Translations under genes and position numbers: made by a program
In this document: one piece after another, positions 1 through 64,000 of the stretch
Layout: every line of letters starts with the position of its first letter
Position numbering within the stretch: the first letter of the stretch is position 1
DNA from: a bacterium
GTDB taxonomy: Bacteria > Patescibacteriota > Patescibacteriia > JAHIZJ01
Length of the DNA stretch: 64,000 bases
Assembly: GCA_030699685.1 (NCBI GenBank)
Contig: JAUYLJ010000068.1
Location: 8,947-72,946, forward strand
Reading direction: 5' to 3'
The notes under the pieces: generated by a model
Told to the model about the DNA's origin: nothing
Databases searched by the model: none
Seen by the model: the letters and a program-made list of their open reading frames with translations, nothing else

Positions 1-164
1 CAAACGGCAAGATCGCCGCGGTCAACAGCACAACAATTCAGAATTTTCTTCTTGGCGAAACTCGGCCGATTGACGTGCGTTTTACCCAGTCCGTATCTGG
101 CGGTACTCCGGAGGTTATCGTCACCGCCGACAACCTCGACCAGGGAAACTCCCTGGGCATATAA
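1..164 (+). CDS. 3' end of an unidentified CDS that continues from upstream of the window
   Basis: Open frame from position 3 to TAA at 162-164 (..EVIVTADNLDQGNSLGI*). No recognisable motif. Confidence 0.3.
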   Translation, partial: NGKIAAVNSTTIQNFLLGETRPIDVRFTQSVSGGTPEVIVTADNLDQGNSLGI

Positions 165-181
165 TTCCTCCGTGAGTACAT

Positions 182-1282
182 ATGAATCGTTTGCTGTATA
201 TTTTTAGGAAAACCGACTGGCTAATTTTTAGCCTGACTTTTTTGATTTTGGCGCTTGGCTTGTTGGCCATTTACAGCACGTCGTTCAGCGCGCCGGAACA
301 AGATCAGTCCGTTTTCACCAAACAAATCACTTTCATGCTGGCTGGATTTGTGTTGATGTTCCTGGTCAGCGGAATCGATTTTCGCTTATTGCGTTCCGTC
401 AGCTGGTTCCTCTACATCGGCGGGGCGCTCCTGCTCCTCCTAGTGCTGGTAATCGGAACAGAAATCCGTGGAACAACGGGCTGGATTTTTATTGGCAGCG
501 TGGGGTTTCAGCCGGTTGAATTCGTCAAGCTTCTTTTTATCGTTTTCTTAGCCAGATATTTTGCCGATCATGGACACGATTTTCGCCGGGTGCGTCCGGT
601 ACTTTTGAGCGGGTTGGGACTGGCTGCCTACTTGGGACTCGTTCTGATGCAGCCCGATTTAGGATCAGCCATCGTTTATTTTGTCCTTTGGTACGGCTTA
701 CTCTTCTTGCTTAACATCAAGCGCCGGTACCTGGTGGGAGTTTTCTTGACAGTCCTTATCTTCGCGTCAGCCAGCTGGTCTTTTGCCCTTCAAGACTATC
801 AGAAAGAAAGGATTATGACTTTTTTGAATCCCTCTCAGGACGCCCTGAAGACGGGGTATAACATTACCCAGTCAATGGTGGCGGTCGGCTCAGGCGAATT
901 TTGGGGCAGGGGGCTGGGTTTGGGTACGCAAAGCCAGCTTAATTTCCTGCCTGAACAGCAAACCGACTTTATCTATGCCGTCATAGCTGAAGAGCTTGGA
1001 TTCATTGGTGCGGCTCTTCTGCTGATACTTTTTGGGGTGCTGTTTTGGAGATTGATGAAGGTGGCGAGGGAGGCGCGCGATGATTACTCTCTTTTTCTAG
1101 CTAGCTCAGTCATCATTATGATTTATCTGCAAATGTTTATTAATATTGGCATGAACATGGGCTTGATGCCAGTCGTTGGAATTCCCTTGCCCTTTGTCAG
1201 TGCCGGCGGCAGCTCATTAATTGCTTCTCTCATTGCCATAGGGATGATCCAAAGCGTTATTATCCACCGCCCGACGTCCTGA
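182..1282 (+). CDS. SEDS-family peptidoglycan glycosyltransferase (RodA/FtsW)
   Basis: 10-TM profile. C-terminal region ...PLPFVSAGGSSLIASLIAIGMIQSV... is typical of FtsW/RodA/SpoVE. A partner PBP2 gene and mreBCD lie elsewhere in the window. Confidence 0.8.
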   Translation: MNRLLYIFRKTDWLIFSLTFLILALGLLAIYSTSFSAPEQDQSVFTKQITFMLAGFVLMFLVSGIDFRLLRSVSWFLYIGGALLLLLVLVIGTEIRGTTGWIFIGSVGFQPVEFVKLLFIVFLARYFADHGHDFRRVRPVLLSGLGLAAYLGLVLMQPDLGSAIVYFVLWYGLLFLLNIKRRYLVGVFLTVLIFASASWSFALQDYQKERIMTFLNPSQDALKTGYNITQSMVAVGSGEFWGRGLGLGTQSQLNFLPEQQTDFIYAVIAEELGFIGAALLLILFGVLFWRLMKVAREARDDYSLFLASSVIIMIYLQMFINIGMNMGLMPVVGIPLPFVSAGGSSLIASLIAIGMIQSVIIHRPTS

Positions 1283-1287
1283 TATCG

Positions 1288-1315
1288 TTGACAGATTCCC
1301 AATTTTTGCTATAAT
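1288..1315 (+). promoter_or_regulatory. sigma70-like promoter downstream of rodA/ftsW
   Basis: TTGACA-16 nt-TATAAT at 1288..1315. Confidence 0.45.
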
Positions 1316-1347
1316 GTAGCTGAAAAGATCAGTAACCTCTATATGCT

Positions 1348-1689
1348 TTGAAGTTTGAGGAGTCATCGTTGTCCTCATCAGGGGAAAGCACTCGTTTAGT
1401 CGTCAATTGCCCCTTGTGCCAAACGCGGTATAATCCATTATCCGCCCAGATTATTGATGAAAAGGAGGACGCTCATCTTGTGCATTTGCAGTGCCGCAAA
1501 TGTAGCTCCTCAATCGTCGCCCTTGTCTTAGCGACCGGTATGGGGATCAGTTCGGTGGGCGTTTTAACCGATTTGAGCAAGGATGACGCGGAAAAATTCA
1601 AAAATTCCTCGAAAATAAACGATAATGAGCTGATTGATCTGTACAGCCACTTGCGTTCCGACGCAGATATGCTTAGATATATTCGATAA
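1348..1689 (+). CDS. small hypothetical protein with CxxC...CxxC zinc-ribbon-like motifs
   Basis: Contains CPLCQ and CRKCSS. TTG start in the ORF track. A TTGACA-16-TATAAT promoter-like element lies just upstream. Confidence 0.4.
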   Translation: MKFEESSLSSSGESTRLVVNCPLCQTRYNPLSAQIIDEKEDAHLVHLQCRKCSSSIVALVLATGMGISSVGVLTDLSKDDAEKFKNSSKINDNELIDLYSHLRSDADMLRYIR

Positions 1690-1712
1690 TTTCAGTTAAT
1701 AAGCGACACACA

Positions 1713-2426
1713 ATGGCCGATTTGAAACTGGAGGCGCAGAGCAGAAAAGTATTAGGAAAAAAAGTTGATCAACTTCGCCGCGACGGTATTATTCCGGCGG
1801 TGATTTATGGGTCAAGCGTCAAAACAGTGCCAATCCAGGTTTCGTATAAGCAATTTGAAAAACTCTACGGTGAAGCCGGTGAGTCCAGCCTTGTGGATTT
1901 GACGGTTGACGAAGGGAAGGCGGTGGCGGTGTTGATTCAGTCGGTGACGAGACACCCTTTAACGGAGAAGCTTGAGCACGTTGATTTTTATCAGGTTGAT
2001 TTGACTAAAAAGATCATTGCCGAAATTGAGCTTCGATTCGAGGGAGAAGCGCCCGCTGTCAAAGAACTGAACGGTACCCTGGTGAAAAGTTTGGATAAAA
2101 TTGAAGTAGAATGCTTGCCGCAGCAGTTAGTCCCTGAAATTATTGTAGACGTGTCTTCTTTAAAAACCTTTGACGACATGATTCACGTCAGTGATCTGAA
2201 GATTCCGGAAGAGCTTGAGCTCAAAGATAACCCTGATGAGCCGGTTGCTTCAGTTCAGCCTCCTCGAAGCGAAAAAGAGCTTGAAGAACTCGACACTGAG
2301 GTGCAAGACGATGTTGATAAAGTCGAAAAGGTTGAGGAGAAGAAAACAGACGAAGAGGCCGAGGTAGAAGCTGATCAAGAGCAAAAAGCCAAACCCGGAG
2401 AAAAAGAATCCGGAGGCAAGGAATAA
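1713..2426 (+). CDS. rplY: 50S ribosomal protein bL25 (general stress protein Ctc form) with acidic C-terminal extension
   Basis: N-terminus MADLKLEAQSRKVLGKKVDQLRRDGIIPAVIYG is the canonical L25 signature. The long E/K/D-rich tail is as in Ctc-type L25. Confidence 0.85.
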   Translation: MADLKLEAQSRKVLGKKVDQLRRDGIIPAVIYGSSVKTVPIQVSYKQFEKLYGEAGESSLVDLTVDEGKAVAVLIQSVTRHPLTEKLEHVDFYQVDLTKKIIAEIELRFEGEAPAVKELNGTLVKSLDKIEVECLPQQLVPEIIVDVSSLKTFDDMIHVSDLKIPEELELKDNPDEPVASVQPPRSEKELEELDTEVQDDVDKVEKVEEKKTDEEAEVEADQEQKAKPGEKESGGKE

Positions 2427-2444
2427 TTTTTCCCAGGAGGAACG

Positions 2445-3509
2445 ATGAAGGAACTCATTGCTAAATTACGCAAAAAACCGCTGGCACTGGCTGGTATCGT
2501 GGCTGGCGTGCTGGTGATTGCCGCTATTGTTATCGGATTTCTCGTGTTCGGCGGGGAAAAAACAGTTTCGGGCGAGGGAGCCATGGATGGAAATACCAAT
2601 GACGAGGTGCCTGGCGGATATTTGCTGTCAAGAAAGATTGACGGCGTTCATATCGCCAGAACCAGGGAAAACTTTCAGCCAGTCGCCGTGATGGTAGAAA
2701 ATCTTGTGGCTTCACGACCTCAAGCCGGCCTGGACACGGCGAGCCTTGTCTATGAAGCGTTAGCTGAGGGGGGAATCACGAGATTTATGGCCGTCTATGC
2801 TTCGGGCGATCAGATAAGCAAAATTGGTCCAGTTCGCTCGGCGCGCGATTATTACCTTGACTGGGTGAAAGAACTTAATGCCGTCTACGCTCATATCGGC
2901 GGCAGCCCCCAGGCGTTCCAGCTGATACCACAATATGATATTCTGGACCTCAACCAATTCTACAATAGCCAGTATTTCTGGCGCGATGACAAACGCTTTG
3001 CTCCGCATAATCTCTACACTTCATCTGAATTGCTGGACCGGGCGGTTCGGGACAAGGACTTCCCCGAGCAGGGTGATTTTGAGTCCTGGGTCTATGCTTC
3101 GGAAGAAGATCCCGTAGGCGAAAGCGGACAAACATTGACCATAGATTTTTCAACCTACAGCTACGAGACGAGCTACGTGTACGACCGCGAAACAAACGAG
3201 TACCAGCGTTTTCAGGCCGGGGAGCCGCATATCATGGAAAACGGGGCGGAAATCCACGCCAAAAACGTTATTGTGCAATTTGTAAAAGTGCGGATCGCCG
3301 ACGCGGAAAACCGTCTCAATCAGGAAACAATCGGCGAGGGAGAGGCGAGGGTTTATACGAACGGCCGGGAGATTACTGGCACTTGGAAAAAAGAAACTCT
3401 CGAATCCCGGACGAGATACTTCGATTCTTCCAACAATGAAATCGAGCTGAATCCCGGAAAAACCTGGGTAGCGGTAGTGCCAACTGATCGCGGAGTTACC
3501 TACGAGTAA
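2445..3509 (+). CDS. DUF3048-family (YerB-like) membrane-anchored protein
   Basis: N-terminal TM anchor, then PVAVMVENLVASRPQAGLDTASLVYEALAEGGITRFMAVY, which is characteristic of DUF3048. Confidence 0.65.
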   Translation: MKELIAKLRKKPLALAGIVAGVLVIAAIVIGFLVFGGEKTVSGEGAMDGNTNDEVPGGYLLSRKIDGVHIARTRENFQPVAVMVENLVASRPQAGLDTASLVYEALAEGGITRFMAVYASGDQISKIGPVRSARDYYLDWVKELNAVYAHIGGSPQAFQLIPQYDILDLNQFYNSQYFWRDDKRFAPHNLYTSSELLDRAVRDKDFPEQGDFESWVYASEEDPVGESGQTLTIDFSTYSYETSYVYDRETNEYQRFQAGEPHIMENGAEIHAKNVIVQFVKVRIADAENRLNQETIGEGEARVYTNGREITGTWKKETLESRTRYFDSSNNEIELNPGKTWVAVVPTDRGVTYE

Positions 3510-3521
3510 TTTAGGGAACGC

Positions 3522-4682
3522 ATGTCAAAACAAAAACAAAGCGCTCCGTGGCTACTAGTAATTAAACAGCGTCCCTGGCTTTGGGGCGGAGGAGCTTTCG
3601 TGTTGCTGACGGTCGGTGTCTGGCTGGCTCTGTTAGCTATCGCTCCCGACCTGCTCAGACCCTTTTCGTGGGCGATGACCAGATCGGAAGATACTGTGGT
3701 GGAGACGCCGGAAGTGGTTCCTGTGGTTGAGGAGGATGAAGAGGAGCAAGACGGCCTGGTCCCACGGAGCATTGACGGCGTGTTAGTCGCTCAGGAAAAT
3801 TCCAATCCTTTTCCCGTGGCGATGATGATAGACAATATTCCTCCGGCCTGGCCACATAGCGGTTTGGAAGCGGCCTCGGTGCTGTACGAAACACTGGTGG
3901 AAGGCGGCGCCACTCGGATCATGGCGGTGTTTGCCGGCGGAGAAGCGGCGAAAATCGGCCCGGTCCGTTCAGCTCGTCCGTATTATCTGGAGTGGGTGTC
4001 TGAGTACGACGCGCTGTACGGTCATGTTGGCGGTTCGCCAGAAGCGCTGGGCGCTATTGACGGCATGGGGATCAAAGATTTCAGCCAGTTTTCAAATGGA
4101 CAGTATTTCTGGAGGGATCAGTCCCGCTACGCCCCCCACAACGTCTACACGAGTTCCGAGCTGATACAGCGAGCGCTGCGTGACCGGGACTTTGCCGAGG
4201 AAACGCCTCAATACGGCAGCTGGTTATTCAAAGATGACGCTCCGCTGGAAGAGCGCCCGCTCAAGGAAGAAAGCATTGAAGTGCATTTTTCGAGCGGCCA
4301 GACCTGGGTTTCCGAATACGTGTATGACCGCGTGACAAACCAATACGCCAAGTTTCACGCTGGACGGCCGCACATTGACGCTGAGACTGGCAACCAGCTG
4401 CAAACCAAGAATGTGGTGGTGATTATCATTCCGCCAATTCTAGATTATGGCGAAAAAGGCCGCTTAACTCTTGATGTTCACGGCGAAGGACGGGCCTTTA
4501 TCTTCAGGGACGGCGAGAAGATCACCGGTTCCTGGAAAAAGACCGATCGTCTCGACCGTACTCGTTTCTATGACGAAAACGGCAGCGAAGTGCTTCTCAA
4601 CCGTGGAACAAGCTGGGTATCCATCGTGCCCGAAGGCAACGACGTGATTTACACCGAGTCGGAGATGGTCGAGGGGGAATAG
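3522..4682 (+). CDS. DUF3048-family protein, tandem paralog of the previous gene
   Basis: Same architecture, PVAMMIDNIPPAWPHSGLEAASVLYETLVEGGATRIMAVF. Paralogous to 2445..3509 along the whole length. Confidence 0.65.
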   Translation: MSKQKQSAPWLLVIKQRPWLWGGGAFVLLTVGVWLALLAIAPDLLRPFSWAMTRSEDTVVETPEVVPVVEEDEEEQDGLVPRSIDGVLVAQENSNPFPVAMMIDNIPPAWPHSGLEAASVLYETLVEGGATRIMAVFAGGEAAKIGPVRSARPYYLEWVSEYDALYGHVGGSPEALGAIDGMGIKDFSQFSNGQYFWRDQSRYAPHNVYTSSELIQRALRDRDFAEETPQYGSWLFKDDAPLEERPLKEESIEVHFSSGQTWVSEYVYDRVTNQYAKFHAGRPHIDAETGNQLQTKNVVVIIIPPILDYGEKGRLTLDVHGEGRAFIFRDGEKITGSWKKTDRLDRTRFYDENGSEVLLNRGTSWVSIVPEGNDVIYTESEMVEGE

Positions 4683-5545
4683 CGCAGTTCCGCTAGGCGC
4701 TCCCGTCCGGACAGGTCGCGGGAAAACGATACAAGCCAGTCGGGCAAGATCGTCTTGCTCAATTCTTGGAATTGCCGAGTCCGGCGCGGATCGATTTCCA
4801 GCAATACGGCGGGCCTGTCCTGTCGTTGGCGGAGCTCACGGAGAAAGCGTGAAAACAGAGACAAGCCGTTTAGGCCGCCGTCAAGTGCCAGCCGGGGTTC
4901 GTGATGGATTGACTCTTCTTGATGAATTTCCTCGGGCGTGAGATAGGGAAGATTGGCCACAATCAGGTCCAGCTCTTCGCTCTTGAGGGGCGATAACAGA
5001 TCTCCCGCTACCAGCGAGCATCTGTTGAGAAGCCCAAAGCGCTGCAAATTGGTCCGCGCGACCGATAGTGCGTCCCCGGACAGGTCGACGGCCCAACCCC
5101 GGACGGACGGCCGCTCACTCAGAAGTGTGGCAATCAAGCAGCCTGATCCGGTGCCGATATCAGCGATTCTGGCAGGCGAGTGGCGACTGATGCGTTTCAA
5201 TGTCAACTCTATCAAAGCCTCAGAGTCAGGCCGGGGGATGAGGACCGATGGTGAGACCCGGAACATTCTCCCATAAAACTCTTTTTGGCCGGTCAGGTAG
5301 GCAATCGGCTCTCCCTGGATTCGACGCTGAAGCAGCTGCATAAACTCTTGCTCGCTGGCTTGATTGAGCTTGGCCTGTGGTTCCCGCCAGAGCGCCGCAC
5401 TTGATTTCTGCGTCGCGTGCCTGAGGATCAGTTCAGCGTCCAGGGTGGCACTGCTTGAATCGATCCGGTTGAGGTGATTGGCCGCGCTCTGGAAGGCTTT
5501 ACGCACCGTCAGCGGCATTGTGCAGTGCGTTAATAATCGGCTCAA
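4649..5545 (-). CDS. prmC: release-factor glutamine N5-methyltransferase (PrmC/HemK)
   Basis: Class I SAM MTase motifs (ADIGTGSGC). The substrate-binding motif reads NLPY rather than NPPY. Immediately downstream of prfA, as in the classic prfA-prmC operon. Confidence 0.75.
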
Positions 5546-6542
5546 TGCGTCCGTCGAGAATTTCGATCAAATTCGACCAGCTTTTTTTTATCCGATGATC
5601 GGTAATTCTATCTTGGGGGAAGTTATAGGTTCGGATCTTTTCCGACCGGTCACCAGTGCCGATTTGCTTTTTTCTGTCATCGGATCGTTCTTTTCTCTGT
5701 CTTTCTTCCTCTATATCAAGCAGTCGCGAACGGAGCACCTGGAGAGCCCGTTCTCGGTTTTGGATTTGTGAACGTTCATCTTGGCATTGGACCACCAGGC
5801 CGGTCGGCTTGTGTCTGATTCTAATGGCTGAATACGTGGTATTGACGCTTTGGCCGCCGTTTCCCTGAGCAGTCGATGTTTGGATTTCCAGGTCTTCGGG
5901 TCGGATCTCGATTTCCTTTTCTTCCGCTTCCGGCAGCACGGCGACGCTGGCCGCCGAGGTGTGAACCCGTCCAGATTTTTCCGTTTCCGGTATTCGTTGT
6001 ACCCGGTGTACGCCGCTTTCGTATTTCAGCTGGCTGTAAACATTTTGACCGCGGATTTCAAAAATGATTTCCTTAAACCCGCCCAAGCCAGTCCGGTTCG
6101 CCGAGATGAGGTGCGTAGACCAGTTTTTTTCCTCAGCAAAGCGAGAATACATACGAAAAAGATCGGCCGCAAAAAGGGTGGCTTCGTCACCGCCGGTACC
6201 GGCTCGGACTTCAATGATAATGTTTTTCTGGTCTCGCGGATCCTTCGGCTGTTCCATGGCCCTCAATTGGGAACCGACGCGTTCTTTTTCCTGGCTGAGT
6301 TTGGCTGATTCAGATTCGGCCAGTGCGACCAATTCCTGATCATTGTCGCTTTGAATGGTGTCTTTCAGTTCCTGCAGCTGGTGTTCAAGCTGCCGCTGAC
6401 GTTCATACAGGTCGCGTAATTCTGTCAGCCGCGCGTACTCTTGAGACGCGCGCCGCAATTCATCAGGATGGCTGTTGATTTCCCGCGACTGCAGCTGCTT
6501 TTCCAGCGACTGAATTGCCGCCAATAGTTGGTCTTCCTTCAT
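5499..6542 (-). CDS. prfA: peptide chain release factor 1
   Basis: GGQ motif ([41 protein letters not shown]). The tripeptide recognition region reads [26 protein letters not shown], which is RF1-type but with PET in place of the usual PAT/PVT. Confidence 0.9.
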
Positions 6543-6591
6543 TCGCGTATTGTAAACCCGCCAGCTCTTTATGAAGCTGGCGCGTGGGTGT

Positions 6592-6825
6592 TTATTTACC
6601 GCCTCGCGGCTTTTGCATCGACTGTTTCTTCTCCATCATTTTCTTGTATCGGTCGACACGCCGGGCGGTATCAAGCAGCTTTTGCTTGCCTGTGTAAAAG
6701 GGATGACAATGAGAACAAATTTCTACGCTAATCTCAGCCACAGTGGAACCAGCGGTGACCGTATTCCCGCAGGCGCAGCGGATGGCGGCTTGGGGATGGT
6801 ATTCGGGGTGAGCGTCTTTTTTCAT
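6592..6825 (-). CDS. rpmE: 50S ribosomal protein bL31
   Basis: [49 protein letters not shown] matches L31 with its zinc ribbon. Start chosen at the MKKD Met rather than the upstream track start. Confidence 0.85.
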
Positions 6826-6926
6826 GAGTCTATTCAATCAACATAATTACAGGAACAGTATACTGGCCACAGGAAGGGAAGTCAATCCCATCGCGGATAA
6901 TCTTCCCTCGGGGGAAAAACCAACAT

Positions 6927-6955
6927 TTGACTCTAATAAAAAGCAATGGTATAGT
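6927..6955 (+). promoter_or_regulatory. sigma70-like promoter upstream of rpsB-tsf
   Basis: TTGACT-17 nt-TATAGT at 6927..6955, about 120 bp upstream of the rpsB start. Confidence 0.5.
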
Positions 6956-7077
6956 GTGGAATGTCAGTTTAATTTATCACACATACCTGGCAATGTTACT
7001 GTAAGCGGAGCTTGCCTTTTCGAGAGCCTTGTCTCGAATTTGGTCCCGCGGCAGGCCGGGTAGAGGAGTAAAGGATC

Positions 7078-7845
7078 ATGAATTCGAAAGACATCTCTCT
7101 CTTGGAGATGCTTAAAAGCGGAGTACACTTCGGCCATCAGAAGTCCCGCTGGCATCCCAAAATGAAGCAGTATATATTCACTGAACGCAATAGTGTTCAT
7201 ATTATTGATTTAGAAAAAACACGGGACAAACTGATGGAAGCCTTGGATTTCCTCAGGGAAACGGCCAGCCGCGGAGGAACGGTAGTGTTTATTGGTACGA
7301 AGAAGCAGTCCCAAAGCATCATTCTCAATCATGCTCAGGCTTCAGGCATGCCCTATATCGTCAACCGGTGGATCGGCGGATTGTTTACGAATTTTCCAGT
7401 GGTGAAAAAACTGCTGAACAAACTTTCGGAATTAAAACGCCAGCAGGAAAGCGGCGGTTGGCAGAAATATACGAAAAAAGAGCAAGTCTCTCTGAAAAAG
7501 CATTTGGACAAACTCCAAGGCCTGGTCGGCGGTCTCGAAAATCTGACGAAGATTCCCGACGCTATTTACGTGGTTGACGTGAAGAATGAAAAGACGGCAG
7601 TCGAAGAAGCCCGCCGCAAAAAAATCCCCATTGTGGCGCTGGTGGACACCAACATTGACCCTACCAAGATCACCTATCCGATACCGGCCAACGACGACGC
7701 AACAAAGTCGATAGAATACATTACCGGGAAAATAGCGGCCGCCATTATGGAAGGCAAGGATAATCCCGTACCGATTGAAGGGAAGGAAGAATCAGAAAAA
7801 ACGGTACCTGAGAAAGAAGCCGCAACCCAAAAGACAAGCTCCTAA
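7078..7845 (+). CDS. rpsB: 30S ribosomal protein uS2
   Basis: LLEMLKSGVHFGHQKSRWHPKMKQYIF is the canonical S2 N-terminus. Preceded by a TTGACT-17-TATAGT promoter and followed by tsf. Confidence 0.95.
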   Translation: MNSKDISLLEMLKSGVHFGHQKSRWHPKMKQYIFTERNSVHIIDLEKTRDKLMEALDFLRETASRGGTVVFIGTKKQSQSIILNHAQASGMPYIVNRWIGGLFTNFPVVKKLLNKLSELKRQQESGGWQKYTKKEQVSLKKHLDKLQGLVGGLENLTKIPDAIYVVDVKNEKTAVEEARRKKIPIVALVDTNIDPTKITYPIPANDDATKSIEYITGKIAAAIMEGKDNPVPIEGKEESEKTVPEKEAATQKTSS

Positions 7846-7860
7846 ACTTTAGGATAACCC

Positions 7861-8448
7861 ATGCCAAAAATCAGCACAGAACAAATCCAAACCTTGAGAC
7901 AAAGCACGGGCGTTGGCCTCATGGATGCTAAAAAAGCCCTGGAAGAAGCCGAAGGCGACCTGGTCAAAGCCCAGGAGCTTCTAAGAAAACGAGGAGAAAA
8001 AGTCACGGCGTCCAAAGCCAACCGCGTGACCGAACAAGGCATCGTCGAATCGTATATTCACGCCAATCAGAAAGTCGGCAGCGTGGTAGTCCTGCTTTGC
8101 GAAACGGACTTTGTCGCGCGCACTCCGGAATTCCAGGAACTGGCCCATGAATTAGCCATCCAGGTGGCCGCGACCGGTGCCTGCTATGTCAGTCCCGACG
8201 AGGTTCCAGCCGAAATCGTCGAGAAGGAGAAAGAAGTGATTCGCGCCCAGGTCGATTCCTCAAAAAAACCGGCTATCCAAGAATCAATTATCAAAGGAAA
8301 ACTGGATAAGTTTTTTGCGGAGATTTGCCTGCTCAAGCAGCAATACGTGAAAGACGACTCGATGACAATCGAAGAAATGATGACCTCTCGCGTCACGAAA
8401 TTAGGTGAAAACATCCGTATCAAAGAAATAGGCTATTTTGCTATTTAA
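7861..8448 (+). CDS. tsf: translation elongation factor Ts (short form)
   Basis: N-terminal UBA-like LRQSTGVGLMDAKKALEEAEGDLVKAQELLRKRG, and classic rpsB-tsf synteny. Confidence 0.9.
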   Translation: MPKISTEQIQTLRQSTGVGLMDAKKALEEAEGDLVKAQELLRKRGEKVTASKANRVTEQGIVESYIHANQKVGSVVVLLCETDFVARTPEFQELAHELAIQVAATGACYVSPDEVPAEIVEKEKEVIRAQVDSSKKPAIQESIIKGKLDKFFAEICLLKQQYVKDDSMTIEEMMTSRVTKLGENIRIKEIGYFAI

Positions 8449-8474
8449 GGTTTAACGCCTGAATACGAGCCTCC

Positions 8475-9320
8475 ATGGCTGACATCATCATCGTTATTAT
8501 CGCCGTTCTCTCACTGGCAGGTATCGCTTGGTTGACCTCTCGGCACTGGCAACAGCTATTGGCCTACCGCCCGGGAGCGGACAACGAACGCGTGGAACGG
8601 CGAAAACAAGATATTATCAGCCAGCGTCTTGAACGGAAGTTTACCCGGGTAAGCTTGCCGCTTGTTCGTTCTGTGCGGCCAGCGGTCTCCAAGGCGTTTG
8701 AGTGGGCGCGCCGGAGCTACCATGGGGTGCGGAATCTTGAAAATAAGTACCGTCACCTCAGCGAACAGGAGGCGGGAGAGGACCTCAAGACCGGCCCCAG
8801 TGTTCAGTACAGATTGCGCGGAGAAATTGACGAGCACATCCAAGACGAAAATTACGCCGATGCGGAGAAGAAACTCATTGAGTTGATATCACTCGACGCC
8901 GGAGATCCCGAGCATTACAGGCGATTGGGCCATTTGTACGTGGAGATGAAGGAATTTGGGCAGGCAGTTGAAACGTTTTCATACGTCCTTATTTTAGCGG
9001 CCAAGCTGAAACGTGAGCAGGAAGTGATCAGCGGTTCTGATGTCTCTGAGGAAGCGTCTGACCACATAAATCTCGGGCTGGCGTATCGTGGGTTGAGTAA
9101 ATACCCCGAGGCTTTGAAAGAAATGGAACGCGCTTGCCAACTGGAATCAAACAATCCAAGAAACCTTGATCTTTTGCTAGAGACAAGTATACTGGCACAA
9201 GATAAAATGCAAGCATGGAGCGCTTTTGATCGGCTAAAGGCGGTTAATCCGGAGAATCAAAAGCTAGCACAGTTCGAAGAGCAAATTCACGAGTTGGAAA
9301 GTAAGAGTAGGAATTTTTAA
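8475..9320 (+). CDS. hypothetical membrane-anchored protein with TPR-like helical repeats
   Basis: N-terminal TM helix. The C-terminal half has TPR-like segments (YRRLGHLYVEMKEFGQAVETF, LGLAYRGLSKYPEALKEMERACQ). Confidence 0.4.
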   Translation: MADIIIVIIAVLSLAGIAWLTSRHWQQLLAYRPGADNERVERRKQDIISQRLERKFTRVSLPLVRSVRPAVSKAFEWARRSYHGVRNLENKYRHLSEQEAGEDLKTGPSVQYRLRGEIDEHIQDENYADAEKKLIELISLDAGDPEHYRRLGHLYVEMKEFGQAVETFSYVLILAAKLKREQEVISGSDVSEEASDHINLGLAYRGLSKYPEALKEMERACQLESNNPRNLDLLLETSILAQDKMQAWSAFDRLKAVNPENQKLAQFEEQIHELESKSRNF

Positions 9321-9416
9321 CATTTATTGCCGAGCTGTGATTGACCCGCCCCTTGCCAGGTGCTGATGTAGCTTCCCCCGGCTATGCCCGGCACAAACAG
9401 TTGGCCCGCCGCTTCT

Positions 9417-9492
9417 GCCGATGTAGCTCAGCTGGTAGAGCAACTCCATGGTAAGGAGTAGGTCACCGGTTCAATTCCGGTCATCGGCTCCA
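9417..9492 (+). tRNA. tRNA-Thr (anticodon GGT)
   Basis: Acceptor GCCGATG/CATCGGC, D-arm TAGCTCAGCTGGTAGAGC, anticodon loop ATGGTAA, T-arm GGTTCAATTCC, then CCA. Confidence 0.85.
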
Positions 9493-9636
9493 GAAGCGGC
9501 GGGGTAAATACAGCGGCATTGCACCTGCGTCACACTCAGTAAAGTAATAATAATGAAGGCAAGGTGCCGCTAGGAAAAAGGTGGTGGCGAAGCTCTCAAG
9601 CGCTTATTGAAAAAGTGATATCTTCACCCTTCTGGT

Positions 9637-9722
9637 GGGTCGGTACCCAAGCGGTCAACGGGGGCAGACTGTAAATCTGCTGGCCTCGGCCTTCGTAGGT
9701 TCGAATCCTACCCGGCCCACCA
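9637..9722 (+). tRNA. tRNA-Tyr (anticodon GTA) with long variable arm
   Basis: Acceptor GGGTCGG/CCGGCCC, anticodon stem-loop GCAGA-CTGTAAA-TCTGC, long variable arm TGGCCTCGGCCTTC, T-arm GTAGGTTCGAATCCTAC, discriminator A plus CCA. Confidence 0.8.
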
Positions 9723-9990
9723 GAGGGGTGTCTCAGGCAGACTGCCACCGCCACATCATTTTCTTTAATAATAATGGAGGCGGGGTGCCGCTAGAAAGCG
9801 GCATAAATCTGTTGGCTTCGGCCTTCGCGGCTTCTTCCGTATCGATGGCGAAATCCCGCTAGCATTTCAAAAATAAATTGTATAGCGCAGGGGGATCATA
9901 CCAGGTTCACCAGTTAGAAAATGTATTTGTTGGCTCGCCAGCCGATTTTAAGTGCGAAATGAAACGATTGGGAATAAATATAGAAACGTG
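9719..9990 (+). repeat. direct repeat copy 1 (tRNA-Tyr 3' end/downstream motif plus ~200 bp), repeated at 14424..14640
   Basis: The CCAGAGGGGTGT segment is followed by GCGGCATAAATCTG(T/C)TGGC(T/C)TCGGCCTTCGCGG..CGTATCGATGGCGAAATC...CCAGG(T/C)TCACCAGTTAGAAAA...TTGGCTCGCCAGCCGATTTTAAG...AATAAATATAGAAACGTGGAC. Both copies share this, and copy 1 has a ~55 bp extra insert. Confidence 0.8.
9770..9870 (+). pseudogene. degenerate partial tRNA-Tyr-like segment (anticodon arm and variable arm remnant) inside the direct repeat
   Basis: GCGGCATAAATCTGTTGGCTTCGGCCTTCGCGG parallels GGCAGACTGTAAATCTGCTGGCCTCGGCCTTCGTAGG of the intact tRNA-Tyr. The spacer motif TAATAATAATG(A/G)AGGC(A/G)(A/G)GGTGCCGCTAG is also duplicated, at ~9555 and ~9765. 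Confidence 0.5.
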
Positions 9991-10094
9991 GACACATAAA
10001 TTCTTGGTAATTAGTTTGAAACGTAACCAAAATAGATTGTGATAAAGAGTTTGAATAAATTGTCGTTTCGATGGTTAAATCGGTATTCTACTTC

Positions 10095-10355
10095 TTTACC
10101 TTAAAAAATCCGCGCGCGCAAAAAGAGAATAGGCAATTTTTCTGCTTGGCTTCGTGCTGACGCACGGGCGGTGGAGCTTCAATAAGGACGAGGCAAAACA
10201 AAAACTATTTTTGCGGGAGAAGGTGATTTTGCTTTGCCTCAACTCTTTTTTGTTGGCAGGATTTTTTTATCCGCCGCGCAGGAGGGTGCGGGAGGAATGC
10301 GCGGCAGATTATTTGCCGTTTGCTTTACGAAAACGGCCATTTATGTCAGGGTAAT
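10095..10355 (+). promoter_or_regulatory. left arm of a ~200-250 bp inverted repeat, immediately upstream of the TruD-like gene; contains a near-palindromic core
   Basis: Reverse complement of 14140..14345 with one ~95 bp indel. The shared core is GGAGGGTGCGGGAGGAATGCGCGGCAGATTATTTGCCGTTTGCTTTACGAAAACGGC(C/T)ATTTATGTCAGGGTA, which includes CGGCAGATTATTTGCCG. Confidence 0.75.
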
Positions 10356-10358
10356 ACC

Positions 10359-11408
10359 ATGACACGCTCAAAACAGTGCAACTATAAACTTAAATGCATC
10401 AATGATGATTTTCAAGTGACGGAAGTACCCTTGATGCCTACTTTAACTTTAAAGCGACCGCGTCGCTTTACTTATATTTGGATTCAAAAAACTGGATTCA
10501 CTACTTTTGATATTATCGAGCAGATAAAAGATTTTTTTAAGTTATCGTTCAGCGATGTATCCAGTCAGGGATTAAAAGACGAGGATGCTATCACAGAGCA
10601 ACTCATCTCAATAAAGAAAATTATAAAAAATGACGACATCATAGCTTTTAATAAGAAAAGCAAGTCCAAAAAGAATTTTTGCCATATTAAGCATATCGTT
10701 GGTTATGGAAATGAGGCTGTAAAGAAAAGAATGCTCCACGGAAATTCGTTTAGAATTGTCATTAGAAATCTGGATAAAACAATCTCCAATACTTTTTTAA
10801 GTTATATCTCTAGCCAAAGACATTATTATTTTATCAACTACTATGATAATCAACGATTTGGAATGCCTAGCGGTCCATACAATACGCATTTGATTGGTAG
10901 GGCTATCGTAGAAAATAAATGGAAGGACGCCTATAAACATCTCAAAAATTCAAATAACTCTCTTCCTAAAATTACAACGAAACTTGAAAGTACCTCCGAC
11001 TTCAAGGAGATATTTCGATTGCTGAACCCAAGGAAGGTTTCTTTTTTTGTTTCTGCTTACAATAGTTTTCTTTGGAATAGTCATGCATCTTCTGTCGTCA
11101 GAAAATATACTAAAAGCAAAAAACATATTTTCGAAAATGTCGGATATCTGTACATACCAACAGCATCTTCATTTCTGTGTCCAAATATCTGCGAGGTGGA
11201 TGGCTATGAATTTCTTGCAAAGAACTTCACAATCGCACTAAAGAAAAATAGTAGAAACCTTGTTGTTGCAACTACGATATATGCTGATGATTTAGAAAAA
11301 GACGGGCTACATAAGGGAAGGTGGAAATTAACTCTTTCTTTTTTCTTGCCAACTGGTAGTTATGCCACCATGATAGTTAAGCAAATCTTCTTGAGATTAA
11401 GTAAATAG
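10359..11408 (+). CDS. truD: TruD-family tRNA pseudouridine synthase
   Basis: N-terminal KCINDDFQVTEV matches KANPEDFVVVE of TruD. Catalytic-Asp motif QGLKDEDAITEQ (compare GxKDxHAVTxQ). INYYDNQRFG (compare NYFGxQRFG). C-terminal LPTGSYATMIVKQIF (compare LPAGSFATSVVRELI). Start moved to ATG 10359 because the track start lies inside the inverted repeat. The gene is markedly AT-rich relative to its flanks. Confidence 0.8.
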   Translation: MTRSKQCNYKLKCINDDFQVTEVPLMPTLTLKRPRRFTYIWIQKTGFTTFDIIEQIKDFFKLSFSDVSSQGLKDEDAITEQLISIKKIIKNDDIIAFNKKSKSKKNFCHIKHIVGYGNEAVKKRMLHGNSFRIVIRNLDKTISNTFLSYISSQRHYYFINYYDNQRFGMPSGPYNTHLIGRAIVENKWKDAYKHLKNSNNSLPKITTKLESTSDFKEIFRLLNPRKVSFFVSAYNSFLWNSHASSVVRKYTKSKKHIFENVGYLYIPTASSFLCPNICEVDGYEFLAKNFTIALKKNSRNLVVATTIYADDLEKDGLHKGRWKLTLSFFLPTGSYATMIVKQIFLRLSK

Positions 11409-11419
11409 ATTCTTATCTT

Positions 11420-12037
11420 ATGAATAAAAATATTGAAATAGAAATACGAGGACCATTGTCGAAAGAAAAATTCAATAAACTAGAGAGTTTTCTTAACGAA
11501 AAAGGTAGGAAGTTAATTGAAAAAAACAGAGTTTTAATTGACTACTCAACTTTTTTAGATGGGGGTATTGAAGATAGAAAAAAAGATATACGCCTGCGCG
11601 TCACTAACGGTGTCCCTGAAATAATAGTGAAAATCGGACAATGGGGCGGGACAGATCAACGAAAAGAGCTTTCGGTTTTAACTAATCCAAGCAGTTTTGA
11701 CACACTCGTCGAAATTTTTGGCGAACTTGGGCTGAAAAAAGGGATGCTATGCGTACGCAGGAGTAAAATCTATGAATATCAAGGAATAGAATTTGCGCTG
11801 GTTGAGGTTCCCAATCATAGCTATTATTACGAGGCAGAAAAAATGGCACATGAAGGCGAAAATCCTGAACAAATAACAAAGGACATAACAAAGGTATGTC
11901 GAGCTTTGCAACTTGAGATATTCGACAAAAAAACATTTTTTGAATATATCCAACGACTGAACAAAGAAGCAAATGAGGTATTTGACTACACTACTTCATT
12001 TAGGCCGAATTACTTCAAAAATAGATTTGGGCTATAA
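11420..12037 (+). CDS. CYTH-domain (triphosphate tunnel metalloenzyme / class IV adenylyl cyclase-like) protein
   Basis: N-terminal EIEIRG..., alternating charged beta-strand pattern (DIRLRV, EIIVKIGQWGG, FALVEVPN), about 200 aa. AT-rich and co-directional with truD (12 bp gap). Confidence 0.5.
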   Translation: MNKNIEIEIRGPLSKEKFNKLESFLNEKGRKLIEKNRVLIDYSTFLDGGIEDRKKDIRLRVTNGVPEIIVKIGQWGGTDQRKELSVLTNPSSFDTLVEIFGELGLKKGMLCVRRSKIYEYQGIEFALVEVPNHSYYYEAEKMAHEGENPEQITKDITKVCRALQLEIFDKKTFFEYIQRLNKEANEVFDYTTSFRPNYFKNRFGL

Positions 12038-12095
12038 CTCAAAAGAAAAAACGGGTGGAGAGTTTTCTGAACTCGCCACCCGTGTGTGTTTGCCG

Positions 12096-12341
12096 TTATC
12101 CATGATGACCCCTCACAAAGACTTTCCCTCGGATTATCTTATGGGCAGGCCTGTTATGAATAATGGCGTGTCGGGCGAACTTTTGACCGCAACTGGGGCA
12201 CTTGAGAGCACCATTTGTGCAATCCGACATGATCATATCGGCGTAACACTTTATGAGCGTCCCCCCGCCCTCTTTTTTGTAGCGGTAAAGCAGACCTGTG
12301 CATTTAGCGCAATGCACGGCAATCGTGTATGTTTTTCCCAC
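12096..12341 (-). CDS. small zinc-ribbon protein, likely last gene of the minus-strand operon
   Basis: CAKCTG...CPSCGQ (CxxC-x-CxxC). GTG start preceded by AAGGAG 7 nt upstream, and 12 bp after the PreA-like stop. Confidence 0.45.
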   Translation of the reverse strand: MGKTYTIAVHCAKCTGLLYRYKKEGGGTLIKCYADMIMSDCTNGALKCPSCGQKFARHAIIHNRPAHKIIRGKVFVRGHHG

Positions 12342-12353
12342 GTTCTTCTCCTT

Positions 12354-13499
12354 TCAGAAAGATGCCTTTATGGCATCAAATTTGGGAGGACATACTCCGA
12401 CACACGCGTTGCAAGAAATGCAGTTGTCGGCGATTACAGCGAGCGGCTTCCTGTTAGCACGACGAAGCATCGTCAGGGCATCAAAAGCGCAGGATTGAAC
12501 GCAGATTCCGCAACCAGTGCACTTCTCTTCGATTACGACCGGACATGGTGACGAAAAACGATGTTCGCGTGTCTTTTCAAGTGTGAGTCCGATCAGATCC
12601 TCAATCGAGTCGTACTGAGGATTCTCCGCGAGAAACCTCCCCAGTCCTGCCGTTATGCGCTTGAAGACAACCGGACCCTTCAGTGCTGGCGCGGTGTAAA
12701 GTTGCACTGCTCTTGCGCCTGCCATCAACATCTGGACAACGTCGTCAGCCGTGAAGATTCCACCACATCCGACGATCGGAATGGTAAGATTCTGCGAAAG
12801 TTGATGTACACACCACAGAGCAATCGGGAAAATCGCTTTTCCAGACACTCCGCCGCCGCCACCCTTAATACCGAGCTTGGGTTTGGCGGTTTTGGTGTCG
12901 ATCAACATTCCGGGACCGATACTATTCGTGCAGACGATGGCGTCAGCGCCTAACTCTTGGGCGCGCTGAGCCATAGAGAGTAGCAGGTTCGAGTATGACA
13001 ACTTGATCCAGATGGGCGTCTTTGTAACGCCCCGCACCTTCTTCATTAGTTGTTCCAGATGAAGCTCGTCAACATTCAAGTTGCCGTGCAGTGCGCCTGA
13101 GTGCGAGCAGGAAATGTTGATCTCGTAGGCATCAACATCAAGCTCGTCAAAGGTCTGGATCAAATAGCAACAACTCTCGAGGTCGCGACCAGAAAGAGAA
13201 ACGATGATCGGACAGCCAGCGTCTTGCACATGGCGCACTCCACTGTCTCGCCACTCTGTCCACGGTTTCTCGTTTCCCCATTCGCAGTTAAGCATGTTGT
13301 CTTGTCCGAAAACCGCGTAACGCGGGACGGTAATTCTCGAACGCTCCGGCGGAACGCGTTGCTTGAGCGAACGGGTGACTATCCCCGAACAGCCGTATGG
13401 TTGAGCTCTCATGAAGAACTCTGGCGTTTCGGTAATGTATCCTGATGCCAACAAGAGCGGTGTCTGGAGACTTACACTTCCTACTTGCGTCCTGAGCAT
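12354..13499 (-). CDS. dihydropyrimidine dehydrogenase subunit PreA-like / DHODH-family flavoprotein with C-terminal 2x[4Fe-4S] ferredoxin domain
   Basis: TIM-barrel DHOD/DPD motifs: active-site EINISCSHSG (compare ELNLSCPHG of DPD/PreA), GIKGGGGGVSGKAIFPIAL, VGCGGIFTADDVVQMLMAGARAVQLYTA. C-terminal CTGCGICVQSC...CISCNACVGVCP. No PreT partner is visible. Confidence 0.7.
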   Translation of the reverse strand: MLRTQVGSVSLQTPLLLASGYITETPEFFMRAQPYGCSGIVTRSLKQRVPPERSRITVPRYAVFGQDNMLNCEWGNEKPWTEWRDSGVRHVQDAGCPIIVSLSGRDLESCCYLIQTFDELDVDAYEINISCSHSGALHGNLNVDELHLEQLMKKVRGVTKTPIWIKLSYSNLLLSMAQRAQELGADAIVCTNSIGPGMLIDTKTAKPKLGIKGGGGGVSGKAIFPIALWCVHQLSQNLTIPIVGCGGIFTADDVVQMLMAGARAVQLYTAPALKGPVVFKRITAGLGRFLAENPQYDSIEDLIGLTLEKTREHRFSSPCPVVIEEKCTGCGICVQSCAFDALTMLRRANRKPLAVIADNCISCNACVGVCPPKFDAIKASF

Positions 13500-13501
13500 G
13501 G

Positions 13502-14071
13502 CTATCCTCCTTTCTGTAGATGTGGCGCTAAAATCGCGAGCACTTCCTTAAACACCATGCGTTCTGTCGCTTCGGAGATTTCAACCACCGAGGTAAACAG
13601 TGATCTTTGCCGCAGGATTGTCCTGATCTCGTCATCGGCTGCCGCAACTCTTTTTTCTATCTCTGCAGAGCTTTCTGTCTTTCGTATGATAGCAAGCCTT
13701 TTGTGAAGCAGAGGTAGTTCAGAGGTAACGAAACCGATAGTGATGACTGCAGGATTGATTCTGAGCGCTTCCGAAACATTGTTCGGGTGCAACTCAGTCA
13801 ATCTGATATCTGTGGTTGGAAACAAATCCTTCCCCCTAAGGCCATAGCGATGGCCAAAGAGGTCTTGAACCAACACCAATTCACCAATATCAGCCCTCCG
13901 ATTGAACTCAGAAACTGAAACAGGGATTCTGTTTCCTCTACCCTGTTCGTCTGGTCGCAGGGGGCGGGTAGTAAACCATGTCAGTTCCTGAATGTATGGG
14001 TGAAGCTGCAATAGCCGTTCCTTGACGTATCCCTTACCGATTCCGGAAGGGCCGCTGAAAGCGATTATCAT
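13502..14071 (-). CDS. divergent guanylate-kinase-like P-loop nucleoside monophosphate kinase
   Basis: P-loop IAFSGPSGIGKGY and FTTRPLRPDEQGRGNRIPVSVSEF resemble Gmk (GPSGVGKGT; TTRxPRxGExxGxDYxF). The conserved GMP-contacting Tyr context is altered. Stop abuts the PreA-like start (operon). Confidence 0.6.
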   Translation of the reverse strand: MIIAFSGPSGIGKGYVKERLLQLHPYIQELTWFTTRPLRPDEQGRGNRIPVSVSEFNRRADIGELVLVQDLFGHRYGLRGKDLFPTTDIRLTELHPNNVSEALRINPAVITIGFVTSELPLLHKRLAIIRKTESSAEIEKRVAAADDEIRTILRQRSLFTSVVEISEATERMVFKEVLAILAPHLQKGG

Positions 14072-14139
14072 CGTACCCCTCCTTTCGTTCGTTTGTGAAA
14101 GAACTTTTCCTAATTCTTAGGAGCATCCTAAGAATTATA

Positions 14140-14345
14140 TTACCCTGACATAAATAGCCGTTTTCGTAAAGCAAACGGCAAATAATCTGCCGCGCATTCC
14201 TCCCGCACCCTCCTGATTGAAGCTCCGCCGCCAGCGTGAAGCCGAGCAGAAAAATTGCCTATTCTTTTTTTGTTTTTGCGCGCGCCGATTTTATCCTTAA
14301 AGGAAAGACAATTTTTCTGCGAGGCAGTGTCATTTGGCAGCACGG
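14140..14345 (-). promoter_or_regulatory. right arm of the inverted repeat, immediately upstream of the Gmk-like/PreA-like operon
   Basis: Reverse complement of the 10095..10355 core, including the CGGCAGATTATTTGCCG near-palindrome. The 66-67 aa ORFs the track places in both arms share an identical 23-aa C-terminus simply because of the repeat. Confidence 0.75.
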
Positions 14346-14423
14346 TAGCGGGGCTGAGTGAATTGGATTTTTTCAGAAATTTCTGCTAAAATGGTTTCTA
14401 ACGTGGTTGCAAGGCCACACCAG

Positions 14424-14640
14424 AGGGGTGTTCACTCACTCTAACGCGGCATAAATCTGCTGGCCTCGGCCTTCGCGGGTTCTTCCGTATCGATGGCGAA
14501 ATCTCGTTAACATTTCGAACATAAGTTGTATAGTGCAGGGGAATCCTACCAGGCTCACCAGTTAGAAAAAATGTCTTTGTTGGCTCGCCAGCCGATTTTA
14601 AGCGCACAACGAAACCATTGGCAATAAATATAGAAACGTG
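14424..14640 (+). repeat. direct repeat copy 2 (att-like; begins with CACACCAGAGGGGTGT resembling the tRNA-Tyr 3' end plus downstream)
   Basis: See copy 1. About 85-90% identity by eye over ~200 bp. Confidence 0.8.
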
Positions 14641-14685
14641 GACGCACCATTCTTAAATAATTAATTAAACACTTAATAAAACATC

Positions 14686-16071
14686 ATGCGAAAAAGACCA
14701 ACATGTATTTCTTTGTTAGTCACACTTTTTAGCATCTGTATATTTTATGTTCTTACTGGACCGGCTCAGGCGAGAGTAGCGTTAACTGAAGGCGAGTTTG
14801 TGGTTCTTGGGGACGACCTTTCACTAGGAGACGTTTATAACCAAATGTTGTTTCAGGATATGGTTTTTGAAATTGATGATCTGGGTAAGGCAAAAGGAAC
14901 AGCCAACGTATCTTTTACCGACTTAGATTTGAAGGGCGCGCTTCGTACCGGAACCCTTACTCTTAATTTAGAGGGGAATTATGATACCAAAGAAAACAGT
15001 TTGAGTGGAACATTCTTAGTCAAATTTACAAGTTCAATGGTTGACGAACCACCCCCACCGCTCCTCTCGTATTATGGCAATAATGAATATACTTTTGACG
15101 GTACTATTTCCGGTGGTTGGTCATCGAAAGAAAGTGCCTTTGAAATCTTTTTCAATGGGACAGCGCATTCGGTTGGTAAAACCTGGAACGGTAATGGTAA
15201 AGAGGAAGAACAGGATACAACAACAGAATGGCACAATAAAGCTGTATTTAGGGAGGACTTCTGCGCTAGCTTACTTGCCCGGGCAGAAAGTAAACCAAAG
15301 TGGAAATTAATTCAAACCGCGCAAGCGAAAGATTCAGGCGCGCGTTTCGCGGCATTTTCAGGCGAGGTTTTAATTGCTCCTCAAGACGATCTTGATGACG
15401 AACGAGCAGCTGAAGACGATATGGTCCTAGAAGAAGGCGATATAGTTACAACTGGTGGAGATAGTTGCGCGATGATCAGCTACGCCGATGGGAGCACGTT
15501 TATTATGAAAGCGCGTTCCAAGGTAATCTTAGCGGCTGCTCCGGAAAGACAAAGCCAATTAGAATTAGTCGCGGGAAATATCTTGGTCAATCTGAAACAT
15601 ATCTACGAAACCGGCCAATTGGAAGTAACTATGAATGATGCGATTGCCGGCACCAAAGGCACGACTTTTGTTGCTTCTGAGGACGGAACCAATTCTACCC
15701 TCAAAGTTATTGAAGGGTTAATGTATTTTCGATCGCTAGCGACCGGTCAAGAAATCGATGTTGGATCCGGCGAGATGGTTTCAGCTGATTCCGATGGAAT
15801 GACTGAAAAAACCGCTTTTGACACTGAGACCGAATCCAGCTCTTGGGAAAAAATTCAAGGAAATTTAACGCTTTTCAACACAAAGTCTGTTGCTAGCGAC
15901 GAGTCGCCGGTAGAACCATCTTCCCAAGATGACACCTCAGAGCCTCAAGAAGAAATATCTTCTGAAGCGGAAGAACCAAAATCTAAGGGAACATTATTTG
16001 CAATACTGTCATCTCTTGTCGTGCTAGTTGTACTAGGATTTTTGGGAATAAAGTTTGCTAGAAGGAAATGA
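14686..16071 (+). CDS. hypothetical secreted protein with N-terminal signal peptide, acidic linkers and C-terminal TM anchor (possible FecR-like beta domain)
   Basis: Hydrophobic N-terminus (LLVTLFSICIFYVLTGPAQA), central DGSTFIMKARSKVILAA...GTKGTTFVASEDG reminiscent of FecR-type domains, and C-terminal LFAILSSLVVLVVLGFLGIKFARRK. Confidence 0.4.
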   Translation: MRKRPTCISLLVTLFSICIFYVLTGPAQARVALTEGEFVVLGDDLSLGDVYNQMLFQDMVFEIDDLGKAKGTANVSFTDLDLKGALRTGTLTLNLEGNYDTKENSLSGTFLVKFTSSMVDEPPPPLLSYYGNNEYTFDGTISGGWSSKESAFEIFFNGTAHSVGKTWNGNGKEEEQDTTTEWHNKAVFREDFCASLLARAESKPKWKLIQTAQAKDSGARFAAFSGEVLIAPQDDLDDERAAEDDMVLEEGDIVTTGGDSCAMISYADGSTFIMKARSKVILAAAPERQSQLELVAGNILVNLKHIYETGQLEVTMNDAIAGTKGTTFVASEDGTNSTLKVIEGLMYFRSLATGQEIDVGSGEMVSADSDGMTEKTAFDTETESSSWEKIQGNLTLFNTKSVASDESPVEPSSQDDTSEPQEEISSEAEEPKSKGTLFAILSSLVVLVVLGFLGIKFARRK

Positions 16072-16246
16072 AGTAGTTGTTGCCGAAAAAATAATCTATA
16101 CAGGAATTTAACGAATAGAGCCGGGCTTGTATGTAGACAGGAAATAGAAGCAAAGGAATGTATTAACTAACATTGCGTATATGGCGTGCTTCGCCGCTGG
16201 CGGGTCCGGCTAACACTTCGAAGATGAAATAGAAAAGAGCGGGAGA

Positions 16247-16300
16247 ATCCTACTCCACCCACCAGGTAGTGTTGAAATGACAGACTGCCACCGCCACAAT
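16247..16300 (+). repeat. third partial copy of the tRNA-Tyr T-arm/3' end plus downstream CAGACTGCCACCGCCACA motif
   Basis: GAATCCTACTCCACCCACCAGG aligns with GAATCCTACCCGGCCCACCAGAGG of tRNA-Tyr. The 18-nt CAGACTGCCACCGCCACA is identical to 9739..9756. Confidence 0.65.
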
Positions 16301-16330
16301 CAGTGTAGTTATAACAAAGAAGGCTTCACA
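16298..16330. terminator. stem-loop with flanking T/A runs (bidirectional terminator-like)
   Basis: AAGGCTTCACATGGTGGAAGCCTTTT: GGCTTC/GAAGCC stem followed by TTTT, at the 3' end of the 16326..16859 minus-strand gene. Confidence 0.4.
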
Positions 16331-16859
16331 TGGTGGAAGCCTTTTGGGGCGGGATGAGCACTTCAACGATGTCGAGGGGCATACGCTCGGTGCCATAGTT
16401 CACCCTGACAACGAAAGGAGTGTCCTCGTGACTCACCCCTAGGATACCGATGCCGCTTCCACGGTTGGTGATGACGACGGACTCCGGAGGAAGGCTGGAC
16501 AGGATGCCGGTAAATGCTCTTCGGCGGTCTTCGAGACTGGTGCTGAGAATAGCGGGGATCATGGTGCCGTCGGCGAAGAGAATGCAAGGCCCGTCGTCGG
16601 TGGTGACAAGCCTCTCTGACGTGCCCAAGGCGGAACTGTAGCGGTCGACGCGCAGTCCCAAGGCCCAAGCTGTTTCACGTTCAGCTCGGCCAGTAGCGCA
16701 GCAGACAACCGGCGGACAATGGGGGAGTAAGCTTCGTAGACTGGCTACTATGCTTTCCGCGCCAGGGGAAAGTCCCGGGTCCGGTCCGCTAGCGAGGAGA
16801 CCGGAAACCACCACGTAGATGATCGATTCTTCGTACATAGACCTTCTCCTTCCGGTCAC
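16326..16859 (-). CDS. hypothetical protein, strongly GC-rich relative to surroundings
   Basis: 177-aa ORF with high GC and Ala/Arg/Gly/Pro bias. No motif recognised. Sits next to the third att-like fragment. Confidence 0.35.
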   Translation of the reverse strand: MTGRRRSMYEESIIYVVVSGLLASGPDPGLSPGAESIVASLRSLLPHCPPVVCCATGRAERETAWALGLRVDRYSSALGTSERLVTTDDGPCILFADGTMIPAILSTSLEDRRRAFTGILSSLPPESVVITNRGSGIGILGVSHEDTPFVVRVNYGTERMPLDIVEVLIPPQKASTM

Positions 16860-16983
16860 AAAGGGTACCCGGATGTGTTTGTGGGCCAGAGGACGATCTC
16901 AAAAGAAACAACATAACAATGGACAAGGCAAGGTGACACGACGTGAATCGATGTCGAAAAACTGTGCTGACAGTATCAGGTAC

Positions 16984-17409
16984 TTATTGTTTCGTCAATA
17001 TCGAAAAGAATGTTTCGAGATGGGCAAACGCTTCGTCAAGAGTCTGGTAGGATCGGGACTGAATGTTTGAATTTCCAAGCACCATCGGACTGGCGTGAGC
17101 GGATGTTCCTTCTCTATAGAGCGCCATGATTGGGATGTTTCGGCTTTCCGCCAAGCCGATCTCGTAACCGACTCCGATTGAAGGCGTGGAAATATCGGCT
17201 ACCAGCGCGTCGGCCTGCCGGACTAAACCAGAATCGTAATCGTAAATCTCTTGGTGTGTAAACTCGACTCTTCCTTTGTCCGTGATGGCCGGATCGCCCA
17301 CGAAATCGCTGAGAACCTGTCCGTAACTTCGCAAGTGCGTAATCAAGGCGCTGTAGATAGTGACATCCTGGCGGCCGCTTCGAATTGATCCGGCGAAATA
17401 TATTTTCAC
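16984..17409 (-). CDS. DNPH1/Rcl-like 2'-deoxynucleoside 5'-phosphate N-hydrolase (nucleoside 2-deoxyribosyltransferase family)
   Basis: VKIYFAGSIRSGRQDVTIYSALITHLRSYGQVLSDFV matches LYFCGSIRGGREDRTLYERIVSRLRRFGTVLTEHV of DNPH1. ADALVADISTPSIGVGYEIGLA matches ADVVVAEVTQPSLGVGYELGRA. Start set at GTG ~17409 because the track's upstream ATG overlaps the preceding gene by 120 bp. Confidence 0.8.
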   Translation of the reverse strand: MKIYFAGSIRSGRQDVTIYSALITHLRSYGQVLSDFVGDPAITDKGRVEFTHQEIYDYDSGLVRQADALVADISTPSIGVGYEIGLAESRNIPIMALYREGTSAHASPMVLGNSNIQSRSYQTLDEAFAHLETFFSILTKQ

Positions 17410-18077
17410 TATATCCGTATGCCAAAACTTTGGAATATCCCCAGCACTCCGTGGAGAATGCCAAAAACAATGCTCAGCCAGGCCATATAGCGGTGGTAGT
17501 AGCTCATCTTGACGATGGAGTTGTCCCATTTATCCGGTCCGGGTATCTTTCCTTTCCAGGGAACGGAACGGACGCACCAGGGCATGACGTAACAAGACAT
17601 GAAGTTCAAAATGAAGACCAGCGCGAACACATAGCCGGTCCAGGCCGTGAGGTTTTTGTCAAAAAGCAGGATGTTGGAGCGACCCGCGGATCCCGTCTTT
17701 TCTGTCCCAGGTTCACCCAGCCGTCCGACTACCTCGAAGCCGGCAAAGACTTCCGTGCCGTGCGGTGCTTCGGAAAGCGCCTGGGTCAGGTCTACCCCGG
17801 CCGCGTGGCCGAAGTGACTGCCTTCCTCAAACATTGCACTGTCGCTCACATCGTAAATCAATCCTTGGTAGGCGTAGTAGGCCGGCCGGCCATCCTGTCC
17901 GTCAAAGGCGCTCAGTTCTTCGTTGCTGAATGCTCGCAGGCTCTCTGTATCGATGGCTGATTCTTCATCAACCGCCGCGGCAATCACCGCGCTTGAGAGA
18001 AATACCGTGGCCATGAAAAGGTAGCCTACAAGAATCGCTTTTTTTGATGGTGGTAATTCCTTCCAGTATATTTTCAT
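17409..18077 (-). CDS. membrane protein with cytochrome b5-like haem/steroid-binding domain and C-terminal TM helices
   Basis: N-terminal signal-anchor, then FDGQDGRPAYYAYQGLIYDVSDSAMFEEGSHFGHAAGVDLTQAL (cyt-b5-like fold pattern), then three hydrophobic helices. Confidence 0.5.
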   Translation of the reverse strand: MKIYWKELPPSKKAILVGYLFMATVFLSSAVIAAAVDEESAIDTESLRAFSNEELSAFDGQDGRPAYYAYQGLIYDVSDSAMFEEGSHFGHAAGVDLTQALSEAPHGTEVFAGFEVVGRLGEPGTEKTGSAGRSNILLFDKNLTAWTGYVFALVFILNFMSCYVMPWCVRSVPWKGKIPGPDKWDNSIVKMSYYHRYMAWLSIVFGILHGVLGIFQSFGIRI

Positions 18078-18080
18078 GGT

Positions 18081-18932
18081 TTATTCCTTTGGGCCAAAGG
18101 GCTGAAGATAGACAACGGTCTCGTCTTCGGGCAGATCAAGCTCGTCCTTGACAGCGTCAGCGTCGTATCCTCCCATGACCACAGTGCCCAGGCCTAATGA
18201 CTCGGCTTCCAGGTAAAGGTTTTGGCCAATATGGCCGCTTTCCTGGTGGACGACTTTTAAACCCGAATCGCCAGGGAAAGAAGCCTGGACTTTGGCATAG
18301 ATGGCTCCATAGACCGCGACGGCTGGAGCGACGCGCAATTGAGCTTGTTGTTCTTCGCCTGTGAGGAGATCCACTTCGCTCTTAAGAAGCCGAATAGAGT
18401 GCGTCTCGGGAAGATAGTGGTACAATCCGGGGTCAATTCCTTCAACATCTCTGACTAATACGTAAAAATTAATCGGGTAAAGACTGCGAGCTGAAGGCGA
18501 AGTACGGCCGCCGCTTTCGGGATCGGTCACGCCCTGGCCGGCCCAGAGCATTTGGCCAAGCTGGGCTTGGGTAAGAGATGCATCCCCATACGCTCGGGCG
18601 CTGCGCCTCTGAGAGAGGGCTTGCTCAACCGACACGCTGCCCAAGCTTTGAGGAGAGGGGAGCGCGATTTCTTCACCAATGTAATTTTTCTCAATTGGAA
18701 CATATTCAGAACTCTCTTCCATAGCGGCTGAGTTTGTGTCGTTTTCTTCCTGAGTAGCCGGGGATTTCTGAAATTCATACGCGTAGAGTATCCAGCCGAC
18801 CGCAGCGATAATGAGTACGATAATCACGGTCATCCCTTGCGGACCGGTAAACATTTTGGGCGGTGGCGGAGGCCCGACTTGAGGGTTTGCGTCAGTCATG
18901 GGTACGGTATTTAGCGTATTAGTTTGAACCAA
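18081..18932 (-). CDS. membrane-anchored SagB-type dehydrogenase / nitroreductase-superfamily flavoprotein
   Basis: N-terminal Pro-rich segment and TM helix. Nitroreductase-fold motifs LSQRRSARAY...QLGQMLWAGQGVT, GGRTSPSARSLYPINFYVLV (PSaGgLYP-type), QESGHIGQNLYLEAESLGLGTVVMGGYD. Confidence 0.65.
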   Translation of the reverse strand: MVQTNTLNTVPMTDANPQVGPPPPPKMFTGPQGMTVIIVLIIAAVGWILYAYEFQKSPATQEENDTNSAAMEESSEYVPIEKNYIGEEIALPSPQSLGSVSVEQALSQRRSARAYGDASLTQAQLGQMLWAGQGVTDPESGGRTSPSARSLYPINFYVLVRDVEGIDPGLYHYLPETHSIRLLKSEVDLLTGEEQQAQLRVAPAVAVYGAIYAKVQASFPGDSGLKVVHQESGHIGQNLYLEAESLGLGTVVMGGYDADAVKDELDLPEDETVVYLQPFGPKE

Positions 18933-18955
18933 TTATAAACGAATATGCGATATGT

Positions 18956-19723
18956 TTAAAGCGATTGCTTGTCAGGTCCCCTCTGCTTCACCAAGCGGAG
19001 TTTGATCAATAAGGCCAACCGTAAGATGAATACCAGAAGCACAAAGGCTGTTAACAATAATGAAAAGGGGGGCAAAACGCTTGGCCGCTCAGTCAGCCAA
19101 ATCTCCCAGACCTCGTATCTTTTGATACCGTAGTGCAAAAGGGCTAAAAAATAGGCCAGATAACCCAGGCGGAGCAGCGGTCTCCAGCGCTGACCGTATC
19201 TTTTCATGCCGGCGGTGTTGGAGATTGAAGCCATGAATAGCAAAATAAGTAAGGCCGTCGCCCCAAAAAGAAAGGCGTACGCGTTATTTACCTGAAAACC
19301 AAACACCTCCCAGACATAGAGAGCGTCGTAGCGGCTTTGATCATTGGGAATGACGAAATACAGGAAGTAGGCGATCAATCCGTGCGCCAGAGCGTAAGCG
19401 AAACCGGTTATGCCTAGGTATTTGCGATAAATGATTTTCGTGTCGAAAAAATCCCAGAAGTAGCAGATTCCGCTGAGCGCAAAAGATAATCCGATCAGTA
19501 TTATGGCCGTGTCGGCTAACGCGGCATTAGCGTGGTTGATGGAATAATCCACGCCCCTGCCCAGCTGGTAGATGATCACGCCGGAGTAGGCGGCCGCACT
19601 CAGTAAAAATGAATTTCGCCATAAGTTCCAGCGCGCGGTGGGGCCTCTTTTTTTCAGTGCCTGGTCATACTTTTGTTGGGCTGTGGAATGACTGGATTCT
19701 GGAGCGGGGCTTTGTTGATCCAT
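18956..19723 (-). CDS. polytopic membrane protein, ferric-reductase-like / MsrQ-like haem-binding transmembrane domain (tentative)
   Basis: About 6 TM helices with conserved His in helices (YALAHGLIAYFLYF, LALLHYGIKRYE), similar to PF01794-type b-haem TM domains. Tentative. Confidence 0.4.
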   Translation of the reverse strand: MDQQSPAPESSHSTAQQKYDQALKKRGPTARWNLWRNSFLLSAAAYSGVIIYQLGRGVDYSINHANAALADTAIILIGLSFALSGICYFWDFFDTKIIYRKYLGITGFAYALAHGLIAYFLYFVIPNDQSRYDALYVWEVFGFQVNNAYAFLFGATALLILLFMASISNTAGMKRYGQRWRPLLRLGYLAYFLALLHYGIKRYEVWEIWLTERPSVLPPFSLLLTAFVLLVFILRLALLIKLRLVKQRGPDKQSL

Positions 19724-19733
19724 TCTGCTTATT

Positions 19734-20453
19734 TTATGATCCTGCTACAACTTTGGCGAAAAAGCCTACTAGATAGCCCACGATTAAAGCGACGCCGGCC
19801 AAGGTAAACATCCTCCAGCCTGATTTCAGCCAATTTTGCTTGGTGTATTTAGTGACGCCCACTCCCAGACCGAAGAGGCCGATCAAGGTAATAACAGATG
19901 AAACAGTGATGGCGTTTTGTGTTTCCAGTAGGAAGTAGGGGACGAGCGGAATTAAGCCGCCAATGGCGTAAGAAACAAACATGAAAATACCGTTTCGGAA
20001 CGGGTGAGAGATTTTCGATGGAAACACTTTCAGCTCCCGGTAAGCCATCTCCCTCAGCATCAGTTCGTTGTTCTTGGCAGCGGCCTCGGACATTTTTATC
20101 GCCAGTTCTTTCGGCCAGCCATCGTCGATAAACATCCGGACTATTTCCTCCTTTTCTTCTTCCGGATATTCTTCAATCTCTTTTCTTTCTTCGTGCAGTA
20201 CCCGCTGCTGGATATCACGTTCCGACAAGCTGGATGTATAGGAACCGATGGCCATGGAAATGGACTCGACTGAAATAATGGCAAACCCCGCTAACAGCAC
20301 CGTGAAATGATCCTGGCTGCCGACCGCCACGCCGGTGATCGCTCCAAGAGTCGAAACCATTCCGTCCTGCATGCCAAAAACCACTTCGCGGATATTCTCA
20401 ACGACGCTTCCTTCCTGCTGATGAATGTATTCTGGATTTCGCGGTACTTGCAT
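19734..20453 (-). CDS. VIT1/CCC1-family iron/manganese transporter
   Basis: NIREVVFGMQDGMVSTLGAITGVAVGS and MFIDDGWPKELAIKMSEAAAKN are VIT-family hallmarks. The track ORF extends to 20531; start at the internal Met (MQVPRN.., ~20453) is preferred to leave room for the divergent promoter. Confidence 0.7.
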   Translation of the reverse strand: MQVPRNPEYIHQQEGSVVENIREVVFGMQDGMVSTLGAITGVAVGSQDHFTVLLAGFAIISVESISMAIGSYTSSLSERDIQQRVLHEERKEIEEYPEEEKEEIVRMFIDDGWPKELAIKMSEAAAKNNELMLREMAYRELKVFPSKISHPFRNGIFMFVSYAIGGLIPLVPYFLLETQNAITVSSVITLIGLFGLGVGVTKYTKQNWLKSGWRMFTLAGVALIVGYLVGFFAKVVAGS

Positions 20454-20547
20454 AAATTTACCTCGTAATACTAGCGTAAATCGACAAAACGGGCAATAGT
20501 AAAGTGGCCGAATGACGCCCTCCTTCTTCAATGGTATTATATACTAT

Positions 20548-21363
20548 ATGGATTCCAACAATATCGTGGTAATGAAAATCGGCGGTAGCGTCATCACGCA
20601 AAAAAGCAGGGATCGATTAGTCATACGCCAGAAATTATTGCGGGACATTAGCCGGCAAATCCGCCAGGCCTTGGACAACCGGCAACACGGCCTAGTCTTG
20701 ATTCACGGCGCCGGTTCTCAGGGACACCACTTGGCGTTGAGTTATGGGCTCAAAAACGGTACGCGCCGAAGCGCGCGCAAGCTGACCGGCGCCAGAGTTT
20801 CAACCCTGGTGGATCAGCAACTTTCCATGACAATGACGGATATTTTGACAGAGAGCGAATTGCCCGTTGTGCCGCTCCATCCCTCATCCTTGGTATACGG
20901 AAAGAACGGCAATATTGATTCGGTATTCATGGATCCTATTTGCAAAGCGCTGGAGCTTGGGCAGATCCCGATGTTGCACGGCGACATGATGTATGACGCG
21001 AAACTTGGGATGTCCATTTGTTCAGGTGACGTATTGGCCGCCAAGCTGGCAAAAGCCCTGCGCTCATCCCGGATCCTCTTTGCCACTGATACTGACGGCT
21101 TGTATGATCGCGATCCCTTTCAGTATTCAGATGCCACGCTGATCCCCAAGATACGGCGAGAAGAGGTTTTACGGAGCCTCATAACTTTGGGCCAATCGCA
21201 CCATAAAGACGCGACAGAAGGCATGCGCGGCAAAGTACGTTCAGTATTGAAAGTAAAAAACCCGCGTTTGAAAGAAGTACAAATTTTCAATGGCACAAAA
21301 GCGCGAAATTACTTCCTGGCATTAAGCGGAAGAAAATTCAGATCCACCCGCATACTCTCCTAA
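20548..21363 (+). CDS. isopentenyl phosphate kinase-like (amino-acid-kinase fold)
   Basis: MKIGGSVITQK ... VLIHGAGSQGHH (compare IPK VLVHGGGSFGH) ... DGLYDRDP. Start set at the MDSNNIVVMKIGGS Met. Confidence 0.6.
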   Translation: MDSNNIVVMKIGGSVITQKSRDRLVIRQKLLRDISRQIRQALDNRQHGLVLIHGAGSQGHHLALSYGLKNGTRRSARKLTGARVSTLVDQQLSMTMTDILTESELPVVPLHPSSLVYGKNGNIDSVFMDPICKALELGQIPMLHGDMMYDAKLGMSICSGDVLAAKLAKALRSSRILFATDTDGLYDRDPFQYSDATLIPKIRREEVLRSLITLGQSHHKDATEGMRGKVRSVLKVKNPRLKEVQIFNGTKARNYFLALSGRKFRSTRILS

Positions 21364-21374
21364 ACAAAGAACGC

Positions 21375-21824
21375 TCACCTCAGGCAAGCGTTCGATTCAG
21401 GCCTACTTCTTCGGGCAAGCAGCTCATCCATGACCGGAGCGACTTCACGCCGCACGGAGTTCTGCAAAAGGTCCGGCGGCGATACCCAGCCCACCACCTC
21501 CACGTCACTGTCTTTGGACGTGAATTTGGCATCAGTTCTGCCGCAATAGCGGGCGGTGAAAACGATGGTGACTGTCAGGGGAATCACTGACCAGACGCCG
21601 AACAAGCGTAAGTCCTCGCACGGAAATTCCCCGCCCAGCTCCTCCTCCATCAGTCGTCGGAGGGTGTCACTGAAGTCCCGATCAATCTGAGGTTTCCAGG
21701 TTTCGAGGGGGAAGGAGAGCATGCCCGCGCGCTTCAGGATAACGGGTTTGTCCCGAAGCTCACGCACGACCATGATCTTGCCCTCCTGGTTAAAGAGCAG
21801 TAAGCCAACACCGGTGGTAATCAC
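21375..21824 (-). CDS. NUDIX-family hydrolase (tentative)
   Basis: Nudix-box-like FPLETWKPQIDRDFSDTLRRLMEEELG about 60 residues from the N-terminus. Confidence 0.45.
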   Translation of the reverse strand: MITTGVGLLLFNQEGKIMVVRELRDKPVILKRAGMLSFPLETWKPQIDRDFSDTLRRLMEEELGGEFPCEDLRLFGVWSVIPLTVTIVFTARYCGRTDAKFTSKDSDVEVVGWVSPPDLLQNSVRREVAPVMDELLARRSRPESNACLR

Positions 21825-21921
21825 GTCGCCTCCTTGCTATATCCGATAGCGGCACGTATCAAAGCTTCTTGTTATGTACCAAAAATAAACCGCTTTGGCA
21901 AGAGGCGCGGTTTATAAACTT

Positions 21922-22731
21922 TTAGACGCTCTTGATATCCCGCCGCGAAAAGAAGATCGATCCAGCCATTGAACACACGATAATCACTCCTAAGAAGACC
22001 CAAAAACCCTCTGGGCTGACTTCCTGGCGCACAAGCGCGTCACCCGGGTCAAAGTAATAGAAGAATGAAAGATATTTCACGTTGACCAGGGACTCTTTCA
22101 AGACCGATACGATGTTGAGGACATACATAGCGACAAGCACACCGCCGGTAATCATGTAGACCTTGCTTCTTTCGGAAAACAGTGCCGACAGCATCATGGC
22201 GATACTAAGAACGGCTAATCCAAACAAGAAAGCCGTGCCAGCCAAAATCAAATGGCTTTTGATAACGTATTCGACCCCATGAAGTTCGGAAAGCGGTATG
22301 ACGGCCAGCACGGTGAAAGCGAGAAATACAACAAACATCGCCGCCGAAGAAAGATAACGGCTCCAATAAAGCGTATTCCGAGATACAGGCCGAGCCAGTA
22401 GCATTTCCGAGGTGCCACGCTCGATCTCCCCGGCCAGGCTGGACCCGGCCATGGAAACCAGGAAGAAGAGCGTCAACAGAGGCCAGACAAAACTGTATTG
22501 CTCCGTGGACAGGAATTTCTCGATTGTGGAGAGGTCAAAGTCTTCAATCCCGAAAGCTTTCATAAAGCCCTCGGGGAAGGACTTGATGAATTCGTCCATG
22601 GACGCGGCCTGTTCGGAAAAGGTAGGAAACAGCGCCACATACATCCAGAGAAGCAGAACGCCGGAAAGTGAATACACAATCCAGGAAGTGCGGCGGTCTT
22701 TGAAATTTCGCAAAATTAGTGCCAACATCAT
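21922..22731 (-). CDS. ABC-2 type transporter permease
   Basis: Six hydrophobic segments. Translationally coupled (4 bp overlap) to the upstream ATPase gene. Confidence 0.6.
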   Translation of the reverse strand: MMLALILRNFKDRRTSWIVYSLSGVLLLWMYVALFPTFSEQAASMDEFIKSFPEGFMKAFGIEDFDLSTIEKFLSTEQYSFVWPLLTLFFLVSMAGSSLAGEIERGTSEMLLARPVSRNTLYWSRYLSSAAMFVVFLAFTVLAVIPLSELHGVEYVIKSHLILAGTAFLFGLAVLSIAMMLSALFSERSKVYMITGGVLVAMYVLNIVSVLKESLVNVKYLSFFYYFDPGDALVRQEVSPEGFWVFLGVIIVCSMAGSIFFSRRDIKSV

Positions 22732-23603
22732 GATTTCTGATAAAATTCTAGGAAGATGTCATCGAGAGAAGCCTGGGTGATGCGTAAGTTTTGCAGGTCG
22801 TATTTGGCCAGGGCCCGGATGAGGGGATCCAGATCGCCGGAAACGTTGAGCATCAAGGTTTTTTCCATCTGTTTAATCACGGTAATAGTGGGATCCTGAA
22901 AATCTTCTATCTTGTATGGGCTTTGGAAATAGATCTCGGCTTGATGAAGTCGTTTTTCTTTCAGGCTATTGATGCTTTCAATCGCCACCATTTTTCCTTG
23001 ACGGATAATGCCAACGCGGTCGCAAATCTTGTCCACTTCGGCCAAATTGTGCGAAGAGACAAAGACAGTGGCGCCTCGCTGGGTGGATTCGTGCAGCAGC
23101 TGATACACGGTATTCTGCAACAACGGATCCAGGCCGGTGGTAGGTTCATCGAGGATGAGGAGTTCGGGCTGAAGCATGAAGGCCATAATAATGCCCAGCT
23201 TCTGGCGGTTTCCCGATGAAAGCTGCTTTGTTTTCATCCTGGGATTGAAATCAAGCCGTGAGACCAATTCGTCAGCCTTGTCCGAGCGGGCGTTCATACT
23301 TCGGACAAAATCGATATGCTCTTGCCCCGTCCATTTATCGTAGAGCCTGACGTAGCCGGAAAGATAGCCGATCCGCTTTTTCAGTTCGACCGAGTCCTTG
23401 ACGCTGTCCTTGCCCAATATGGAAATGGCGCCGCTCGTCGGCCGCATGAAGTCCATCATTGTGCGGATGGTGGTGGTTTTACCGGCGCCGTTCGGACCAA
23501 GGAAACCAAAAATTTCTCCTGGCGCTACTTCGAAACTGATGCCGTCAACAGCTTTGACGGCACCGAAGTGCTTGGAGAGATCGTGTACTTCGATCGCGTT
23601 CAT
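22728..23603 (-). CDS. ABC transporter ATP-binding protein
   Basis: Walker A GPNGAGKTT, signature LSSGNRQKLGI, Walker B LLILDEPTTGLD. Confidence 0.9.
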   Translation of the reverse strand: MNAIEVHDLSKHFGAVKAVDGISFEVAPGEIFGFLGPNGAGKTTTIRTMMDFMRPTSGAISILGKDSVKDSVELKKRIGYLSGYVRLYDKWTGQEHIDFVRSMNARSDKADELVSRLDFNPRMKTKQLSSGNRQKLGIIMAFMLQPELLILDEPTTGLDPLLQNTVYQLLHESTQRGATVFVSSHNLAEVDKICDRVGIIRQGKMVAIESINSLKEKRLHQAEIYFQSPYKIEDFQDPTITVIKQMEKTLMLNVSGDLDPLIRALAKYDLQNLRITQASLDDIFLEFYQKS

Positions 23604-23701
23604 TGACTTAGGGTGAAAAATTCATCATAGTGAAGTGGTCCGGTTTTGCAGTATACACCCGGGCGAATCGATCATAAAGCTCAAAACAGTGTATAACTCC
23701 C

Positions 23702-24562
23702 ATGGAACGCGGGACTAATGTTTCCGTCATTATCGTCTCCTGGAGGGTGAAGGACCTGCTTCGCCGCTGCTTGGCTTCTATTAAAGAACAGACTAAGACC
23801 TGTTCGTACGAGATTTTCGTGGTTGATAATGCCTCAGGCGACGGGACAGCGGAGATGGTCAGGGATGAATTTCCTGAGGCTCAGCTGGTTGCCAACGAAC
23901 AGAACCTGGGTTTTGCCAAGGCCAACAACCAGGCCATCTCCCGGGCGAGAGGAGATGTTATATTGTTGTTAAACCCCGACACTGAATTGCGCGAAGACGC
24001 GATCGGGAAGACCTTTGACTTTATGCGCCATAAGCCTGAGATCGGCATTTGCGGCTGCGCGATCGTCAATTCCGACGGCAGTCCTCAGCCATCAGTCAGA
24101 AATTTTCCCAGCTGGTGGGCGATGGCTTATCTGCTGCTGAAGCTCCATGTGATCGCTCCCTGGTTTCCGCCTTTGCGAAAATATTTGGCGGTAAACCATG
24201 ATTACTCCCAGTCTTCCGAGGTGGATCAGGTGATGGGCGCTTTTTTCTGTATCCGCGGCCGGATGATCGACGTGATTGGCCCATTAGACGAGCGTTTTTT
24301 TATCTGGTTTGAAGAAGTTGATTATTGCCAACGGGCAAAAGCCGTCAGCTGGCAGGTCTGGTACTATGCCGATACCGCCGTGACGCACCACTCAGGGCAA
24401 AGCTTCAAACAGGCCCTGACTTTGAAAAAACAACTCATGTTTAACTCCAGCCTGCTCAAATATTTCCGTAAGCATCACTCTTTCGTGGGCACGGTCCTGC
24501 TAGCCACGCTGTATCCCGTCAGCCTGCTTCTAGCTCTGATTAGTCAATACGTGCGCCGATGA
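23702..24562 (+). CDS. family 2 glycosyltransferase
   Basis: VSVIIVSWRVKD...VVDNASGDGT...LNPDTEL...WFEEVDYC: GT2 DxD-type architecture. Paralogous to 32409..33239. Confidence 0.8.
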   Translation: MERGTNVSVIIVSWRVKDLLRRCLASIKEQTKTCSYEIFVVDNASGDGTAEMVRDEFPEAQLVANEQNLGFAKANNQAISRARGDVILLLNPDTELREDAIGKTFDFMRHKPEIGICGCAIVNSDGSPQPSVRNFPSWWAMAYLLLKLHVIAPWFPPLRKYLAVNHDYSQSSEVDQVMGAFFCIRGRMIDVIGPLDERFFIWFEEVDYCQRAKAVSWQVWYYADTAVTHHSGQSFKQALTLKKQLMFNSSLLKYFRKHHSFVGTVLLATLYPVSLLLALISQYVRR

Positions 24563-26067
24563 ATTTTTTCTCACTGGACAAAACATTCCGTTTGACGATT
24601 TGGATCTCTTTACTGGCCTTCCTTTTAAGCTGGCTGGTCTGGTATCAGCCGGGCGCCTCGACTATTGTTTTTTGGTTGATAGTGGCAACGGTGGTAATCT
24701 TCAGTTGGTGGAAACTCGAGCTCGGGCTGATGCTGGTGCTGGCTGAGCTTTGTATCGGCTCCAAAGGCTATCTCTTTTCCTGGACGCTGGCCGATTTGAC
24801 GATCTCAATCCGACTGGCAATATTCCTGACCGTCGTCCTGATTTGGGCGCTAAAATATTTCCGGCCGGGCAAGGTGGAATTCCGTTCCTCATCTTTCTTC
24901 TGGTGGTATATCGGCTTCCTGGCCGTCTATGTTGTTGGGCTGGGGCTGGGCTGGCTGAACTCTCATCCGGGCAAAGACATCTTTCTCGACGCCAATGGCT
25001 ATCTTTATTTTGGGTTGATCTTCCCCATCTATCACGTCATCCGGGACCGAGCCGGCATCAAGCGCCTGGTCAGTGTCATGCTGGGGGCTACCACAGCCCT
25101 GGGAATCAAAACTCTAGCACTGCTTTTTGCTTTTGCCGGCCAGTACAGCGTATTGCCCGAGCTGTATCGCTGGGCCCGCGATACCCGCCTGGATGAGATT
25201 ACCCTGATCACGCATAATGTCTACCGCGTCTTTTCACAGGCGCATATTTACGCTTTCTTTGTCAGCATCATCACGCTGGTGATTGGAACCTTACTTTTCC
25301 GCCAGCTGCAGAAGCGCGAAGAGCGCCTGCTTTGGGGCATGTTCCTGATCTCCACCCTGACCGTGCTGATCAGCTATTCACGCACTTTCTGGCTGTCGCT
25401 GGGCCTGACCCTGCTGGTCATTCTGGCCACTTTTGTCATTCGCTATCAGTTTACGGCGGCGAAGATGTCCCGCCTGATCGGTGTGCTATTATTAGTCGCG
25501 GTACTGGAAGCGGCGTTTGTGGTGTTGCTGGTCAATCTTCCGAATTGGCTGCGCAGCGGGGGAGGCGGCGCGGTCTCGCTAAGTTCGCTGGTGGAAGAAC
25601 GTCTGGGCGACACGGAGCAGGCCGGACTGCAAAGCCGGATGAAGCTGCTTGAGCCCCTTGCCAGCGGGATTATCCATCATCCCATCTTGGGCGTGGGCTT
25701 CGGCGGCACGGTCTCATATCAGACCGACGATCCGCGTATCGTGGCCGAGACCGGCGGGCTCTACACCACCTATTCTTTTGAATGGGGATATCTTGATATA
25801 TGGTACAAGCTCGGTTTCGTGGGCCTAGCTCTCTATATCCTTTTCCTTTGGCGCGTCGCCCAAAAAGGCCTGGCCGTCGTCAGGGACCGTGAAAGAGACA
25901 TATCAATATTTGCCCTCGCCTGGCTGATGGCTTTTCTAGGATTGGTCGTTATTCACATGACCACGCCCTACCTCAATCACCCGCTCGGTATCGGATTTGT
26001 CATGTTGTCGGCAGTAATTTTTGAGCGTCTCGGTGAACGGAATACGCGGGAGCACGATGCAGCCTAA
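24559..26067 (+). CDS. O-antigen ligase/polymerase-like polytopic membrane protein (Wzy/WaaL family)
   Basis: At least 10 TM helices with a large loop (LVEERLGDTEQAGLQSRMKLLEPL..GVGFGG) typical of O-antigen ligase-like proteins. Overlaps its flanking GT2 genes. Confidence 0.55.
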   Translation: MNFFSLDKTFRLTIWISLLAFLLSWLVWYQPGASTIVFWLIVATVVIFSWWKLELGLMLVLAELCIGSKGYLFSWTLADLTISIRLAIFLTVVLIWALKYFRPGKVEFRSSSFFWWYIGFLAVYVVGLGLGWLNSHPGKDIFLDANGYLYFGLIFPIYHVIRDRAGIKRLVSVMLGATTALGIKTLALLFAFAGQYSVLPELYRWARDTRLDEITLITHNVYRVFSQAHIYAFFVSIITLVIGTLLFRQLQKREERLLWGMFLISTLTVLISYSRTFWLSLGLTLLVILATFVIRYQFTAAKMSRLIGVLLLVAVLEAAFVVLLVNLPNWLRSGGGGAVSLSSLVEERLGDTEQAGLQSRMKLLEPLASGIIHHPILGVGFGGTVSYQTDDPRIVAETGGLYTTYSFEWGYLDIWYKLGFVGLALYILFLWRVAQKGLAVVRDRERDISIFALAWLMAFLGLVVIHMTTPYLNHPLGIGFVMLSAVIFERLGERNTREHDAA

Positions 26068-26959
26068 ATTGACAATCAGCCTCGTCACCTGGAACTCCAG
26101 TCAGGATTTGCCGAATTTTTTTGAATCGCTAAAAACACAAAGTTTCCAGGACTTCGAGCTGCTCGTGGTGGATAATCATTCTATCGATGATAGCCTAGAC
26201 AAGATTAAAGATCTCTATCCAGAAGCAACAATCTTGCCTCAGTCTAAAAATCTCGGCTACGGAGCGGCGCATAACATCGCTATTGCTCAATCAAAGAGTC
26301 CGTTTCACCTTGTGCTCAATGCCGATCTCAGACTGGGACCAGACTTCATCGCTCGTTTACTAGAAGCGATGGAGCAAGACGACAAAGCCGCGTCAGCTGG
26401 CGGGAAGCTGCTCAAACTGGGTGAGACAAGCCCCACGATAGACAGCGCCGGCCTAGAGATGCATCGAAGCCGGAGAGTGACTGACAGGGGAGAGGGTGAG
26501 CCGGATCAAGGGCAGTACGACTCTAAAGAAGAAATCTGGGGTATCAGCGGCGCGGCCTGTCTTTTCCGTAAATCCGCTCTTGAACAGGTGAAAGAAGGCG
26601 CGGGGGAGTATTATGACGCGCGATTTTTTATGTACAAAGAAGACGTGGACCTGGCCTGGCGTTTGCAAAAGGCCGGCTGGAAAAGTCTCTATGTCCCAAG
26701 CGCCGTCGCCTATCATCGGCGTTCGGCGTTCGGCCGGCAGGATGATCTGGCAGTGGCCGCCGCCCGGAAAGAGAAGTCAAAAATGATGAACTATTATTCC
26801 TATCGCAATCATCTGCTCACCCTTTTCAAAAACGAAACGACGCGTACTTTCTTGCCCCGAGCCCCTTGGATCATCTGGTACGAGCTGAAAAAGCTTGCGT
26901 ACCTTTTGTTTTTTGAGCCAAAGACGCTGAGGGCGTGGGGAGTTATTAAAAAGAAATAG
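26057..26959 (+). CDS. family 2 glycosyltransferase
   Basis: LTISLVTWNSSQDLPNFFESLKTQSFQDFELLVVDNHSIDDS...LNADLRL: GT2 family. Start set at the MQPKL Met. Confidence 0.75.
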   Translation: MQPKLTISLVTWNSSQDLPNFFESLKTQSFQDFELLVVDNHSIDDSLDKIKDLYPEATILPQSKNLGYGAAHNIAIAQSKSPFHLVLNADLRLGPDFIARLLEAMEQDDKAASAGGKLLKLGETSPTIDSAGLEMHRSRRVTDRGEGEPDQGQYDSKEEIWGISGAACLFRKSALEQVKEGAGEYYDARFFMYKEDVDLAWRLQKAGWKSLYVPSAVAYHRRSAFGRQDDLAVAAARKEKSKMMNYYSYRNHLLTLFKNETTRTFLPRAPWIIWYELKKLAYLLFFEPKTLRAWGVIKKK

Positions 26960-26988
26960 GGGAAGGTTGACAATCACTTGACAATAGT

Positions 26989-28071
26989 TTGTTATTGGTT
27001 TACAATTACTTTACAATGCTAAGTCAGGAGAAAATACTCAAAAGAGCCAAGGAAAAAGGCCGAATTACAAGCGCTGATTTTGCCAAGGATTTTGACGTGT
27101 CCAGACAATACGCCAGTCAATTGATCAAAGAGCTGGTAGATTCTGACAAACTAAAAAAAATGGGTTCTACGCGCGGCGCGTTTTATGTGTTGCCGGAATA
27201 TTTTGACGCGCACCCAGAGCTTTTACCATCGCGTTTTTCAAAAACATATCGCAATGAAGGCTTAGAGGAACATATAGTGCTGGAAGAGCTAGAGAAAAAT
27301 TTTACCGCTTTGCAAAAGATCGCAGAGCCGGTACGCGATATATTCATCTATGCTTTTTCAGAAATGTTCAATAATGCCATCGAGCACTCCCAATCAAAAA
27401 AGATCTTGGTCGAAGCGTTTCTTCAGGATGACGACCTGTGCTTTGTAATAAATGACGGGGGCGTCGGGGTGTATAGAAACATTATGCGGAAGAAAAAACT
27501 GCGGTCGCCGTTTGAAGCCATCCAAGACCTACTCAAAGGAAAGACCACCACCCAGCCAAAATCCCATTCCGGTGAAGGTATTTTTTTTACCTCCAAGGCC
27601 GCGGACACTTTGGTATTAGACAGCTTCGGTTATCAGATGACGGTTGATAACACCATACCCGACGTGTTTATCAGGTCTGATGTACGGAACAATCCGGGGA
27701 CGAGGGTGACCTTTCGGATTCAAAAAGATTCTGACCGGCACTTGAGCCGGGTATTTAAGAAGTATACTGATCACGCCTCAGGCAGTGATTATGGATTTGA
27801 TAAAACCGAAATCCACGTGAAGCTGTATACCAGAGGCAGCGTGCACATATCACGATCGCAGGCGCGCCGCATACTCCACGGACTTGATTTGTTCAAAGTC
27901 ATCCTCCTAGATTATGCCAATGTGCCGATGGTCGGGCAGGCATTTACCGATGAGATATACCGCGTTTTTCATTCACGACATCCGCGGATTGAGCTACAGG
28001 AAGCGAATATGAATGAAGCCGTCGCGTTTATGGTTACTCGCGCCAAAACAGAGTCGAGGAAAGGAAAATAA
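26989..28071 (+). CDS. putative regulator: N-terminal winged-HTH, central GHKL/HATPase-like ATP-binding domain, C-terminal DUF4325/STAS-like domain
   Basis: DFAKDFDVSRQYASQLIKELV (HTH), FSEMFNNAIEHSQSK (N-box-like GHKL ATPase), C-terminal ARRILHGLDLFKVILLDYANVPMVGQAFTDEIYRVF. Confidence 0.45.
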   Translation: MLLVYNYFTMLSQEKILKRAKEKGRITSADFAKDFDVSRQYASQLIKELVDSDKLKKMGSTRGAFYVLPEYFDAHPELLPSRFSKTYRNEGLEEHIVLEELEKNFTALQKIAEPVRDIFIYAFSEMFNNAIEHSQSKKILVEAFLQDDDLCFVINDGGVGVYRNIMRKKKLRSPFEAIQDLLKGKTTTQPKSHSGEGIFFTSKAADTLVLDSFGYQMTVDNTIPDVFIRSDVRNNPGTRVTFRIQKDSDRHLSRVFKKYTDHASGSDYGFDKTEIHVKLYTRGSVHISRSQARRILHGLDLFKVILLDYANVPMVGQAFTDEIYRVFHSRHPRIELQEANMNEAVAFMVTRAKTESRKGK

Positions 28072-28204
28072 CTCTCTGACGGAAGAGCCGAAGAAACTCA
28101 AGGGGTGGGGTGAGATGCCAAGCCACACAAAACATTGACAAAACGAGACACTCTCGCTAACGTATCGTCAGATATGACGGATCATTTCAATTCTGGAGGT
28201 TAGC

Positions 28205-28383
28205 GTGAGTGGAGTGTTAGCCTGGTTTGGCGAATTGCCAGTACCAATCCTGGTGATTCTGATTGTGGGAGGAGCGCTTTTCCCACTCTTGTTGATGCTG
28301 TGTCTTGGTGCGTTTACGTATATAGCGGAAGACGCGCTCTGGACGGCGATTCGACTTCTCCAAAAACTTCGTGTTCTGAAGTG
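28205..28383 (+). CDS. possible small membrane protein (GTG start; absent from ORF track)
   Basis: 59-codon frame VSGVLAWFGELPVPILVILIVGGALFPLLLMLCLGAFTYIAEDALWTAIRLLQKLRVLK, directly upstream of 28397. Confidence 0.25.
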
Positions 28384-28396
28384 AGGTGTCCGAAAG

Positions 28397-28753
28397 ATGT
28401 CCAAGTTCTTGAAGTGGGTAGGTATGCTTAGTGGTATTGCTGCCGCGGACTACTTTGAGAGCCGCGCCGAAGATGGGAAGTCAGTTCTTGCCGTTCTCGG
28501 GGCGCTCGGGTGCGCAATAGCACTTGATGCGGAAAGTACTCAAGAGCAAAAAGATGAAGAAGAGGAATCAGATGAGTCTTCTGAAGAACCGTACAAGACG
28601 CACGAGCCACGACAAGACGTTGTGTCCGAACCAGTCGAAGTCACACCGACTTATGTTTGTGAAAAGTGTGACGAAGTTGTTACCGACATTGTTGCGTGGG
28701 GTATGTGTGGACGGTGTTACGAGAAGTGGGATGCGGATCAAGACTATGACTAG
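28397..28753 (+). CDS. small acidic protein with N-terminal TM helix and C-terminal CxxC..CxxC zinc-ribbon
   Basis: CEKCDEVVTDIVAWGMCGRCYEKW, with a poly-acidic linker. Confidence 0.4.
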   Translation: MSKFLKWVGMLSGIAAADYFESRAEDGKSVLAVLGALGCAIALDAESTQEQKDEEEESDESSEEPYKTHEPRQDVVSEPVEVTPTYVCEKCDEVVTDIVAWGMCGRCYEKWDADQDYD

Positions 28754-28927
28754 TTCGTTTTGGGTTTCTTTGCCGGATGGGCGACCAACCGGCTTTTTCT
28801 TTTTCCGTCATCAACCATTAAGCGGCGATGTGCGAACTTCATTCTCATAGACGAAAGCTTGGTTTGAGAATGTGTAAACAGACACACTGGTGATTTTTGT
28901 TTTTAGGCTTGCTATACTAAGCACATT

Positions 28928-29353
28928 ATGGCAGAACTCAAAACGAAGAAAAACAGCGCGAGCGTCATCGCCTTTCTCAAGAGCCTTCACGACGAGCAAA
29001 AGAGCAAAGACAGCCTTGAGCTGAACCGCGTCTACACCCAGATTACGGGAAAGAAGGCGACGATGTGGGGCACGGCAATAGTGGGCTATGACATGTATCA
29101 CTACCAGTCCACCCGCAGCGCGCAAAAAGGGGATTGGCCACTCGCCGCGTTTTCACCCCGCGTGCAGAGTCTCACGCTCTACATCCTCTATGGCCCGATC
29201 AAGAACTCCCCACTGCTCAAGAAACTTGGCAAATACAAAGCGAGCGGCGGCTGTCTTCATATTAAGCGTTTGTCCGACGTAGACCTGACTGTCTTGAAGC
29301 AGATGATTAAGGCATCGTATCTGTGGTCGAAGAAGACCTACGGCACGAAGTAG
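28928..29353 (+). CDS. DUF1801 (YdhG/YdeI-like) domain protein
   Basis: Size and layout resemble DUF1801 proteins (SVIAFLKSLHDEQ...GTAIVGYDMYHYQ...). Tentative. Confidence 0.4.
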   Translation: MAELKTKKNSASVIAFLKSLHDEQKSKDSLELNRVYTQITGKKATMWGTAIVGYDMYHYQSTRSAQKGDWPLAAFSPRVQSLTLYILYGPIKNSPLLKKLGKYKASGGCLHIKRLSDVDLTVLKQMIKASYLWSKKTYGTK

Positions 29354-29436
29354 AAGTAATGTAGAACCGCAGAGCGATAGCTATCGAAAGTTTCTGAACA
29401 GATTAGTCGACATTATCATCAAAAGTTTTAGGGAGC

Positions 29437-29985
29437 ATGGAGGAAAAAGTCTCGTATAAAATAAAAAGAAGCCATCGAGCAAAACGAGTCCGTCTTGCAG
29501 TATATTGTGATGGGTCGGTGGTGGTGACTCTGCCGATTGGTGTTCAAGAGACACTTGCCGAGAAGTTCGTTCGTGAAAAATCTCAGTGGTTGCTTTCTAA
29601 GCTTGCATTTTTTAAGCAATTTCAAGGGAGCTCGCTCACTCATTACGGCCACAAAGAGTATCTCAAGCACAAAGAAGAGGCTTCAGAGCTAGCTACTGCG
29701 CGCGTGAAATATTATAATCGTCTCTTTGGTTTTTCGTATAATACAATCAATATCAAAAATCAGCGAACACGATGGGGAAGTTGTTCGAAAAAGGGGAATT
29801 TAAACTTCAATTATAAAATTGCACTTTTACCTTCAAAGCTGGCTGATTATATTATTGTGCATGAGCTTTGCCACTTAGGTGAATTCAACCACTCAAGAAA
29901 ATTTTGGAACTTAGTCTCAAACGTATTTCCTAACTTTAGGGAATTGAGGAATGAAATGAAGAAGAGCGGGGTAATACTCTCGTGA
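29437..29985 (+). CDS. YgjP-like (DUF45) metal-dependent hydrolase, M48-superfamily
   Basis: C-terminal HELCHLGEFNHSRKFWNLV zinc-binding motif typical of YgjP/DUF45. Confidence 0.75.
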   Translation: MEEKVSYKIKRSHRAKRVRLAVYCDGSVVVTLPIGVQETLAEKFVREKSQWLLSKLAFFKQFQGSSLTHYGHKEYLKHKEEASELATARVKYYNRLFGFSYNTINIKNQRTRWGSCSKKGNLNFNYKIALLPSKLADYIIVHELCHLGEFNHSRKFWNLVSNVFPNFRELRNEMKKSGVILS

Positions 29986-30043
29986 ATGTTTTTATGCCCA
30001 CTCCCACCACCATCTTCTTACCTCTAATCCGTCCCCTAGAACT

Positions 30044-30526
30044 ATGAATCAATACTCTACAAAAGCCCGCGAGATTTTAGAGCAGAATTTTTACTGCACT
30101 GTTGCAACGGCGTCAAAAGATGGCGTGCCGTGGGTGTCGCCAGTGTTTTTTGCATACGACGAGCAGTATCGGATTTATTGGGTGTCGAACAAAGATGCCA
30201 AACATTCGCTTCTGATTCGTGAGAATCCACGGGTTGCTCTTGTCGTCTTTAACTCTACAGCTCCTGAAGGGGAGGGTGATGGGGTGTATATAGAAGCAGC
30301 TGCCACAGAACTTAAAGCAGCCGAAGATGTGCAGCTTGCTATGGATGTACTAGGAAGGCGAGTTAGTAAGGATGAATTTCGAGTAAAAGACAAAGACCAA
30401 GTAACTGGCAACGGCGTATGGCGCATTTATCGCGCAACGCCAAAAAAAACGTGGAAGCTCTCACGTGGCAAGTTGATTCGTGGTCAATATGTTGATGAGC
30501 GAGTTGAGGTGCAACTAACACGGTAA
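30044..30526 (+). CDS. pyridoxamine 5'-phosphate oxidase-like FMN-binding split-barrel protein
   Basis: FYCTVATASKDGVPWVSPVFFAYDEQYRIYWVSNKDAKHSLLIRENPRVALVVF, a PNPOx-like fold pattern. Confidence 0.55.
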   Translation: MNQYSTKAREILEQNFYCTVATASKDGVPWVSPVFFAYDEQYRIYWVSNKDAKHSLLIRENPRVALVVFNSTAPEGEGDGVYIEAAATELKAAEDVQLAMDVLGRRVSKDEFRVKDKDQVTGNGVWRIYRATPKKTWKLSRGKLIRGQYVDERVEVQLTR

Positions 30527-30625
30527 TGGATGCATTCAAAATAAATTAATTTTAGAAGGCAAAAACATTGAAGCAGTCGATTTTGGATAAGGCGTTTAAG
30601 GGGGAGTTGGTCTAAAGAAAATACT

Positions 30626-30868
30626 GTGTATTTCCTCTACATCCTCCAATGTTTCGACAACACTCTCTACACCGGCGTGGCTGTCGATGTAGCCAAGCGG
30701 GTGGCGGCGCATAATCATTCTCCCCGTGGCGCAAAATATACCCGCTCACGCCGGCCCGTGACGCTGGTCTATATGAAAAAGTTTCGTTCAAGATCAAAGG
30801 CGTTGAAAGAAGAATACCGGATCAAGCAATTGACGAGGTGGGAAAAATTTGCTCTCATTGGAAAATAA
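30626..30868 (+). CDS. GIY-YIG nuclease-domain protein (YhbQ/UPF0213-like)
   Basis: MYFLYILQCFDNTLYTGVAVDVAKRVAAHN...YRIKQL: GIY..YIG, Arg and Glu in canonical order. Confidence 0.75.
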   Translation: MYFLYILQCFDNTLYTGVAVDVAKRVAAHNHSPRGAKYTRSRRPVTLVYMKKFRSRSKALKEEYRIKQLTRWEKFALIGK

Positions 30869-30975
30869 TGAAAAAAGAATCTCGCCACATTTCCTCTCGA
30901 TATTTTCCACCCGCCAGAATGAACTCCATCTTCTAAGGGCTTGACACCGTATTATAATACGATTATAATACAGCT

Positions 30976-31215
30976 ATGACTCAAAAAGTATTACGCATTG
31001 GCTCATCAGCCGGGATTACCCTCTCAAAAGAAGCTTTGAAAGCTCTCCAGCTTAAAATTGGTGATCAGATTTCTGTGCAAGTCGATGTGGATAAGCAGAC
31101 GGTGAAGATGGCTCCGGTGCAGAGCACGTCCGCAGAGGATGACAAAATTGCTAAGTTGACCACGCGCTTTATCAATCGATATCGCTCGGATCTCTTGGCA
31201 TTAGCAAAAAAATAG
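30976..31215 (+). CDS. AbrB/SpoVT-fold antitoxin (Phd/MazE-like) paired with Doc
   Basis: VLRIGSSAGITLSKEALKALQLKIGDQISV swapped-hairpin pattern. Stop overlaps the Doc start. Confidence 0.6.
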   Translation: MTQKVLRIGSSAGITLSKEALKALQLKIGDQISVQVDVDKQTVKMAPVQSTSAEDDKIAKLTTRFINRYRSDLLALAKK

Positions 31216-31604
31216 TGCAGTACCTTACTTTCGAGCATATTCTAAAAATGCATTCTTTTGTTGTCGATGAAACCGGCGGCCTTCACGGTTTACGCGACTC
31301 CGGTCGACTTGAAAGTGCTATTGCACGACCGGGACAGATCGTATTTGCAAAAGAGTTATATCCAACAGTTTTTGATAAAGCTGCTGTGTATGCGCACGCG
31401 ATTATTTTTGATCATCCTTTTGTTGACGGCAATAAACGCACCGCCATGGTCGCGGCATTTGTATTCTTAGAAAATAACGGATTCATTGCAACGGCAAAAG
31501 CCGGGAAAATTGAGAAGTATGCGATTGAGATTGTGCTCAAGAAATACGATGTTCAGACAGTGTCAAGTTGGTTGAAAGAGCATTGTGAGAGAATTCGGAA
31601 ATAA
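31215..31604 (+). CDS. doc: Doc (death-on-curing) Fic-family toxin
   Basis: Fic/Doc motif HPFVDGNKRTAMVAAFVFL (HxFx(D/N)GNKR). Confidence 0.85.
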   Translation: MQYLTFEHILKMHSFVVDETGGLHGLRDSGRLESAIARPGQIVFAKELYPTVFDKAAVYAHAIIFDHPFVDGNKRTAMVAAFVFLENNGFIATAKAGKIEKYAIEIVLKKYDVQTVSSWLKEHCERIRK

Positions 31605-31746
31605 ACTTGGAAAGATACATGGTAGACCTGCCGCCTACTTGCGAAAACAGGTAGGCGGGAGACTGCAATTCGATTCTCAACAGTTCCTGCTATTTATAAT
31701 TCAGCGTCCTGGTAATAAATAGTCAAACAGTATATAGTTAAAGGTA

Positions 31747-32070
31747 ATGGAAGAATACCAAGCACAAAACACCGCTAAGATGCCCGGGAAGAAATTTACC
31801 ATGAAGCGGAAGATCTCGCTTTTTCTTATTCTCCTCGTCATACTTGGCATCGGGTATGGCTTCTTTTGGATCAAGCAGACAAATACGCTTCGCGCTGATG
31901 CTGAGAATGTTATCGAGCAGGCGAATCAATATGAAGCTGTGAAAACGGAGATTACTACTGAAAAAAGTCGTTGTGAGGGATTTATTTCTCAACAGCAAGG
32001 TGATTTTGGCAGTTTTGAATACTGTACCAAATTCATTGAGTGGGCAAATACCTTACCTGCTTTGAAGTAG
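31747..32070 (+). CDS. small hypothetical membrane protein
   Basis: Single TM helix (ISLFLILLVILGIGYGFFWI) followed by ~70 aa with two Cys. Confidence 0.3.
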   Translation: MEEYQAQNTAKMPGKKFTMKRKISLFLILLVILGIGYGFFWIKQTNTLRADAENVIEQANQYEAVKTEITTEKSRCEGFISQQQGDFGSFEYCTKFIEWANTLPALK

Positions 32071-32408
32071 TAGCACACATCAATCAGTCCAGAAATATCC
32101 ATAGTGCCGTGGGTTAGAGCGCTAGGGTTTGGCTTTAAAATTATCCAGTGGTTTTCCCTTGATAACCTATGCTTAATGTTGACGATGACGTTATCAACGC
32201 GGTGAAAAAGTTTGTTCAGACAAGTGTGGTGAAACTTCGATAGTATGGGTATTCATATTTTTCCTAAATAACAGAAAGTTGGAGAAAATATAAAAGCATG
32301 GAAATAGTAGTAATTTCTTCAAAAATATTGTACGATAACTGCTGAAGCACCGCATGGCTCTTCAATTCTTCATCCTGAAACGTTTCATTTATTAAGTGTT
32401 ACTTATTC

Positions 32409-33239
32409 TTGGACCTCTCCATCATCATCCTCAACTACAAATCCCAGGGTCTGACCAAACAGAGCCTGAAGGGGATAGAACTGCTCAAACCGAATATGGA
32501 ATTTGAGACGATTGTGGTAGATAACAATTCCGGCGACGGGACGGCCGAAATGGTTCGCGATGAATTTCCCTGGGCCAAGCTGATTGCCTCGTCCGAGAAC
32601 CGGGGCTATGCCGCCGGGAATAATCTGGGGATCAAAGCATCGACGGGGAAGTACATCATGATCATGAATCCGGACATCGCCATCATGAACAACTCGCTTG
32701 AGGTTCTCTATCGGTACATGGAGGAGCATCCCAAAGTCGGTTTGTGCGGTCCAAGATTGATCAACCCCGACGGATCAGTCCAAGCCTCCTGCCGGACTTT
32801 TCAAACGCCGGGCATTTTGCTCTACCGCCGGACCCCCTTGGGACGTCTGCCTTTTGCCCGAAAAATTTTGCGGCATCATATGATGCTGGATTGGGATCAT
32901 GGGTCCAATCAGCCGGTTGACTGGATGATTGGCGCCTGTTTTTTCGTCCGGCGCGAAGCCATGGAAAAGGTCGGACTTCTTGACGAGCGGTTTTTTCTTT
33001 ATATGGAAGACCTTGACTGGTGCCGCAGATTCTGGCAGTCTGGATACGAAGTACACTACGTGGCTGACGCGGAAATGGTACACTATCACCAGCGTCTCTC
33101 AGCCGAGAATCCCGGCTTGAGCGGTGTGTTCAGCTACGGCACGCGCATCCATATTAAGAGCGCTATTCGATATTTTGCTAAGTATTTCGGTGATAAACAA
33201 GCGATTCGGCCACCTACTCATGACAACATTCCACAATAA
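32409..33239 (+). CDS. family 2 glycosyltransferase (paralog of 23702..24562)
   Basis: LSIIILNYKS...VVDNNSGDGTAEMVRDEFPWAKLIASSENRGYAAGNN...MNPDIAI...YMEDLDWCRR. TTG start. About 75% nucleotide similarity to 23800..23880 over the conserved segment. Confidence 0.75.
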   Translation: MDLSIIILNYKSQGLTKQSLKGIELLKPNMEFETIVVDNNSGDGTAEMVRDEFPWAKLIASSENRGYAAGNNLGIKASTGKYIMIMNPDIAIMNNSLEVLYRYMEEHPKVGLCGPRLINPDGSVQASCRTFQTPGILLYRRTPLGRLPFARKILRHHMMLDWDHGSNQPVDWMIGACFFVRREAMEKVGLLDERFFLYMEDLDWCRRFWQSGYEVHYVADAEMVHYHQRLSAENPGLSGVFSYGTRIHIKSAIRYFAKYFGDKQAIRPPTHDNIPQ

Positions 33240-35166
33240 GAAAAATACCGGCAGAAGCTGGTCCTGGAAAAGACTGTATCAAGACAAACGATTCCGAATC
33301 ACGGCCATCGCGCTGGGCGTGATCATCGTGCTGGCCTTTGGCTTGTATTTGAAATATTCCGGCCCGGCCAAACGGGTCATGGCGCACGCCCTGAATGGGA
33401 AGACGCACCTGACGGACGCTCAAACCTCCGTGGAAGCAGAATTCTTTGGCCAGGCGGCCGAACAGCTTGATAGCGCTCATGACGAACTTTCATTGGCTTT
33501 GGACGAGATGGAGGGCTTAGGCGGATTGAAAGCCATGCCCTACGTCGGTACGCAGCTTTCAGCCGTGGACAACTTGCTCAGAGCCGGACTGCAAACCAGT
33601 TCGGCGCTTGGTCGGGTGGCCAAGCTGGCTGATGAAATTATTACTCCCGTAAAAAACAACGGTGAATTTACGATCAACTCGCTGACGCCTGAGCAAAAGC
33701 ATGAGATGCTGAAGCAAGTGTCGGAAGCCTTTCCTGATCTGGTCGGTATCAAAGCCGAGATTGACTTGGCGGTACTGCATGTTGATCAGATCCCGGAAAA
33801 AGGAATCCTGCCTGTCATCAAAAACGCGCTGGGGCCGGTGCGGGAACAACTGCCAACGCTGCAACAAAGTATTGCCCAAGTTTTGCCGGCCGTGGAAATT
33901 ATGCCGACTATCGTTGGATATCCTGAGGAGCAAACCTATTTGTTTCTGCTCGAAAACAACGCTGAAATGAGGCCGACCGGCGGCTTTATCGGCACTTACG
34001 GTATTTTGAAAGTCAAAGACGGCGAGATCACGTCGTTCACGACCGACAATATTTATAATTTGGACAACAACGTCAAAGACAGGCTGATCGAAGCACCGCC
34101 GGCGCCCATGGCCAAATACCTGGCGGCGGATAAATGGTTTATGCGTGACAGCAACTGGTCGCCGGATTTCCCGACATCCGCGGAAAAGGCCATCTGGTTT
34201 TACGAACAAGAGGGCGGCACCGCCAATCCGATTCACGGAGTCATTGCCGTCACTCCGACCTTCATCGAGTCGCTTCTGGGCTTGACCGGAGAAGTGGTGG
34301 TTGATGGGATTACGTTTACTGAAGAAAACTTTTATGACACTTTGCAATTCCAGGTAGAGCAGGGATTTTATCGCCAAGGAATTTCCGATTCCGAACGCAA
34401 AGAAGTTATCGGCGCCATGGCCGATATCCTGATGGACCGTCTCCTCAATTTTCCTCAATCCCGCTGGGGCGAGCTTTGGCAAACGGTCGAAAACCATATT
34501 GATGAGAAGCATATTTTGCTCTATTCCCGAAACGAATCCTTGCAACGGAATATTGAACTAGAGAACTGGGGCGCCGAAGTCCGTGATCAGGATGGCGACT
34601 ATGTCTTTGTCGTTGACGCCAACATGGCCAGCTTGAAATCCGACCCCGGCGTGTTCCGCACCATTCGCTACGAGGTCAACGAAACGGCTGAGGGCTTGAT
34701 TGCCGACCTGCGGGTAGAGTATAACAACACGGGGAGTTTTGACTGGAAATCGACGCGGCTGCGCACATACACCCGAGTCTACGTGCCGCTGGGCAGCGTT
34801 CTGCTCAATCATGAAGGCGTGATGGAGAACGACAAGCTCCACGGCGGCCGATCGGCGGATCCTGAAGTGTATGAAGAGCTGGGCAAGACCGTCATCGCCG
34901 GCTTTATTTCCATTGAGCCTCAAACCACCGGTACCTTGCACTACCAGTACCGTTTACCGGCCACGGTCAAGAATACCGACACGTATTCGCTCTTAGTCCA
35001 AAAGCAGGCTGGCACCGCTCCGCATCAACTGGAGATAGCGCTCAATTTCCAGGATGATATCCTCAGGGCGGAACCTATTGACACAATCGAGCAAAGCGCT
35101 GATAATTCCGTTGCTCTGAAGACGGATTTACGGAGCGACAAAGTCGTCGAAATTACCTTCGAATAG
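33220..35166 (+). CDS. large membrane-anchored exported protein, DUF4012-like
   Basis: N-terminal TM anchor (ITAIALGVIIVLAFGLYL), then HALNGKTHLTDAQTSVEAEFFGQAAEQLDSAHDEL and a long C-terminal domain. Start set at the MTTFHNKK Met. Confidence 0.45.
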   Translation: MTTFHNKKNTGRSWSWKRLYQDKRFRITAIALGVIIVLAFGLYLKYSGPAKRVMAHALNGKTHLTDAQTSVEAEFFGQAAEQLDSAHDELSLALDEMEGLGGLKAMPYVGTQLSAVDNLLRAGLQTSSALGRVAKLADEIITPVKNNGEFTINSLTPEQKHEMLKQVSEAFPDLVGIKAEIDLAVLHVDQIPEKGILPVIKNALGPVREQLPTLQQSIAQVLPAVEIMPTIVGYPEEQTYLFLLENNAEMRPTGGFIGTYGILKVKDGEITSFTTDNIYNLDNNVKDRLIEAPPAPMAKYLAADKWFMRDSNWSPDFPTSAEKAIWFYEQEGGTANPIHGVIAVTPTFIESLLGLTGEVVVDGITFTEENFYDTLQFQVEQGFYRQGISDSERKEVIGAMADILMDRLLNFPQSRWGELWQTVENHIDEKHILLYSRNESLQRNIELENWGAEVRDQDGDYVFVVDANMASLKSDPGVFRTIRYEVNETAEGLIADLRVEYNNTGSFDWKSTRLRTYTRVYVPLGSVLLNHEGVMENDKLHGGRSADPEVYEELGKTVIAGFISIEPQTTGTLHYQYRLPATVKNTDTYSLLVQKQAGTAPHQLEIALNFQDDILRAEPIDTIEQSADNSVALKTDLRSDKVVEITFE

Positions 35167-35168
35167 TC

Positions 35169-36176
35169 ATGTTTGTCAAGAAGATCGGCATTGACCTAGG
35201 GACGGCCAACACGCTAGTCTACGTCCCGCGCCGGGGGATTATCATCAACGAGCCATCGGTGGTGGCTATTTCTATTGCCGACAAAAAGGTGCTGGCAGTC
35301 GGCGAAGAAGCTAAAGACATGCTTGGCCGCACGCCTGATACTATTACCGCTTCAAAACCCTTGCGTGACGGCGTGATCGCCGACTACCGAACCACTGAAA
35401 GCATGCTGCGCTATTTCATCAACAAAGCGCTGGGCGGAGTGCGTTTTTTTCGTCCTGAAGTGATGGTTTCAGTACCGGCCGGCATCACCTCCACTGAACG
35501 CCGGGCTGTGATCGACGCGACCCTGCAGGCCGGCGCCAAGGCCGCCTTTATCATCAAAGAACCTATCGCGGCCGCCATCGGCGCCAATATCCCGATTGGC
35601 TCTGCTTCCGGCCATATGATTATTGATTTGGGCGGGGGTACTTCCGAGATTGCCGTCATTTCCTTAGGTGGGATCGTGGCCAGCACGTCGGTGCGCATCG
35701 GCGGAAACCGGCTGGACGCGGCCATTGCTGATTTTATCCGGCGGAAATACGGCCTGGCCATCGGCGACAGAAGCGCCGAGGATCTCAAAATTTCCATCGG
35801 TTCGGCGTTGCCTTTGGAAGAAAAACTGACTATGGATATCCGCGGACGCGACATGGTGATGGGCCTGCCAAAGACGATTACCGTCAGCTCCGATGACGTG
35901 ACAGAGGCAATCCAGGACGAACTAGGCGGGATTATCCAGGCGGTCAAATCAGTACTGCAGGAAACTCCGCCGGAATTGGCAGCCGACGTGATTGATAAGG
36001 GCATGGTGCTGAGCGGAGGCACTGCCTTGCTGCGCAATCTTGATCAGCTCCTGGCTCAGGCCACCGGGGTTCCCGCATATGTGGCCGACGACGCGCTCTT
36101 GTGCGTGGCTAAGGGCACCGGCGTGGCGCTTGAGAATCTGGAATCCTACAAACGCAGTATTCTCTACACGAAATAG
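35169..36176 (+). CDS. mreB: rod shape-determining protein MreB (actin-like), paralog 1
   Basis: IGIDLGTANTLVYV...GEEAKDMLGRTP...DLGGGTSEIAVISLGG...NRLD: actin-fold phosphate/adenosine motifs. Confidence 0.9.
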   Translation: MFVKKIGIDLGTANTLVYVPRRGIIINEPSVVAISIADKKVLAVGEEAKDMLGRTPDTITASKPLRDGVIADYRTTESMLRYFINKALGGVRFFRPEVMVSVPAGITSTERRAVIDATLQAGAKAAFIIKEPIAAAIGANIPIGSASGHMIIDLGGGTSEIAVISLGGIVASTSVRIGGNRLDAAIADFIRRKYGLAIGDRSAEDLKISIGSALPLEEKLTMDIRGRDMVMGLPKTITVSSDDVTEAIQDELGGIIQAVKSVLQETPPELAADVIDKGMVLSGGTALLRNLDQLLAQATGVPAYVADDALLCVAKGTGVALENLESYKRSILYTK

Positions 36177-36184
36177 GAGGCAGA

Positions 36185-37384
36185 GTGAAGATTGGAATCG
36201 ACGCCTCACGAGCCAACCTCTTACAGAAAACCGGCACCGAGCTCTACGCATACACTGTGATCGAGGAGCTGAAAAAGATCGCTCAACCCGAAGATCGCTT
36301 TATTTTGTATTCCAAAGAAGCGCTTCGCGGGGGACTGGAGCGGCTGCCAGGTAATTTTTCTTCCCAGGTTTTACGCTGGCCTCCGGGTGTACTCTGGACG
36401 CAACTTCGCCTGTCCATCAACCAGATGCGCCAGCGCCCGGACGTGCTTTTTGTCCCGGCGCACACTCTGCCGCTGATCGCAGGGGAAAAAACAGTCCTGA
36501 CGCTCCACGATATTGGCTTTGAGCGACTGGCCCATCTCTACTCGCCTGATGAAATCGGTCCCAAAGGCTGGGCGAAAAAATTATTGTCCGCGATGGTCAG
36601 ACTGGCGACGGGCGGGCGGTATCAAGCGAATGAATTGGACTACCACCGCTGGTCTACTCGCTGGGCTCTCAGACATGCCGATGCCATCATCGTCCCGTCG
36701 CAATTCACAAAAGATGAAATAGTTGAAGTATTCGGCGCCGACCCGGATATAATTACCGTTATCTATCACGGAGTGGATTATGAACGATTCCGCCCGGCTG
36801 ATGCGTCTCAATCAGCGGCTGTTTTGCGTCGATACGGTATCACCGATCCCTACTTCTTGTTCATCGGCCGGCTGGAAGCCAAGAAGAACACCGCCGGCCT
36901 AGTTGAAGCCTTTGCCATCTTAAAACACGCGTACAAACTTCCTCATAAATTGGTCTTAGCCGGCAAGCCGGGATTTGGCTACGAGAAAGTTCGTAACGCC
37001 ATTCTGAAACACAATCTTTCCAAAGAGATCATCTTTCCTGGCTATGTGGATTCAGCCGACACGGCCGCTCTGTATTCGGCGGCTTCCGTTTTTCTTTTCC
37101 CCACGCTCTACGAAGGTTTTGGTTTGCCGGTGCTCGAAGCGATGGCCTGTGATACGCCCGTAGTGGCCAGCAATCTGGCCTCTCTTCCGGAAATCTCAGG
37201 AACGGCGGCCCAACTGGTCGATCCATACGATCCCGATGAAATCGCTTCAGCCGTGGCTCGCGTTGCCAGCACGCCCAATCTAAGAGAAACTATGCGTCAT
37301 CGTGGCCGCGAGCAGGTGCGCCGCTTCCGGTGGTCAGAAGCCGCTAAAAAGACCTATCAGCTTATTCGCGATATAGCTGCCTAG
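36185..37384 (+). CDS. family 4 glycosyltransferase
   Basis: GT4 C-terminal motif FLFPTLYEGFGLPVLEAMACDTPVVAS. Confidence 0.85.
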   Translation: MKIGIDASRANLLQKTGTELYAYTVIEELKKIAQPEDRFILYSKEALRGGLERLPGNFSSQVLRWPPGVLWTQLRLSINQMRQRPDVLFVPAHTLPLIAGEKTVLTLHDIGFERLAHLYSPDEIGPKGWAKKLLSAMVRLATGGRYQANELDYHRWSTRWALRHADAIIVPSQFTKDEIVEVFGADPDIITVIYHGVDYERFRPADASQSAAVLRRYGITDPYFLFIGRLEAKKNTAGLVEAFAILKHAYKLPHKLVLAGKPGFGYEKVRNAILKHNLSKEIIFPGYVDSADTAALYSAASVFLFPTLYEGFGLPVLEAMACDTPVVASNLASLPEISGTAAQLVDPYDPDEIASAVARVASTPNLRETMRHRGREQVRRFRWSEAAKKTYQLIRDIAA

Positions 37385-37429
37385 TGCTGGCTTGTATTCT
37401 TTGAAAAAAGCCTGTTTTGTGGTAAAATC

Positions 37430-38458
37430 GTGGTGATGAAAACATCAAAAAAGTCACATGTTTCTTGGAAGGTCATAGGACACGGGAAAATACTCGAATT
37501 TTTGGAAATGGCGATCGTGGACAATACACTGACCTCAGCGTATCTTTTTCATGGTCCGGCCAAGGTTGGTAAATCCACCGTTGCCAAACAATTCATCAAC
37601 GCGGTTCTTTGCGAGCAAACCGATGCCCCTTGCGGTTCGTGCAATGGATGCAAATCATTTTTGAACAAGAATCACCCGGACGTCGTCTGGGTGGAAAAAT
37701 CCTTGGAACAGAAAAATATCGGTATTGATCAAATCAGAGAACAGGTCATTCATCGTCATCATTTACGACCATCTTTTGCTCAGTACCAGATTACTGTCAT
37801 AGACCAGGCCGAAACCCTCAGTCTGGAAGCGGCCAACAGCTTGCTTAAAACTTTGGAAGAGCCTTCGGCCGAATCAATTATCATTATCATTGCCGACTCA
37901 CCTGAACGTTTGCCGAAAACTATAGTTTCACGATGCCAGCGGATTGAATTTTTTACTGTTACCACGGACGCGATCAGGGATTTTGTTGTCGCGGAATCAG
38001 ACACTGCCATTTCCAAAGGGGTAATTGAGGATATCAGCCATTCTGCCAACGGCCGGCCAGGAATCGCCTGGCGCTTCATCCATGTCCCCGAAGAATGGAA
38101 AACGTATCAGGACGATGTGCTATCTTTTGTTGAAGTCATTAACGCGCCTCTATCAGCACGTTTTCGCTTTGTACAAGATCTTCTGAGCGCTAAATCTTTC
38201 CAGGAAAACGTGAGTGTGGCCATGAACGCCCTCAAGCTCTGGCAAACGGTTTTGCGGTCATTACTCTTGGGGGGTTACGGCGTTGAAAGCCAGCGTCTCA
38301 GAGCCTTGGACAAGCTTTCCGGAAAGAAGCTCCAGTTTTCCCGCGGCGATCTTGCGTCATGGCTTGGAGAAGCGTATCGTTTACGGCGAGGGCTCGAAGC
38401 GAATCTCTCGCCAAAATTAGCAGTCGAACATTTTTTACTTTTATTTCCTAGTTCATGA
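37430..38458 (+). CDS. holB: DNA polymerase III subunit delta-prime
   Basis: AYLFHGPAKVGKSTVAKQF...CEQTDAPCGSCNGCKSFLNKNHPDVVWVE (zinc module), SRCQRIEF sensor motif. Confidence 0.8.
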   Translation: MVMKTSKKSHVSWKVIGHGKILEFLEMAIVDNTLTSAYLFHGPAKVGKSTVAKQFINAVLCEQTDAPCGSCNGCKSFLNKNHPDVVWVEKSLEQKNIGIDQIREQVIHRHHLRPSFAQYQITVIDQAETLSLEAANSLLKTLEEPSAESIIIIIADSPERLPKTIVSRCQRIEFFTVTTDAIRDFVVAESDTAISKGVIEDISHSANGRPGIAWRFIHVPEEWKTYQDDVLSFVEVINAPLSARFRFVQDLLSAKSFQENVSVAMNALKLWQTVLRSLLLGGYGVESQRLRALDKLSGKKLQFSRGDLASWLGEAYRLRRGLEANLSPKLAVEHFLLLFPSS

Positions 38459-39516
38459 CGCGAAAATTATTTATAGTGGCGCTTGTTTCATTCAGTCTGG
38501 TGCTGACTGGTTTTTCATGCAATTTCAAAAAAGAAGTTGATATGACAGGCGGCGTTTTCAAGTCGCTGGACGGCGGACTGACCTGGGCGCAAAAAGGTTT
38601 TATCACCAGCACGGAAGAAGAAACGCTCACGCTTAACGGGTACAACATCAGGGACGTGGCCCTTCATCCTTCAAACCCATCCTTGGTTTTTGCCGCGACG
38701 AACGCCAATGGACTATACCGGTCGACTGATGACGCCGCCTCCTGGACCCCCACCGGCCTGGACGCCGGGCAGATAACCAGCGTGGCAGTGGATCCTGGCA
38801 ATGCCCAGGTTCTCTATGCCACCAGCGGCCGCTTTCTGTATAAAAGCTCGGATCAGGGAGACCATTGGGAGCAATTATATACCGATAGTCGTTCGGGCGA
38901 GCGCCTGTTTAACGTGGCTGTTGATGCATTTGATTCACAACGCATTTATATCAGCAATGGATCCGGCGCCTTATTCAAAAGCTATGACGGAGGAAATAAC
39001 TGGCAACAAATTCACTGGTTTGATGAGCCGATACAGCTGCTCCGGCTCAGTCCGGCTGATACCCGGCATGTATACGCGGTGGTGGGCAATAAAGAAGGAT
39101 TGTTCTTTTCATCCGATGGGGGAGAAAACTGGGAATCGTTTCGAGATCGGCTTCGTTCCATCAGCCGGGACACGCTTACTATCCATGACCTAGCCTTCCA
39201 TCCGACACGGCCGGAAATCATATATATAGGCACGGACTACGGCTTACTGAAGAGCGAGGACGCCGGACAGACTTGGGCGACAGTGAAAACGCTGATTAAT
39301 TTCGGAGCTGAAGCGATCCGAAACGTGGCATTCAATCCGCTCAACCCTGAGCAGATGTATCATAGCACCGCCCAACTAGTCTACGTTTCCGATGACGGCG
39401 GTTTTACCTGGAAGGCATTGACCGCGTTACCTTCGCAACGTACAATAAACCAGCTTGTGATCCATCCAACAGACACTGACACTATATATGTTGGCCTGCT
39501 TCAAGAAAACGAATAA
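38455..39516 (+). CDS. BNR/Asp-box repeat beta-propeller lipoprotein (Ycf48-like)
   Basis: At least seven Asp-box repeats (SLDGGLTW, STDDAASW, SSDQGDHW, SYDGGNNW, SSDGGENW, SEDAGQTW, SDDGGFTW). Lipobox-like LTGFSC at the N-terminus. Confidence 0.75.
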   Translation: MTRKLFIVALVSFSLVLTGFSCNFKKEVDMTGGVFKSLDGGLTWAQKGFITSTEEETLTLNGYNIRDVALHPSNPSLVFAATNANGLYRSTDDAASWTPTGLDAGQITSVAVDPGNAQVLYATSGRFLYKSSDQGDHWEQLYTDSRSGERLFNVAVDAFDSQRIYISNGSGALFKSYDGGNNWQQIHWFDEPIQLLRLSPADTRHVYAVVGNKEGLFFSSDGGENWESFRDRLRSISRDTLTIHDLAFHPTRPEIIYIGTDYGLLKSEDAGQTWATVKTLINFGAEAIRNVAFNPLNPEQMYHSTAQLVYVSDDGGFTWKALTALPSQRTINQLVIHPTDTDTIYVGLLQENE

Positions 39517-39528
39517 CGCACTATTTCT

Positions 39529-40077
39529 ATGCAACAATCCGAGTTGAAATCAGAACTGAAAAACGTAATTGATTACTATCAAAAAGAGCTTTCCGCCCTC
39601 AGAGTAGGACGGGCTACTCCCGCGTTGGTTGAAAACATTCAAGTCGAATACTACGGCACAAAAACACCATTGATTCAGCTGGCCAGCATCAACACTCCTG
39701 ACACCAAAACGATAGTGGTCCAGCCATGGGATAAAGGAGCTTTGAAAGACGTGGAACGGGCGTTGAATGGAGCTGACCTGGGTACCTCGCCCATTATTGA
39801 TGGTGATGTCATTCGCATACAGATGCCACCATTAACTGAAGAACGCAGAACTCAAGTGGTGAAGTTAGTCAAAGAAAAATCCGAGCAGGCTAAAATCCGC
39901 ATCAGGCAGATTCGAGAAGAGGTAATGAAAGAATTAAAGAAACAAAAAGACTCAGGTGACCTATCTGAAGACACGTATTTTCGTGAAGAGAAAGAGGTGC
40001 AGCAAGATATTGATCAGGCCATCGATGGAATTGCCACCCAGGAAAAATCCAAAGAAGATGAAATAATGAAACTGTAG
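39529..40077 (+). CDS. frr: ribosome recycling factor
   Basis: ELKNVIDYYQKELSALRVGRATPALVENIQVEYYG. Confidence 0.9.
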   Translation: MQQSELKSELKNVIDYYQKELSALRVGRATPALVENIQVEYYGTKTPLIQLASINTPDTKTIVVQPWDKGALKDVERALNGADLGTSPIIDGDVIRIQMPPLTEERRTQVVKLVKEKSEQAKIRIRQIREEVMKELKKQKDSGDLSEDTYFREEKEVQQDIDQAIDGIATQEKSKEDEIMKL

Positions 40078-40078
40078 A

Positions 40079-41182
40079 ATGTGGACTGTCGTATTATTCA
40101 TTGTCGTACTCGGAGTTATTGTCCTGGTTCATGAATTAGGGCATTTTACCGCCGCCCGACGTTTCGGGATGAAAGTGGAAGAATTTGGTTTGGGATTTCC
40201 CCCCAGGATCGGCGGCATCAGACGGAAGGGGACGCTCTATTCACTCAACTGGATACCCGTTGGAGGATTCGTGAAAATCAAGGGTGAGGACGGCTCGCAG
40301 ACAAGTGAAAATGACAGCTTCGCCAGCCGCCCCATCTGGCAGCGAGGTATCGTGCTGGCGGCCGGCGTGATAATGAACATCGTTTTGGCTTTTGTCTTGC
40401 TCACGGTCGGCTTTTCCATCGGCCTGCCCACGGTAGTTGATGAGTCGTTACCGGCTGAAAGCATTCGAGAACTGAAAGTGCAAATTCTCGGGGTGGAGCC
40501 CGGCACTCCCGCCGCTGAGGCTGATTTACAGCTTGGCGATGAAATTGTCGCGATCGACGGGGAAGAAGTGACCAGCGTGGCGCAGGTTCAGGACTTAAAT
40601 AGCGACCGCGTCAATGAGGAAGTGTCACTGACAATCAGCCGTTTCGGTGACGAAATAGAGAAGAATATCACTTTGGCTGACCTTGACGGTTCTGGCAACG
40701 GCAAGATGGGTGTCAGCCTGGCAGAGACCGGCGTGGTTTCGTATCCCTGGTATCAGTCCATCTGGCTGGGTTTCAAATCCACCTTTAATCTCCTTTGGGC
40801 GATTATTCTCGCGTTTTATACCATCATCAAGGGCTTGTTTGTGGGCCAGCCCATACCGGCGGATCTGTCGGGTCCGGTGGGTATCGCGGTGATGACCGGA
40901 CAAGTGGCCCAGCTGGGTTTTGTTTACCTGATGCAGTTCACCGCGGTGTTATCTCTGAACCTGGCAATCCTGAATTTTATCCCTTTCCCGGCTCTGGACG
41001 GAGGGCGTTTTCTCTTCCTGGTGATCGAGAAAATCAAAGGCTCAAAAATTAACCAACGGACGGAAGCTCTCATCCACAACATCGGCTTCGCCGTTTTGAT
41101 GATACTGGTTTTGCTTGTTACCTTCAGGGATATTGGTAAGTTCAGTGATTCAATCACGGGATTTTTTAAGGGCTTGTTCTAG
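40079..41182 (+). CDS. rseP: RIP metalloprotease RseP (site-2 protease, M50) with PDZ domain
   Basis: HELGHFTAARRFGMKVEEF (HExxH), a central PDZ-like domain, and C-terminal LDGGR motif (FPALDGGRFLF). Confidence 0.85.
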   Translation: MWTVVLFIVVLGVIVLVHELGHFTAARRFGMKVEEFGLGFPPRIGGIRRKGTLYSLNWIPVGGFVKIKGEDGSQTSENDSFASRPIWQRGIVLAAGVIMNIVLAFVLLTVGFSIGLPTVVDESLPAESIRELKVQILGVEPGTPAAEADLQLGDEIVAIDGEEVTSVAQVQDLNSDRVNEEVSLTISRFGDEIEKNITLADLDGSGNGKMGVSLAETGVVSYPWYQSIWLGFKSTFNLLWAIILAFYTIIKGLFVGQPIPADLSGPVGIAVMTGQVAQLGFVYLMQFTAVLSLNLAILNFIPFPALDGGRFLFLVIEKIKGSKINQRTEALIHNIGFAVLMILVLLVTFRDIGKFSDSITGFFKGLF

Positions 41183-41184
41183 CC

Positions 41185-42435
41185 ATGAGACAATCGCGGC
41201 TCTTCACTAAAACACATAAAGAAGATCCTAAGGGGGAATTATCGCACAATGCCCAGCTTTTGGTTCGGGCAGGCTACATCCATAAAGAAATGGCAGGTGT
41301 CTATACCTATCTCCCGCTGGGATTGAGGGTGATTGACAAGATCACTACGATTATCCGTGAGGAGATGAATGCTATCGGCGGTCAGGAAGTACTGATGACA
41401 ACTTTGCAGGATCCAGCTTCTTGGAAAAAGAGCGGCCGCTGGGATGATAACGTGGTCGATATTTGGTTCAAAACCCAGCTCAAAAACGGTAGCGAACTTG
41501 GTATTGCCAACACCCATGAAGAAGCGCTTACCGCGTTACTCCTTGATCATGTTTCTTCGTACAAAGATCTTCCCGTCTATATCTATCAATTTCAGAATAA
41601 ATTTAGAAACGAACTCAGGGCCAAGAGCGGAATCATGCGGACGCGCGAGTTTATCATGAAGGACCTCTATTCATTCAGCCGAAACACGGAAGAGTTTCAG
41701 GAGTTTTATGAGGTATGTGCCGGAGCCTATCACAAGATATTCCAGCGCGCTGGCATTGGGCACCTCACCTACAGAACCTACGCCAGCGGCGGGTCTTTCA
41801 GTGAATTTAGTGATGAGTTCCAGACACTTTCGGAAGCGGGCGAAGACACGATTTATCTTGATGAACAAAAACAGGTGGCAGTGAACAAGGAGATTTTGAA
41901 TGATGACATACTGAAAAAACTTTCAATTGATAAAGACAAGCTAGTTGAAAAAAAAGCGATTGAAGTTGGAAATATTTTCCCATTGGGCACTAAATTTTCC
42001 GAAGCGATTGGCTTGCGGTACACCGACAACGACGGGAAAGAACAAACGCCGATTATGGGATGCTATGGCATTGGCTTGGGGCGACTGATGGGCACAATCG
42101 TGGAAGTGCTATCAGACGGCAAAGGGATAGTCTGGCCAGAGTCAGTGGCGCCGTTCCAGTTTCACCTGATCCGACTGGGTGAAGCGGCGGAAGTGAAGGA
42201 AAAGTGCGATCGTTTCTACGACACTTGCCAAAAATCCGGTTTTGATATACTGTATGACGACCGCGAAGCCAGCGCCGGCGACAAATTACATGACGCTGAC
42301 CTGCTGGGCATCCCAGTCCGGCTGGTGATCAGCGCGAAAACCGGTGAAAAAATTGAATACAAAAAGCGCACGGAGGAATCAGCCAGTCTGGTTGATATTA
42401 CATCTTTCATCGAGACCGCTACGAAATCGAAATGA
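41185..42435 (+). CDS. proS: prolyl-tRNA synthetase (short form, no insertion editing domain)
   Basis: TKTHKEDPKGELSHNAQLLVRAGYIHKEMAGVYTYLPLGLRVIDKITTIIREEM and class II motifs (FRNELRAKSGIMRTREFIMKDLYSF). 416 aa. Confidence 0.85.
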   Translation: MRQSRLFTKTHKEDPKGELSHNAQLLVRAGYIHKEMAGVYTYLPLGLRVIDKITTIIREEMNAIGGQEVLMTTLQDPASWKKSGRWDDNVVDIWFKTQLKNGSELGIANTHEEALTALLLDHVSSYKDLPVYIYQFQNKFRNELRAKSGIMRTREFIMKDLYSFSRNTEEFQEFYEVCAGAYHKIFQRAGIGHLTYRTYASGGSFSEFSDEFQTLSEAGEDTIYLDEQKQVAVNKEILNDDILKKLSIDKDKLVEKKAIEVGNIFPLGTKFSEAIGLRYTDNDGKEQTPIMGCYGIGLGRLMGTIVEVLSDGKGIVWPESVAPFQFHLIRLGEAAEVKEKCDRFYDTCQKSGFDILYDDREASAGDKLHDADLLGIPVRLVISAKTGEKIEYKKRTEESASLVDITSFIETATKSK

Positions 42436-43481
42436 TCAACCTCTTCAACCGCTTTTTTGGCCGATTCTCCAAAGATATGGGAATCGACCTCGGCACGTCC
42501 AACACTCTTGTCTACGTTAAAGACAGGGGTATCGTTATTAATGAGCCCTCAATCGTCGCGGTGAACACCCGCACCGACCAGATTATCGCCGTGGGGGAGG
42601 AAGCCCGCCGGATGATGGGCAAGACGCCCTCCCATATCATCGCCACCAAGGCATTGGTTGACGGCGTGATTTCAGACTATGAAGTTACCGAACGGATGCT
42701 TCGCCACTTCATTGAAAAGGTTCACCGTGAATCATTTACTATCCTTCCTCGTCCAAGGATCGTGATTGGCGTACCGCAGGGGATTACCGAGGTCGAGCTC
42801 AAAGCCGTGGAAGACGCCACTCTCAATGCCGGCGCCAGACAAGTCTTCTTAATCGAAGAGCCCATGGCCGCGGCTATCGGCGCCCGGCTGCCTATCCAAG
42901 AAGCTTCAGGCAACATGATTGTCGACATCGGCGGCGGGACAACCGAGATCGCCGTCATCTCCCTGGGCGGAATCATCACCTGGAAATCTTTGCGCGTGGC
43001 GGGGGACGAACTTGACCAAAACATCATCCAGTACGCCAGAGAGAATTTCAATCTTTTGCTCGGCGAACTGACTGCCGAAAGAATTAAAGTCAAGGTGGCC
43101 ATGGCTGGTGATATTCAAGAACCGCTGGAAACAAAGATGCGGGGACGGGATCTTATTTCCGGGCTCCCTCGGGAAGTCTCGATCAACAGCTTTCAAGTTC
43201 AGGAAGCGATCCAGCGCTCAATCCGTTTGATAATCGAAAACGTCAAAGACACCATCGAATCAACTCCGCCTGAGTTGGTGGCTGATATATTCGAAAGGGG
43301 CATAGTATTGACCGGCGGAGGCGCTTTGCTGGACGGACTGGATAAAGTAATTCACAAGGAAACGCAAATTCCGGTACATATCGCTGATGATCCGCTTACC
43401 TGCGTCGTCAGAGGAACCGGCCTGGTACTTGACGACCTGGCCAAGCTTAAAGATGTATTAGCGCTTTCCACACAGGACTAA
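42432..43481 (+). CDS. mreB: rod shape-determining protein MreB, paralog 2 (upstream of mreCD)
   Basis: MGIDLGTSNTLVYVKDRGIVINEPSIVAV...DIGGGTTEIAVISLGG. Confidence 0.9.
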   Translation: MINLFNRFFGRFSKDMGIDLGTSNTLVYVKDRGIVINEPSIVAVNTRTDQIIAVGEEARRMMGKTPSHIIATKALVDGVISDYEVTERMLRHFIEKVHRESFTILPRPRIVIGVPQGITEVELKAVEDATLNAGARQVFLIEEPMAAAIGARLPIQEASGNMIVDIGGGTTEIAVISLGGIITWKSLRVAGDELDQNIIQYARENFNLLLGELTAERIKVKVAMAGDIQEPLETKMRGRDLISGLPREVSINSFQVQEAIQRSIRLIIENVKDTIESTPPELVADIFERGIVLTGGGALLDGLDKVIHKETQIPVHIADDPLTCVVRGTGLVLDDLAKLKDVLALSTQD

Positions 43482-43483
43482 AC

Positions 43484-44299
43484 ATGCGTTCGAGAATTTG
43501 GGCTTTCAGCTTGCTTACCCTGGGCGTCGTCGGCCTGGTCATCATCGGGCACAGTCTTGGTATTCTTACTCCTTTCGGTGACCTGACGGCAAAAGTGTTA
43601 CGGCCTCTCCAAGGGAGCGGCTGGCCCTTTGCTCAGCAAATTGATTCCTGGTTGACGCAGCGGGACAGTGAAGACTCTCTCAGAAGTGAAAACGAGTCCC
43701 TGAAAGAAGAACGTGACAGACTGCTTCAGGAAAACTCTAGATTACTCTCAGAAGTGTCGGATCTAGAGATAACCCGAGAAGAGCGCGCGTTCCTTGATGA
43801 TAAAGGGCTTCGCTATGTGAGCTCCCGGGTGATCGGCCGCAGTTCAGACGCGATACTAGAGCAAGTAATCATTAACGTTGGCCGAGACGACGGGGTGCAA
43901 GTGGGATTTGCCGTGACAGCCGAGTCAGGTTTTCTCATCGGTAAGGTGACTGACGTAAGCGGCTCAATTGCCAAGGTGCTTTTGATCACGGACCAAAGAA
44001 CGGAAATTGCCGCGGAAGTGCAGAATGAAACCGGTGCGCCAGGCATCGTGGCCGGGCAGCTGGGGCTCTCACTGGCGATGAAGCTCATCCCGCAAAACGA
44101 AGTTATCCAGTCGGATCAGCGCGTTATCACCTCGGGTCTTGAATCCAGTATCCCCAAGGGGCTCTTGATCGGCACGATCAGCGAAGTTTCAATCAATCCC
44201 GGCGATATTTTTCAAGAGGCGACTGTTTCGACCCCAATTGATTTCAAAAATCTTGGCGTGGTTTCCGTAATTATCCCGGAGATAGCCAACGATGCGTAG
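43484..44299 (+). CDS. mreC: rod shape-determining protein MreC
   Basis: N-terminal TM, coiled coil (LKEERDRLLQENSRLLSEVSDLE), C-terminal beta domain. Follows mreB. Confidence 0.75.
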   Translation: MRSRIWAFSLLTLGVVGLVIIGHSLGILTPFGDLTAKVLRPLQGSGWPFAQQIDSWLTQRDSEDSLRSENESLKEERDRLLQENSRLLSEVSDLEITREERAFLDDKGLRYVSSRVIGRSSDAILEQVIINVGRDDGVQVGFAVTAESGFLIGKVTDVSGSIAKVLLITDQRTEIAAEVQNETGAPGIVAGQLGLSLAMKLIPQNEVIQSDQRVITSGLESSIPKGLLIGTISEVSINPGDIFQEATVSTPIDFKNLGVVSVIIPEIANDA

Positions 44300-44822
44300 A
44301 TATATCGCGGGAATTGTATCAGTTGTACTGGTGGTCGTGGTAGATGTTTCATTTTTGAATAAATTTGAATTTTTTTACTCATACGTCACCCTCTATGTCC
44401 TGGCTTCAATGTTTGCCATTCTTATTTTGCCGATTCGGCGGGCATTGATTTGGATAATCGGTCTGGGGCTGGTGGCAGACGTCTTTTCGGGATTGGGATA
44501 TGGGTTGATCACCGGGGCGCTGTTTTTTTCTTCCGTTGTCGGCTATATGCTGTTTGCCACGTATTTTTCCCATCGCAGCGGTTTGACCAGCGTTTTTTTG
44601 ATCGGATTAATGACATCGTTGTATTGGATTTGTCTCAACGCGTTTTCCGTACTCTATTTCTTAGTCGGATTAAGCGATATCTGGGTTGGATGGTCAGGAA
44701 GTTTCTGGCTTCTGGCGCTGAGCCACTCATTGGTGACTAGTCTGACATTTACGGTTATTTATGCTATATTCAGCAATGTGCTCAGACGATTTCGTGAAAG
44801 ATTCGTAATTACCCGAACTTAA
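44292..44822 (+). CDS. mreD: rod shape-determining protein MreD
   Basis: Small polytopic membrane protein immediately after mreC, overlapping it by 8 bp. Confidence 0.6.
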   Translation: MRRYIAGIVSVVLVVVVDVSFLNKFEFFYSYVTLYVLASMFAILILPIRRALIWIIGLGLVADVFSGLGYGLITGALFFSSVVGYMLFATYFSHRSGLTSVFLIGLMTSLYWICLNAFSVLYFLVGLSDIWVGWSGSFWLLALSHSLVTSLTFTVIYAIFSNVLRRFRERFVITRT

Positions 44823-44826
44823 GCCA

Positions 44827-46749
44827 ATGGATATCAATCCTTTTGACATTTTCGGTAATACGCGTGAAATAAAAAGCCGGGAAGTGTCCGGTTTTTCCGA
44901 ACGACGCAGCAGCGGTGATGAATTTCGCCCGGATGACGCTGAGCGGGGTTCATTGCGACTGCACGTTTCGTCAAACAAATTGCATCTTTTTTTCTATGCC
45001 ATCCTTCTCGGATTGCTTGTTTTGGTCGTTCGTACCGGACAGCTGCAAATAGTCAGGGGGGCCGAATACAGGGAATTGGCCGAGGATAACCGGGTGCGCA
45101 TACAGCGCATCAAACCTCCTCGCGGATTGATTTACGACCGAAACAGCCAAGCACTGGTGGAAAACATTCCTAATTTTACCTTGCGCGTCATACCCGGTGA
45201 TTTTCCATCAGACATCGAGGAAGGTGACCGGCTACTGCAGGTTCTGGCCGAGTCGTTGGACCTTAGCGCCCAGGAAATGTCGACTGCTATTTCCGAAGTT
45301 CCATCCTACTCCTACCAGCCGCTAAACTTGGCGCAACATATTGATATTGAGAAGGCGATTGAACTGAAGATTCGGACAAAAGATTTCCCCGGCATATCCA
45401 TCCAGGCAGAATCTGGCAGACACTATACGGGCGGAAATACTTTTTCCCATATTCTCGGGTATATCGGTAAAATCACCGAAGATGAGCTGGAGACTCTCGA
45501 AGAAAAAAATTATGCCCGCGATGACACCACCGGAAAAACCGGATTGGAATACTCATACGAAGACGTACTGCGAGGCCAATACGGCCAACAGCACATTGAA
45601 GTTGATTCCCTCGGTAAAACTGAGAAGGTAGTCGCCTCGGAAGATCCGATTCCTGGGCAGAACATTATTTTATCGGTAGACGCGACGTACCAACAAAAAT
45701 TACAGGAATTGCTTGACGCGAAAGTTGATGAAATCGGAACAAGCGGCGGCGCGGCTATTGCCATGGATCCACGAAACGGAGAAATTCTGGCTCTGGTCAC
45801 GTCTCCGACCTATGAAAACAACGCCTTTATTGACGGTATTAGCAGTCAGGCATTCAGCGACCTGATTAATGATCCGAGACAGCCCCTTTTTAACCGCGTC
45901 ATTAGCGGCGAATATCCCTCTGGTTCAACTATTAAGCCGCTCATTGCCGCCGCCGCGTTGCAGGAAGGAATAGTTACTCCCAACTCGGAGGTGCTCAGTA
46001 ACGGGGGAATCCGCATCGGTCAATGGTTTTTTCCAGACTGGAAAGCAGGCGGTCATGGAACTACCAACCTGAAGAAAGCCATTGCTGAATCGGTGAACAC
46101 CTATTTTTACATTATCGGCGGCGGCTATGAGGAAAAAACAGGACTAGGAGTCGAACGAATCAAAACCTACTCTGAACTTTTTGGGCTGAATCAACAGCTC
46201 GGCATTGACCTGCCGAATGAAGCAAGCGGCTTTCTCCCTAGCAAGGAGTGGAAAGAATCCGTCAAGGAGGAGGCCTGGTATGTCGGCGACACCTATCATT
46301 TGGCGATTGGACAGGGGGATCTTCTTGTTACCCCTCTTCAAATCGCCGCCATGACCTCAGTCTTCGCAAACGGCGGGACATTGTACCAGCCTCGTCTGGT
46401 CAGGGCTTTTTCCGATCAGCAAACAAATGAAGTGCGCTATCTTGATCCAGTGACAGTCAATGAGACAGTGTTGCTTCGTTCATCGATAGATCCCGTTCGT
46501 GAAGGCTTACGCGAGGCGGTTTTATCCGGCAGCGCCCGTTCATTGTCCGTTCTGCCTGTTTCCGCCGCCGGGAAAACTGGCACGGCCCAGTTTGCCACTG
46601 ATAAAACACACTCCTGGTTTACTTCATTCGCCCCTTATGAAAACCCGGAAATCGTAGTGACTGTAATGGTTGAGGGGGGAGGTGAGGGTAATGACGCGGC
46701 TCTTCCTGTTGCCCGTGATTTTCTTACTTGGTATTACGGTCGTAAGTAA
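44827..46749 (+). CDS. mrdA: penicillin-binding protein 2 (peptidoglycan D,D-transpeptidase)
   Basis: Transpeptidase motifs SGSTIKP (SxxK), SNG (SxN) and KTGTAQ (KTG). N-terminal TM and dimerisation domain. Follows mreBCD. Confidence 0.9.
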   Translation: MDINPFDIFGNTREIKSREVSGFSERRSSGDEFRPDDAERGSLRLHVSSNKLHLFFYAILLGLLVLVVRTGQLQIVRGAEYRELAEDNRVRIQRIKPPRGLIYDRNSQALVENIPNFTLRVIPGDFPSDIEEGDRLLQVLAESLDLSAQEMSTAISEVPSYSYQPLNLAQHIDIEKAIELKIRTKDFPGISIQAESGRHYTGGNTFSHILGYIGKITEDELETLEEKNYARDDTTGKTGLEYSYEDVLRGQYGQQHIEVDSLGKTEKVVASEDPIPGQNIILSVDATYQQKLQELLDAKVDEIGTSGGAAIAMDPRNGEILALVTSPTYENNAFIDGISSQAFSDLINDPRQPLFNRVISGEYPSGSTIKPLIAAAALQEGIVTPNSEVLSNGGIRIGQWFFPDWKAGGHGTTNLKKAIAESVNTYFYIIGGGYEEKTGLGVERIKTYSELFGLNQQLGIDLPNEASGFLPSKEWKESVKEEAWYVGDTYHLAIGQGDLLVTPLQIAAMTSVFANGGTLYQPRLVRAFSDQQTNEVRYLDPVTVNETVLLRSSIDPVREGLREAVLSGSARSLSVLPVSAAGKTGTAQFATDKTHSWFTSFAPYENPEIVVTVMVEGGGEGNDAALPVARDFLTWYYGRK

Positions 46750-46765
46750 GCTGTGGATAACTCCA

Positions 46766-46794
46766 TTGACAAAAAACCTATAAATTACTATTAA
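46766..46794 (+). promoter_or_regulatory. sigma70-like promoter upstream of greA
   Basis: TTGACA-17 nt-TATTAA at 46766..46794. Confidence 0.4.
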
Positions 46795-46869
46795 TCTATA
46801 CAGCCCAGGTAAAGCATACCGGGCGGGTTACAGTCTTTTGATTCGTTTAGGAATTAGGAATTTAGATTT

Positions 46870-47343
46870 ATGATGGCTGACAAAACCGAATACATCACTG
46901 CTGAAGGTTTGCAAAAGCTGAAAAAAGAGCTTGATGAACTGAAAAATGTGAAAAGGAAGGAAATTGCTGACAGAATCCAGGAGGCAAAGGAGTTAGGGGA
47001 TTTATCAGAAAATGCCGAATATGCTGACGCGAAAAATGAGCAATCCTTCATTGAGGGACGAATTATCCAACTCGAGAATTTGCTCAAGAATGTCACGATC
47101 ATTTCTGACACCAAGAAGAAAAAATCAGAGGTGGTTCAGGTAGGATCCAAAATTGAGCTGAGCACCAACGGCAACACCCTCAAGTATACGATCGTCGGAT
47201 CAAATGAAGCCGAACCAGAGAAAGGGCTAATATCTAACGAGTCTCCTTTGGGGCAAGCGTTCCTAGGCCGAGGAGTCGGTGAGATGGTGCAAATATCAGT
47301 GCCGGCCGGAACGGTTGAGTACAAAATTCTCCATATAGAGTAG
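46870..47343 (+). CDS. greA: transcription elongation factor GreA
   Basis: YITAEGLQKLKKELDELKNVKRKEIADRIQEAKELGDLSENAEYADAKNEQSFIEGRIIQLE. Confidence 0.9.
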   Translation: MMADKTEYITAEGLQKLKKELDELKNVKRKEIADRIQEAKELGDLSENAEYADAKNEQSFIEGRIIQLENLLKNVTIISDTKKKKSEVVQVGSKIELSTNGNTLKYTIVGSNEAEPEKGLISNESPLGQAFLGRGVGEMVQISVPAGTVEYKILHIE

Positions 47344-47441
47344 CCGTTGACTGGCAGCTGCACCCTTTTTAGCGAAGGCGGCTGACTTGTGATTCCTTAG
47401 TAAAAAGGCTATACTTTGCTTGTAATCGCTTACGAATTTTC

Positions 47442-48908
47442 ATGGGTCGCGAAGACGAAACCCGGGATATCCGGATACAAAAATTAAAGAACCTGGAAGC
47501 CGAAGGGGTTTTAGCATATCCTGGTTCCACCAAAAGGACTCACACCATCAAAGAAGTTCAAGACGAATTCGAAGAGCTTGAGCGATCCAAAAGCATCGTC
47601 ACGCTGACCGGTAGAATACGCTCCATCAGACGTCACGGCGGATCGTGCTTCGTCGACCTTCAAGATGGCACGGCTTCATTTCAGCTCTTTGTCAGCAAGA
47701 AGGAGCTTGATGAAACGAAGTACAAGTTATTTGTCGATACCATAGATCCGGGGGACTTCATCGAAGCAAGCGGAGTGCTTTTTGTTACCAAGCAAAACCA
47801 GCAGTCGCTTCAAACCGGTGAGATCAACCTGTTATCAAAGGCACTGAGAGATTTGCCGTCGGATCACTTTGGTATTAAAAATATTGAAACACGCCTACGA
47901 AAACGCTACATCGATTTGGCTGTAAATGAAGAAACTCGGGAACTTTTTCGAAAAAAAGCCGTTTTTTGGCAAACCATTCGCAATATAATGCTCGAAGCCG
48001 GTTTTTTGGAAGTCTGGACGCCGGTATTGGAAAATATTCCGGGAGGCGCTGAAGCCGAGCCATTCATCACCCACTATAAGGCTCTGGACCGCGAATTCTA
48101 CTTGCGTATTTCTTTGGAGCTTCCTCTGAAAAAGCTGCTCGTCGGCGGCTATGAAAAGGTATTCGAAATAGGCAGGATATTCAGAAACGAGGGCATTTCG
48201 GCCGAGCACCTGCAAGATTATACTCAACTGGAATTCTACTGGGCCTATGCCGACTATCACGACCTGATGAAGTTCTTGGTCACATTGTATCGCCAGACTA
48301 TCATCGCCGTAACCGGAGGTACAGAGGTCAGCTCAGGCGGTCAGACTGTTGATTGGGGCAACAAATGGAAAGAATATGACTACGTTGAGCTGTTTCAAGA
48401 ACGCACAGGTCTTGATTTGCGCCAGGCTACGGAGAAGGACCTGCAAAAAAAGGCTAGTGAGCTGAAGCTGAAATTTGAATCTTTTACCGGCCGGGGAAGG
48501 TTGATTGATTTACTATATAAAAAAACCGTTCGCCCAACCCTGATTGAACCGGGGTTCCTGCTCAATCCACCGGTGGAAATAGAGCCCTTAGCCAAACGCC
48601 TGCCTCAGGATAACTCCAGGGTGCAGCGGCTCCAGGTAGTAGCCTGGGGAACCGAGCTTGGCAAAGGATTCACGGAGTTGAACGACCCGTTGGACCAACG
48701 AGCACGGTTCGAGGAGCAAATGCGATTGCGCGAAGCCGGCGATACGGAAGCGCAAATGATTGATGAAGATTATCTTGAAGCTCAGGAGTATGGCATGCCT
48801 CCGTGTACCGGCTTTGGACTTTCCGAACGGCTGTTTGCCGTACTGATGGACAAGCCGGCCAGAGAAACAGTGATGTTTCCGCCGCTGAGAGAGGAGGGAG
48901 GTAAATAA
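47442..48908 (+). CDS. lysS: lysyl-tRNA synthetase (class II)
   Basis: N-terminal OB anticodon-binding domain. Class II motifs (FLEVWTPVLE; RNEGISAEHLQDYTQLEFY; GMPPCTGFGLSERL). Confidence 0.9.
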   Translation: MGREDETRDIRIQKLKNLEAEGVLAYPGSTKRTHTIKEVQDEFEELERSKSIVTLTGRIRSIRRHGGSCFVDLQDGTASFQLFVSKKELDETKYKLFVDTIDPGDFIEASGVLFVTKQNQQSLQTGEINLLSKALRDLPSDHFGIKNIETRLRKRYIDLAVNEETRELFRKKAVFWQTIRNIMLEAGFLEVWTPVLENIPGGAEAEPFITHYKALDREFYLRISLELPLKKLLVGGYEKVFEIGRIFRNEGISAEHLQDYTQLEFYWAYADYHDLMKFLVTLYRQTIIAVTGGTEVSSGGQTVDWGNKWKEYDYVELFQERTGLDLRQATEKDLQKKASELKLKFESFTGRGRLIDLLYKKTVRPTLIEPGFLLNPPVEIEPLAKRLPQDNSRVQRLQVVAWGTELGKGFTELNDPLDQRARFEEQMRLREAGDTEAQMIDEDYLEAQEYGMPPCTGFGLSERLFAVLMDKPARETVMFPPLREEGGK

Positions 48909-50201
48909 ATGCTGGACATTCAGTACATTCGCCAAGAGCCTGAAAAGACCTCGCAAGCTTTTGTGAAGCGGGGCTGTAAAATATCCGTCAATGATATTTT
49001 AAAATCAGACGAGGAATACCGAAAAGCCAGAACTCAATCGGAGAAAATCAGAGCCGACTTAAACGAATCGTCAAAAAGCATTTCCAAGGTCCCGGCCTCA
49101 GAAAGACCACAAGCTATTTCACGGGCCCAGAAACTAAAAGAGCAGCTGAAGCAAAGCGAACAGCATCTTGAGCTGACAGAAGCGAAGTTCAAGAATCTGA
49201 TGTACAAGCTGCCCAATTTGCCATTTGAAGATGTGCCGGTCGGTAAAGATGAAAAGGCAAACAAAGTCCTGCGGAAAGTTGGTAAAAAACCGGCCTTTAG
49301 TTTTCAAGCCAGGGACTACCTGACCCTGTCGGAAAAAAACGACTGGGTGGATATGTCTCGGGGAGCGCGAACATCCGGCAGTCGCTTTGGGTATATTAAG
49401 GGTGACTTGGTCAAGCTGCAATTCGCTTTGGTTCATCTCGTGCTGGACAGGCTAACCGACGAAAACTGGCTGACTGAAGTAGCGGAGAAAGCAAAGATTG
49501 AAGTGCCGGCCAAAGTGTTTATTCCCGTCGTCCCGCCGGTGATGATAACGCACGAAGCGTTTCGGGCGATGGGCAAACTCGACCCCGGTGAGGAGGAAGA
49601 GCGCTACTATATTCCGAAAGACAAGCTTTTTTTAGTAGGCAGCGCCGAACACTCGATCGGGCCACTCCACATGAATGAAACCTTGGACGCCGAAGAGCTG
49701 CCCACGCGTTATATTGCCTATTCTAGCTGCTTTAGACGCGAGTCTGGGAGTTACGGTCGGGATACAAAAGGAATTTTGCGGGTACATCAATTTGATAAGC
49801 TTGAAATGTTCAGTTTCACTCATCCGGAAAAGTCACGTTTGGAGCATCAATTTTTTCTGGCAATTCAGGAGGCGCTAGTCCAGGAACTGAACCTCCCATA
49901 CCGCGTAATTCATATCTCGACCGGTGATATGGTAAAAACCGACGCTGAACAATTTGACATCGAGATGTGGCTTCCTGGCCAGAATAACGGCAAAGGAGAG
50001 TACCGTGAAACACACTCTACATCAAATTCCACGGATTTTCAGGCCCGCCGCTTGAACGCTAAATTCAGAGCGGGGACAAATAAAGAGTTTTTGCATACTG
50101 TCAATGGAACCGCTTTCGCCATCCCGCGAACCTTGATCGCTATTATTGAAAACTTTCAAAAAAAAGACGGCGGTTTCAAGGTCCCTAAAGCGCTACAGTA
50201 A
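48909..50201 (+). CDS. serS: seryl-tRNA synthetase
   Basis: MLDIQYIRQEPEK.. N-terminal coiled-coil arm. Class II core (FRRESGSYGRDTKGILRVHQFDKLEMF). Confidence 0.9.
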   Translation: MLDIQYIRQEPEKTSQAFVKRGCKISVNDILKSDEEYRKARTQSEKIRADLNESSKSISKVPASERPQAISRAQKLKEQLKQSEQHLELTEAKFKNLMYKLPNLPFEDVPVGKDEKANKVLRKVGKKPAFSFQARDYLTLSEKNDWVDMSRGARTSGSRFGYIKGDLVKLQFALVHLVLDRLTDENWLTEVAEKAKIEVPAKVFIPVVPPVMITHEAFRAMGKLDPGEEEERYYIPKDKLFLVGSAEHSIGPLHMNETLDAEELPTRYIAYSSCFRRESGSYGRDTKGILRVHQFDKLEMFSFTHPEKSRLEHQFFLAIQEALVQELNLPYRVIHISTGDMVKTDAEQFDIEMWLPGQNNGKGEYRETHSTSNSTDFQARRLNAKFRAGTNKEFLHTVNGTAFAIPRTLIAIIENFQKKDGGFKVPKALQ

Positions 50202-50235
50202 TCAAAGCAAATTAATCATAAGCATTTTAGAAAAC

Positions 50236-50517
50236 ATGGATACAATTGGCGTCAGCCAGCAATCAGAGAAAAGCGACCATTGGGTGTTTGAGGTAACAGT
50301 TTCTAATGGAACCACCACGGCTCACACTGTCATACTCGATAAAACGTTTTACAGCGAGCTCACTGAGGAAAACATTACACCTGAAGAGCTTATGAAAAAA
50401 AGTTTTGAGTTTCTTCTGAGACGTGAGCCGAGAGAGAGCATCATGAAGGAATTCAAGCTCGAAACCATCACCAAACATTTTCCGGAATTCGAAATTGAAA
50501 TACGCGGGAGCCAATAG
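50236..50517 (+). CDS. small hypothetical protein
   Basis: ORF after serS. Start set at the internal Met to avoid overlap with serS. No motif. Confidence 0.3.
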   Translation: MDTIGVSQQSEKSDHWVFEVTVSNGTTTAHTVILDKTFYSELTEENITPEELMKKSFEFLLRREPRESIMKEFKLETITKHFPEFEIEIRGSQ

Positions 50518-50526
50518 GCGCAATCA

Positions 50527-51687
50527 GTGAGAATGCGAAATCGCCAACCACATCGCCTGCCACAACTCACCTGGATTGAGATAAGCCAATCCGCTCTTGA
50601 ACATAATTTGAAAAATTTCAGAAAGTTGGCAGGACGCTCACCGCTGTTGATGCCAGTAGTGAAGGGTAACGCCTACGGGCACGGGCTGGCTGCCATTGCC
50701 CAAATCGTGCAAAAGCAGGCCGACTGGCTGGCCGTGGTCAATGTAGGCGAGGCGCTGGCACTGCGCCAGGCTGGAGTTCGCAAGAAGCTGATGGTGTTGG
50801 GTTTTTTTGACCCGAACCAGATATCGCTAGCTGTCGGCAAAAACATAGTTTTGCCCGTCTATACGTTAACCATGGCGAAGCAAATATCCGCCGCCGCTCA
50901 GGCAAAAAGAAAAACATTTCCCGTTCACGTCAAACTGGACGTTGGCACGTCGCGGCTCGGCCTTCGACCGGAAAAGACCTTGGCATTCTTACGACAGATA
51001 AAAAAGCTTCCAGGATTGCGCATAGAGGGCGCGTATTCTCATCTGGCTGATTCCGAGAATTTTGATCAAAAATATACTAAGCTTCAGGTTGAAATTTTTA
51101 CGAAAACGCTGGAGCTCTTTGAAGAGGTAAACATCAAATTGCGCTATCGGCATCTGGCCTGTTCCGCGGCCACACTGATCAATTCACAAACGCGATTTGA
51201 TATTCTCCGAATCGGCATTGGTCTCTACGGCCTCTGGCCCTCGATTGAGACGAAGAAACTGTATGAGAAAAAATTCAACCATTTCACGCTTCAACCGGTT
51301 CTCTCCTGGCACACTAGGGTGATTCAAATAAAACAGGTTCCCAAAAATACGTTTATCGGCTACGGCTGTTCCTACCGCGCCAGACGGGATACCCGTATCG
51401 CCGTCATACCCGTGGGGTACTGGGACGGATACGATCGCGGACTGTCAAATCGCGGCGAAGTCCTGATCCGTGGAAAAAGGCGCCCGGTATTGGGCCGGGT
51501 GTGCATGAATATGCTTATGTTGGACGTAACTGACCGGCCAAATGTCAGAGTAGGGGATATTGCCACTTTGATCGGCCAACAGGGTAAAGAAAGCATAAGC
51601 GCTGAAGAACTGGCGGAAAAGGCCCAGACGATTCACTATGAAATCGTAACTAGAATTCAGCCTGAGTTACCCCGTATTATCGTGTAG
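50527..51687 (+). CDS. alr: alanine racemase
   Basis: PLP-lysine motif VVKGNAYGHG, and C-terminal beta domain. Confidence 0.9.
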   Translation: MRMRNRQPHRLPQLTWIEISQSALEHNLKNFRKLAGRSPLLMPVVKGNAYGHGLAAIAQIVQKQADWLAVVNVGEALALRQAGVRKKLMVLGFFDPNQISLAVGKNIVLPVYTLTMAKQISAAAQAKRKTFPVHVKLDVGTSRLGLRPEKTLAFLRQIKKLPGLRIEGAYSHLADSENFDQKYTKLQVEIFTKTLELFEEVNIKLRYRHLACSAATLINSQTRFDILRIGIGLYGLWPSIETKKLYEKKFNHFTLQPVLSWHTRVIQIKQVPKNTFIGYGCSYRARRDTRIAVIPVGYWDGYDRGLSNRGEVLIRGKRRPVLGRVCMNMLMLDVTDRPNVRVGDIATLIGQQGKESISAEELAEKAQTIHYEIVTRIQPELPRIIV

Positions 51688-51692
51688 TCTCC

Positions 51693-52772
51693 ATGAAAAC
51701 ATTACCAAACAGAAAAATTACCGTCGCGCTTCTGTTTGGCGGACGGTCCGGTGAACACGAAGTATCGATCGATTCCGCCGAATCAATCCTTGCTGCTTTG
51801 AATCCCCGCAAGTACGAAGTACTGCAAATCGGCATAACGAAAGAAGGGGAATGGCTGGCCGGACCTGATATGGTGGCGTATCTAAGAAGCGGTCGAGGGA
51901 AAGCGAAAAGTGTTTCGCTGCAGCCGGAGCCGCGCGGCCAAAAAAAACGATGGCAAGACCAGGTTGACGTTGTTTTCCCGATACTCCACGGCAGTTTTGG
52001 CGAGGACGGAAAAATCCAAGGGCTTCTAGAGCTGGCTGGCTTGTCCTACGTTGGAAGTGACACCCTGTCTTCGGCGGCCGGGATGGACAAGGAAATCATG
52101 CGGAGAGTGTTTCAGGCGCACAAGCTCCCGGTCCCGCTCTATGAAGCGGTACTGAAAAAAGAATGGAAGGGCAAAAATTCCAGTATTTTGCGACACATAA
52201 AAAAATCGTTACAGTTTCCTGTTTTTACCAAACCGGCGAACCTTGGTTCAAGCGTCGGGATACGGAAGTGTGCGAATGTTTCACAATTGGCCCAAGGCCT
52301 CCAAACAGCTTTCCGATACGACACGAAGGCAATAGTAGACCAAGGGATTCTTGGAAGAGAGTTAAATTGCGCGATTCTGGGGAATGAAGACGCCCGGGCG
52401 TCCGAAGTATGTGAGGTGAAGACAAAAAGAGAGTTTTATGATTATGACGCCAAGTATACTGATGATGACACGGAGATAATCATCCCCGCGCGCGTATCAA
52501 AGACAGTCCGTGCTGAGGTCCAGAAACTTTCTCTAAGCGCCTTTCACGCCTTACGCTGTTCTGGCCTGGCCAGAGTTGAATTCTTCCTGGAGAAAAAAAC
52601 CGGTAAAATCCTTTTAAACGAAATTAACACGTTGCCCGGATTTACCAGCCACAGCATGTATCCGCGTCTATGGAATTTTTCCGGAGTTTCGTTTGGCCAG
52701 CTATGCGACGAGCTTATCGGATACGCCATTAAGCATCAGGCCGAAAGAAAGTCATTGAAATTCACTTACTGA
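51693..52772 (+). CDS. ddl: D-alanine--D-alanine ligase
   Basis: ITVALLFGGRSGEHEVSIDSA...HGSFGEDGKIQGLLELAGLSYVGS...ATP-grasp motifs (EFYDYDAKY, ARVEF). Confidence 0.9.
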   Translation: MKTLPNRKITVALLFGGRSGEHEVSIDSAESILAALNPRKYEVLQIGITKEGEWLAGPDMVAYLRSGRGKAKSVSLQPEPRGQKKRWQDQVDVVFPILHGSFGEDGKIQGLLELAGLSYVGSDTLSSAAGMDKEIMRRVFQAHKLPVPLYEAVLKKEWKGKNSSILRHIKKSLQFPVFTKPANLGSSVGIRKCANVSQLAQGLQTAFRYDTKAIVDQGILGRELNCAILGNEDARASEVCEVKTKREFYDYDAKYTDDDTEIIIPARVSKTVRAEVQKLSLSAFHALRCSGLARVEFFLEKKTGKILLNEINTLPGFTSHSMYPRLWNFSGVSFGQLCDELIGYAIKHQAERKSLKFTY

Positions 52773-52773
52773 G

Positions 52774-53886
52774 ATGTCATATCAGGCTTCACAACCACGC
52801 CGTTTCGTAACCCGCAACCTGGAATATCATAATCCCTACTTTCAACGCGAATCGCCGGAGCAAAAAAACCATCGTCACAAGCGCCTCCGCTATTGGATTG
52901 TAGCCGTGGTGATAATAGCCGTAGCGTATATCGTCGTGTATTCCAGTATTTTTCGCGTCTCAGAACTGGACGTCACCGGACCCAATACCGCGCACAGCGG
53001 TTTGCTGCAGCAAGAGGCGGATGAGTATTTGTCATCGCGTATCTGGGGGGTATTGCCTCAGGATAACAGTTTGTGGCTGTCGGCGGATGTCATGGAGTCG
53101 GCGTTGATCGAGGCCGCTGCCGATACCGTTGCCCTTGAAAGTCTAGTGGTAGTAAAAGATTTTCCAAAAAAAATAACCGTAGAGTATATAGAACGCACCG
53201 CGAAAATTATTGTCATGAACGAGGAGCGATTGTTCTCCGTTGACTCCCAGGGCGTGGTTATCAGTGAATACGCTCCGCCTGTGTTTGTCAACAATGACGA
53301 AAACGTACCAGCACCCGATGGAGCCAGCACAGACACTCAGCAAGACAACACAGAGCCTGAGTATCCTGTACTCGTGGCCGATATTGAAGAAGTTTTGATT
53401 GCCCATCAAGTGGTGCCGCCCGCTTTGGTTCAGGCGATTATTGATCTTGAAGACCGTTTCCCCTCGCGCTTTTCTGAATTTTCCATAGATCAATACAGTA
53501 CGATTGACCGGCCTTGCGAGGAATTTGTACTTGAGGACGAGACTGTCGATGAAGAAAATAACGAAAACAATTCTCTCAACAGTAACTCAGAAACAACCAA
53601 CGCGAACGTAAACACCAATCTCAATATTAATACCAACTCCACCAAGAATATAAACTCAGCCAATACCAACACCCAGGAAAGAATTGTCGTTCCTTGTCCG
53701 GAGCCAATACTGAACGAGTTTGCCTTGCGACTCAAGGAGGGGCCGGAAATATACTTTTCTACTGATGCGGCTATAGAAATACAGCTTAACAGCCTCTACC
53801 TCACCATCAACGAAACCATAAAAAACGGCCTTTCTGGGCTTGAATATATCGACTTACGATATCTGAACCGCGTCTACTACAAATAG
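52774..53886 (+). CDS. FtsQ/DivIB-like cell division protein with Asn/Thr-rich low-complexity insert
   Basis: Cytoplasmic N-terminus, single TM, POTRA-like region (IFRVSELDVTGPNTA...). Position after ddl matches the ddl-ftsQ arrangement. Contains NENNSLNSNSETTNANVNTNLNINTNSTKNINSANTNTQ. Confidence 0.5.
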   Translation: MSYQASQPRRFVTRNLEYHNPYFQRESPEQKNHRHKRLRYWIVAVVIIAVAYIVVYSSIFRVSELDVTGPNTAHSGLLQQEADEYLSSRIWGVLPQDNSLWLSADVMESALIEAAADTVALESLVVVKDFPKKITVEYIERTAKIIVMNEERLFSVDSQGVVISEYAPPVFVNNDENVPAPDGASTDTQQDNTEPEYPVLVADIEEVLIAHQVVPPALVQAIIDLEDRFPSRFSEFSIDQYSTIDRPCEEFVLEDETVDEENNENNSLNSNSETTNANVNTNLNINTNSTKNINSANTNTQERIVVPCPEPILNEFALRLKEGPEIYFSTDAAIEIQLNSLYLTINETIKNGLSGLEYIDLRYLNRVYYK

Positions 53887-54331
53887 GGCAGGGAGGCTTG
53901 TTTTTAGGCCGTATTATCTCTTTTTTGCTAACATTAGCTATAATATGCTATAACTGTACATTTTGTTTGTCACACTTGGATGGAGCACCTCAGGATACGG
54001 CAAACGGTTGTTTAATGAGCTACAAAATGTATAAACTCATTTCTGGCGCCTGTATGGCGCTGGGATAACTCAACGATGTTCTCGACAAGCTCGAATGATA
54101 TTCTTTTTTAATATCCTTCGAGCTACCCTATACCACTCGCGCGCGTACACGTTCGGGTACGGGGGAAGCTCGATATTTTGTACACCCAAGCCTTGGTCGG
54201 GCCGTAATGCCTCAAAGCTAAAAAAGACTATAGCGTCTCAAATTGTATATTGTGCGACACAACTATACTTCTCCCCCCGCTCGAATTGCCTTATAATATA
54301 GTTAGGCTTCTAAATCAATTAAAGTACGCGT

Positions 54332-54577
54332 ATGAATGAACAAACAGGGGAAAAACCAAGCCACGCCGAGCTTGAACATGAGAACATGCTGAAGCGGCTT
54401 GAGCATGAAAGCAAAGCAATGCTTGAGTTTGAAATGAGCTTTGGGGAAAAAGTCAGAGGCACGGTCAGTCAGTGGGTTGAGGGTAAAGGCGTTCACGTCA
54501 GGACTGAGGGCGGCAATACGAGACTTCTCAGTTTTGAAAAAATCAAGGACTACGAAGTTGTCCCTGAGGAAGATTAG
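54332..54577 (+). CDS. small hypothetical protein
   Basis: 81-aa ORF in an otherwise non-coding AT-rich stretch. No motif. Confidence 0.25.
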   Translation: MNEQTGEKPSHAELEHENMLKRLEHESKAMLEFEMSFGEKVRGTVSQWVEGKGVHVRTEGGNTRLLSFEKIKDYEVVPEED

Positions 54578-54840
54578 ATAAAAAACGGGTAGATTATTGC
54601 CCGCCTATTTTAGTTTCTAGTTATCTTTAGGTATTTCCCCTACTCCCGGAACATTTTTTCGGAAAGTCCGAAGGGTGCCTCTTTTTCGGTTAATATCAGA
54701 AAACTTCCAAGCGGATGGTAATCCTCCAATCAAGCGGATTACTTCATGAGCTAATTCGTCTTCGCTCATCTCTTCAACAGGCTTTTCTTTCGATACTGAG
54801 GACTCATCCTCAGGATGTTCCCCAGCTTCACGTCCTTCCA

Positions 54841-56217
54841 TCAAGGAAGATAGTTCAACGGATCAACTGGAATGCCATTGAGTCTCACGCCAAAATGAAG
54901 ATGGGGACCCGTTGTCTGCCTACCAGCACCGGGAGTTCCTGGCATACCGCCACTGAGACCTATCACCTGTCCCCTTGCGACGAATTGGTCTTCTTCAACC
55001 TTTACATCGCTCATATGTAAGTATAACGTAGACAAGCCATTAGCATGGATAATCATAATCCACGATAGACCTAATCCAGAGTCTTGGGGAGATATAGCAC
55101 GTGCGACATATCCCGATGCGGCGGCCTTAACTGGCGTTCCTTGTTTCGCACGTATATCAATTGCATCATGTTCACCGGAGGATCTAAAGGGATACGTAGG
55201 GTCGTAAAAATACGCCGTGATTCCTCCGACAGGACTGACAGGCCAGGAAAGCGTTGATGCATCATCAGCCTCAAGCAAATCTCCCCCTTCAAGAGTTTTG
55301 CGGACGGTTTCCTCGATAGTTTGAACCTCGGAGTTGACCGCGTTCTGCTCGACTTGCACGGCGCGTAAAAGATCCTGGTACTGATCTTCGCTTTGCAGAG
55401 TTTCATCAAGCAGACGAGCTTTGTAGATTTGCTGTCCCTCGAGGCTTTGTTTCTCCACTTCCAGCTTCTGGACGGTATTTTGCATATTCGCTTCATTGCT
55501 TTCAAGATCAGTCTGGATCACGCCCAGATCATCTTTGAGCTGTATCACCTCGTCCAGAAACCCTTTCAGTTTGTGCTGAATTTCTTCAACATAATTCACT
55601 TCGTTGAAGAAATTGGAAAAACGGTTTTCTCGCAATAATATTTCAAGAAAGTTCTTGTCCTGATAGGTCTGCAAACGCCGAAGCAGTTCCGCCAAGCGCG
55701 CTTTCTGATCGACTATTTGGTCTTCCCTGTCCTTAATCTTGCTCTTCACTTCGCGAATCTGCAACTCCAGAGTATCGAGTTCAGTTTCAGTGATTTGAAT
55801 TTCCAGCTCCGTCGTGGCTACCTGGTCGTCAATGGATTCTATTTGTTTGCTTAAGGTGATTCCCTCTTGCTGTTTGAGAGAAATGTTTTTCTTCAGAGTA
55901 TCGAAGCGGGTGTTCAGTTCATCGAGCTCCTGCTTCCTTTCTTGAATAAGCAGGTTAAGTTCAAGGATGGTCTGGTCCAACTCTTCGTCGCTTTCCCCTT
56001 CGCTGGCTGTTTCTTCCGCGACACCCTCAGCTTCATTCGGAGTGATATCCTCATCGCCTTCAGCCGCCTGCGTATATTGTATTACGCCAAAAACCCCCAA
56101 GCTTAGAACAGTCGCCAGGAGCAAAGAAATTATTGTTCGGTATTTGTTCTGTCTTGGCATTATGGTTTTCTCCACTTTGTATAGTATAGCAGAATTTGAA
56201 AGAAACTTCCAGGACAA
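54841..56217 (-). CDS. M23-family metallopeptidase with long N-terminal coiled coil (EnvC-like murein hydrolase activator/peptidase)
   Basis: Signal-anchor, ~250 aa heptad-rich coiled coil, C-terminal M23 domain (HDAIDIRAKQGTPVKAAASGYV...GPHLHFGVRLNG). Confidence 0.8.
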   Translation of the reverse strand: MSWKFLSNSAILYKVEKTIMPRQNKYRTIISLLLATVLSLGVFGVIQYTQAAEGDEDITPNEAEGVAEETASEGESDEELDQTILELNLLIQERKQELDELNTRFDTLKKNISLKQQEGITLSKQIESIDDQVATTELEIQITETELDTLELQIREVKSKIKDREDQIVDQKARLAELLRRLQTYQDKNFLEILLRENRFSNFFNEVNYVEEIQHKLKGFLDEVIQLKDDLGVIQTDLESNEANMQNTVQKLEVEKQSLEGQQIYKARLLDETLQSEDQYQDLLRAVQVEQNAVNSEVQTIEETVRKTLEGGDLLEADDASTLSWPVSPVGGITAYFYDPTYPFRSSGEHDAIDIRAKQGTPVKAAASGYVARAISPQDSGLGLSWIMIIHANGLSTLYLHMSDVKVEEDQFVARGQVIGLSGGMPGTPGAGRQTTGPHLHFGVRLNGIPVDPLNYLP

Positions 56218-56282
56218 ACTTGAACAGCAAGCCGCCTTGACGTATTATGTAACAAAGGCCGCAGGGAATCTTACCTGCTTTT

Positions 56283-56807
56283 ATGTTTCATAAAAACTCA
56301 CAAAAACGCTTGTCTCTCGAGAACGCGGTGTATTTTGTGACTACAAAAACTAAGTGGAATTATCCATATCTTGCGAACATATGTTTAGCAAATTTATGCG
56401 AGGCAAAAATATGGCTAGCTCAAGAACAGCTTCATTTTCAGTTGTTCGGGTATGTAATTATTCCTGACCATCTCCATATATTGTTTCGACCTCTCAAAAC
56501 ATCAACTGTATCCGATAGTATGCATTATATTAAACGCAACACGTCCCGAAGTGCGAATATCTTGCTCCATACCTCCGCAGGCGAGGATGATCATCCTCGC
56601 CTGCGGGGCGGAAGTCACAGTCAAACAAAGAAATTCTTTTGGCAATCGTCATTTCATGACCACATCATCCGTGACCAAAAAGACTTCAACCGACACGTTG
56701 AATACCTGCGCTATAACCCGATCAAACACGGGTTGTTGTTAAGTGAAAACAATAAATATCCCTATATGTACATCAACTACGAGCTGATACAAAAACTCTT
56801 TGGATAA
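56283..56807 (+). mobile_element. IS200/IS605-family Y1 (HUH) transposase-like gene, REP-associated tyrosine transposase (RAYT)-like
   Basis: HUH motif IIPDHLHILF, WQSSFHDHIIRDQKDFNRHVEYLRYNPIKHGL, catalytic Tyr region (KYPYMY). Single copy. Confidence 0.65.
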
Positions 56808-56813
56808 TTTATC

Positions 56814-58277
56814 CTATATGGAGTCATTCAATTTGCCCAGCGCCGTCTCCACCCTCTTCATAGCCTCCTCCTTGCCCAAAATCTCGGTAATTTCAAACAC
56901 TCCGGGTGAATTGGCCTGACCCGCCAGCGCTACGCGCAAGGGCCAAAGAATCTCACCCGTTTTTACGCCCAGCGCCGAAATTTTATTCAAGAAGAAGTTG
57001 TACAGATTTTCCTTGGTATAATCCCCCGCCTCAATCTCGCTGAAAATCTGCAGGGATTGCTTGAGCCTTTCGATAGTGGTTTCTTTATTGCCTTTCTTTG
57101 GCACCAGGATGTCCCCGTCATAGTCGATTGGACTGACCAAGAAAGCGGCCAGATCGCCAGCGTCTGTCAGCTTCACCAAACGGTCTTTAATCAGCTCGGT
57201 AATTTTATGAAGCCGGGCTTCATCGTCCGTGGGCACCGATACGGATTGAAAATATGGTTTGAGTTTCTCAACCAGCGCTGAGGTCGGCATCTGACGGATG
57301 TAGCGGCCATTGATATGGTTCAGTTTATCGATATTGAAAACAGCGCCGGCTTTATTCACTTTTTCCAATTCAAAGGACTGGATCAGTTCATCAATGGTAA
57401 AAAACTCCTGCTCTGTTTTCGGGTTCCAGCCAAGAAAGGCCACGAAGTTCAACAGCGCCTCAGGCAGGTATCCCTGATCACGATACTCAAACACTGAAAC
57501 GGCGGCGTCACGCTTGCTGAGCTTGCCTCCGGCTGGATTGAGGATCAACGGCAAATGAGCGTACAATGGCGCTTCCCAACCAAAGGCCTGATACAGCCAG
57601 AGGTGTTTTGGCGCGCTCGGCAGCCATTCCTCGGCACGCAGCACGTGACTGATTTCCATTAGGTGATCATCCACCACGTTGGCCAGCTGGTAGGTCGGAA
57701 AACCGTCCGACTTCATGATCACGGCATCGTCCTGCGTCGCGAATGAAAAATCAACATCGCCACGAATCAGATCGCGGAGCCTCTGCGTCCCCTGCCCCGG
57801 CAACTTCATTCTGATGACCGCGTTCTCCCCCGCCTCGGCTTTTTTTTTCGCTTCAGAAGCAGATAGGCTTCGACAAAGCTGGTCGTAACGAGGAGCGAGT
57901 TTCTGCGCCTGCTGTTGCTGACGCACTTTCTCCAAACGTTCAGGAGAGCAGAAGCAATAATAGGCCTTGTCTTCGGCTAAGAGGCGCTGGGCATGGTCAT
58001 GATAGATATCGAGTCGTTGTGATTGAAAGTAGGGCCCATGACCCCCATCCTTGTCCGGTCCTTCGTCATAGTCCAACCCTGCCCAGCGCAGAGCTTCGAT
58101 AATGCCATCTACGCTGCCCTTTACTTCCCGTTGCTGATCGGTGTCTTCTATCCGAAGGATGAAGCATCCCTTGTGCTTCTTGGCCAGCAGCCAATCAAAC
58201 AAAGCTGTGCGCAACCCGCCAATGTGCAGATTGCCAGTGGGACTGGGCGCGAATCTGACGCGTAATTCTTTATCCAT
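56814..58277 (-). CDS. gltX: glutamyl-tRNA synthetase
   Basis: RFAPSPTGNLHIGGLRTALFDWLLAKKHKG (HIGH), KLSKR (KMSKS) motif. Confidence 0.9.
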   Translation of the reverse strand: MDKELRVRFAPSPTGNLHIGGLRTALFDWLLAKKHKGCFILRIEDTDQQREVKGSVDGIIEALRWAGLDYDEGPDKDGGHGPYFQSQRLDIYHDHAQRLLAEDKAYYCFCSPERLEKVRQQQQAQKLAPRYDQLCRSLSASEAKKKAEAGENAVIRMKLPGQGTQRLRDLIRGDVDFSFATQDDAVIMKSDGFPTYQLANVVDDHLMEISHVLRAEEWLPSAPKHLWLYQAFGWEAPLYAHLPLILNPAGGKLSKRDAAVSVFEYRDQGYLPEALLNFVAFLGWNPKTEQEFFTIDELIQSFELEKVNKAGAVFNIDKLNHINGRYIRQMPTSALVEKLKPYFQSVSVPTDDEARLHKITELIKDRLVKLTDAGDLAAFLVSPIDYDGDILVPKKGNKETTIERLKQSLQIFSEIEAGDYTKENLYNFFLNKISALGVKTGEILWPLRVALAGQANSPGVFEITEILGKEEAMKRVETALGKLNDSI

Positions 58278-58287
58278 GAAAATTATA

Positions 58288-59202
58288 TTACAACCACTCT
58301 TTTTTACGCAAGATAAATATCACTCCTAATATTACCCCGAGGAGACCAATTCCGACCAGACCCAGGCCAAAGGGGTTGTCTGCCAGCGGCAATCCTTCCA
58401 CGTTCATGCCATATAAGCCAGTGAGCAGGGTCAAGGGCAAGAGAGAAACGGAGATAATCGTCAACGACTTCATAACGTTGTTAATCCTTTGTGACATCAG
58501 GAAATCGTTCGTCAGATGAACCCCTTCGACGCTATCGCGGAAATTTTCAAGCAGGGTAATGGAACGGCTCAGATAATCATGCACGTCATCAAAGTAGATT
58601 GAAATCTGTTCCGGCAAAAAAGACTTTTTTACATTGATCAGACGAAGCATCACCGATCGCTGAGGATCCAAGATACGGTACAACTTCTGGATGTTTCGCC
58701 TGGTAATAGCCAGCTCATAGGCGATTTGTTTGGGCGTGCTTTTGTACACTTCTTCCTCGGACCAGTTCACGCTCTCGCCAATTTCATTCAAAATAGGCGT
58801 ACTCATTCGATAGAGCCTGTCCATTATTTTATATAGCTGAAACCCCGCACTGTTGCGCACCGTGTGTTTTGAGGATCTGAGATTCCGGTAACTTTTAAAC
58901 ATTCTATCCAGAAGATCTAGTCTTCCTTTTGTCACTGTTACCAGCAGGCCGTGTTGTACAAAGGCATCGATTTCGAGGTACTCAACTTTCCTTTCCCTGG
59001 CGTCATAGATCGGAAAATGGAACACCAGGAAGACGTAGTTTCTGTAAATGTCCATTTTCGGGTGTTGGACGGACTGGGGTTGGCAGTCTTGGATATCAAG
59101 AGGATGAAACTTATACTCCCTCAGTTTTTGCAGATCGTCTTCACCTGGATCAGTCACGTGCATCCAGGTCAGTGATTCTTTTTCGGCTACTTGCGCGCTC
59201 AT
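58288..59202 (-). CDS. corA: CorA-family magnesium transporter
   Basis: C-terminal two TM helices with the YGMNVEGLP (GMN) signature. Confidence 0.85.
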   Translation of the reverse strand: MSAQVAEKESLTWMHVTDPGEDDLQKLREYKFHPLDIQDCQPQSVQHPKMDIYRNYVFLVFHFPIYDARERKVEYLEIDAFVQHGLLVTVTKGRLDLLDRMFKSYRNLRSSKHTVRNSAGFQLYKIMDRLYRMSTPILNEIGESVNWSEEEVYKSTPKQIAYELAITRRNIQKLYRILDPQRSVMLRLINVKKSFLPEQISIYFDDVHDYLSRSITLLENFRDSVEGVHLTNDFLMSQRINNVMKSLTIISVSLLPLTLLTGLYGMNVEGLPLADNPFGLGLVGIGLLGVILGVIFILRKKEWL

Positions 59203-59939
59203 GATTTTTTCTCGGTAAGAGCTTTATAGGTAAAAATGACGGTAGCGTTGAGTATCCTTTTCAGGCGGCGGGGTTCGCGACCGAGCCGGTAAAGCCACTC
59301 CAAGCCACCTTGACGCATGAGGTTCGGGGCGCGTTTCGTCCGACCAGAGATATAGTCAAACGCTCCGCCAATTCCGGCCGCTACCTTCACGCTGGGCATG
59401 CTTGGAAGATTGCGCGCAATCCATTTTTCCTGCTTGGGCGCTCCAAAAGCAACCAATAGAATATCGGGACGGCGGCGGGCAATGTGCTCAACCAGCTCTC
59501 TTTCACTTCGGTATCGGCCGGAGGGGGTCCGTTCGTTTTCCGCACCTACTATCCGCAGCTCCGGAAAATCGCGTTTCAACCTAACCGCGGCAGCGTATGC
59601 GACCCCGTCGCGTCCACCCAGCAGCTGAACACGGGAGCCTTCACGGGCAGCCACTTCGGCTAGCGTACTGACCATATCCACGCCAGTAATCCTGTTGAGC
59701 CGTTCTCCGCGTAATCGACCGATAAGCTGCAAGCCAAATCCATCAGGGAGCGAGAGTTCGGCTGAACGCAAAATGTTCAAAAACTCTTCGTCCTGGCTGG
59801 CCTCAACGCAAAATTCTGGATTAGGCGTGACGATGTGCCGCGATTCCGTTGAGAGCAAAAAATTTTGCAAAAGGTCAACAAGCTTCTCTGTGGAGAGATT
59901 ATGGATTGGGACTCCCAGAATGTGGGTAGAAGGTTTCAT
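59199..59939 (-). CDS. WecB/TagA/CpsF-family (GT26) glycosyltransferase
   Basis: ILGVPIHNLSTEKLVDLL...IVTPNPEF...LLVAFGAPKQEKWI, a GT26 pattern. Confidence 0.75.
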   Translation of the reverse strand: MKPSTHILGVPIHNLSTEKLVDLLQNFLLSTESRHIVTPNPEFCVEASQDEEFLNILRSAELSLPDGFGLQLIGRLRGERLNRITGVDMVSTLAEVAAREGSRVQLLGGRDGVAYAAAVRLKRDFPELRIVGAENERTPSGRYRSERELVEHIARRRPDILLVAFGAPKQEKWIARNLPSMPSVKVAAGIGGAFDYISGRTKRAPNLMRQGGLEWLYRLGREPRRLKRILNATVIFTYKALTEKKS

Positions 59940-60487
59940 GAAAACGTCGCGGTGGTCAATGATATGTATTCCGGCCCATCCTCACGCAGCTCGCTTTGAA
60001 ATAGAGATAGCGTATCCAATTCACCAAGGATCTTCATTCTCTCTGACAGAAAATGTATTTTCATTCCTTTTGGGAACCTGGCAACGGAAATATGGGGTTT
60101 GAATCCTTTACGGTCGGATGCTCCTATCCCCTCTTGATAACACCAGTCGCGAGCTTCAGACCAAAGGCGAAGCATCTGCTCATTCAGTCCCACAATGAAG
60201 CTGAGTGTTTGCGGGCGTCGTTCACTTGGGTAAAGCTCAAGCGAGGTGATTTCAACGTTCATTGGCGCGGTAATTTTTGCTGACAGCTCATGGCAATATT
60301 GGGCCAGGCGAGCAGCCTGATCATCGCTTAAAGTTCCCAGCCACCGTACAGTGATGTGCCAAATATCGGGACGGGCCCAGCGCCAGCCTGTTGTTTGGGA
60401 TTGCTTGGCCACTGTCTTGGATCGTAATTCGGCCAGCAAATGACCACTGATCGGCAAAGCAATGAAAACGCGATCAATCATAGGCAA
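59936..60487 (-). CDS. thpR: RNA 2',3'-cyclic phosphodiesterase (ThpR/LigT, 2H phosphoesterase)
   Basis: Two H-x-T/S-x motifs (WHITVRWLG and KPHISVARF). Confidence 0.75.
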   Translation of the reverse strand: MPMIDRVFIALPISGHLLAELRSKTVAKQSQTTGWRWARPDIWHITVRWLGTLSDDQAARLAQYCHELSAKITAPMNVEITSLELYPSERRPQTLSFIVGLNEQMLRLWSEARDWCYQEGIGASDRKGFKPHISVARFPKGMKIHFLSERMKILGELDTLSLFQSELREDGPEYISLTTATFS

Positions 60488-60594
60488 GTGTCAGAATTGA
60501 AATATATCACGGTTTTCGCTATAATAGAAGCATACGGACAGAACATTTTACCCTTTTCCCAATCTGTGGTAGTATTAATGAAGCCTCATAAAAA

Positions 60595-61962
60595 GTGACC
60601 AGCCTCAAAAACGCCATGAAACGACTTTTTTTAGCCGTCTCAATTACTGCCCTCATCCTGCCCCAAGCTCTCTTGGCGGCGGTTTTCAATCCCAATAACA
60701 TCATTTCCACCGAGGAGCTGACCAATAATCGTTCCATGTCCCGGGACCGGATTCAGAAATTTTTGGAAACTCAGACCGGGCTCCTCTCACAGTATCACAG
60801 CAATGTCTACGGCGTCTCAAAATCGGCAGCCGAGGTCATCTATGACGCGGCAAATTTTTATCAGATAAGCCCGAAATACTTGCTGGTTCTTCTGCAAAAA
60901 GAACAAAGCCTGATCACTGATCCAACGCCGAATGAGGGTCAGTATGACTGGGCTACCGGCTACGCCGTATGCGACAGTTGCAGTAAATCCGATCCGCGGA
61001 TTCAGCAATATCGCGGTTTCTTCAACCAGGTAAACTGGGCCGCTCGCAGAAATCGCCAGTATATTGAAGAAGCCGGACGATGGCATTTCAAAGTCGGCGG
61101 AACCTACCAGATTGACGGACAAACTGTCATTATGGACAACCAGGCCACAGTTAACCTCTACACCTACACGCCGCACATTCACGGAAATCAGCTTTTCCAT
61201 TCGCTCTGGCATCGCTGGTTCACCACCGAGTATCCGGACGGAACACTGTTACAGGCAGAGAACAAGCCAGGCGTCTACTTGATCCAAAACGGGAAAAAGA
61301 GGCCTTTCTGGTCAAAATCTGCGTTTCTCGCCAGCTATAATTCTCGCAATATTATCACTGTCTCCCAAACTGCCCTGGACGCCTATGATGACGGCCGCCC
61401 GATCAAGTTTCCGGAGTACAGCCTGCTTAAGTCACCCGATCAAAAAGTGTATTTGCTGAATGGCGATTCAAAAAGGATGATTGAATCTGACGAAGTATTC
61501 CGTAAAATCGGCTTCAATCCGGAGGAAGTAATCGACGTCGAACAAAGCGACGTGGACAGCTATCTGAATGGTGAACCGATTAACGCCGCCAGCCTCTATC
61601 CTGTGGGAATTCTGATGCAATCAAAGCAGAACGGCGGGGTCGCCTTCATCCAAAACGGCGTGCGGCATCCCATCTGGTCAAAAGAGATCCTCTCTTCGCG
61701 ATTCCCCCACCATAGAGCAACGATCGTCGAGCAGTCGGAAATTGATTCATACCCCGTTGGCGATCCAATCACCTTCCAAGACGGCGAACTCGTCACTGCC
61801 AAGGAAATCAGCTCAGTCTACGTCATTTCTAACGGTCAAAAACGCCGCGTTGGCTCGGCTGAGGTGTTTAACCAGCTTGGTTTCAAGTGGGACAATATTA
61901 TTTACACCTCACAGAAGGCACTGGAAATCCATCCTGAGGGTGCCGTGCTGACTGTCGATTAG
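60595..61962 (+). CDS. hypothetical secreted protein with four ~45-aa internal repeats
   Basis: Signal peptide (LFLAVSITALILPQALLA). Four repeats of the form [YLIQNGKKRPFWSKSAFL..., YLLNGDSKRMIESDEVF..., AFIQNGVRHPIWSKEIL..., YVISNGQKRRVGSAEVF...]. Confidence 0.45.
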   Translation: MTSLKNAMKRLFLAVSITALILPQALLAAVFNPNNIISTEELTNNRSMSRDRIQKFLETQTGLLSQYHSNVYGVSKSAAEVIYDAANFYQISPKYLLVLLQKEQSLITDPTPNEGQYDWATGYAVCDSCSKSDPRIQQYRGFFNQVNWAARRNRQYIEEAGRWHFKVGGTYQIDGQTVIMDNQATVNLYTYTPHIHGNQLFHSLWHRWFTTEYPDGTLLQAENKPGVYLIQNGKKRPFWSKSAFLASYNSRNIITVSQTALDAYDDGRPIKFPEYSLLKSPDQKVYLLNGDSKRMIESDEVFRKIGFNPEEVIDVEQSDVDSYLNGEPINAASLYPVGILMQSKQNGGVAFIQNGVRHPIWSKEILSSRFPHHRATIVEQSEIDSYPVGDPITFQDGELVTAKEISSVYVISNGQKRRVGSAEVFNQLGFKWDNIIYTSQKALEIHPEGAVLTVD

Positions 61963-61965
61963 TCC

Positions 61966-63834
61966 ATGTACGCGCGAATAATTCCGAGTCTGCGTTTGCC
62001 GCGGAGGCTTCAGTATTTTGATTACGCGGTACCGCCAAAGCTAGAACATGACATCGCGCCGGGTGATGTGGTAAAAATCGAGTTTCGGCGGCGGAAAGCC
62101 TGGGGAATCGTCCAAGAGCTGGTACTGGAACAATCAGCCAGAGAGGTGCTCAAAACCGTGCTGGCGCATCGCCAGGACCTGCGGCTGAACCGTATGCAGG
62201 TCGAGTTTTTGGTACTTTTTGCCAGAGAATTTTTTGTCAGTCCCGGCACCGTGGCCAACATGCTATTACGCACCTTGCCGTATCGCCATTTCGGGACAAA
62301 GTCGGGCAGCGGCACAACAGCAAATCGCCGACTCGCGAAAAAAGTCTCTTCGGACAGCCTGGTGGTCGCCGATACCGATGAGAGGATTAAATTCGTGAAA
62401 AACATATTAAGAGCTTCCAAAAACGGGACCGTTCTGCTCATCCATCCGGAAATCCAAACAGTTAAACGCTGGGAACACGCGCTTGCTGAATTTTTACCTT
62501 TGTCGTTTCATCGGCAGCTACCCACCCAAGAGTACTGGCAGCGCTATGCCCGTCAGCTGAGCCAACCAAGCCGGTTGATCATCGCCACGCGAGTAGGCCT
62601 CTTCCTTCCCTTCCATACTCTGCGGCACGTCATCATTGATGATGAAGAGAATCAGAATCACCGTCAATCAGAACAAAACCCCCGATATCATACTGACCAG
62701 GCTGTCCGACTTCTGCAAACTGTTCATGGCTGTTCGGTCAGTCTTCTTTCCTCCTTTCCCAGGATGACGACGCTTTCAGCCGTAAAAGGTGGCAATCTCC
62801 GGATAGTTGAGGCGCGAGAAAAGCAACAATTACCTTCTTCCGTGAAAATTGCCTCGCTTCCTGAAGAACGGCAATTGGGAAACTACGGCGTATTGAGCGC
62901 TTCCATGGAAAAAGCCCTGCACTCGGCGATACGGAATAAGAGGCACAGCCTGTTGTATTTCAACCGCCGCGGAGAGTCAAATAGTTTGAAGTGCCACGAC
63001 TGCGGATTCACCTATTCTTGCCCGAGATGCCGGCGTCCGCTGGCCGTCCATAAAAAAAACGCAAAAAAACAAAGCCAGCTGTTGCGCTGCCATCTTTGCT
63101 CCCATCAAGAGGACGTCAGCCTTCAGTGTCCACAATGCGGAAGCACGGATTTAAAGAAACGTGGCACGGGAATCCAGAAAATAACCGATCAGGTCAAATC
63201 TTCATTTCCTCAAGCGGTCACGGAAGTCATTGATTCCGGCACCGGCCTTTCTTCCCGTCCAACGCCTGATATTATCATTGCCACGCAAAAAGTATTCAGC
63301 CTTTCTGACTTGCCCAAATTTTCGGTGATAGGCATACTCAACGCTGACCAGGATTTACAGCTGCCTGACTTCAGTGCAGCGGAAACGGCATTTCGAACGA
63401 TTTCAAGGTTAGTAGGCTTAGCGGCGGCAAGCCAAGCGCAATGCGTCATCCAAACCTACTCTCCCGCGCACCACACCGTACAGATGGGCTCGCGGCAAGA
63501 TTATTGGGGGTTTTACGAGGAGGAAATCAAATTCAGAAAACAATATGCTTACCCCCCCTCGTCCCAACTGGTTCGGCTTATCTTGAAAGACTCCCGCCGG
63601 GAATCTCTCGTCAAAAAAGCGAAAAGATACTATGAACAGGTTTCGACAGCGCGGCCCTCGGCTGGAATTCATGTCGTGCAGCCCGGACCGGCTTTCACGG
63701 AAAAGATTCGCGGCCAGTACCAGTGGCAGATAGTCATCAAATTTTCAGATAAACATTGGCCGGAAGTCAAAAACCTGATAAACTTAAGCGGCGACGAGTG
63801 GCTTGTCGATATTAATCCTTTGAATCTTCTTTGA
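61966..63834 (+). CDS. priA: primosomal protein N' (PriA)-like, with apparently degenerate helicase Walker A motif
   Basis: N-terminal 3'-DNA-binding domain. PriA zinc-binding insert (CHDCGFTYSCPRCRR...CHLCSHQE...CPQCGS). Helicase core order is conserved (LIIATRVGLFLPF, IIDDEEN), but at the motif I position the sequence is LVVADTDERIKFV instead of GVTGSGKTEVY. Confidence 0.65.
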   Translation: MYARIIPSLRLPRRLQYFDYAVPPKLEHDIAPGDVVKIEFRRRKAWGIVQELVLEQSAREVLKTVLAHRQDLRLNRMQVEFLVLFAREFFVSPGTVANMLLRTLPYRHFGTKSGSGTTANRRLAKKVSSDSLVVADTDERIKFVKNILRASKNGTVLLIHPEIQTVKRWEHALAEFLPLSFHRQLPTQEYWQRYARQLSQPSRLIIATRVGLFLPFHTLRHVIIDDEENQNHRQSEQNPRYHTDQAVRLLQTVHGCSVSLLSSFPRMTTLSAVKGGNLRIVEAREKQQLPSSVKIASLPEERQLGNYGVLSASMEKALHSAIRNKRHSLLYFNRRGESNSLKCHDCGFTYSCPRCRRPLAVHKKNAKKQSQLLRCHLCSHQEDVSLQCPQCGSTDLKKRGTGIQKITDQVKSSFPQAVTEVIDSGTGLSSRPTPDIIIATQKVFSLSDLPKFSVIGILNADQDLQLPDFSAAETAFRTISRLVGLAAASQAQCVIQTYSPAHHTVQMGSRQDYWGFYEEEIKFRKQYAYPPSSQLVRLILKDSRRESLVKKAKRYYEQVSTARPSAGIHVVQPGPAFTEKIRGQYQWQIVIKFSDKHWPEVKNLINLSGDEWLVDINPLNLL

Positions 63835-63835
63835 G

Positions 63836-64000
63836 ATGAGGTTACCAGTTATCCAAGAGGGCGATCCTCGCTTAAGAAACAAATCAGCCTCGATCACGGA
63901 TTACGAACCCAAACGCTATCGAAAATTCGTCGAGGACCTTACTCAGACCATGTATGAGGAAGACGGCATTGGCATTGCCTCGCCGCAGGTTGGCGAGAAT
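63836..64000 (+). CDS. def: peptide deformylase (N-terminal fragment; continues beyond window)
   Basis: MRLPVIQEGDPRLRNK...EDGIGIASPQVGEN: motif 1 of Def (GIGLAAPQVG). Confidence 0.8.
   Translation, partial: MRLPVIQEGDPRLRNKSASITDYEPKRYRKFVEDLTQTMYEEDGIGIASPQVGEN

Follow-up and report, generated by a model that had tools for sequence, protein, structure and literature searches.

Our best explanation for the kinase gene in the window (the whole stretch of 64,000 nucleotides that was analysed) is that its product is an active ATP-dependent phosphotransferase which has the fold of guanylate kinase (Gmk), is not a GMP kinase, and uses as acceptor a uracil-type nucleoside monophosphate (NMP), such as UMP, pseudo-UMP or dihydro-UMP, in a pathway of free nucleotides. 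We hold this reading, which was reached by comparing sequences, predicted structures and gene neighbourhoods, with moderate confidence. The gene belongs to a five-gene cassette that is a horizontally mobile accessory unit of CPR bacteria and DPANN-type archaea; the cassette appears to be undescribed, and full-text literature searches returned no account of the five-gene set. There is direct support for the fold and the residue replacements, for the gene linkage and fusions, and for the mobility, and it is the substrate, the direction of the pathway and the biological role that we infer. The five genes are as follows.

13502 to 14071, minus strand: kinase open reading frame (GmkL), 189 amino acids, ATG at 14071, Gmk-fold P-loop kinase
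12354 to 13499, minus strand: DPD/PreA-like flavoenzyme (the reductase), 381 amino acids, DHO_dh TIM barrel and C-terminal 2x[4Fe-4S] domain
12096 to 12341, minus strand: Zn-ribbon protein, 81 amino acids, two CxxC pairs
11420 to 12037, plus strand: CYTH (triphosphate tunnel metalloenzyme) protein, 205 amino acids, convergent with the kinase operon
10359 to 11408, plus strand: TruD-like pseudouridine synthase, 349 amino acids, GLKD catalytic motif and NYY..QRFG conserved

The original prediction had placed a Gmk-like kinase at the first of these positions without giving its strand, and the open reading frame is present exactly there, on the minus strand. The P-loop and the TTR..R segment that it had called Gmk-like were found as well, in the strings GPSGIGKGY (residues 7-15) and TTRPLRPDEQGRGNRIPVSVSEF (residues 34-56), with LFGHRYGL at residues 71-78. 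The resemblance to Gmk is genuine yet weak, and it greatly exceeds what chance would give. The kinase scored 53.8 bits (E 1.7e-14) against the Gmk equivalog model TIGR03263, for which the cutoff is 160.45 and on which canonical Gmks reach 212-255 bits, and 18.4 bits against Pfam PF00625 (Guanylate_kin; cutoff 25.2), so that it fails both curated Gmk family cutoffs. The model of ribose 1,5-bisphosphate phosphokinase PhnN, TIGR02322, gave 23.9 bits (cutoff 156), and NF007485 gave 14.8 bits (cutoff 153). The top sequence match in the PDB was human GUK1 (E 6e-6). Furthermore, an AF2 model derived from 41 homologues had a pLDDT of 91.4, and a Foldseek search with it returned closed, GMP-bound guanylate kinases at E 1e-13 and TM 0.82-0.85, with 19-25% identity. 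We therefore regard the open reading frame as real and the predicted fold, with its core, NMP-binding and LID parts, as secure.

The residues by which Gmk reads guanine, which on the basis of published yeast and mouse Gmk structures we take to be S37, Y53, E72, T/S83 and D103 (S34, Y50, E69, S80 and D100 in yeast), were compared in alignments of 116 family members with the human, E. coli and yeast Gmk, in a 41-sequence set and among 150 profile matches. The human Gmk sequence was taken from a tool alignment, and the E. coli Gmk and PhnN sequences were confirmed at 255 and 358 bits, respectively. None of these guanine-reading residues is conserved in the kinase. In human numbering, S37 is replaced by W32, D52-Y53 by N47-R48, E72 by L67, T83 by L78, D101 by E93 and D103 by H95, and W32, R48, L67, L78 and H95 are invariant or nearly so in the kinase family. 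In addition, Q69 is newly conserved, position 74 is mostly His and Arg75 is frequent. The NMP site can be listed in one line.

W32, N47-R48, L67, Q69, L78, E93 and H95: NMP-site residues of the kinase (GmkL), non-guanine

The phosphate clamp and catalytic set is kept: K13, R36, R39, Y76, R130 and R141 vary little or not at all (human counterparts: the P-loop Lys, R41, R44, Y81 and, in the LID, R137 and R148), and E42, Y76-G77, E93 and the LID residue R125, which also serve phosphoryl transfer, are retained. The rebuilt pocket is not a product of decay; it forms a coherent binding site of another kind, on which purifying selection acts. The altered NMP-binding region of the original prediction was borne out in these alignments as a family-invariant replacement set, and since the base-reading residues are all replaced, the altered acceptor specificity that it had proposed is the natural reading. 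We propose a GmkL clade with the signature GKG[YF] ... E29, W32-x-TTR-x2-R, N47-R48, L67-x-Q69, Y76-G-L78, T-E93-x-H95 and a DPD-like gene directly downstream; the kinase carries every element of this definition. The P-loop of the family ends in GKG[Y/F], with Gly and no Ser/Thr after the Lys. A GKG-type P-loop (GKGT) is of the adenylate-kinase style, whereas the Gmk style is GKS[T], and adenylate kinases likewise have no Walker-A Ser/Thr. The absence of this residue nevertheless counts against our best explanation, and the kinase activity is a prediction.

One alternative is that the kinase is a very divergent housekeeping GMP kinase of a reduced genome. All of its best sequence and fold matches are guanylate kinases, CPR proteins are often divergent, and tblastn with the E. 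coli and human Gmk revealed no canonical gmk in the 64 kb of the window or across related loci that add up to about 400 kb, where the sole further Gmk-like open reading frame (15937 to 16476 of locus L013, 62.5 bits, 5 kb from the cassette) is non-canonical. GMP kinase is universal. The guanine contacts, however, are all replaced throughout the family, three of them by W, L and L, and the family is very sparse, is always found within the mobile cassette and scores 53.8 bits where real Gmks score 212-255. In addition, a freshwater CPR survey reported guanylate kinase in CPR classes other than Microgenomatia (PMC9166423), and therefore those classes have another gmk. In view of this evidence, we consider a housekeeping role highly improbable.

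The distribution of the kinase differs from that of a universal, single-copy housekeeping gene. The protein is 100% identical to hypothetical protein Q8Q20_05495, encoded on an 85-kb contig of a bacterial metagenome-assembled genome (MAG), and the host is a CPR-type MAG, which makes the reduced genome assumed in the original prediction plausible. Among 5.8 billion proteins, homologues form 144 clusters at 43-100% identity, with named hosts in Kerfeldbacteria, Paceibacterota, Colwellbacteria and the 'Patescibacteria group'. A profile search of 1.84 billion representatives gave 59 clusters at E<1e-30, below which further non-canonical Gmk-like clades followed in a graded series, with canonical Gmks coming after all of these. 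A scan of 185,579 species genomes with a single peptide pattern gave 30 loci, which came from Paceibacteria, Uhrbacteria, Kerfeldbacteria, Saccharibacteria/Nanosyncoccus and three MAGs labelled archaeal. The cassette recurs, in unrelated contexts, in about 30 genomes of CPR bacteria and DPANN-type archaea.

Within the cassette the kinase comes first, followed by the reductase and the Zn ribbon, and the CYTH and TruD-like genes are convergent with them. The reductase ATG lies 2 nt past the kinase stop codon, and its Shine-Dalgarno (SD) sequence (GGAGGA) lies within the final codons of the kinase; the kinase is the first gene of the operon and is translationally coupled to the reductase. The operon has the following leader.

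14072 to 14137, minus strand: leader of the kinase operon, with the strong SD of the kinase, AAAGGAGGGG, at 14076-14085 and the conserved motif AAGTTCTTTCACAAAC at 14091-14106
14111 to 14137, minus strand: leader hairpin with a perfect 12-bp stem and a 3-nt loop, TAATTCTTAGGA-tgc-TCCTAAGAATTA

The leader motif recurs in other loci together with hairpins that are conserved in position and differ in sequence. Single-sequence folds of the leaders show hairpins, for which MAFFT gave no alignment and RNAalifold no consensus structure. A riboswitch in the leader and terminal repeat sequence shared by the two operons was considered and rejected, as Rfam gave no match except the two tRNAs.

Kerfeldbacteria, several Paceibacterota and further metagenome contigs have the identical five-gene order, flanked by unrelated genes. 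When partners were counted over 29 species-genome loci, the DPD-like reductase directly followed the kinase in all 28 informative loci (absent in 0), and the Zn ribbon was present in 24 loci and absent in 2, the CYTH gene present in 22 and absent in 5, and the TruD-like gene present in 18 and absent in 6. Metagenome loci with differing flanks show the same linkage, and no conserved flanking genes beyond the five were found across the loci. A HATPase_c protein occurs near the cassette in 6 loci, at a variable position. The invariant core is therefore the kinase and the reductase, with which come a hydrolase of di/triphosphates (always, as CYTH or NUDIX), a TruD-like enzyme (usually) and the Zn ribbon. 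Identity to the members in the window is 80-89% for the Zn ribbon, the most conserved, 75-90% for the reductase, 67-83% for CYTH, 62-69% for TruD and 53-74% for the kinase, the least conserved, and this low conservation in comparison with the reductase was counted against our best explanation.

The more distant variants have a common parts list that is reordered and in which NUDIX can take the place of CYTH. For example, L042/43 has TruD, kinase, DHOD-like, CYTH and Zn-ribbon genes in this order, every gene overlapping, and L044 has kinase, DHOD-Fer4 and NUDIX genes among those for a phosphoribosyltransferase, GuaA-like, Tmk-like and PfkB proteins and a methyltransferase. The gene set of L045 adjoins a YfbR-like nucleotidase (an HD protein), and L040 has a Zn ribbon that is still 53% identical to that of the window. 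Some reductase variants are without the Fe-S domain. One protein, P0133, is a natural kinase-reductase fusion. In another, P0207, which belongs to a sister clade with a V32/F78 signature, the kinase is fused to a domain of the uridine-kinase/PRK family (NF004018, 99.7 bits); this score is under the equivalog cutoff of 180 bits, and the domain could be another PRK-family kinase. The P0207 operon consists of a TruD-like gene, the kinase-Udk fusion, a DHOD-like gene, a Zn ribbon 53% identical to that of the window, and NUDIX. Neighbours in other loci include Ham1, Maf and ASCH genes, which, like that for the YfbR-like protein, encode house-cleaning enzymes for modified nucleotides.

The island inferred in the original prediction is supported by repeats on both sides of the cassette, by an inversion and by the unrelated contexts elsewhere.

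9637 to 9722, plus strand: tRNA-Tyr(GTA), just upstream of the cassette region
9795 to 10031, plus strand: left direct repeat of about 237 bp, in which the 3' part of tRNA-Tyr occurs as a split copy (families D1-D3, D5)
10103 to 10356, no strand: left terminal inverted repeat, upstream region of the TruD operon, pairing with 14138-14292
14138 to 14292, no strand: right terminal inverted repeat, upstream region of the kinase operon
14443 to 14681, plus strand: right direct repeat, 80-89% identical to the left copy, with a tRNA-Tyr fragment 90-94% identical to the gene

The cassette follows closely on tRNA-Thr and tRNA-Tyr, and the terminal inverted repeats lie within the direct repeats; their core (10279-10356 against 14138-14215) extends over 78 nt and is 99% complementary. 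Paired operon upstream regions that are 89-100% alike over 140-270 nt, as in the window, were also found in L001, L013, L017 and L011. Compared with the Kerfeldbacteria locus, positions 10181-14215 are reversed (73% identity) while the tRNA-Thr/Tyr flank is collinear, an inversion between the terminal repeats. The tRNA-Tyr(GTA) gene is probably the integration landmark; in the Kerfeldbacteria locus (L001), too, a tRNA-Tyr stands next to the cassette, and in an Uhrbacteria locus (L011) one is found at a distance of about 1.3 kb. As a general rule tRNA adjacency was rejected, since only about 8 of the 30 loci have a tRNA no more than about 1 kb away, not clearly above expectation. In the closest (Paceibacteria-type) cassettes the half with the kinase, reductase and Zn ribbon has a GC content of 0.29-0.54 and the CYTH-TruD half one of 0.26-0.36, an asymmetry that holds regardless of host GC (0.30-0.49) and is much weaker in more distant cassettes. 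No integrase or transposase is present at the cassette.

The original prediction had likened the kinase to phage or auxiliary dNMP kinases, and this analogy was not supported. Among PHROGs the kinase matched only phrog_1815 (42 bits), which is the generic family of guanylate kinases, and three weak matches at 26-28% identity came from a tblastn search of 50,697 phage records; neither a specific phage kinase family nor specific similarity to phage genomes emerged, and with only generic, weak Gmk matches a phage origin was rejected. The mobile unit is a metabolic cassette rather than what is left of a phage. A known defence system was rejected as well, since none of the five cassette proteins (0/5) matches any PADLOC defence-system model.

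The other known enzyme of the fold is PhnN, and the kinase could be a PhnN-like sugar-phosphate kinase that makes PRPP, or an analogue of it, from ribose 1,5-bisphosphate or some related ribosyl phosphate and thereby feeds ribosyl transfer. The weak match to the PhnN model would agree with this, as would the Leu at Gmk E72 and the Asn at position 47 that E. coli PhnN shares with the kinase (it has Val at T83), and a second phosphate could be bound by Arg48, which is invariant, and by Arg75, which is frequent. Furthermore, the PRK/Udk family to which the fused domain of P0207 belongs includes a sugar-phosphate kinase, a phosphoribosyltransferase is found near the L044 variant, and ribose 1,5-bisphosphate has a prominent place in the metabolism of CPR and DPANN. 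However, the PhnN score is under the Gmk score and far under its cutoff, Arg39 is invariant in the kinase family and missing at that position in PhnN, and the core cassette has no phosphoribosyltransferase and has partners that are base-directed, not sugar-directed. We consider such a sugar-phosphate kinase unlikely.

The partners of the kinase point to a pyrimidine. The reductase is below all equivalog cutoffs (PyrD-1B, 185 against 269 bits; PreA, 147 against 335 bits), and its motifs align to catalytic residues of pig DPD: LNCE to N609/E611, EINISCSH to N668/S670/C671/H673, where DHOD has SCPN, and CTNS to N736/T737. These motifs are kept across the reductase family, and being of the DPD type rather than the DHOD type they argue for a ring of the uracil/thymine type without the carboxylate of orotate. 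Thymine and pseudouridine are both C5-substituted uracils. The freshwater survey of CPR found UMP de novo synthesis to be encoded only in Microgenomatia (PMC9166423), and therefore a de novo pyrD role for the reductase is unlikely. The cassette CYTH protein keeps its acidic and basic tunnel residues, and the TruD-like enzyme keeps a complete TruD core. The Zn ribbon is confined to the cassette (45 clusters), and its model (pLDDT 89) had no significant structural match; the top matches (E 0.45-2) were all beta-tent Zn domains, namely MsrB1, the C-terminal domains of RIG-I-like receptors (RIG-I/MDA5/LGP2) and the CULT domain of cereblon, so that a beta-tent likeness is a lead only. One source annotation names a Zn-ribbon homologue Nop10. 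The linkage of the kinase to a DPD-like reductase, a Zn ribbon, a CYTH protein and a TruD-like synthase suggests uracil or pseudouridine nucleotides rather than purine nucleotides or dNMPs, and from it UMP, pseudo-UMP or 5,6-dihydro-UMP would be the most likely substrate. The two fusions, the DPD-type motifs and the Ham1, Maf, YfbR-like and ASCH neighbours were counted for the uracil-type NMP.

The same partners could instead form a module for RNA modification or RNA-end processing, in which TruD would pseudouridylate RNA, the reductase would be Dus-like and CYTH would serve as a 5'-triphosphatase of RNA, while RNA ends would be bound by the Zn ribbon and RNA with a 5'-monophosphate would be phosphorylated by the kinase. 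Canonical TruD acts on RNA, and this together with the complete core of the cassette enzyme counts against the free-nucleotide reading and makes an RNA-level role possible. The reductase gives faint Dus matches, the CYTH superfamily includes RNA triphosphatases, the non-significant Zn-ribbon matches include the RIG-I-like domains that bind 5'-ppp RNA, and the Nop10 annotation would fit. In contrast, the fusion to a nucleoside-kinase-family domain, the exchange of CYTH and NUDIX and the Ham1, Maf and YfbR-like neighbours point to free nucleotides, the reductase motifs are DPD-type, and the Zn-ribbon fold matches are at E >= 0.45. An RNA module therefore seems to us rather doubtful.

It has also to be considered that the cassette is an anti-phage or anti-host conflict system which makes a toxic or chain-terminating pyrimidine nucleotide analogue, with the kinase activating the precursor. 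This proposal concerns the biological role and is compatible with a uracil-type NMP as the biochemical substrate. Nucleotide kinases accompany prokaryotic viperins. The sparse and horizontally mobile distribution, the terminal inverted repeats, the occurrence of a TruD-like enzyme and a kinase in nucleoside-antibiotic clusters and the position of L044 amid nucleotide-tailoring genes would all be in keeping with a conflict system; the empty PADLOC result for the five proteins and the lack of any conserved sensor, effector or immunity gene in the flanks speak against it, and we regard it as improbable.

Returning to the uracil-type NMP kinase, it would phosphorylate its substrate to the diphosphate, and its product might feed the reductase with a nucleotide substrate, or the kinase might remove the product of the reductase. 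The TruD-like enzyme would act on a free nucleotide, as PumJ, a TruD-like enzyme encoded beside the kinase PumH, acts on free uridine in pseudouridimycin biosynthesis (PMC8724604). CYTH or NUDIX would trim phosphates and thereby reset the phosphorylation state, and the pathway might interconvert free uridine, pseudouridine and their dihydro forms in the direction of salvage or detoxification of host-derived modified nucleotides, or of modified-nucleotide synthesis. We tentatively extend this to the proposal, which is speculative as a whole, that the five genes give episymbiotic CPR/DPANN microbes a so far undescribed pathway of free nucleotides, in which uridine, pseudouridine and the 5,6-dihydro forms of both are interconverted, with the kinase as the first pyrimidine (modified-UMP) kinase of the Gmk fold and the beta-tent-like Zn ribbon as a nucleotide-binding subunit. 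The flavoenzyme would reduce C5=C6, the TruD-like enzyme would move the glycosidic bond and the flavoenzyme would re-oxidise the ring, so that, for instance, host-derived pseudouridine could be salvaged to uridine nucleotides. [quoted passage not shown] If the proposal is true, the guanylate-kinase fold gains a new specificity, the TruD family gains a second context in which it possibly acts on free nucleotides, outside actinobacterial antibiotic clusters, and a DPD-type reductase is seen coupled to a kinase. The labels gmk and pyrD should be avoided for these genes in metabolic reconstructions of reduced genomes.

When compared with known systems, the kinase shares with Gmk/GUK1 (EC 2.7.4.8) the three-part fold, the P-loop Lys, the TTR..R clamp, the Tyr of the YG motif and the LID arginines. 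In contrast to Gmk, it is only 19-25% identical, its HMM score is a third of the cutoff, S37, Y53, E72, T83 and D103 have become W, R, L, L and H, and its P-loop has GKG[Y/F] where Gmk has GKS[T]; moreover, Gmk/GUK1 is universal and single-copy, whereas the kinase family is sparse, mobile and cassette-bound. PhnN is similar in its fold, in the hydrophobic residues at Gmk E72 and T83 and in its phosphate-monoester acceptor, and differs in the score of 23.9 bits against a cutoff of 156 and in the absence of the second clamp Arg; there are no phn genes near the kinase in the window. In the PumJ/PumH cluster, too, a TruD-family enzyme occurs with a P-loop kinase and with a phosphohydrolase, and the pathway is one of small molecules, uridine and pseudouridine, although PumH is described as a PolQ2-like kinase that is thought to act on the 2' position and not as one of the Gmk fold (PMC8724604). 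The DPD-like reductase, CYTH and the Zn ribbon are all missing from the actinobacterial Pum clusters, and the likeness between the cassette TruD and PumJ is one by description. The reductase resembles the catalytic module of PreA/DPD in its DHO_dh barrel, its C-terminal 2x[4Fe-4S] domain and the N-x-E, N-x-S-C-x-H and T-N-S/T motifs, and differs in scoring below the equivalog cutoffs, in being without a PreT partner and in being coupled or fused to a kinase. We know of no pyrimidine NMP kinase of the Gmk fold that has been described. The UMP/CMP kinases, which belong to the adenylate-kinase family and have a GKG-type P-loop, are from a different family and are a functional analogue only, with which the kinase would share the proposed reaction, pyrimidine NMP + ATP -> NDP + ADP.

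The leader of the kinase operon, which begins with the GmkL kinase gene, contained the following element:

Window 14091-14137, minus strand: stable leader hairpin with a conserved motif, downstream of the promoter-like region and ahead of the kinase gene's SD sequence

Hairpins at this constant position, differing in sequence from genome to genome, were also found in the kinase leaders of six other cassette-bearing loci (L001, L009, L010, L011, L016, and L023), and stability z-scores ranged from -1.8 to -4.0 in seven of the eight leaders. The hairpin is followed by the conserved motif AGTTCTTTCACAA. No Rfam match was obtained for the hairpin, which could be a 5' stabilizer or a regulatory element.

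Within the cassette, the GC content of the half encoding the CYTH and TruD-like proteins was 0.26-0.36 (window 10359-12037 and all Paceibacteria-type loci), and that of the half encoding the kinase, the reductase and the Zn ribbon protein was 0.29-0.54 (window 12096-14071 and the same loci). Among the Paceibacteria-type loci, this split was maintained across hosts with GC contents of their own from 0.30 to 0.49.

One cassette-bearing Paceibacterota genome encodes another divergent Gmk-like kinase in addition to GmkL:

L013 15937-16476: second, non-canonical Gmk-like ORF of 179 amino acids

This ORF, which is distinct from the GmkL of the same genome, scored 62.5 bits with the Gmk equivalog model TIGR03263 (cutoff 160.45), has the P-loop GDGGSGKST, and retains Y53 and T83 while lacking E72 and D101 (human GUK1 numbering). 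Its presence suggests that CPR bacteria may have additional Gmk-fold kinases still to be explored. The profile search with the GmkL family recovered a large radiation of non-canonical Gmk-like clades (profile hits P0166-P0255), in far greater numbers than the GmkL clade; E29/V32/R48/F67/F78/E93/H95 and 'TTRR-D.FH.WYFEHNRR' are examples of their signatures. In the four members that were looked up, whose contigs were long enough to include the next gene (P0169, P0174, P0207, and P0209), a DHOD-like gene likewise came after the kinase gene.

Two other kinds of genes were observed near cassettes:

Window 16984-17529, minus strand: nucleoside 2-deoxyribosyltransferase-family ORF (PF05014, E 9e-12)
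L005 11645-13294: HATPase_c protein of ~549 amino acids

The former lies 3 kb from the cassette, and another ORF, with a faint match to this family, adjoins the distant cassette variant L044. The latter was found close to the cassette in six loci (L005 and five more), at varying distances and on either side, and may merely be co-resident with the cassette in the same variable regions.

The cassette itself is bounded by two sets of repeats:

Window 10103-10356 and 14138-14292: long inverted repeat pair, formed by the sequences upstream of each convergent operon
Window 9795-10031 and 14443-14681: direct repeats of ~237 bp, 80-89% identical, on either side of the cassette

Inverted-repeat arms were likewise located upstream of both operons in L001, L011, L013, and L017, and they contain the GC-rich hairpin CCGCCGCGCAGGAGGGTGCGGGAGGAATGCGCGGCGG. 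Arm-to-arm identity was 99% over 78 nt in the window, 90% over 271 nt in L001, and 100% over 141 nt in L017. Because the arms are more similar within one genome than between genomes, gene conversion or recent mobilization of the cassette is suggested. Furthermore, the entire cassette (window 10181-14215) is in the opposite orientation to that of the Kerfeldbacteria locus L001 (7858-11885), and the adjoining tRNA-Thr/tRNA-Tyr and rpsB-tsf-TPR genes are collinear between the two; this looks like an inversion via recombination between the terminal inverted repeats. The 3' portion of tRNA-Tyr, whose gene is located at 9637-9722, is duplicated in split form within each direct repeat. Despite the absence of an integrase around the window cassette, the arrangement of these putative att-like repeats resembles the att-site duplication that would follow integration at tRNA-Tyr.

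Follow-up and report, generated by a model that had tools for sequence, protein, structure and literature searches.

Two adjacent genes of the window, by which we mean the whole 64,000-nucleotide stretch of DNA analysed here, encode an exported nitroreductase-fold protein (NR) and a membrane-bound cytochrome b5-domain protein ending in a transmembrane (TM) hairpin (b5TM). Together they are probably a small, previously undescribed cell-surface electron-transfer device of a candidate phyla radiation (CPR) bacterium. We give about an even chance to the reading that they form a putative two-component flavocytochrome outside the cytoplasmic membrane, with possible wiring across it, in which outward electron flow is favoured.

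Organization of the gene cluster

The five consecutive minus-strand open reading frames of the preliminary description are real and correctly placed. The run begins with VIT1 (19734–20453, 239 residues), which has an ATG start with GAGG 9 nt upstream, and continues with a stand-alone six-TM ferric-reductase-domain protein (FRD, 18956–19723), the TM-anchored SagB-type nitroreductase NR (18081–18899, 272 residues), b5TM (17409–18077, 222 residues) and a DNPH1-like protein with a GTG start (16984–17409, 141 residues). NR was taken to start at ATG, which is the choice of the public gene call (P0001, 272 residues, 100% identical); an alternative TTG start is located at 18932. From VIT1 to DNPH1 the spacers are 10, 23 (56 with the NR ATG), 3 and −1 bp, the DNPH1 GTG start and the b5TM TAG stop sharing one base. 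The gaps of 0–24 bp initially given hold if the TTG start of NR is taken, but not with its ATG. All five domain assignments passed the curated thresholds (PF01988, PF01794, TIGR03605, PF00173, PF05014). Tight same-strand packing is ordinary in bacteria and is by itself not above chance. The non-trivial signal is the adjacency of NR and b5, which is seen again in unrelated gene contexts.

The NR–cytochrome b5 pair is conserved in CPR bacteria

NR and cytochrome b5 genes are adjacent in nine of nine other CPR loci and in none of 75 non-CPR NR loci. In L002/L005, L003, L004, L028, L029, L030 and L031, NR (36–60% identity) is directly followed by a b5TM homologue (38–57% identity). The gaps between the called genes range from −4 to +10 bp, L031 excepted, and a pair overlapping by 4 nt was found with P0020. 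The other neighbours of the pair differ in every one of these loci; among them are a FUR gene 4 kb away in L028 and, in L030, a gene for a metal P-type ATPase. A search of the DNA of seven other CPR loci, reaching about 6 kb from the pair, found no FRD, VIT1 or DNPH1, and across the homologue loci the pair has no conserved transporter as a neighbour. The conserved unit is the NR–cytochrome b5 pair only. The idea that the five genes are one functional unit is not borne out by this co-occurrence (pair, 9/9; the three other genes, 0/7), and the proposed membrane-associated redox module persists as the membrane-anchored pair that recurs in CPR.

Two variants are informative. In the Lloydbacteria locus L116, a TM-anchored NR stands beside a TM-anchored classical cytochrome b5 (HPG...HS pattern) that has no hairpin, indicating that transmembrane wiring is not universal. 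A metagenomic protein of 550 residues (P0269), a singleton from one 4.2-kb contig, fuses a TM anchor, a nitroreductase domain (135–315), a cytochrome b5 domain (360–419) and the hairpin (462–548). In P0269 no TM segment separates the nitroreductase domain from the b5 domain, both standing between the anchor and the hairpin, so that the two share one side of the membrane.

NR is an exported SagB-like protein

NR matches PF00881 (E = 1.4e-24) and TIGR03605 (94.1 bits for a cutoff of 78.4 bits), and the same sequence (100% identity) is found at NCBI as a MAG protein under the annotation 'SagB/ThcOx family dehydrogenase'. It consists of a short cytoplasmic N-terminus with a conserved PPPPPKMFTGPQG motif, a TM anchor (residues 22–40, 18780–18836), an acidic linker, and the nitroreductase domain (about residues 78–272, 18084–18668). 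The best Foldseek matches of the AF2 model (pLDDT 80) are the FMN nitroreductases 3HJ9 (Reut_A1228), 3HOI (BF3017) and 8CQS (BT_0217), with TM-scores normalised to the target of 0.79–0.88. These closest structures, with 25–28% identity, are about the size of the mature NR domain; they are small SagB-like FMN nitroreductases with no known cytochrome partner. BT_0217 appears only in a list of nine nitroreductase genes of B. thetaiotaomicron that were deleted together (PMC13171619). The RRSxR and RTxPS motifs are kept in NR, with R109, R110 and R113 invariant in the alignment of homologues, and the fold is like that of FMN-bound nitroreductases.

An N-terminal TM segment is present in 74 of the 120 NR homologues listed. 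Among the first 70 of these, whose N-termini were read, the homologues without a TM segment carry Sec signals (P0067, P0068), lipoboxes (P0013, P0037, P0043, P0053) or a twin-arginine (Tat) motif (P0055). The best reading of the sequence is that NR is a membrane-anchored, exported SagB-like nitroreductase-fold protein, putatively binding FMN, with its flavin domain predicted to be extracytoplasmic.

NR shares with SagB, McbC, ThcOx and BmdC the nitroreductase fold, the FMN-phosphate arginines and a TIGR03605 score above the cutoff, and ThcOx, McbC and BmdC are among its PDB matches. These likenesses are what a genuine SagB-type azoline dehydrogenase, serving a thiazole/oxazole peptide encoded elsewhere, would display. 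Such a function is nevertheless very improbable. Neither a YcaO nor a cyclodehydratase was found within 8 kb here or, in the recorded Pfam calls, at nine homologue loci; the early remark that no precursor peptide or cyclodehydratase lies nearby was correct. Azoline oxidases possess a catalytic Lys-Tyr dyad (PMC6395948), which is replaced in the alignment by Ser-Phe / Phe-Pro (Ser-Phe-Pro) in NR and varies across the NR clade. Moreover, NR is exported, whereas azoline maturation complexes are cytoplasmic, and its constant partner is a cytochrome b5.

b5TM combines a cytochrome b5M domain and a conserved TM hairpin

b5TM matches PF00173 with 27.4 bits (cutoff 23.7 bits). A signal anchor (residues 14–32, 17982–18038) is followed by the b5M domain (residues 47–120, 17718–17939), which contains S80, H88 and H106, and by the hairpin (residues 143–217, 17427–17651), which contains W146, C162, M165, P166, W167, H195 and H209. 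The family profile matches PDB entries 6VZ6 and 6NZX with E about 3e-28; these are cytochrome b5M structures from Methanococcoides burtonii and Hadesarchaea, respectively (Tamarit et al. and Teakel et al. preprints, 2021). In cytb5M, the haem ligands are H42 and H61, and S34 contacts the haem (10.1101/2021.11.30.470528). The invariant H88, H106 and S80 of b5TM align with these three residues. By this alignment, the b5 domain is of the 'cytb5M' class, both predicted haem-ligating histidines being kept. The solved proteins are 78-residue soluble chains, whereas the b5TM domain is exported behind a signal anchor, is fused to the conserved His-bearing hairpin, and is encoded next to an exported nitroreductase-fold protein at all loci found.

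The distribution of Lys and Arg residues (four in the N-terminus, 6 of 117 residues in the b5 loop, which contains 20 Asp/Glu, and 6 of 28 in the TM2–TM3 loop) fits an N-terminus inside, a b5 domain outside and a TM2–TM3 loop inside. Divergent homologues of b5TM have cleavable Sec signal peptides (AxA). With cytoplasmic N-termini in NR and b5TM, the putative FMN-binding domain and the bis-His b5M domain would face the outside. The question of the membrane side, raised in the preliminary description, is answered concordantly by signal peptides, lipoboxes, Tat motif, charge bias and the fusion, which all place the flavin and b5 domains outside.

In the hairpin, H195 and H209 lie 14 residues apart on TM3 and are near-invariant, with no exception in 21 sequences. 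The cytoplasmic TM2–TM3 loop carries the pattern PW-G-PGPD-D, and C162 is also near-invariant. Sub-threshold Pfam matches of the hairpin are to di-haem cytochrome b families only (Ferric_reduct 6/17, Ni_hydr_CYTB 4/17, DUF4405 3/17), all below the curated thresholds, with a best E of 6.6e-4. hhalign placed the hairpin on TM2–TM3 of the CPR FRD, with H209-G over the FRD haem residue H114-G, at a probability of 22.6%. The AF2 confidence is only 55–75 in this region, and the hairpin is very rare, with 32 matches in 1.84 billion cluster representatives. The hairpin weakly resembles the helices of di-haem cytochromes b. As it has only one His-bearing helix, haem binding would need a dimer or a partner.

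A putative two-component flavocytochrome

Once both proteins are inserted with cytoplasmic N-termini, electrons would pass between the FMN of NR and the b5M haem, outside the cytoplasmic membrane. A b5TM dimer would probably hold one or two b haems ligated by H195 and H209, and the conserved, positively charged cytoplasmic loop would be electrically linked to the outer b5M haem. In the favoured direction, reducing equivalents from the cytoplasm would reach the exported flavin by way of the haems. The flavin would in turn reduce a soluble acceptor outside the cell, for instance a quinone-like compound, a nitroaromatic, a metal chelate or O2. If true, a fermentative cell devoid of a respiratory chain would gain an outlet for electrons beyond the membrane or a means of detoxification at its surface. 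Among the neighbouring genes, FRD may supply electrons to the same pool of outer haems; VIT1 would serve metal homeostasis and DNPH1 nucleotide salvage.

Several points weigh against this proposal. Both cofactors, FMN and haem b, are non-covalent and would need to be inserted on the outer side of the membrane, in a host that is not expected to make haem; in the roughly two-thirds of the window that was annotated, genes for haem, flavin export or Tat were not seen. Nitroreductase-fold enzymes usually perform two-electron chemistry, which makes NR a poorer match to a one-electron haem partner. No cytoplasmic electron donor for the pair was identified.

Electrons may also flow in the opposite direction, a possibility that we regard as a minor one. 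In the manner of flavocytochrome b2 or cellobiose dehydrogenase, the exported NR would then be a dehydrogenase that oxidizes an extracellular substrate and hands single electrons to the b5 haem, from which they would reach an external acceptor (O2 or Fe(III), for example). The hairpin would be a mere membrane anchor. Flow from substrate to flavin to b5 is the rule in known flavocytochromes, the nearest characterised relatives of NR (McbC, ThcOx, BmdC) are oxidases, and the Lloydbacteria b5 dispenses with the hairpin. However, the Lys-Tyr base that abstracts hydrogen from C–H bonds in these oxidases is not conserved, and a simple anchor hardly explains the near-invariant TM histidines, C162 and the PW-G-PGPD-D loop.

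The exposure of a haem-binding domain outside the cell also raises the prospect that b5M serves to capture or sense haem from outside in a cell auxotrophic for it, with NR as an accessory reductase for the release or handling of haem iron. CPR bacteria generally lack haem synthesis, and an iron/manganese transporter and FRD adjoin the pair in this genome. This role is improbable: bis-His six-coordinate b5 sites are electron carriers rather than sites of haem transfer, the pair comes without a conserved transporter, and we know of no nitroreductase-fold haem-handling enzyme.

The two-component flavocytochrome would have partial counterparts. Flavocytochrome b2 and cellobiose dehydrogenase couple a flavin site to a b-type haem, and in FRD/MsrQ-Fre and NOX-type conduits electrons cross the membrane along bis-His haems bound to TM helices. 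The pair differs from all of these by the nitroreductase fold of its flavin domain, by its division into two polypeptides and by the predicted location of its flavin outside rather than inside the membrane. The putative b5TM conduit is a two-helix hairpin, instead of the four- or six-helix bundle of the TM conduits.

Neighbouring genes and transcription signals

FRD matches PF01794 (30.1 bits, cutoff 28 bits). It has 114 homologues, and every one with a named taxon is from CPR. Only two histidines are invariant, H114 (TM3) and H197 (TM5). In the original label 'MsrQ/ferric-reductase-like', the ferric-reductase domain stands; MsrQ orthology was rejected, given the score of 33.6 bits against NF003831 (cutoff 130) and the two invariant histidines. 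VIT1 matches PF01988 (E = 1.6e-56) as a VIT1/CCC1-family Fe2+/Mn2+ transporter and was rejected as an MbfA equivalog (21.9 bits for 450 required).

The scan for promoters yielded eight sites where 4.1 ± 1.9 were expected, and is not significant as a whole. On the minus strand, TTTAAA-17-TATAAT (18932..18960) lies in the FRD–NR spacer, 33 nt upstream of the NR ATG, and matches 10 of 12 consensus positions; as a functional promoter it is a lead only. TTGGCA-17-TATATT (17425..17397, minus strand) lies just before DNPH1. With these two sites, the five genes may or may not be transcribed as a single operon. No terminator was found between the five genes, and downstream of them there is a single terminator-like hairpin (16343..16320). 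ORF177 (16326–16838, minus strand, 170 residues, ribosome-binding site GGAAGGAGAAGG), 145 bp downstream of DNPH1 and with no Pfam or NCBIfam match, may be the end of the transcription unit.

The five genes, or at least VIT1, FRD, NR and b5TM, could still be one co-transcribed extracytoplasmic metal-reductase and iron-handling module, in which electrons exported by FRD would serve b5 and NR in the reduction of Fe(III) or some other metal, with VIT1 as the transporter of the ion. We consider this rather unlikely. The short spacers devoid of terminators, the FRD and b5 domain calls above thresholds, and the FUR and P-type ATPase genes near the pair at two loci agree with it. The usual annotation of VIT1 proteins is export of Fe2+/Mn2+ from the cytosol, which fits poorly with uptake after reduction. 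FRD, VIT1 and DNPH1 are missing around the pair elsewhere, FRD homologues stand alone in L032–L035 from other CPR genomes, and promoter-like sites precede NR and DNPH1. Colocalisation of PF01794 and PF00173 genes, specific to CPR, has been reported in 185 genomes, with a membrane complex proposed for 'pFre + cytochrome b5-like' clusters, in a preprint from which the word 'nitroreductase' is absent (10.1101/2021.11.17.468889). It also speaks for the module, and the adjacency of FRD may thus still matter. Those CPR-specific clusters contain TM-anchored b5-domain proteins near a PF01794 protein, as does the window; their own core comprises a tyrosine-ligating cytb5MY, two atypical b5-like proteins and a two-component regulator, whereas the constant partner of b5 here is NR, FRD being absent in 7/7 other loci searched. 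FRD, VIT1 and DNPH1 are best read as lineage-specific neighbours of the pair.

The DNPH1/Rcl-like assignment was upheld by matches to PF05014 (E = 4.3e-12) and to rat Rcl (PDB 2khz, E = 2.9e-22), with which the YF(A/C)GSIR, D and PS-GVGYE-G motifs align. DNPH1 is probably a nucleotide-salvage passenger gene, which fits the theme of the neighbourhood (a DHO_dh/4Fe-4S protein, a NUDIX protein and a P-loop-like kinase reading frame with no family match) rather than the redox pair.

Gene organization and conservation

The five consecutive minus-strand ORFs reported at 16984–20453 in the preliminary description were confirmed by reading of the ORFs and domain searches. They encode a VIT1 transporter (19734–20453), a six-TM ferric-reductase-domain protein termed FRD (18956–19723), a TM-anchored nitroreductase-fold protein termed NR (18081–18899), a cytochrome b5 domain membrane protein termed b5TM (17409–18077), and a DNPH1-like protein (16984–17409). 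Counted from VIT1, the first three spacers measure 10, 23, and 3 bp, and the stop of b5TM shares 1 nt with the start of the DNPH1-like gene (TAGTG). The FRD–NR spacer is 56 bp if NR starts at ATG, as in the public gene call (P0001). Promoter-like sites with 10 of 12 consensus positions are found in the FRD–NR spacer (18960..18932) and before the DNPH1-like gene (17425..17397). Downstream of the cluster, a single terminator-like hairpin (16343..16320) was found, and it follows a further ORF. The counts of the promoter and terminator scan are as a whole not above chance, and the scan does not decide between one operon and several transcription units. The further ORF, ORF177 (16326–16838, minus strand, 170 residues), lies 145 bp 3′ of the DNPH1-like gene, has a strong ribosome-binding site (GGAAGGAGAAGG), and has no family match in Pfam or NCBIfam.

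A homologue of NR (36–60% identity) directly followed by a homologue of b5TM (38–57%) was found in seven independent CPR loci (L002/L005 from Kerfeldbacteria, L003, L004, L028, L029, L030, and L031). The gaps between the called genes range from −4 to +10 bp, L031 excepted, and all the other neighbours vary. When the window proteins were used as tblastn queries, FRD, VIT1, DNPH1, and ORF177 were absent from all seven loci with DNA. Since the adjacency of NR and cytochrome b5 recurs while FRD, VIT1, and DNPH1 are missing from these loci, the five-gene run is a lineage-specific juxtaposition, and the conserved unit is NR with a cytochrome b5. The genes and domains of the five-gene operon proposed earlier are real, but in the related loci compared only this pair stays together.

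Two additional loci extend the association. In the locus of the NR homologue P0020, the NR gene and a 226-residue Cyt-b5 gene overlap by 4 nt. In L116 (4001–5226 and 844–1422), from Lloydbacteria, a TM-anchored NR adjoins a classical cytochrome b5 that is likewise TM-anchored and shows the HPG...HS ligand pattern. The L116 NR gene is convergent with that of the classical cytochrome b5, which takes the place of a cytb5M domain with C-terminal hairpin. The pair is also found as a fusion, P0269, with 550 residues comprising a TM anchor, a Nitroreductase domain (135–315), a Cyt-b5 domain (360–419), and a C-terminal hairpin (462–548). As this singleton was seen once, on a 4.2-kb contig, it is supportive rather than conclusive. 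A scan of genome contigs with the b5TM alignment returned a single full-length match, the Kerfeldbacteria locus. The other 22 matches, from Syntrophobacteraceae, Bacillota, and others, comprise the b5M domain only with no NR nearby, and are uninformative on the pair. Proteins of the window, which comes from a CPR/Patescibacteria genome, are 100% identical to those of an NCBI MAG, and the next best match of NR is from Candidatus Kerfeldbacteria (60% identity).

NR is a nitroreductase-fold protein without the functional features of SagB

NR belongs to the nitroreductase superfamily (PF00881, E = 1.4e-24). Its RRSxR and G-R-T-x-P-S motifs are retained, and the residues R109/R110/R113 and G141/R143/P146/S147, which comprise the putative FMN-phosphate arginines, are invariant among homologues. 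The AF2 model (pLDDT of 80) superimposes best onto the FMN-bound structures 3HJ9, 3HOI, and 8CQS, followed by ThcOx, McbC, and BmdC, and Foldseek matches it to FMN nitroreductases with a probability of 1.00. Fold and arginines are consistent with an FMN-dependent flavoprotein. No function was found in the literature for 8CQS (BT_0217), 3HOI, or 3HJ9.

The assignment to the SagB type stands at the level of the profile, as NR scores 94.1 bits with TIGR03605 for a cutoff of 78.4. Azoline oxidases rely on a catalytic Lys-Tyr dyad, K201/Y202 in McbC (PMC6395948), which is absent from the window NR, where alignments place SFPGD opposite PKYG of BmdC and QYGDR of 3EO7. Across the CPR clade, the dyad position varies between S-F, D-F, K-F, E-F, Q-Y, and K-Y. 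As already observed in the preliminary description, no YcaO/cyclodehydratase or precursor-peptide domain is found in the window up to about 8 kb from NR in both directions; nor is there a YcaO-type gene among the Pfam calls recorded for nine homologue loci. In contrast to the cytoplasmic SagB/ThcOx enzymes, NR is predicted to be exported, from its TM anchor, the acidic C-terminal flank of this anchor, its exported homologues, and the fusion. NR thus resembles SagB in fold and HMM score but lacks the functional features of the family, as the dyad is not conserved and no YcaO-type gene is nearby. A role as a RiPP azoline dehydrogenase is rejected on the missing dyad, the lack of YcaO in these loci, and the predicted export.

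b5TM combines a cytb5M domain and a histidine-bearing hairpin

The cytochrome b5 assignment of b5TM proved correct (PF00173, 27.4 bits for a cutoff of 23.7), and the family profile matches PDB entries 6VZ6 and 6NZX with E of about 3e-28. In cytb5M structures, the haem ligands are H42 and H61, with a contact from S34 (10.1101/2021.11.30.470528). The corresponding S80, H88, and H106 of b5TM are invariant in 21–24 homologues. By its sequence, the domain is of the cytb5M class, with a putative haem b site.

The best-conserved stretch of b5TM is its last 80 residues, which include the C-terminal TM2–TM3 hairpin. Conserved motifs are W146-T-G, T-C162-Y-x-M165-P-W167, and PW-G-x-x-PGPD-x-x-D in the cytoplasmic loop. 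All 21 sequences compared share H195 and H209, which lie 14 residues apart on TM3. A spacing of about 13–14 residues is typical of the histidine-donating helices of di-haem cytochromes b. The hairpin shows this spacing when compared with di-haem TM cytochromes b (PF01292, PF14358, and PF01794), and the monomer has no partner helix to supply the second ligands. In Pfam searches, the hairpin gave sub-threshold matches only, with Ferric_reduct in 6 of 17 members (E of 0.026), Ni_hydr_CYTB in 4 of 17 (E of 6.3e-3), and DUF4405 in 3 of 17 (best E of 6.6e-4); all three recurrent matches are haem-binding TM families. Alignment by hhalign to TM2-loop-TM3 of the CPR FRD is weak (probability of 22.6%, E = 9e-4). 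In this alignment, the C-Y motifs that close TM2 coincide, and H209-G falls on the invariant H114-G of FRD. In the AF2 model, the hairpin forms two long helices with pLDDT of only 55–75. It is a reasoned hypothesis that a dimer of the hairpin may bind haem.

The hairpin is rare: a single-sequence search of 1.84 billion cluster representatives returned 32 proteins only, one of them the fusion P0269. Hairpin-only miniproteins (77–85 residues) were set aside as evidence because at least one of them, P0266, which clusters with a 237-residue protein, is probably a fragment.

Both domains are predicted to be extracytoplasmic

The N-terminus of b5TM has 4 Lys/Arg in 13 residues, the 117-residue b5 segment is acidic with 20 Asp/Glu for 6 Lys/Arg, and the TM2–TM3 loop has 6 Lys/Arg in 28 residues. 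This charge pattern indicates that the N-terminus is inside, the b5 domain outside, and the loop inside. In a divergent subgroup (P0134–P0141), b5TM starts with a classical cleavable signal ending in AxA. The window NR has a single TM segment (residues 22–40) followed by an acidic linker, and a TM segment is likewise found at the N-terminus of 74 among the 120 NR homologues listed. Reading of the N-termini of the TM-less proteins among the first 70 homologues revealed Sec signals (P0067 and P0068), lipoboxes (P0013, P0037, P0043, and P0053), and a twin-arginine motif (SRLKRRTFL in P0055). Similar kinds of signal are carried by the N-termini read from 75 metagenomic NR loci. In the fusion P0269, the NR and b5 domains are located between two TM segments, and no TM helix separates them. 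Given the charge bias, the export signals, and the layout of the fusion, the flavin and b5 domains are both predicted from sequence to be outside.

Some homologues of NR or of the hairpin have a CxxC...CxxCLKGGxP motif just before the TM anchor (N-termini of P0020, P0026, P0030, P0261, and P0269), and others have four cysteines in the cytoplasmic loop of the hairpin (P0276 and P0279). Such motifs, of which the window proteins are devoid, could bind a metal or an Fe-S cluster at the cytoplasmic end.

FRD, VIT1, and DNPH1

The ferric-reductase domain of FRD is confirmed with a marginal PF01794 score (30.1 bits for a cutoff of 28). The likeness to MsrQ is not: the score with the MsrQ equivalog NF003831 is 33.6 bits for a cutoff of 130, and only H114 (TM3) and H197 (TM5) are invariant among 21 CPR homologues. 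Two histidine pairs on TM3 and TM5, for two haems, were not found in these sequences. With just two invariant histidines, the CPR FRD appears compatible with one haem, and an MsrPQ-type system is rejected on the NCBIfam score and the histidine content. All the taxon-named proteins among 114 FRD homologues are from CPR, and FRD homologues stand alone in four further loci. In L032 (3946–4974) and L033 (3421–4458), a protein of 342–345 residues without Pfam family is encoded 27 bp upstream of the FRD homologue on the same strand; it may be an FRD partner.

A preprint reported that PF01794 and cytochrome b5 genes lie close together in 185 CPR genomes, and only in CPR, and proposed a membrane complex of unknown nature (10.1101/2021.11.17.468889). 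The word nitroreductase is absent from that preprint, whereas here NR is the constant partner of b5TM and FRD is not. The adjacency of FRD in the window is one such case and may be functional, without being a constant feature of the NR–b5TM pair.

VIT1 matches positions 1–213 of the 214 of PF01988 (191.9 bits, E = 1.6e-56) and scores 21.9 bits with the MbfA equivalog for a cutoff of 450. It is a typical short member of the VIT1/CCC1 family, as described. The DNPH1/Rcl identity of the last gene product is likewise upheld by PF05014 (E = 4.3e-12) and by a closer relationship to rat and human DNPH1 (E of 1e-18 to 3e-22; 2.9e-22 for rat Rcl, 2khz) than to deoxyribosyltransferase (1.3e-5). Its motifs YFAGSIR, YDYD, and PSIGVGYEIG align with those of DNPH1.

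A possible path for electrons

NR and b5TM most likely form an extracytoplasmic two-component flavocytochrome, in which electrons would be exchanged between the FMN of NR and the haem of b5M. The hairpin, probably dimeric, may hold one or two haems joining this outer haem to the cytoplasmic face. The conserved cytoplasmic loop, the lost dehydrogenase base, and, by analogy, the general logic of FRD-type systems favour an outward flow, whereby the cell would export reducing equivalents and the flavin would reduce an acceptor outside. A serious rival is the reverse flow, in which the flavin would oxidise a substrate outside the cell. A connection with flavin supply is weakly hinted at by a flavokinase gene two genes from the pair in the P0020 locus, and by an FMN_red/Flavodoxin_2 protein encoded at a distance of 2.6 kb in L116.

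In its full form, the proposal is that of a CPR-specific minimal transmembrane electron machine, running from a dimeric "half cytochrome b" hairpin with two haems to the exported b5M haem and on to the exported nitroreductase-fold FMN enzyme. This is tentative and, on balance, improbable. If true, a previously unrecognised pair would provide respiration-less, haem-auxotrophic ultra-small bacteria with an extracellular electron sink or a redox exchange with the host. No smaller natural di-haem wire across a membrane would be known than this hairpin, which might be a fragment or an ancestor of the ferric-reductase domain.

All the domains are known. A literature search combining nitroreductase, cytochrome b5, and Patescibacteria did not find their combination described, in which a nitroreductase-fold flavoprotein and a cytb5M carrying a histidine hairpin, both exported, form an obligate pair and in one case a fusion. 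CPR bacteria are viewed as fermenters devoid of electron-transport chains, and most are thought to be unable to make haem. Through a conserved flavin-haem pair at the surface, perhaps with a wire across the membrane, they would be able to exchange electrons with hosts or surroundings, which would raise the question of the source of haem and flavin. For haem binding within a membrane, the histidine-bearing hairpin may serve as a simple model from nature.

The wider exported family

A metagenome scan with the NR alignment (loci L036–L115) found that 581 of the first 600 pattern matches, from sediment and anaerobic metagenomes, are relatives. Neither clustering of neighbours nor a count of the Pfam domains in 57 neighbours with tight linkage revealed a recurrent partner outside CPR, only housekeeping genes, so that what the broad exported family does cannot be read from gene context. 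Because there is no conserved neighbour outside CPR, annotation of the exported family as "SagB/ThcOx family dehydrogenase", in the sense of peptide dehydrogenase, looks unfounded. The proteins so labelled would constitute a very large family, mostly exported by their predicted signals. As these proteins lack the azoline-oxidase dyad and a RiPP link, the label misleads genome mining.

Window neighbourhood

The annotated parts of the window contain housekeeping genes, such as those of RodA, RF1, S2, EF-Ts, MreB, and RRF. A nucleotide-metabolism theme surrounds the redox pair (12354–14071, 21375–21824, and 16984–17409, all on the minus strand), with a PreA/DHODH-like protein, in which a DHO_dh domain is joined to two 4Fe-4S clusters, a NUDIX hydrolase, and the DNPH1-like protein; a P-loop-like kinase ORF without Pfam match is a further member. 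The GC content is 0.359 at 10001–12000 for about 0.49 elsewhere. This stretch, which may be foreign DNA, harbours the genes of TruD (10320–11408) and of a CYTH-domain protein (11420–12037). An archaeal-type isopentenyl phosphate kinase (20512–21363, plus strand; NF040647, 183 bits for a cutoff of 120) diverges from VIT1 with 58 bp between the start codons, a space that two promoters would therefore share. A 160-residue PNPOx_N protein (FMN-binding split barrel; 30044–30526, plus strand) is another small flavoprotein. The 461-residue FecR-domain/LipL45-like protein (14686–16071, plus strand) is probably a surface protein, with a signal-like segment at the N-terminus, an acidic tail rich in Ser and Glu, and a TM anchor at the C-terminus.
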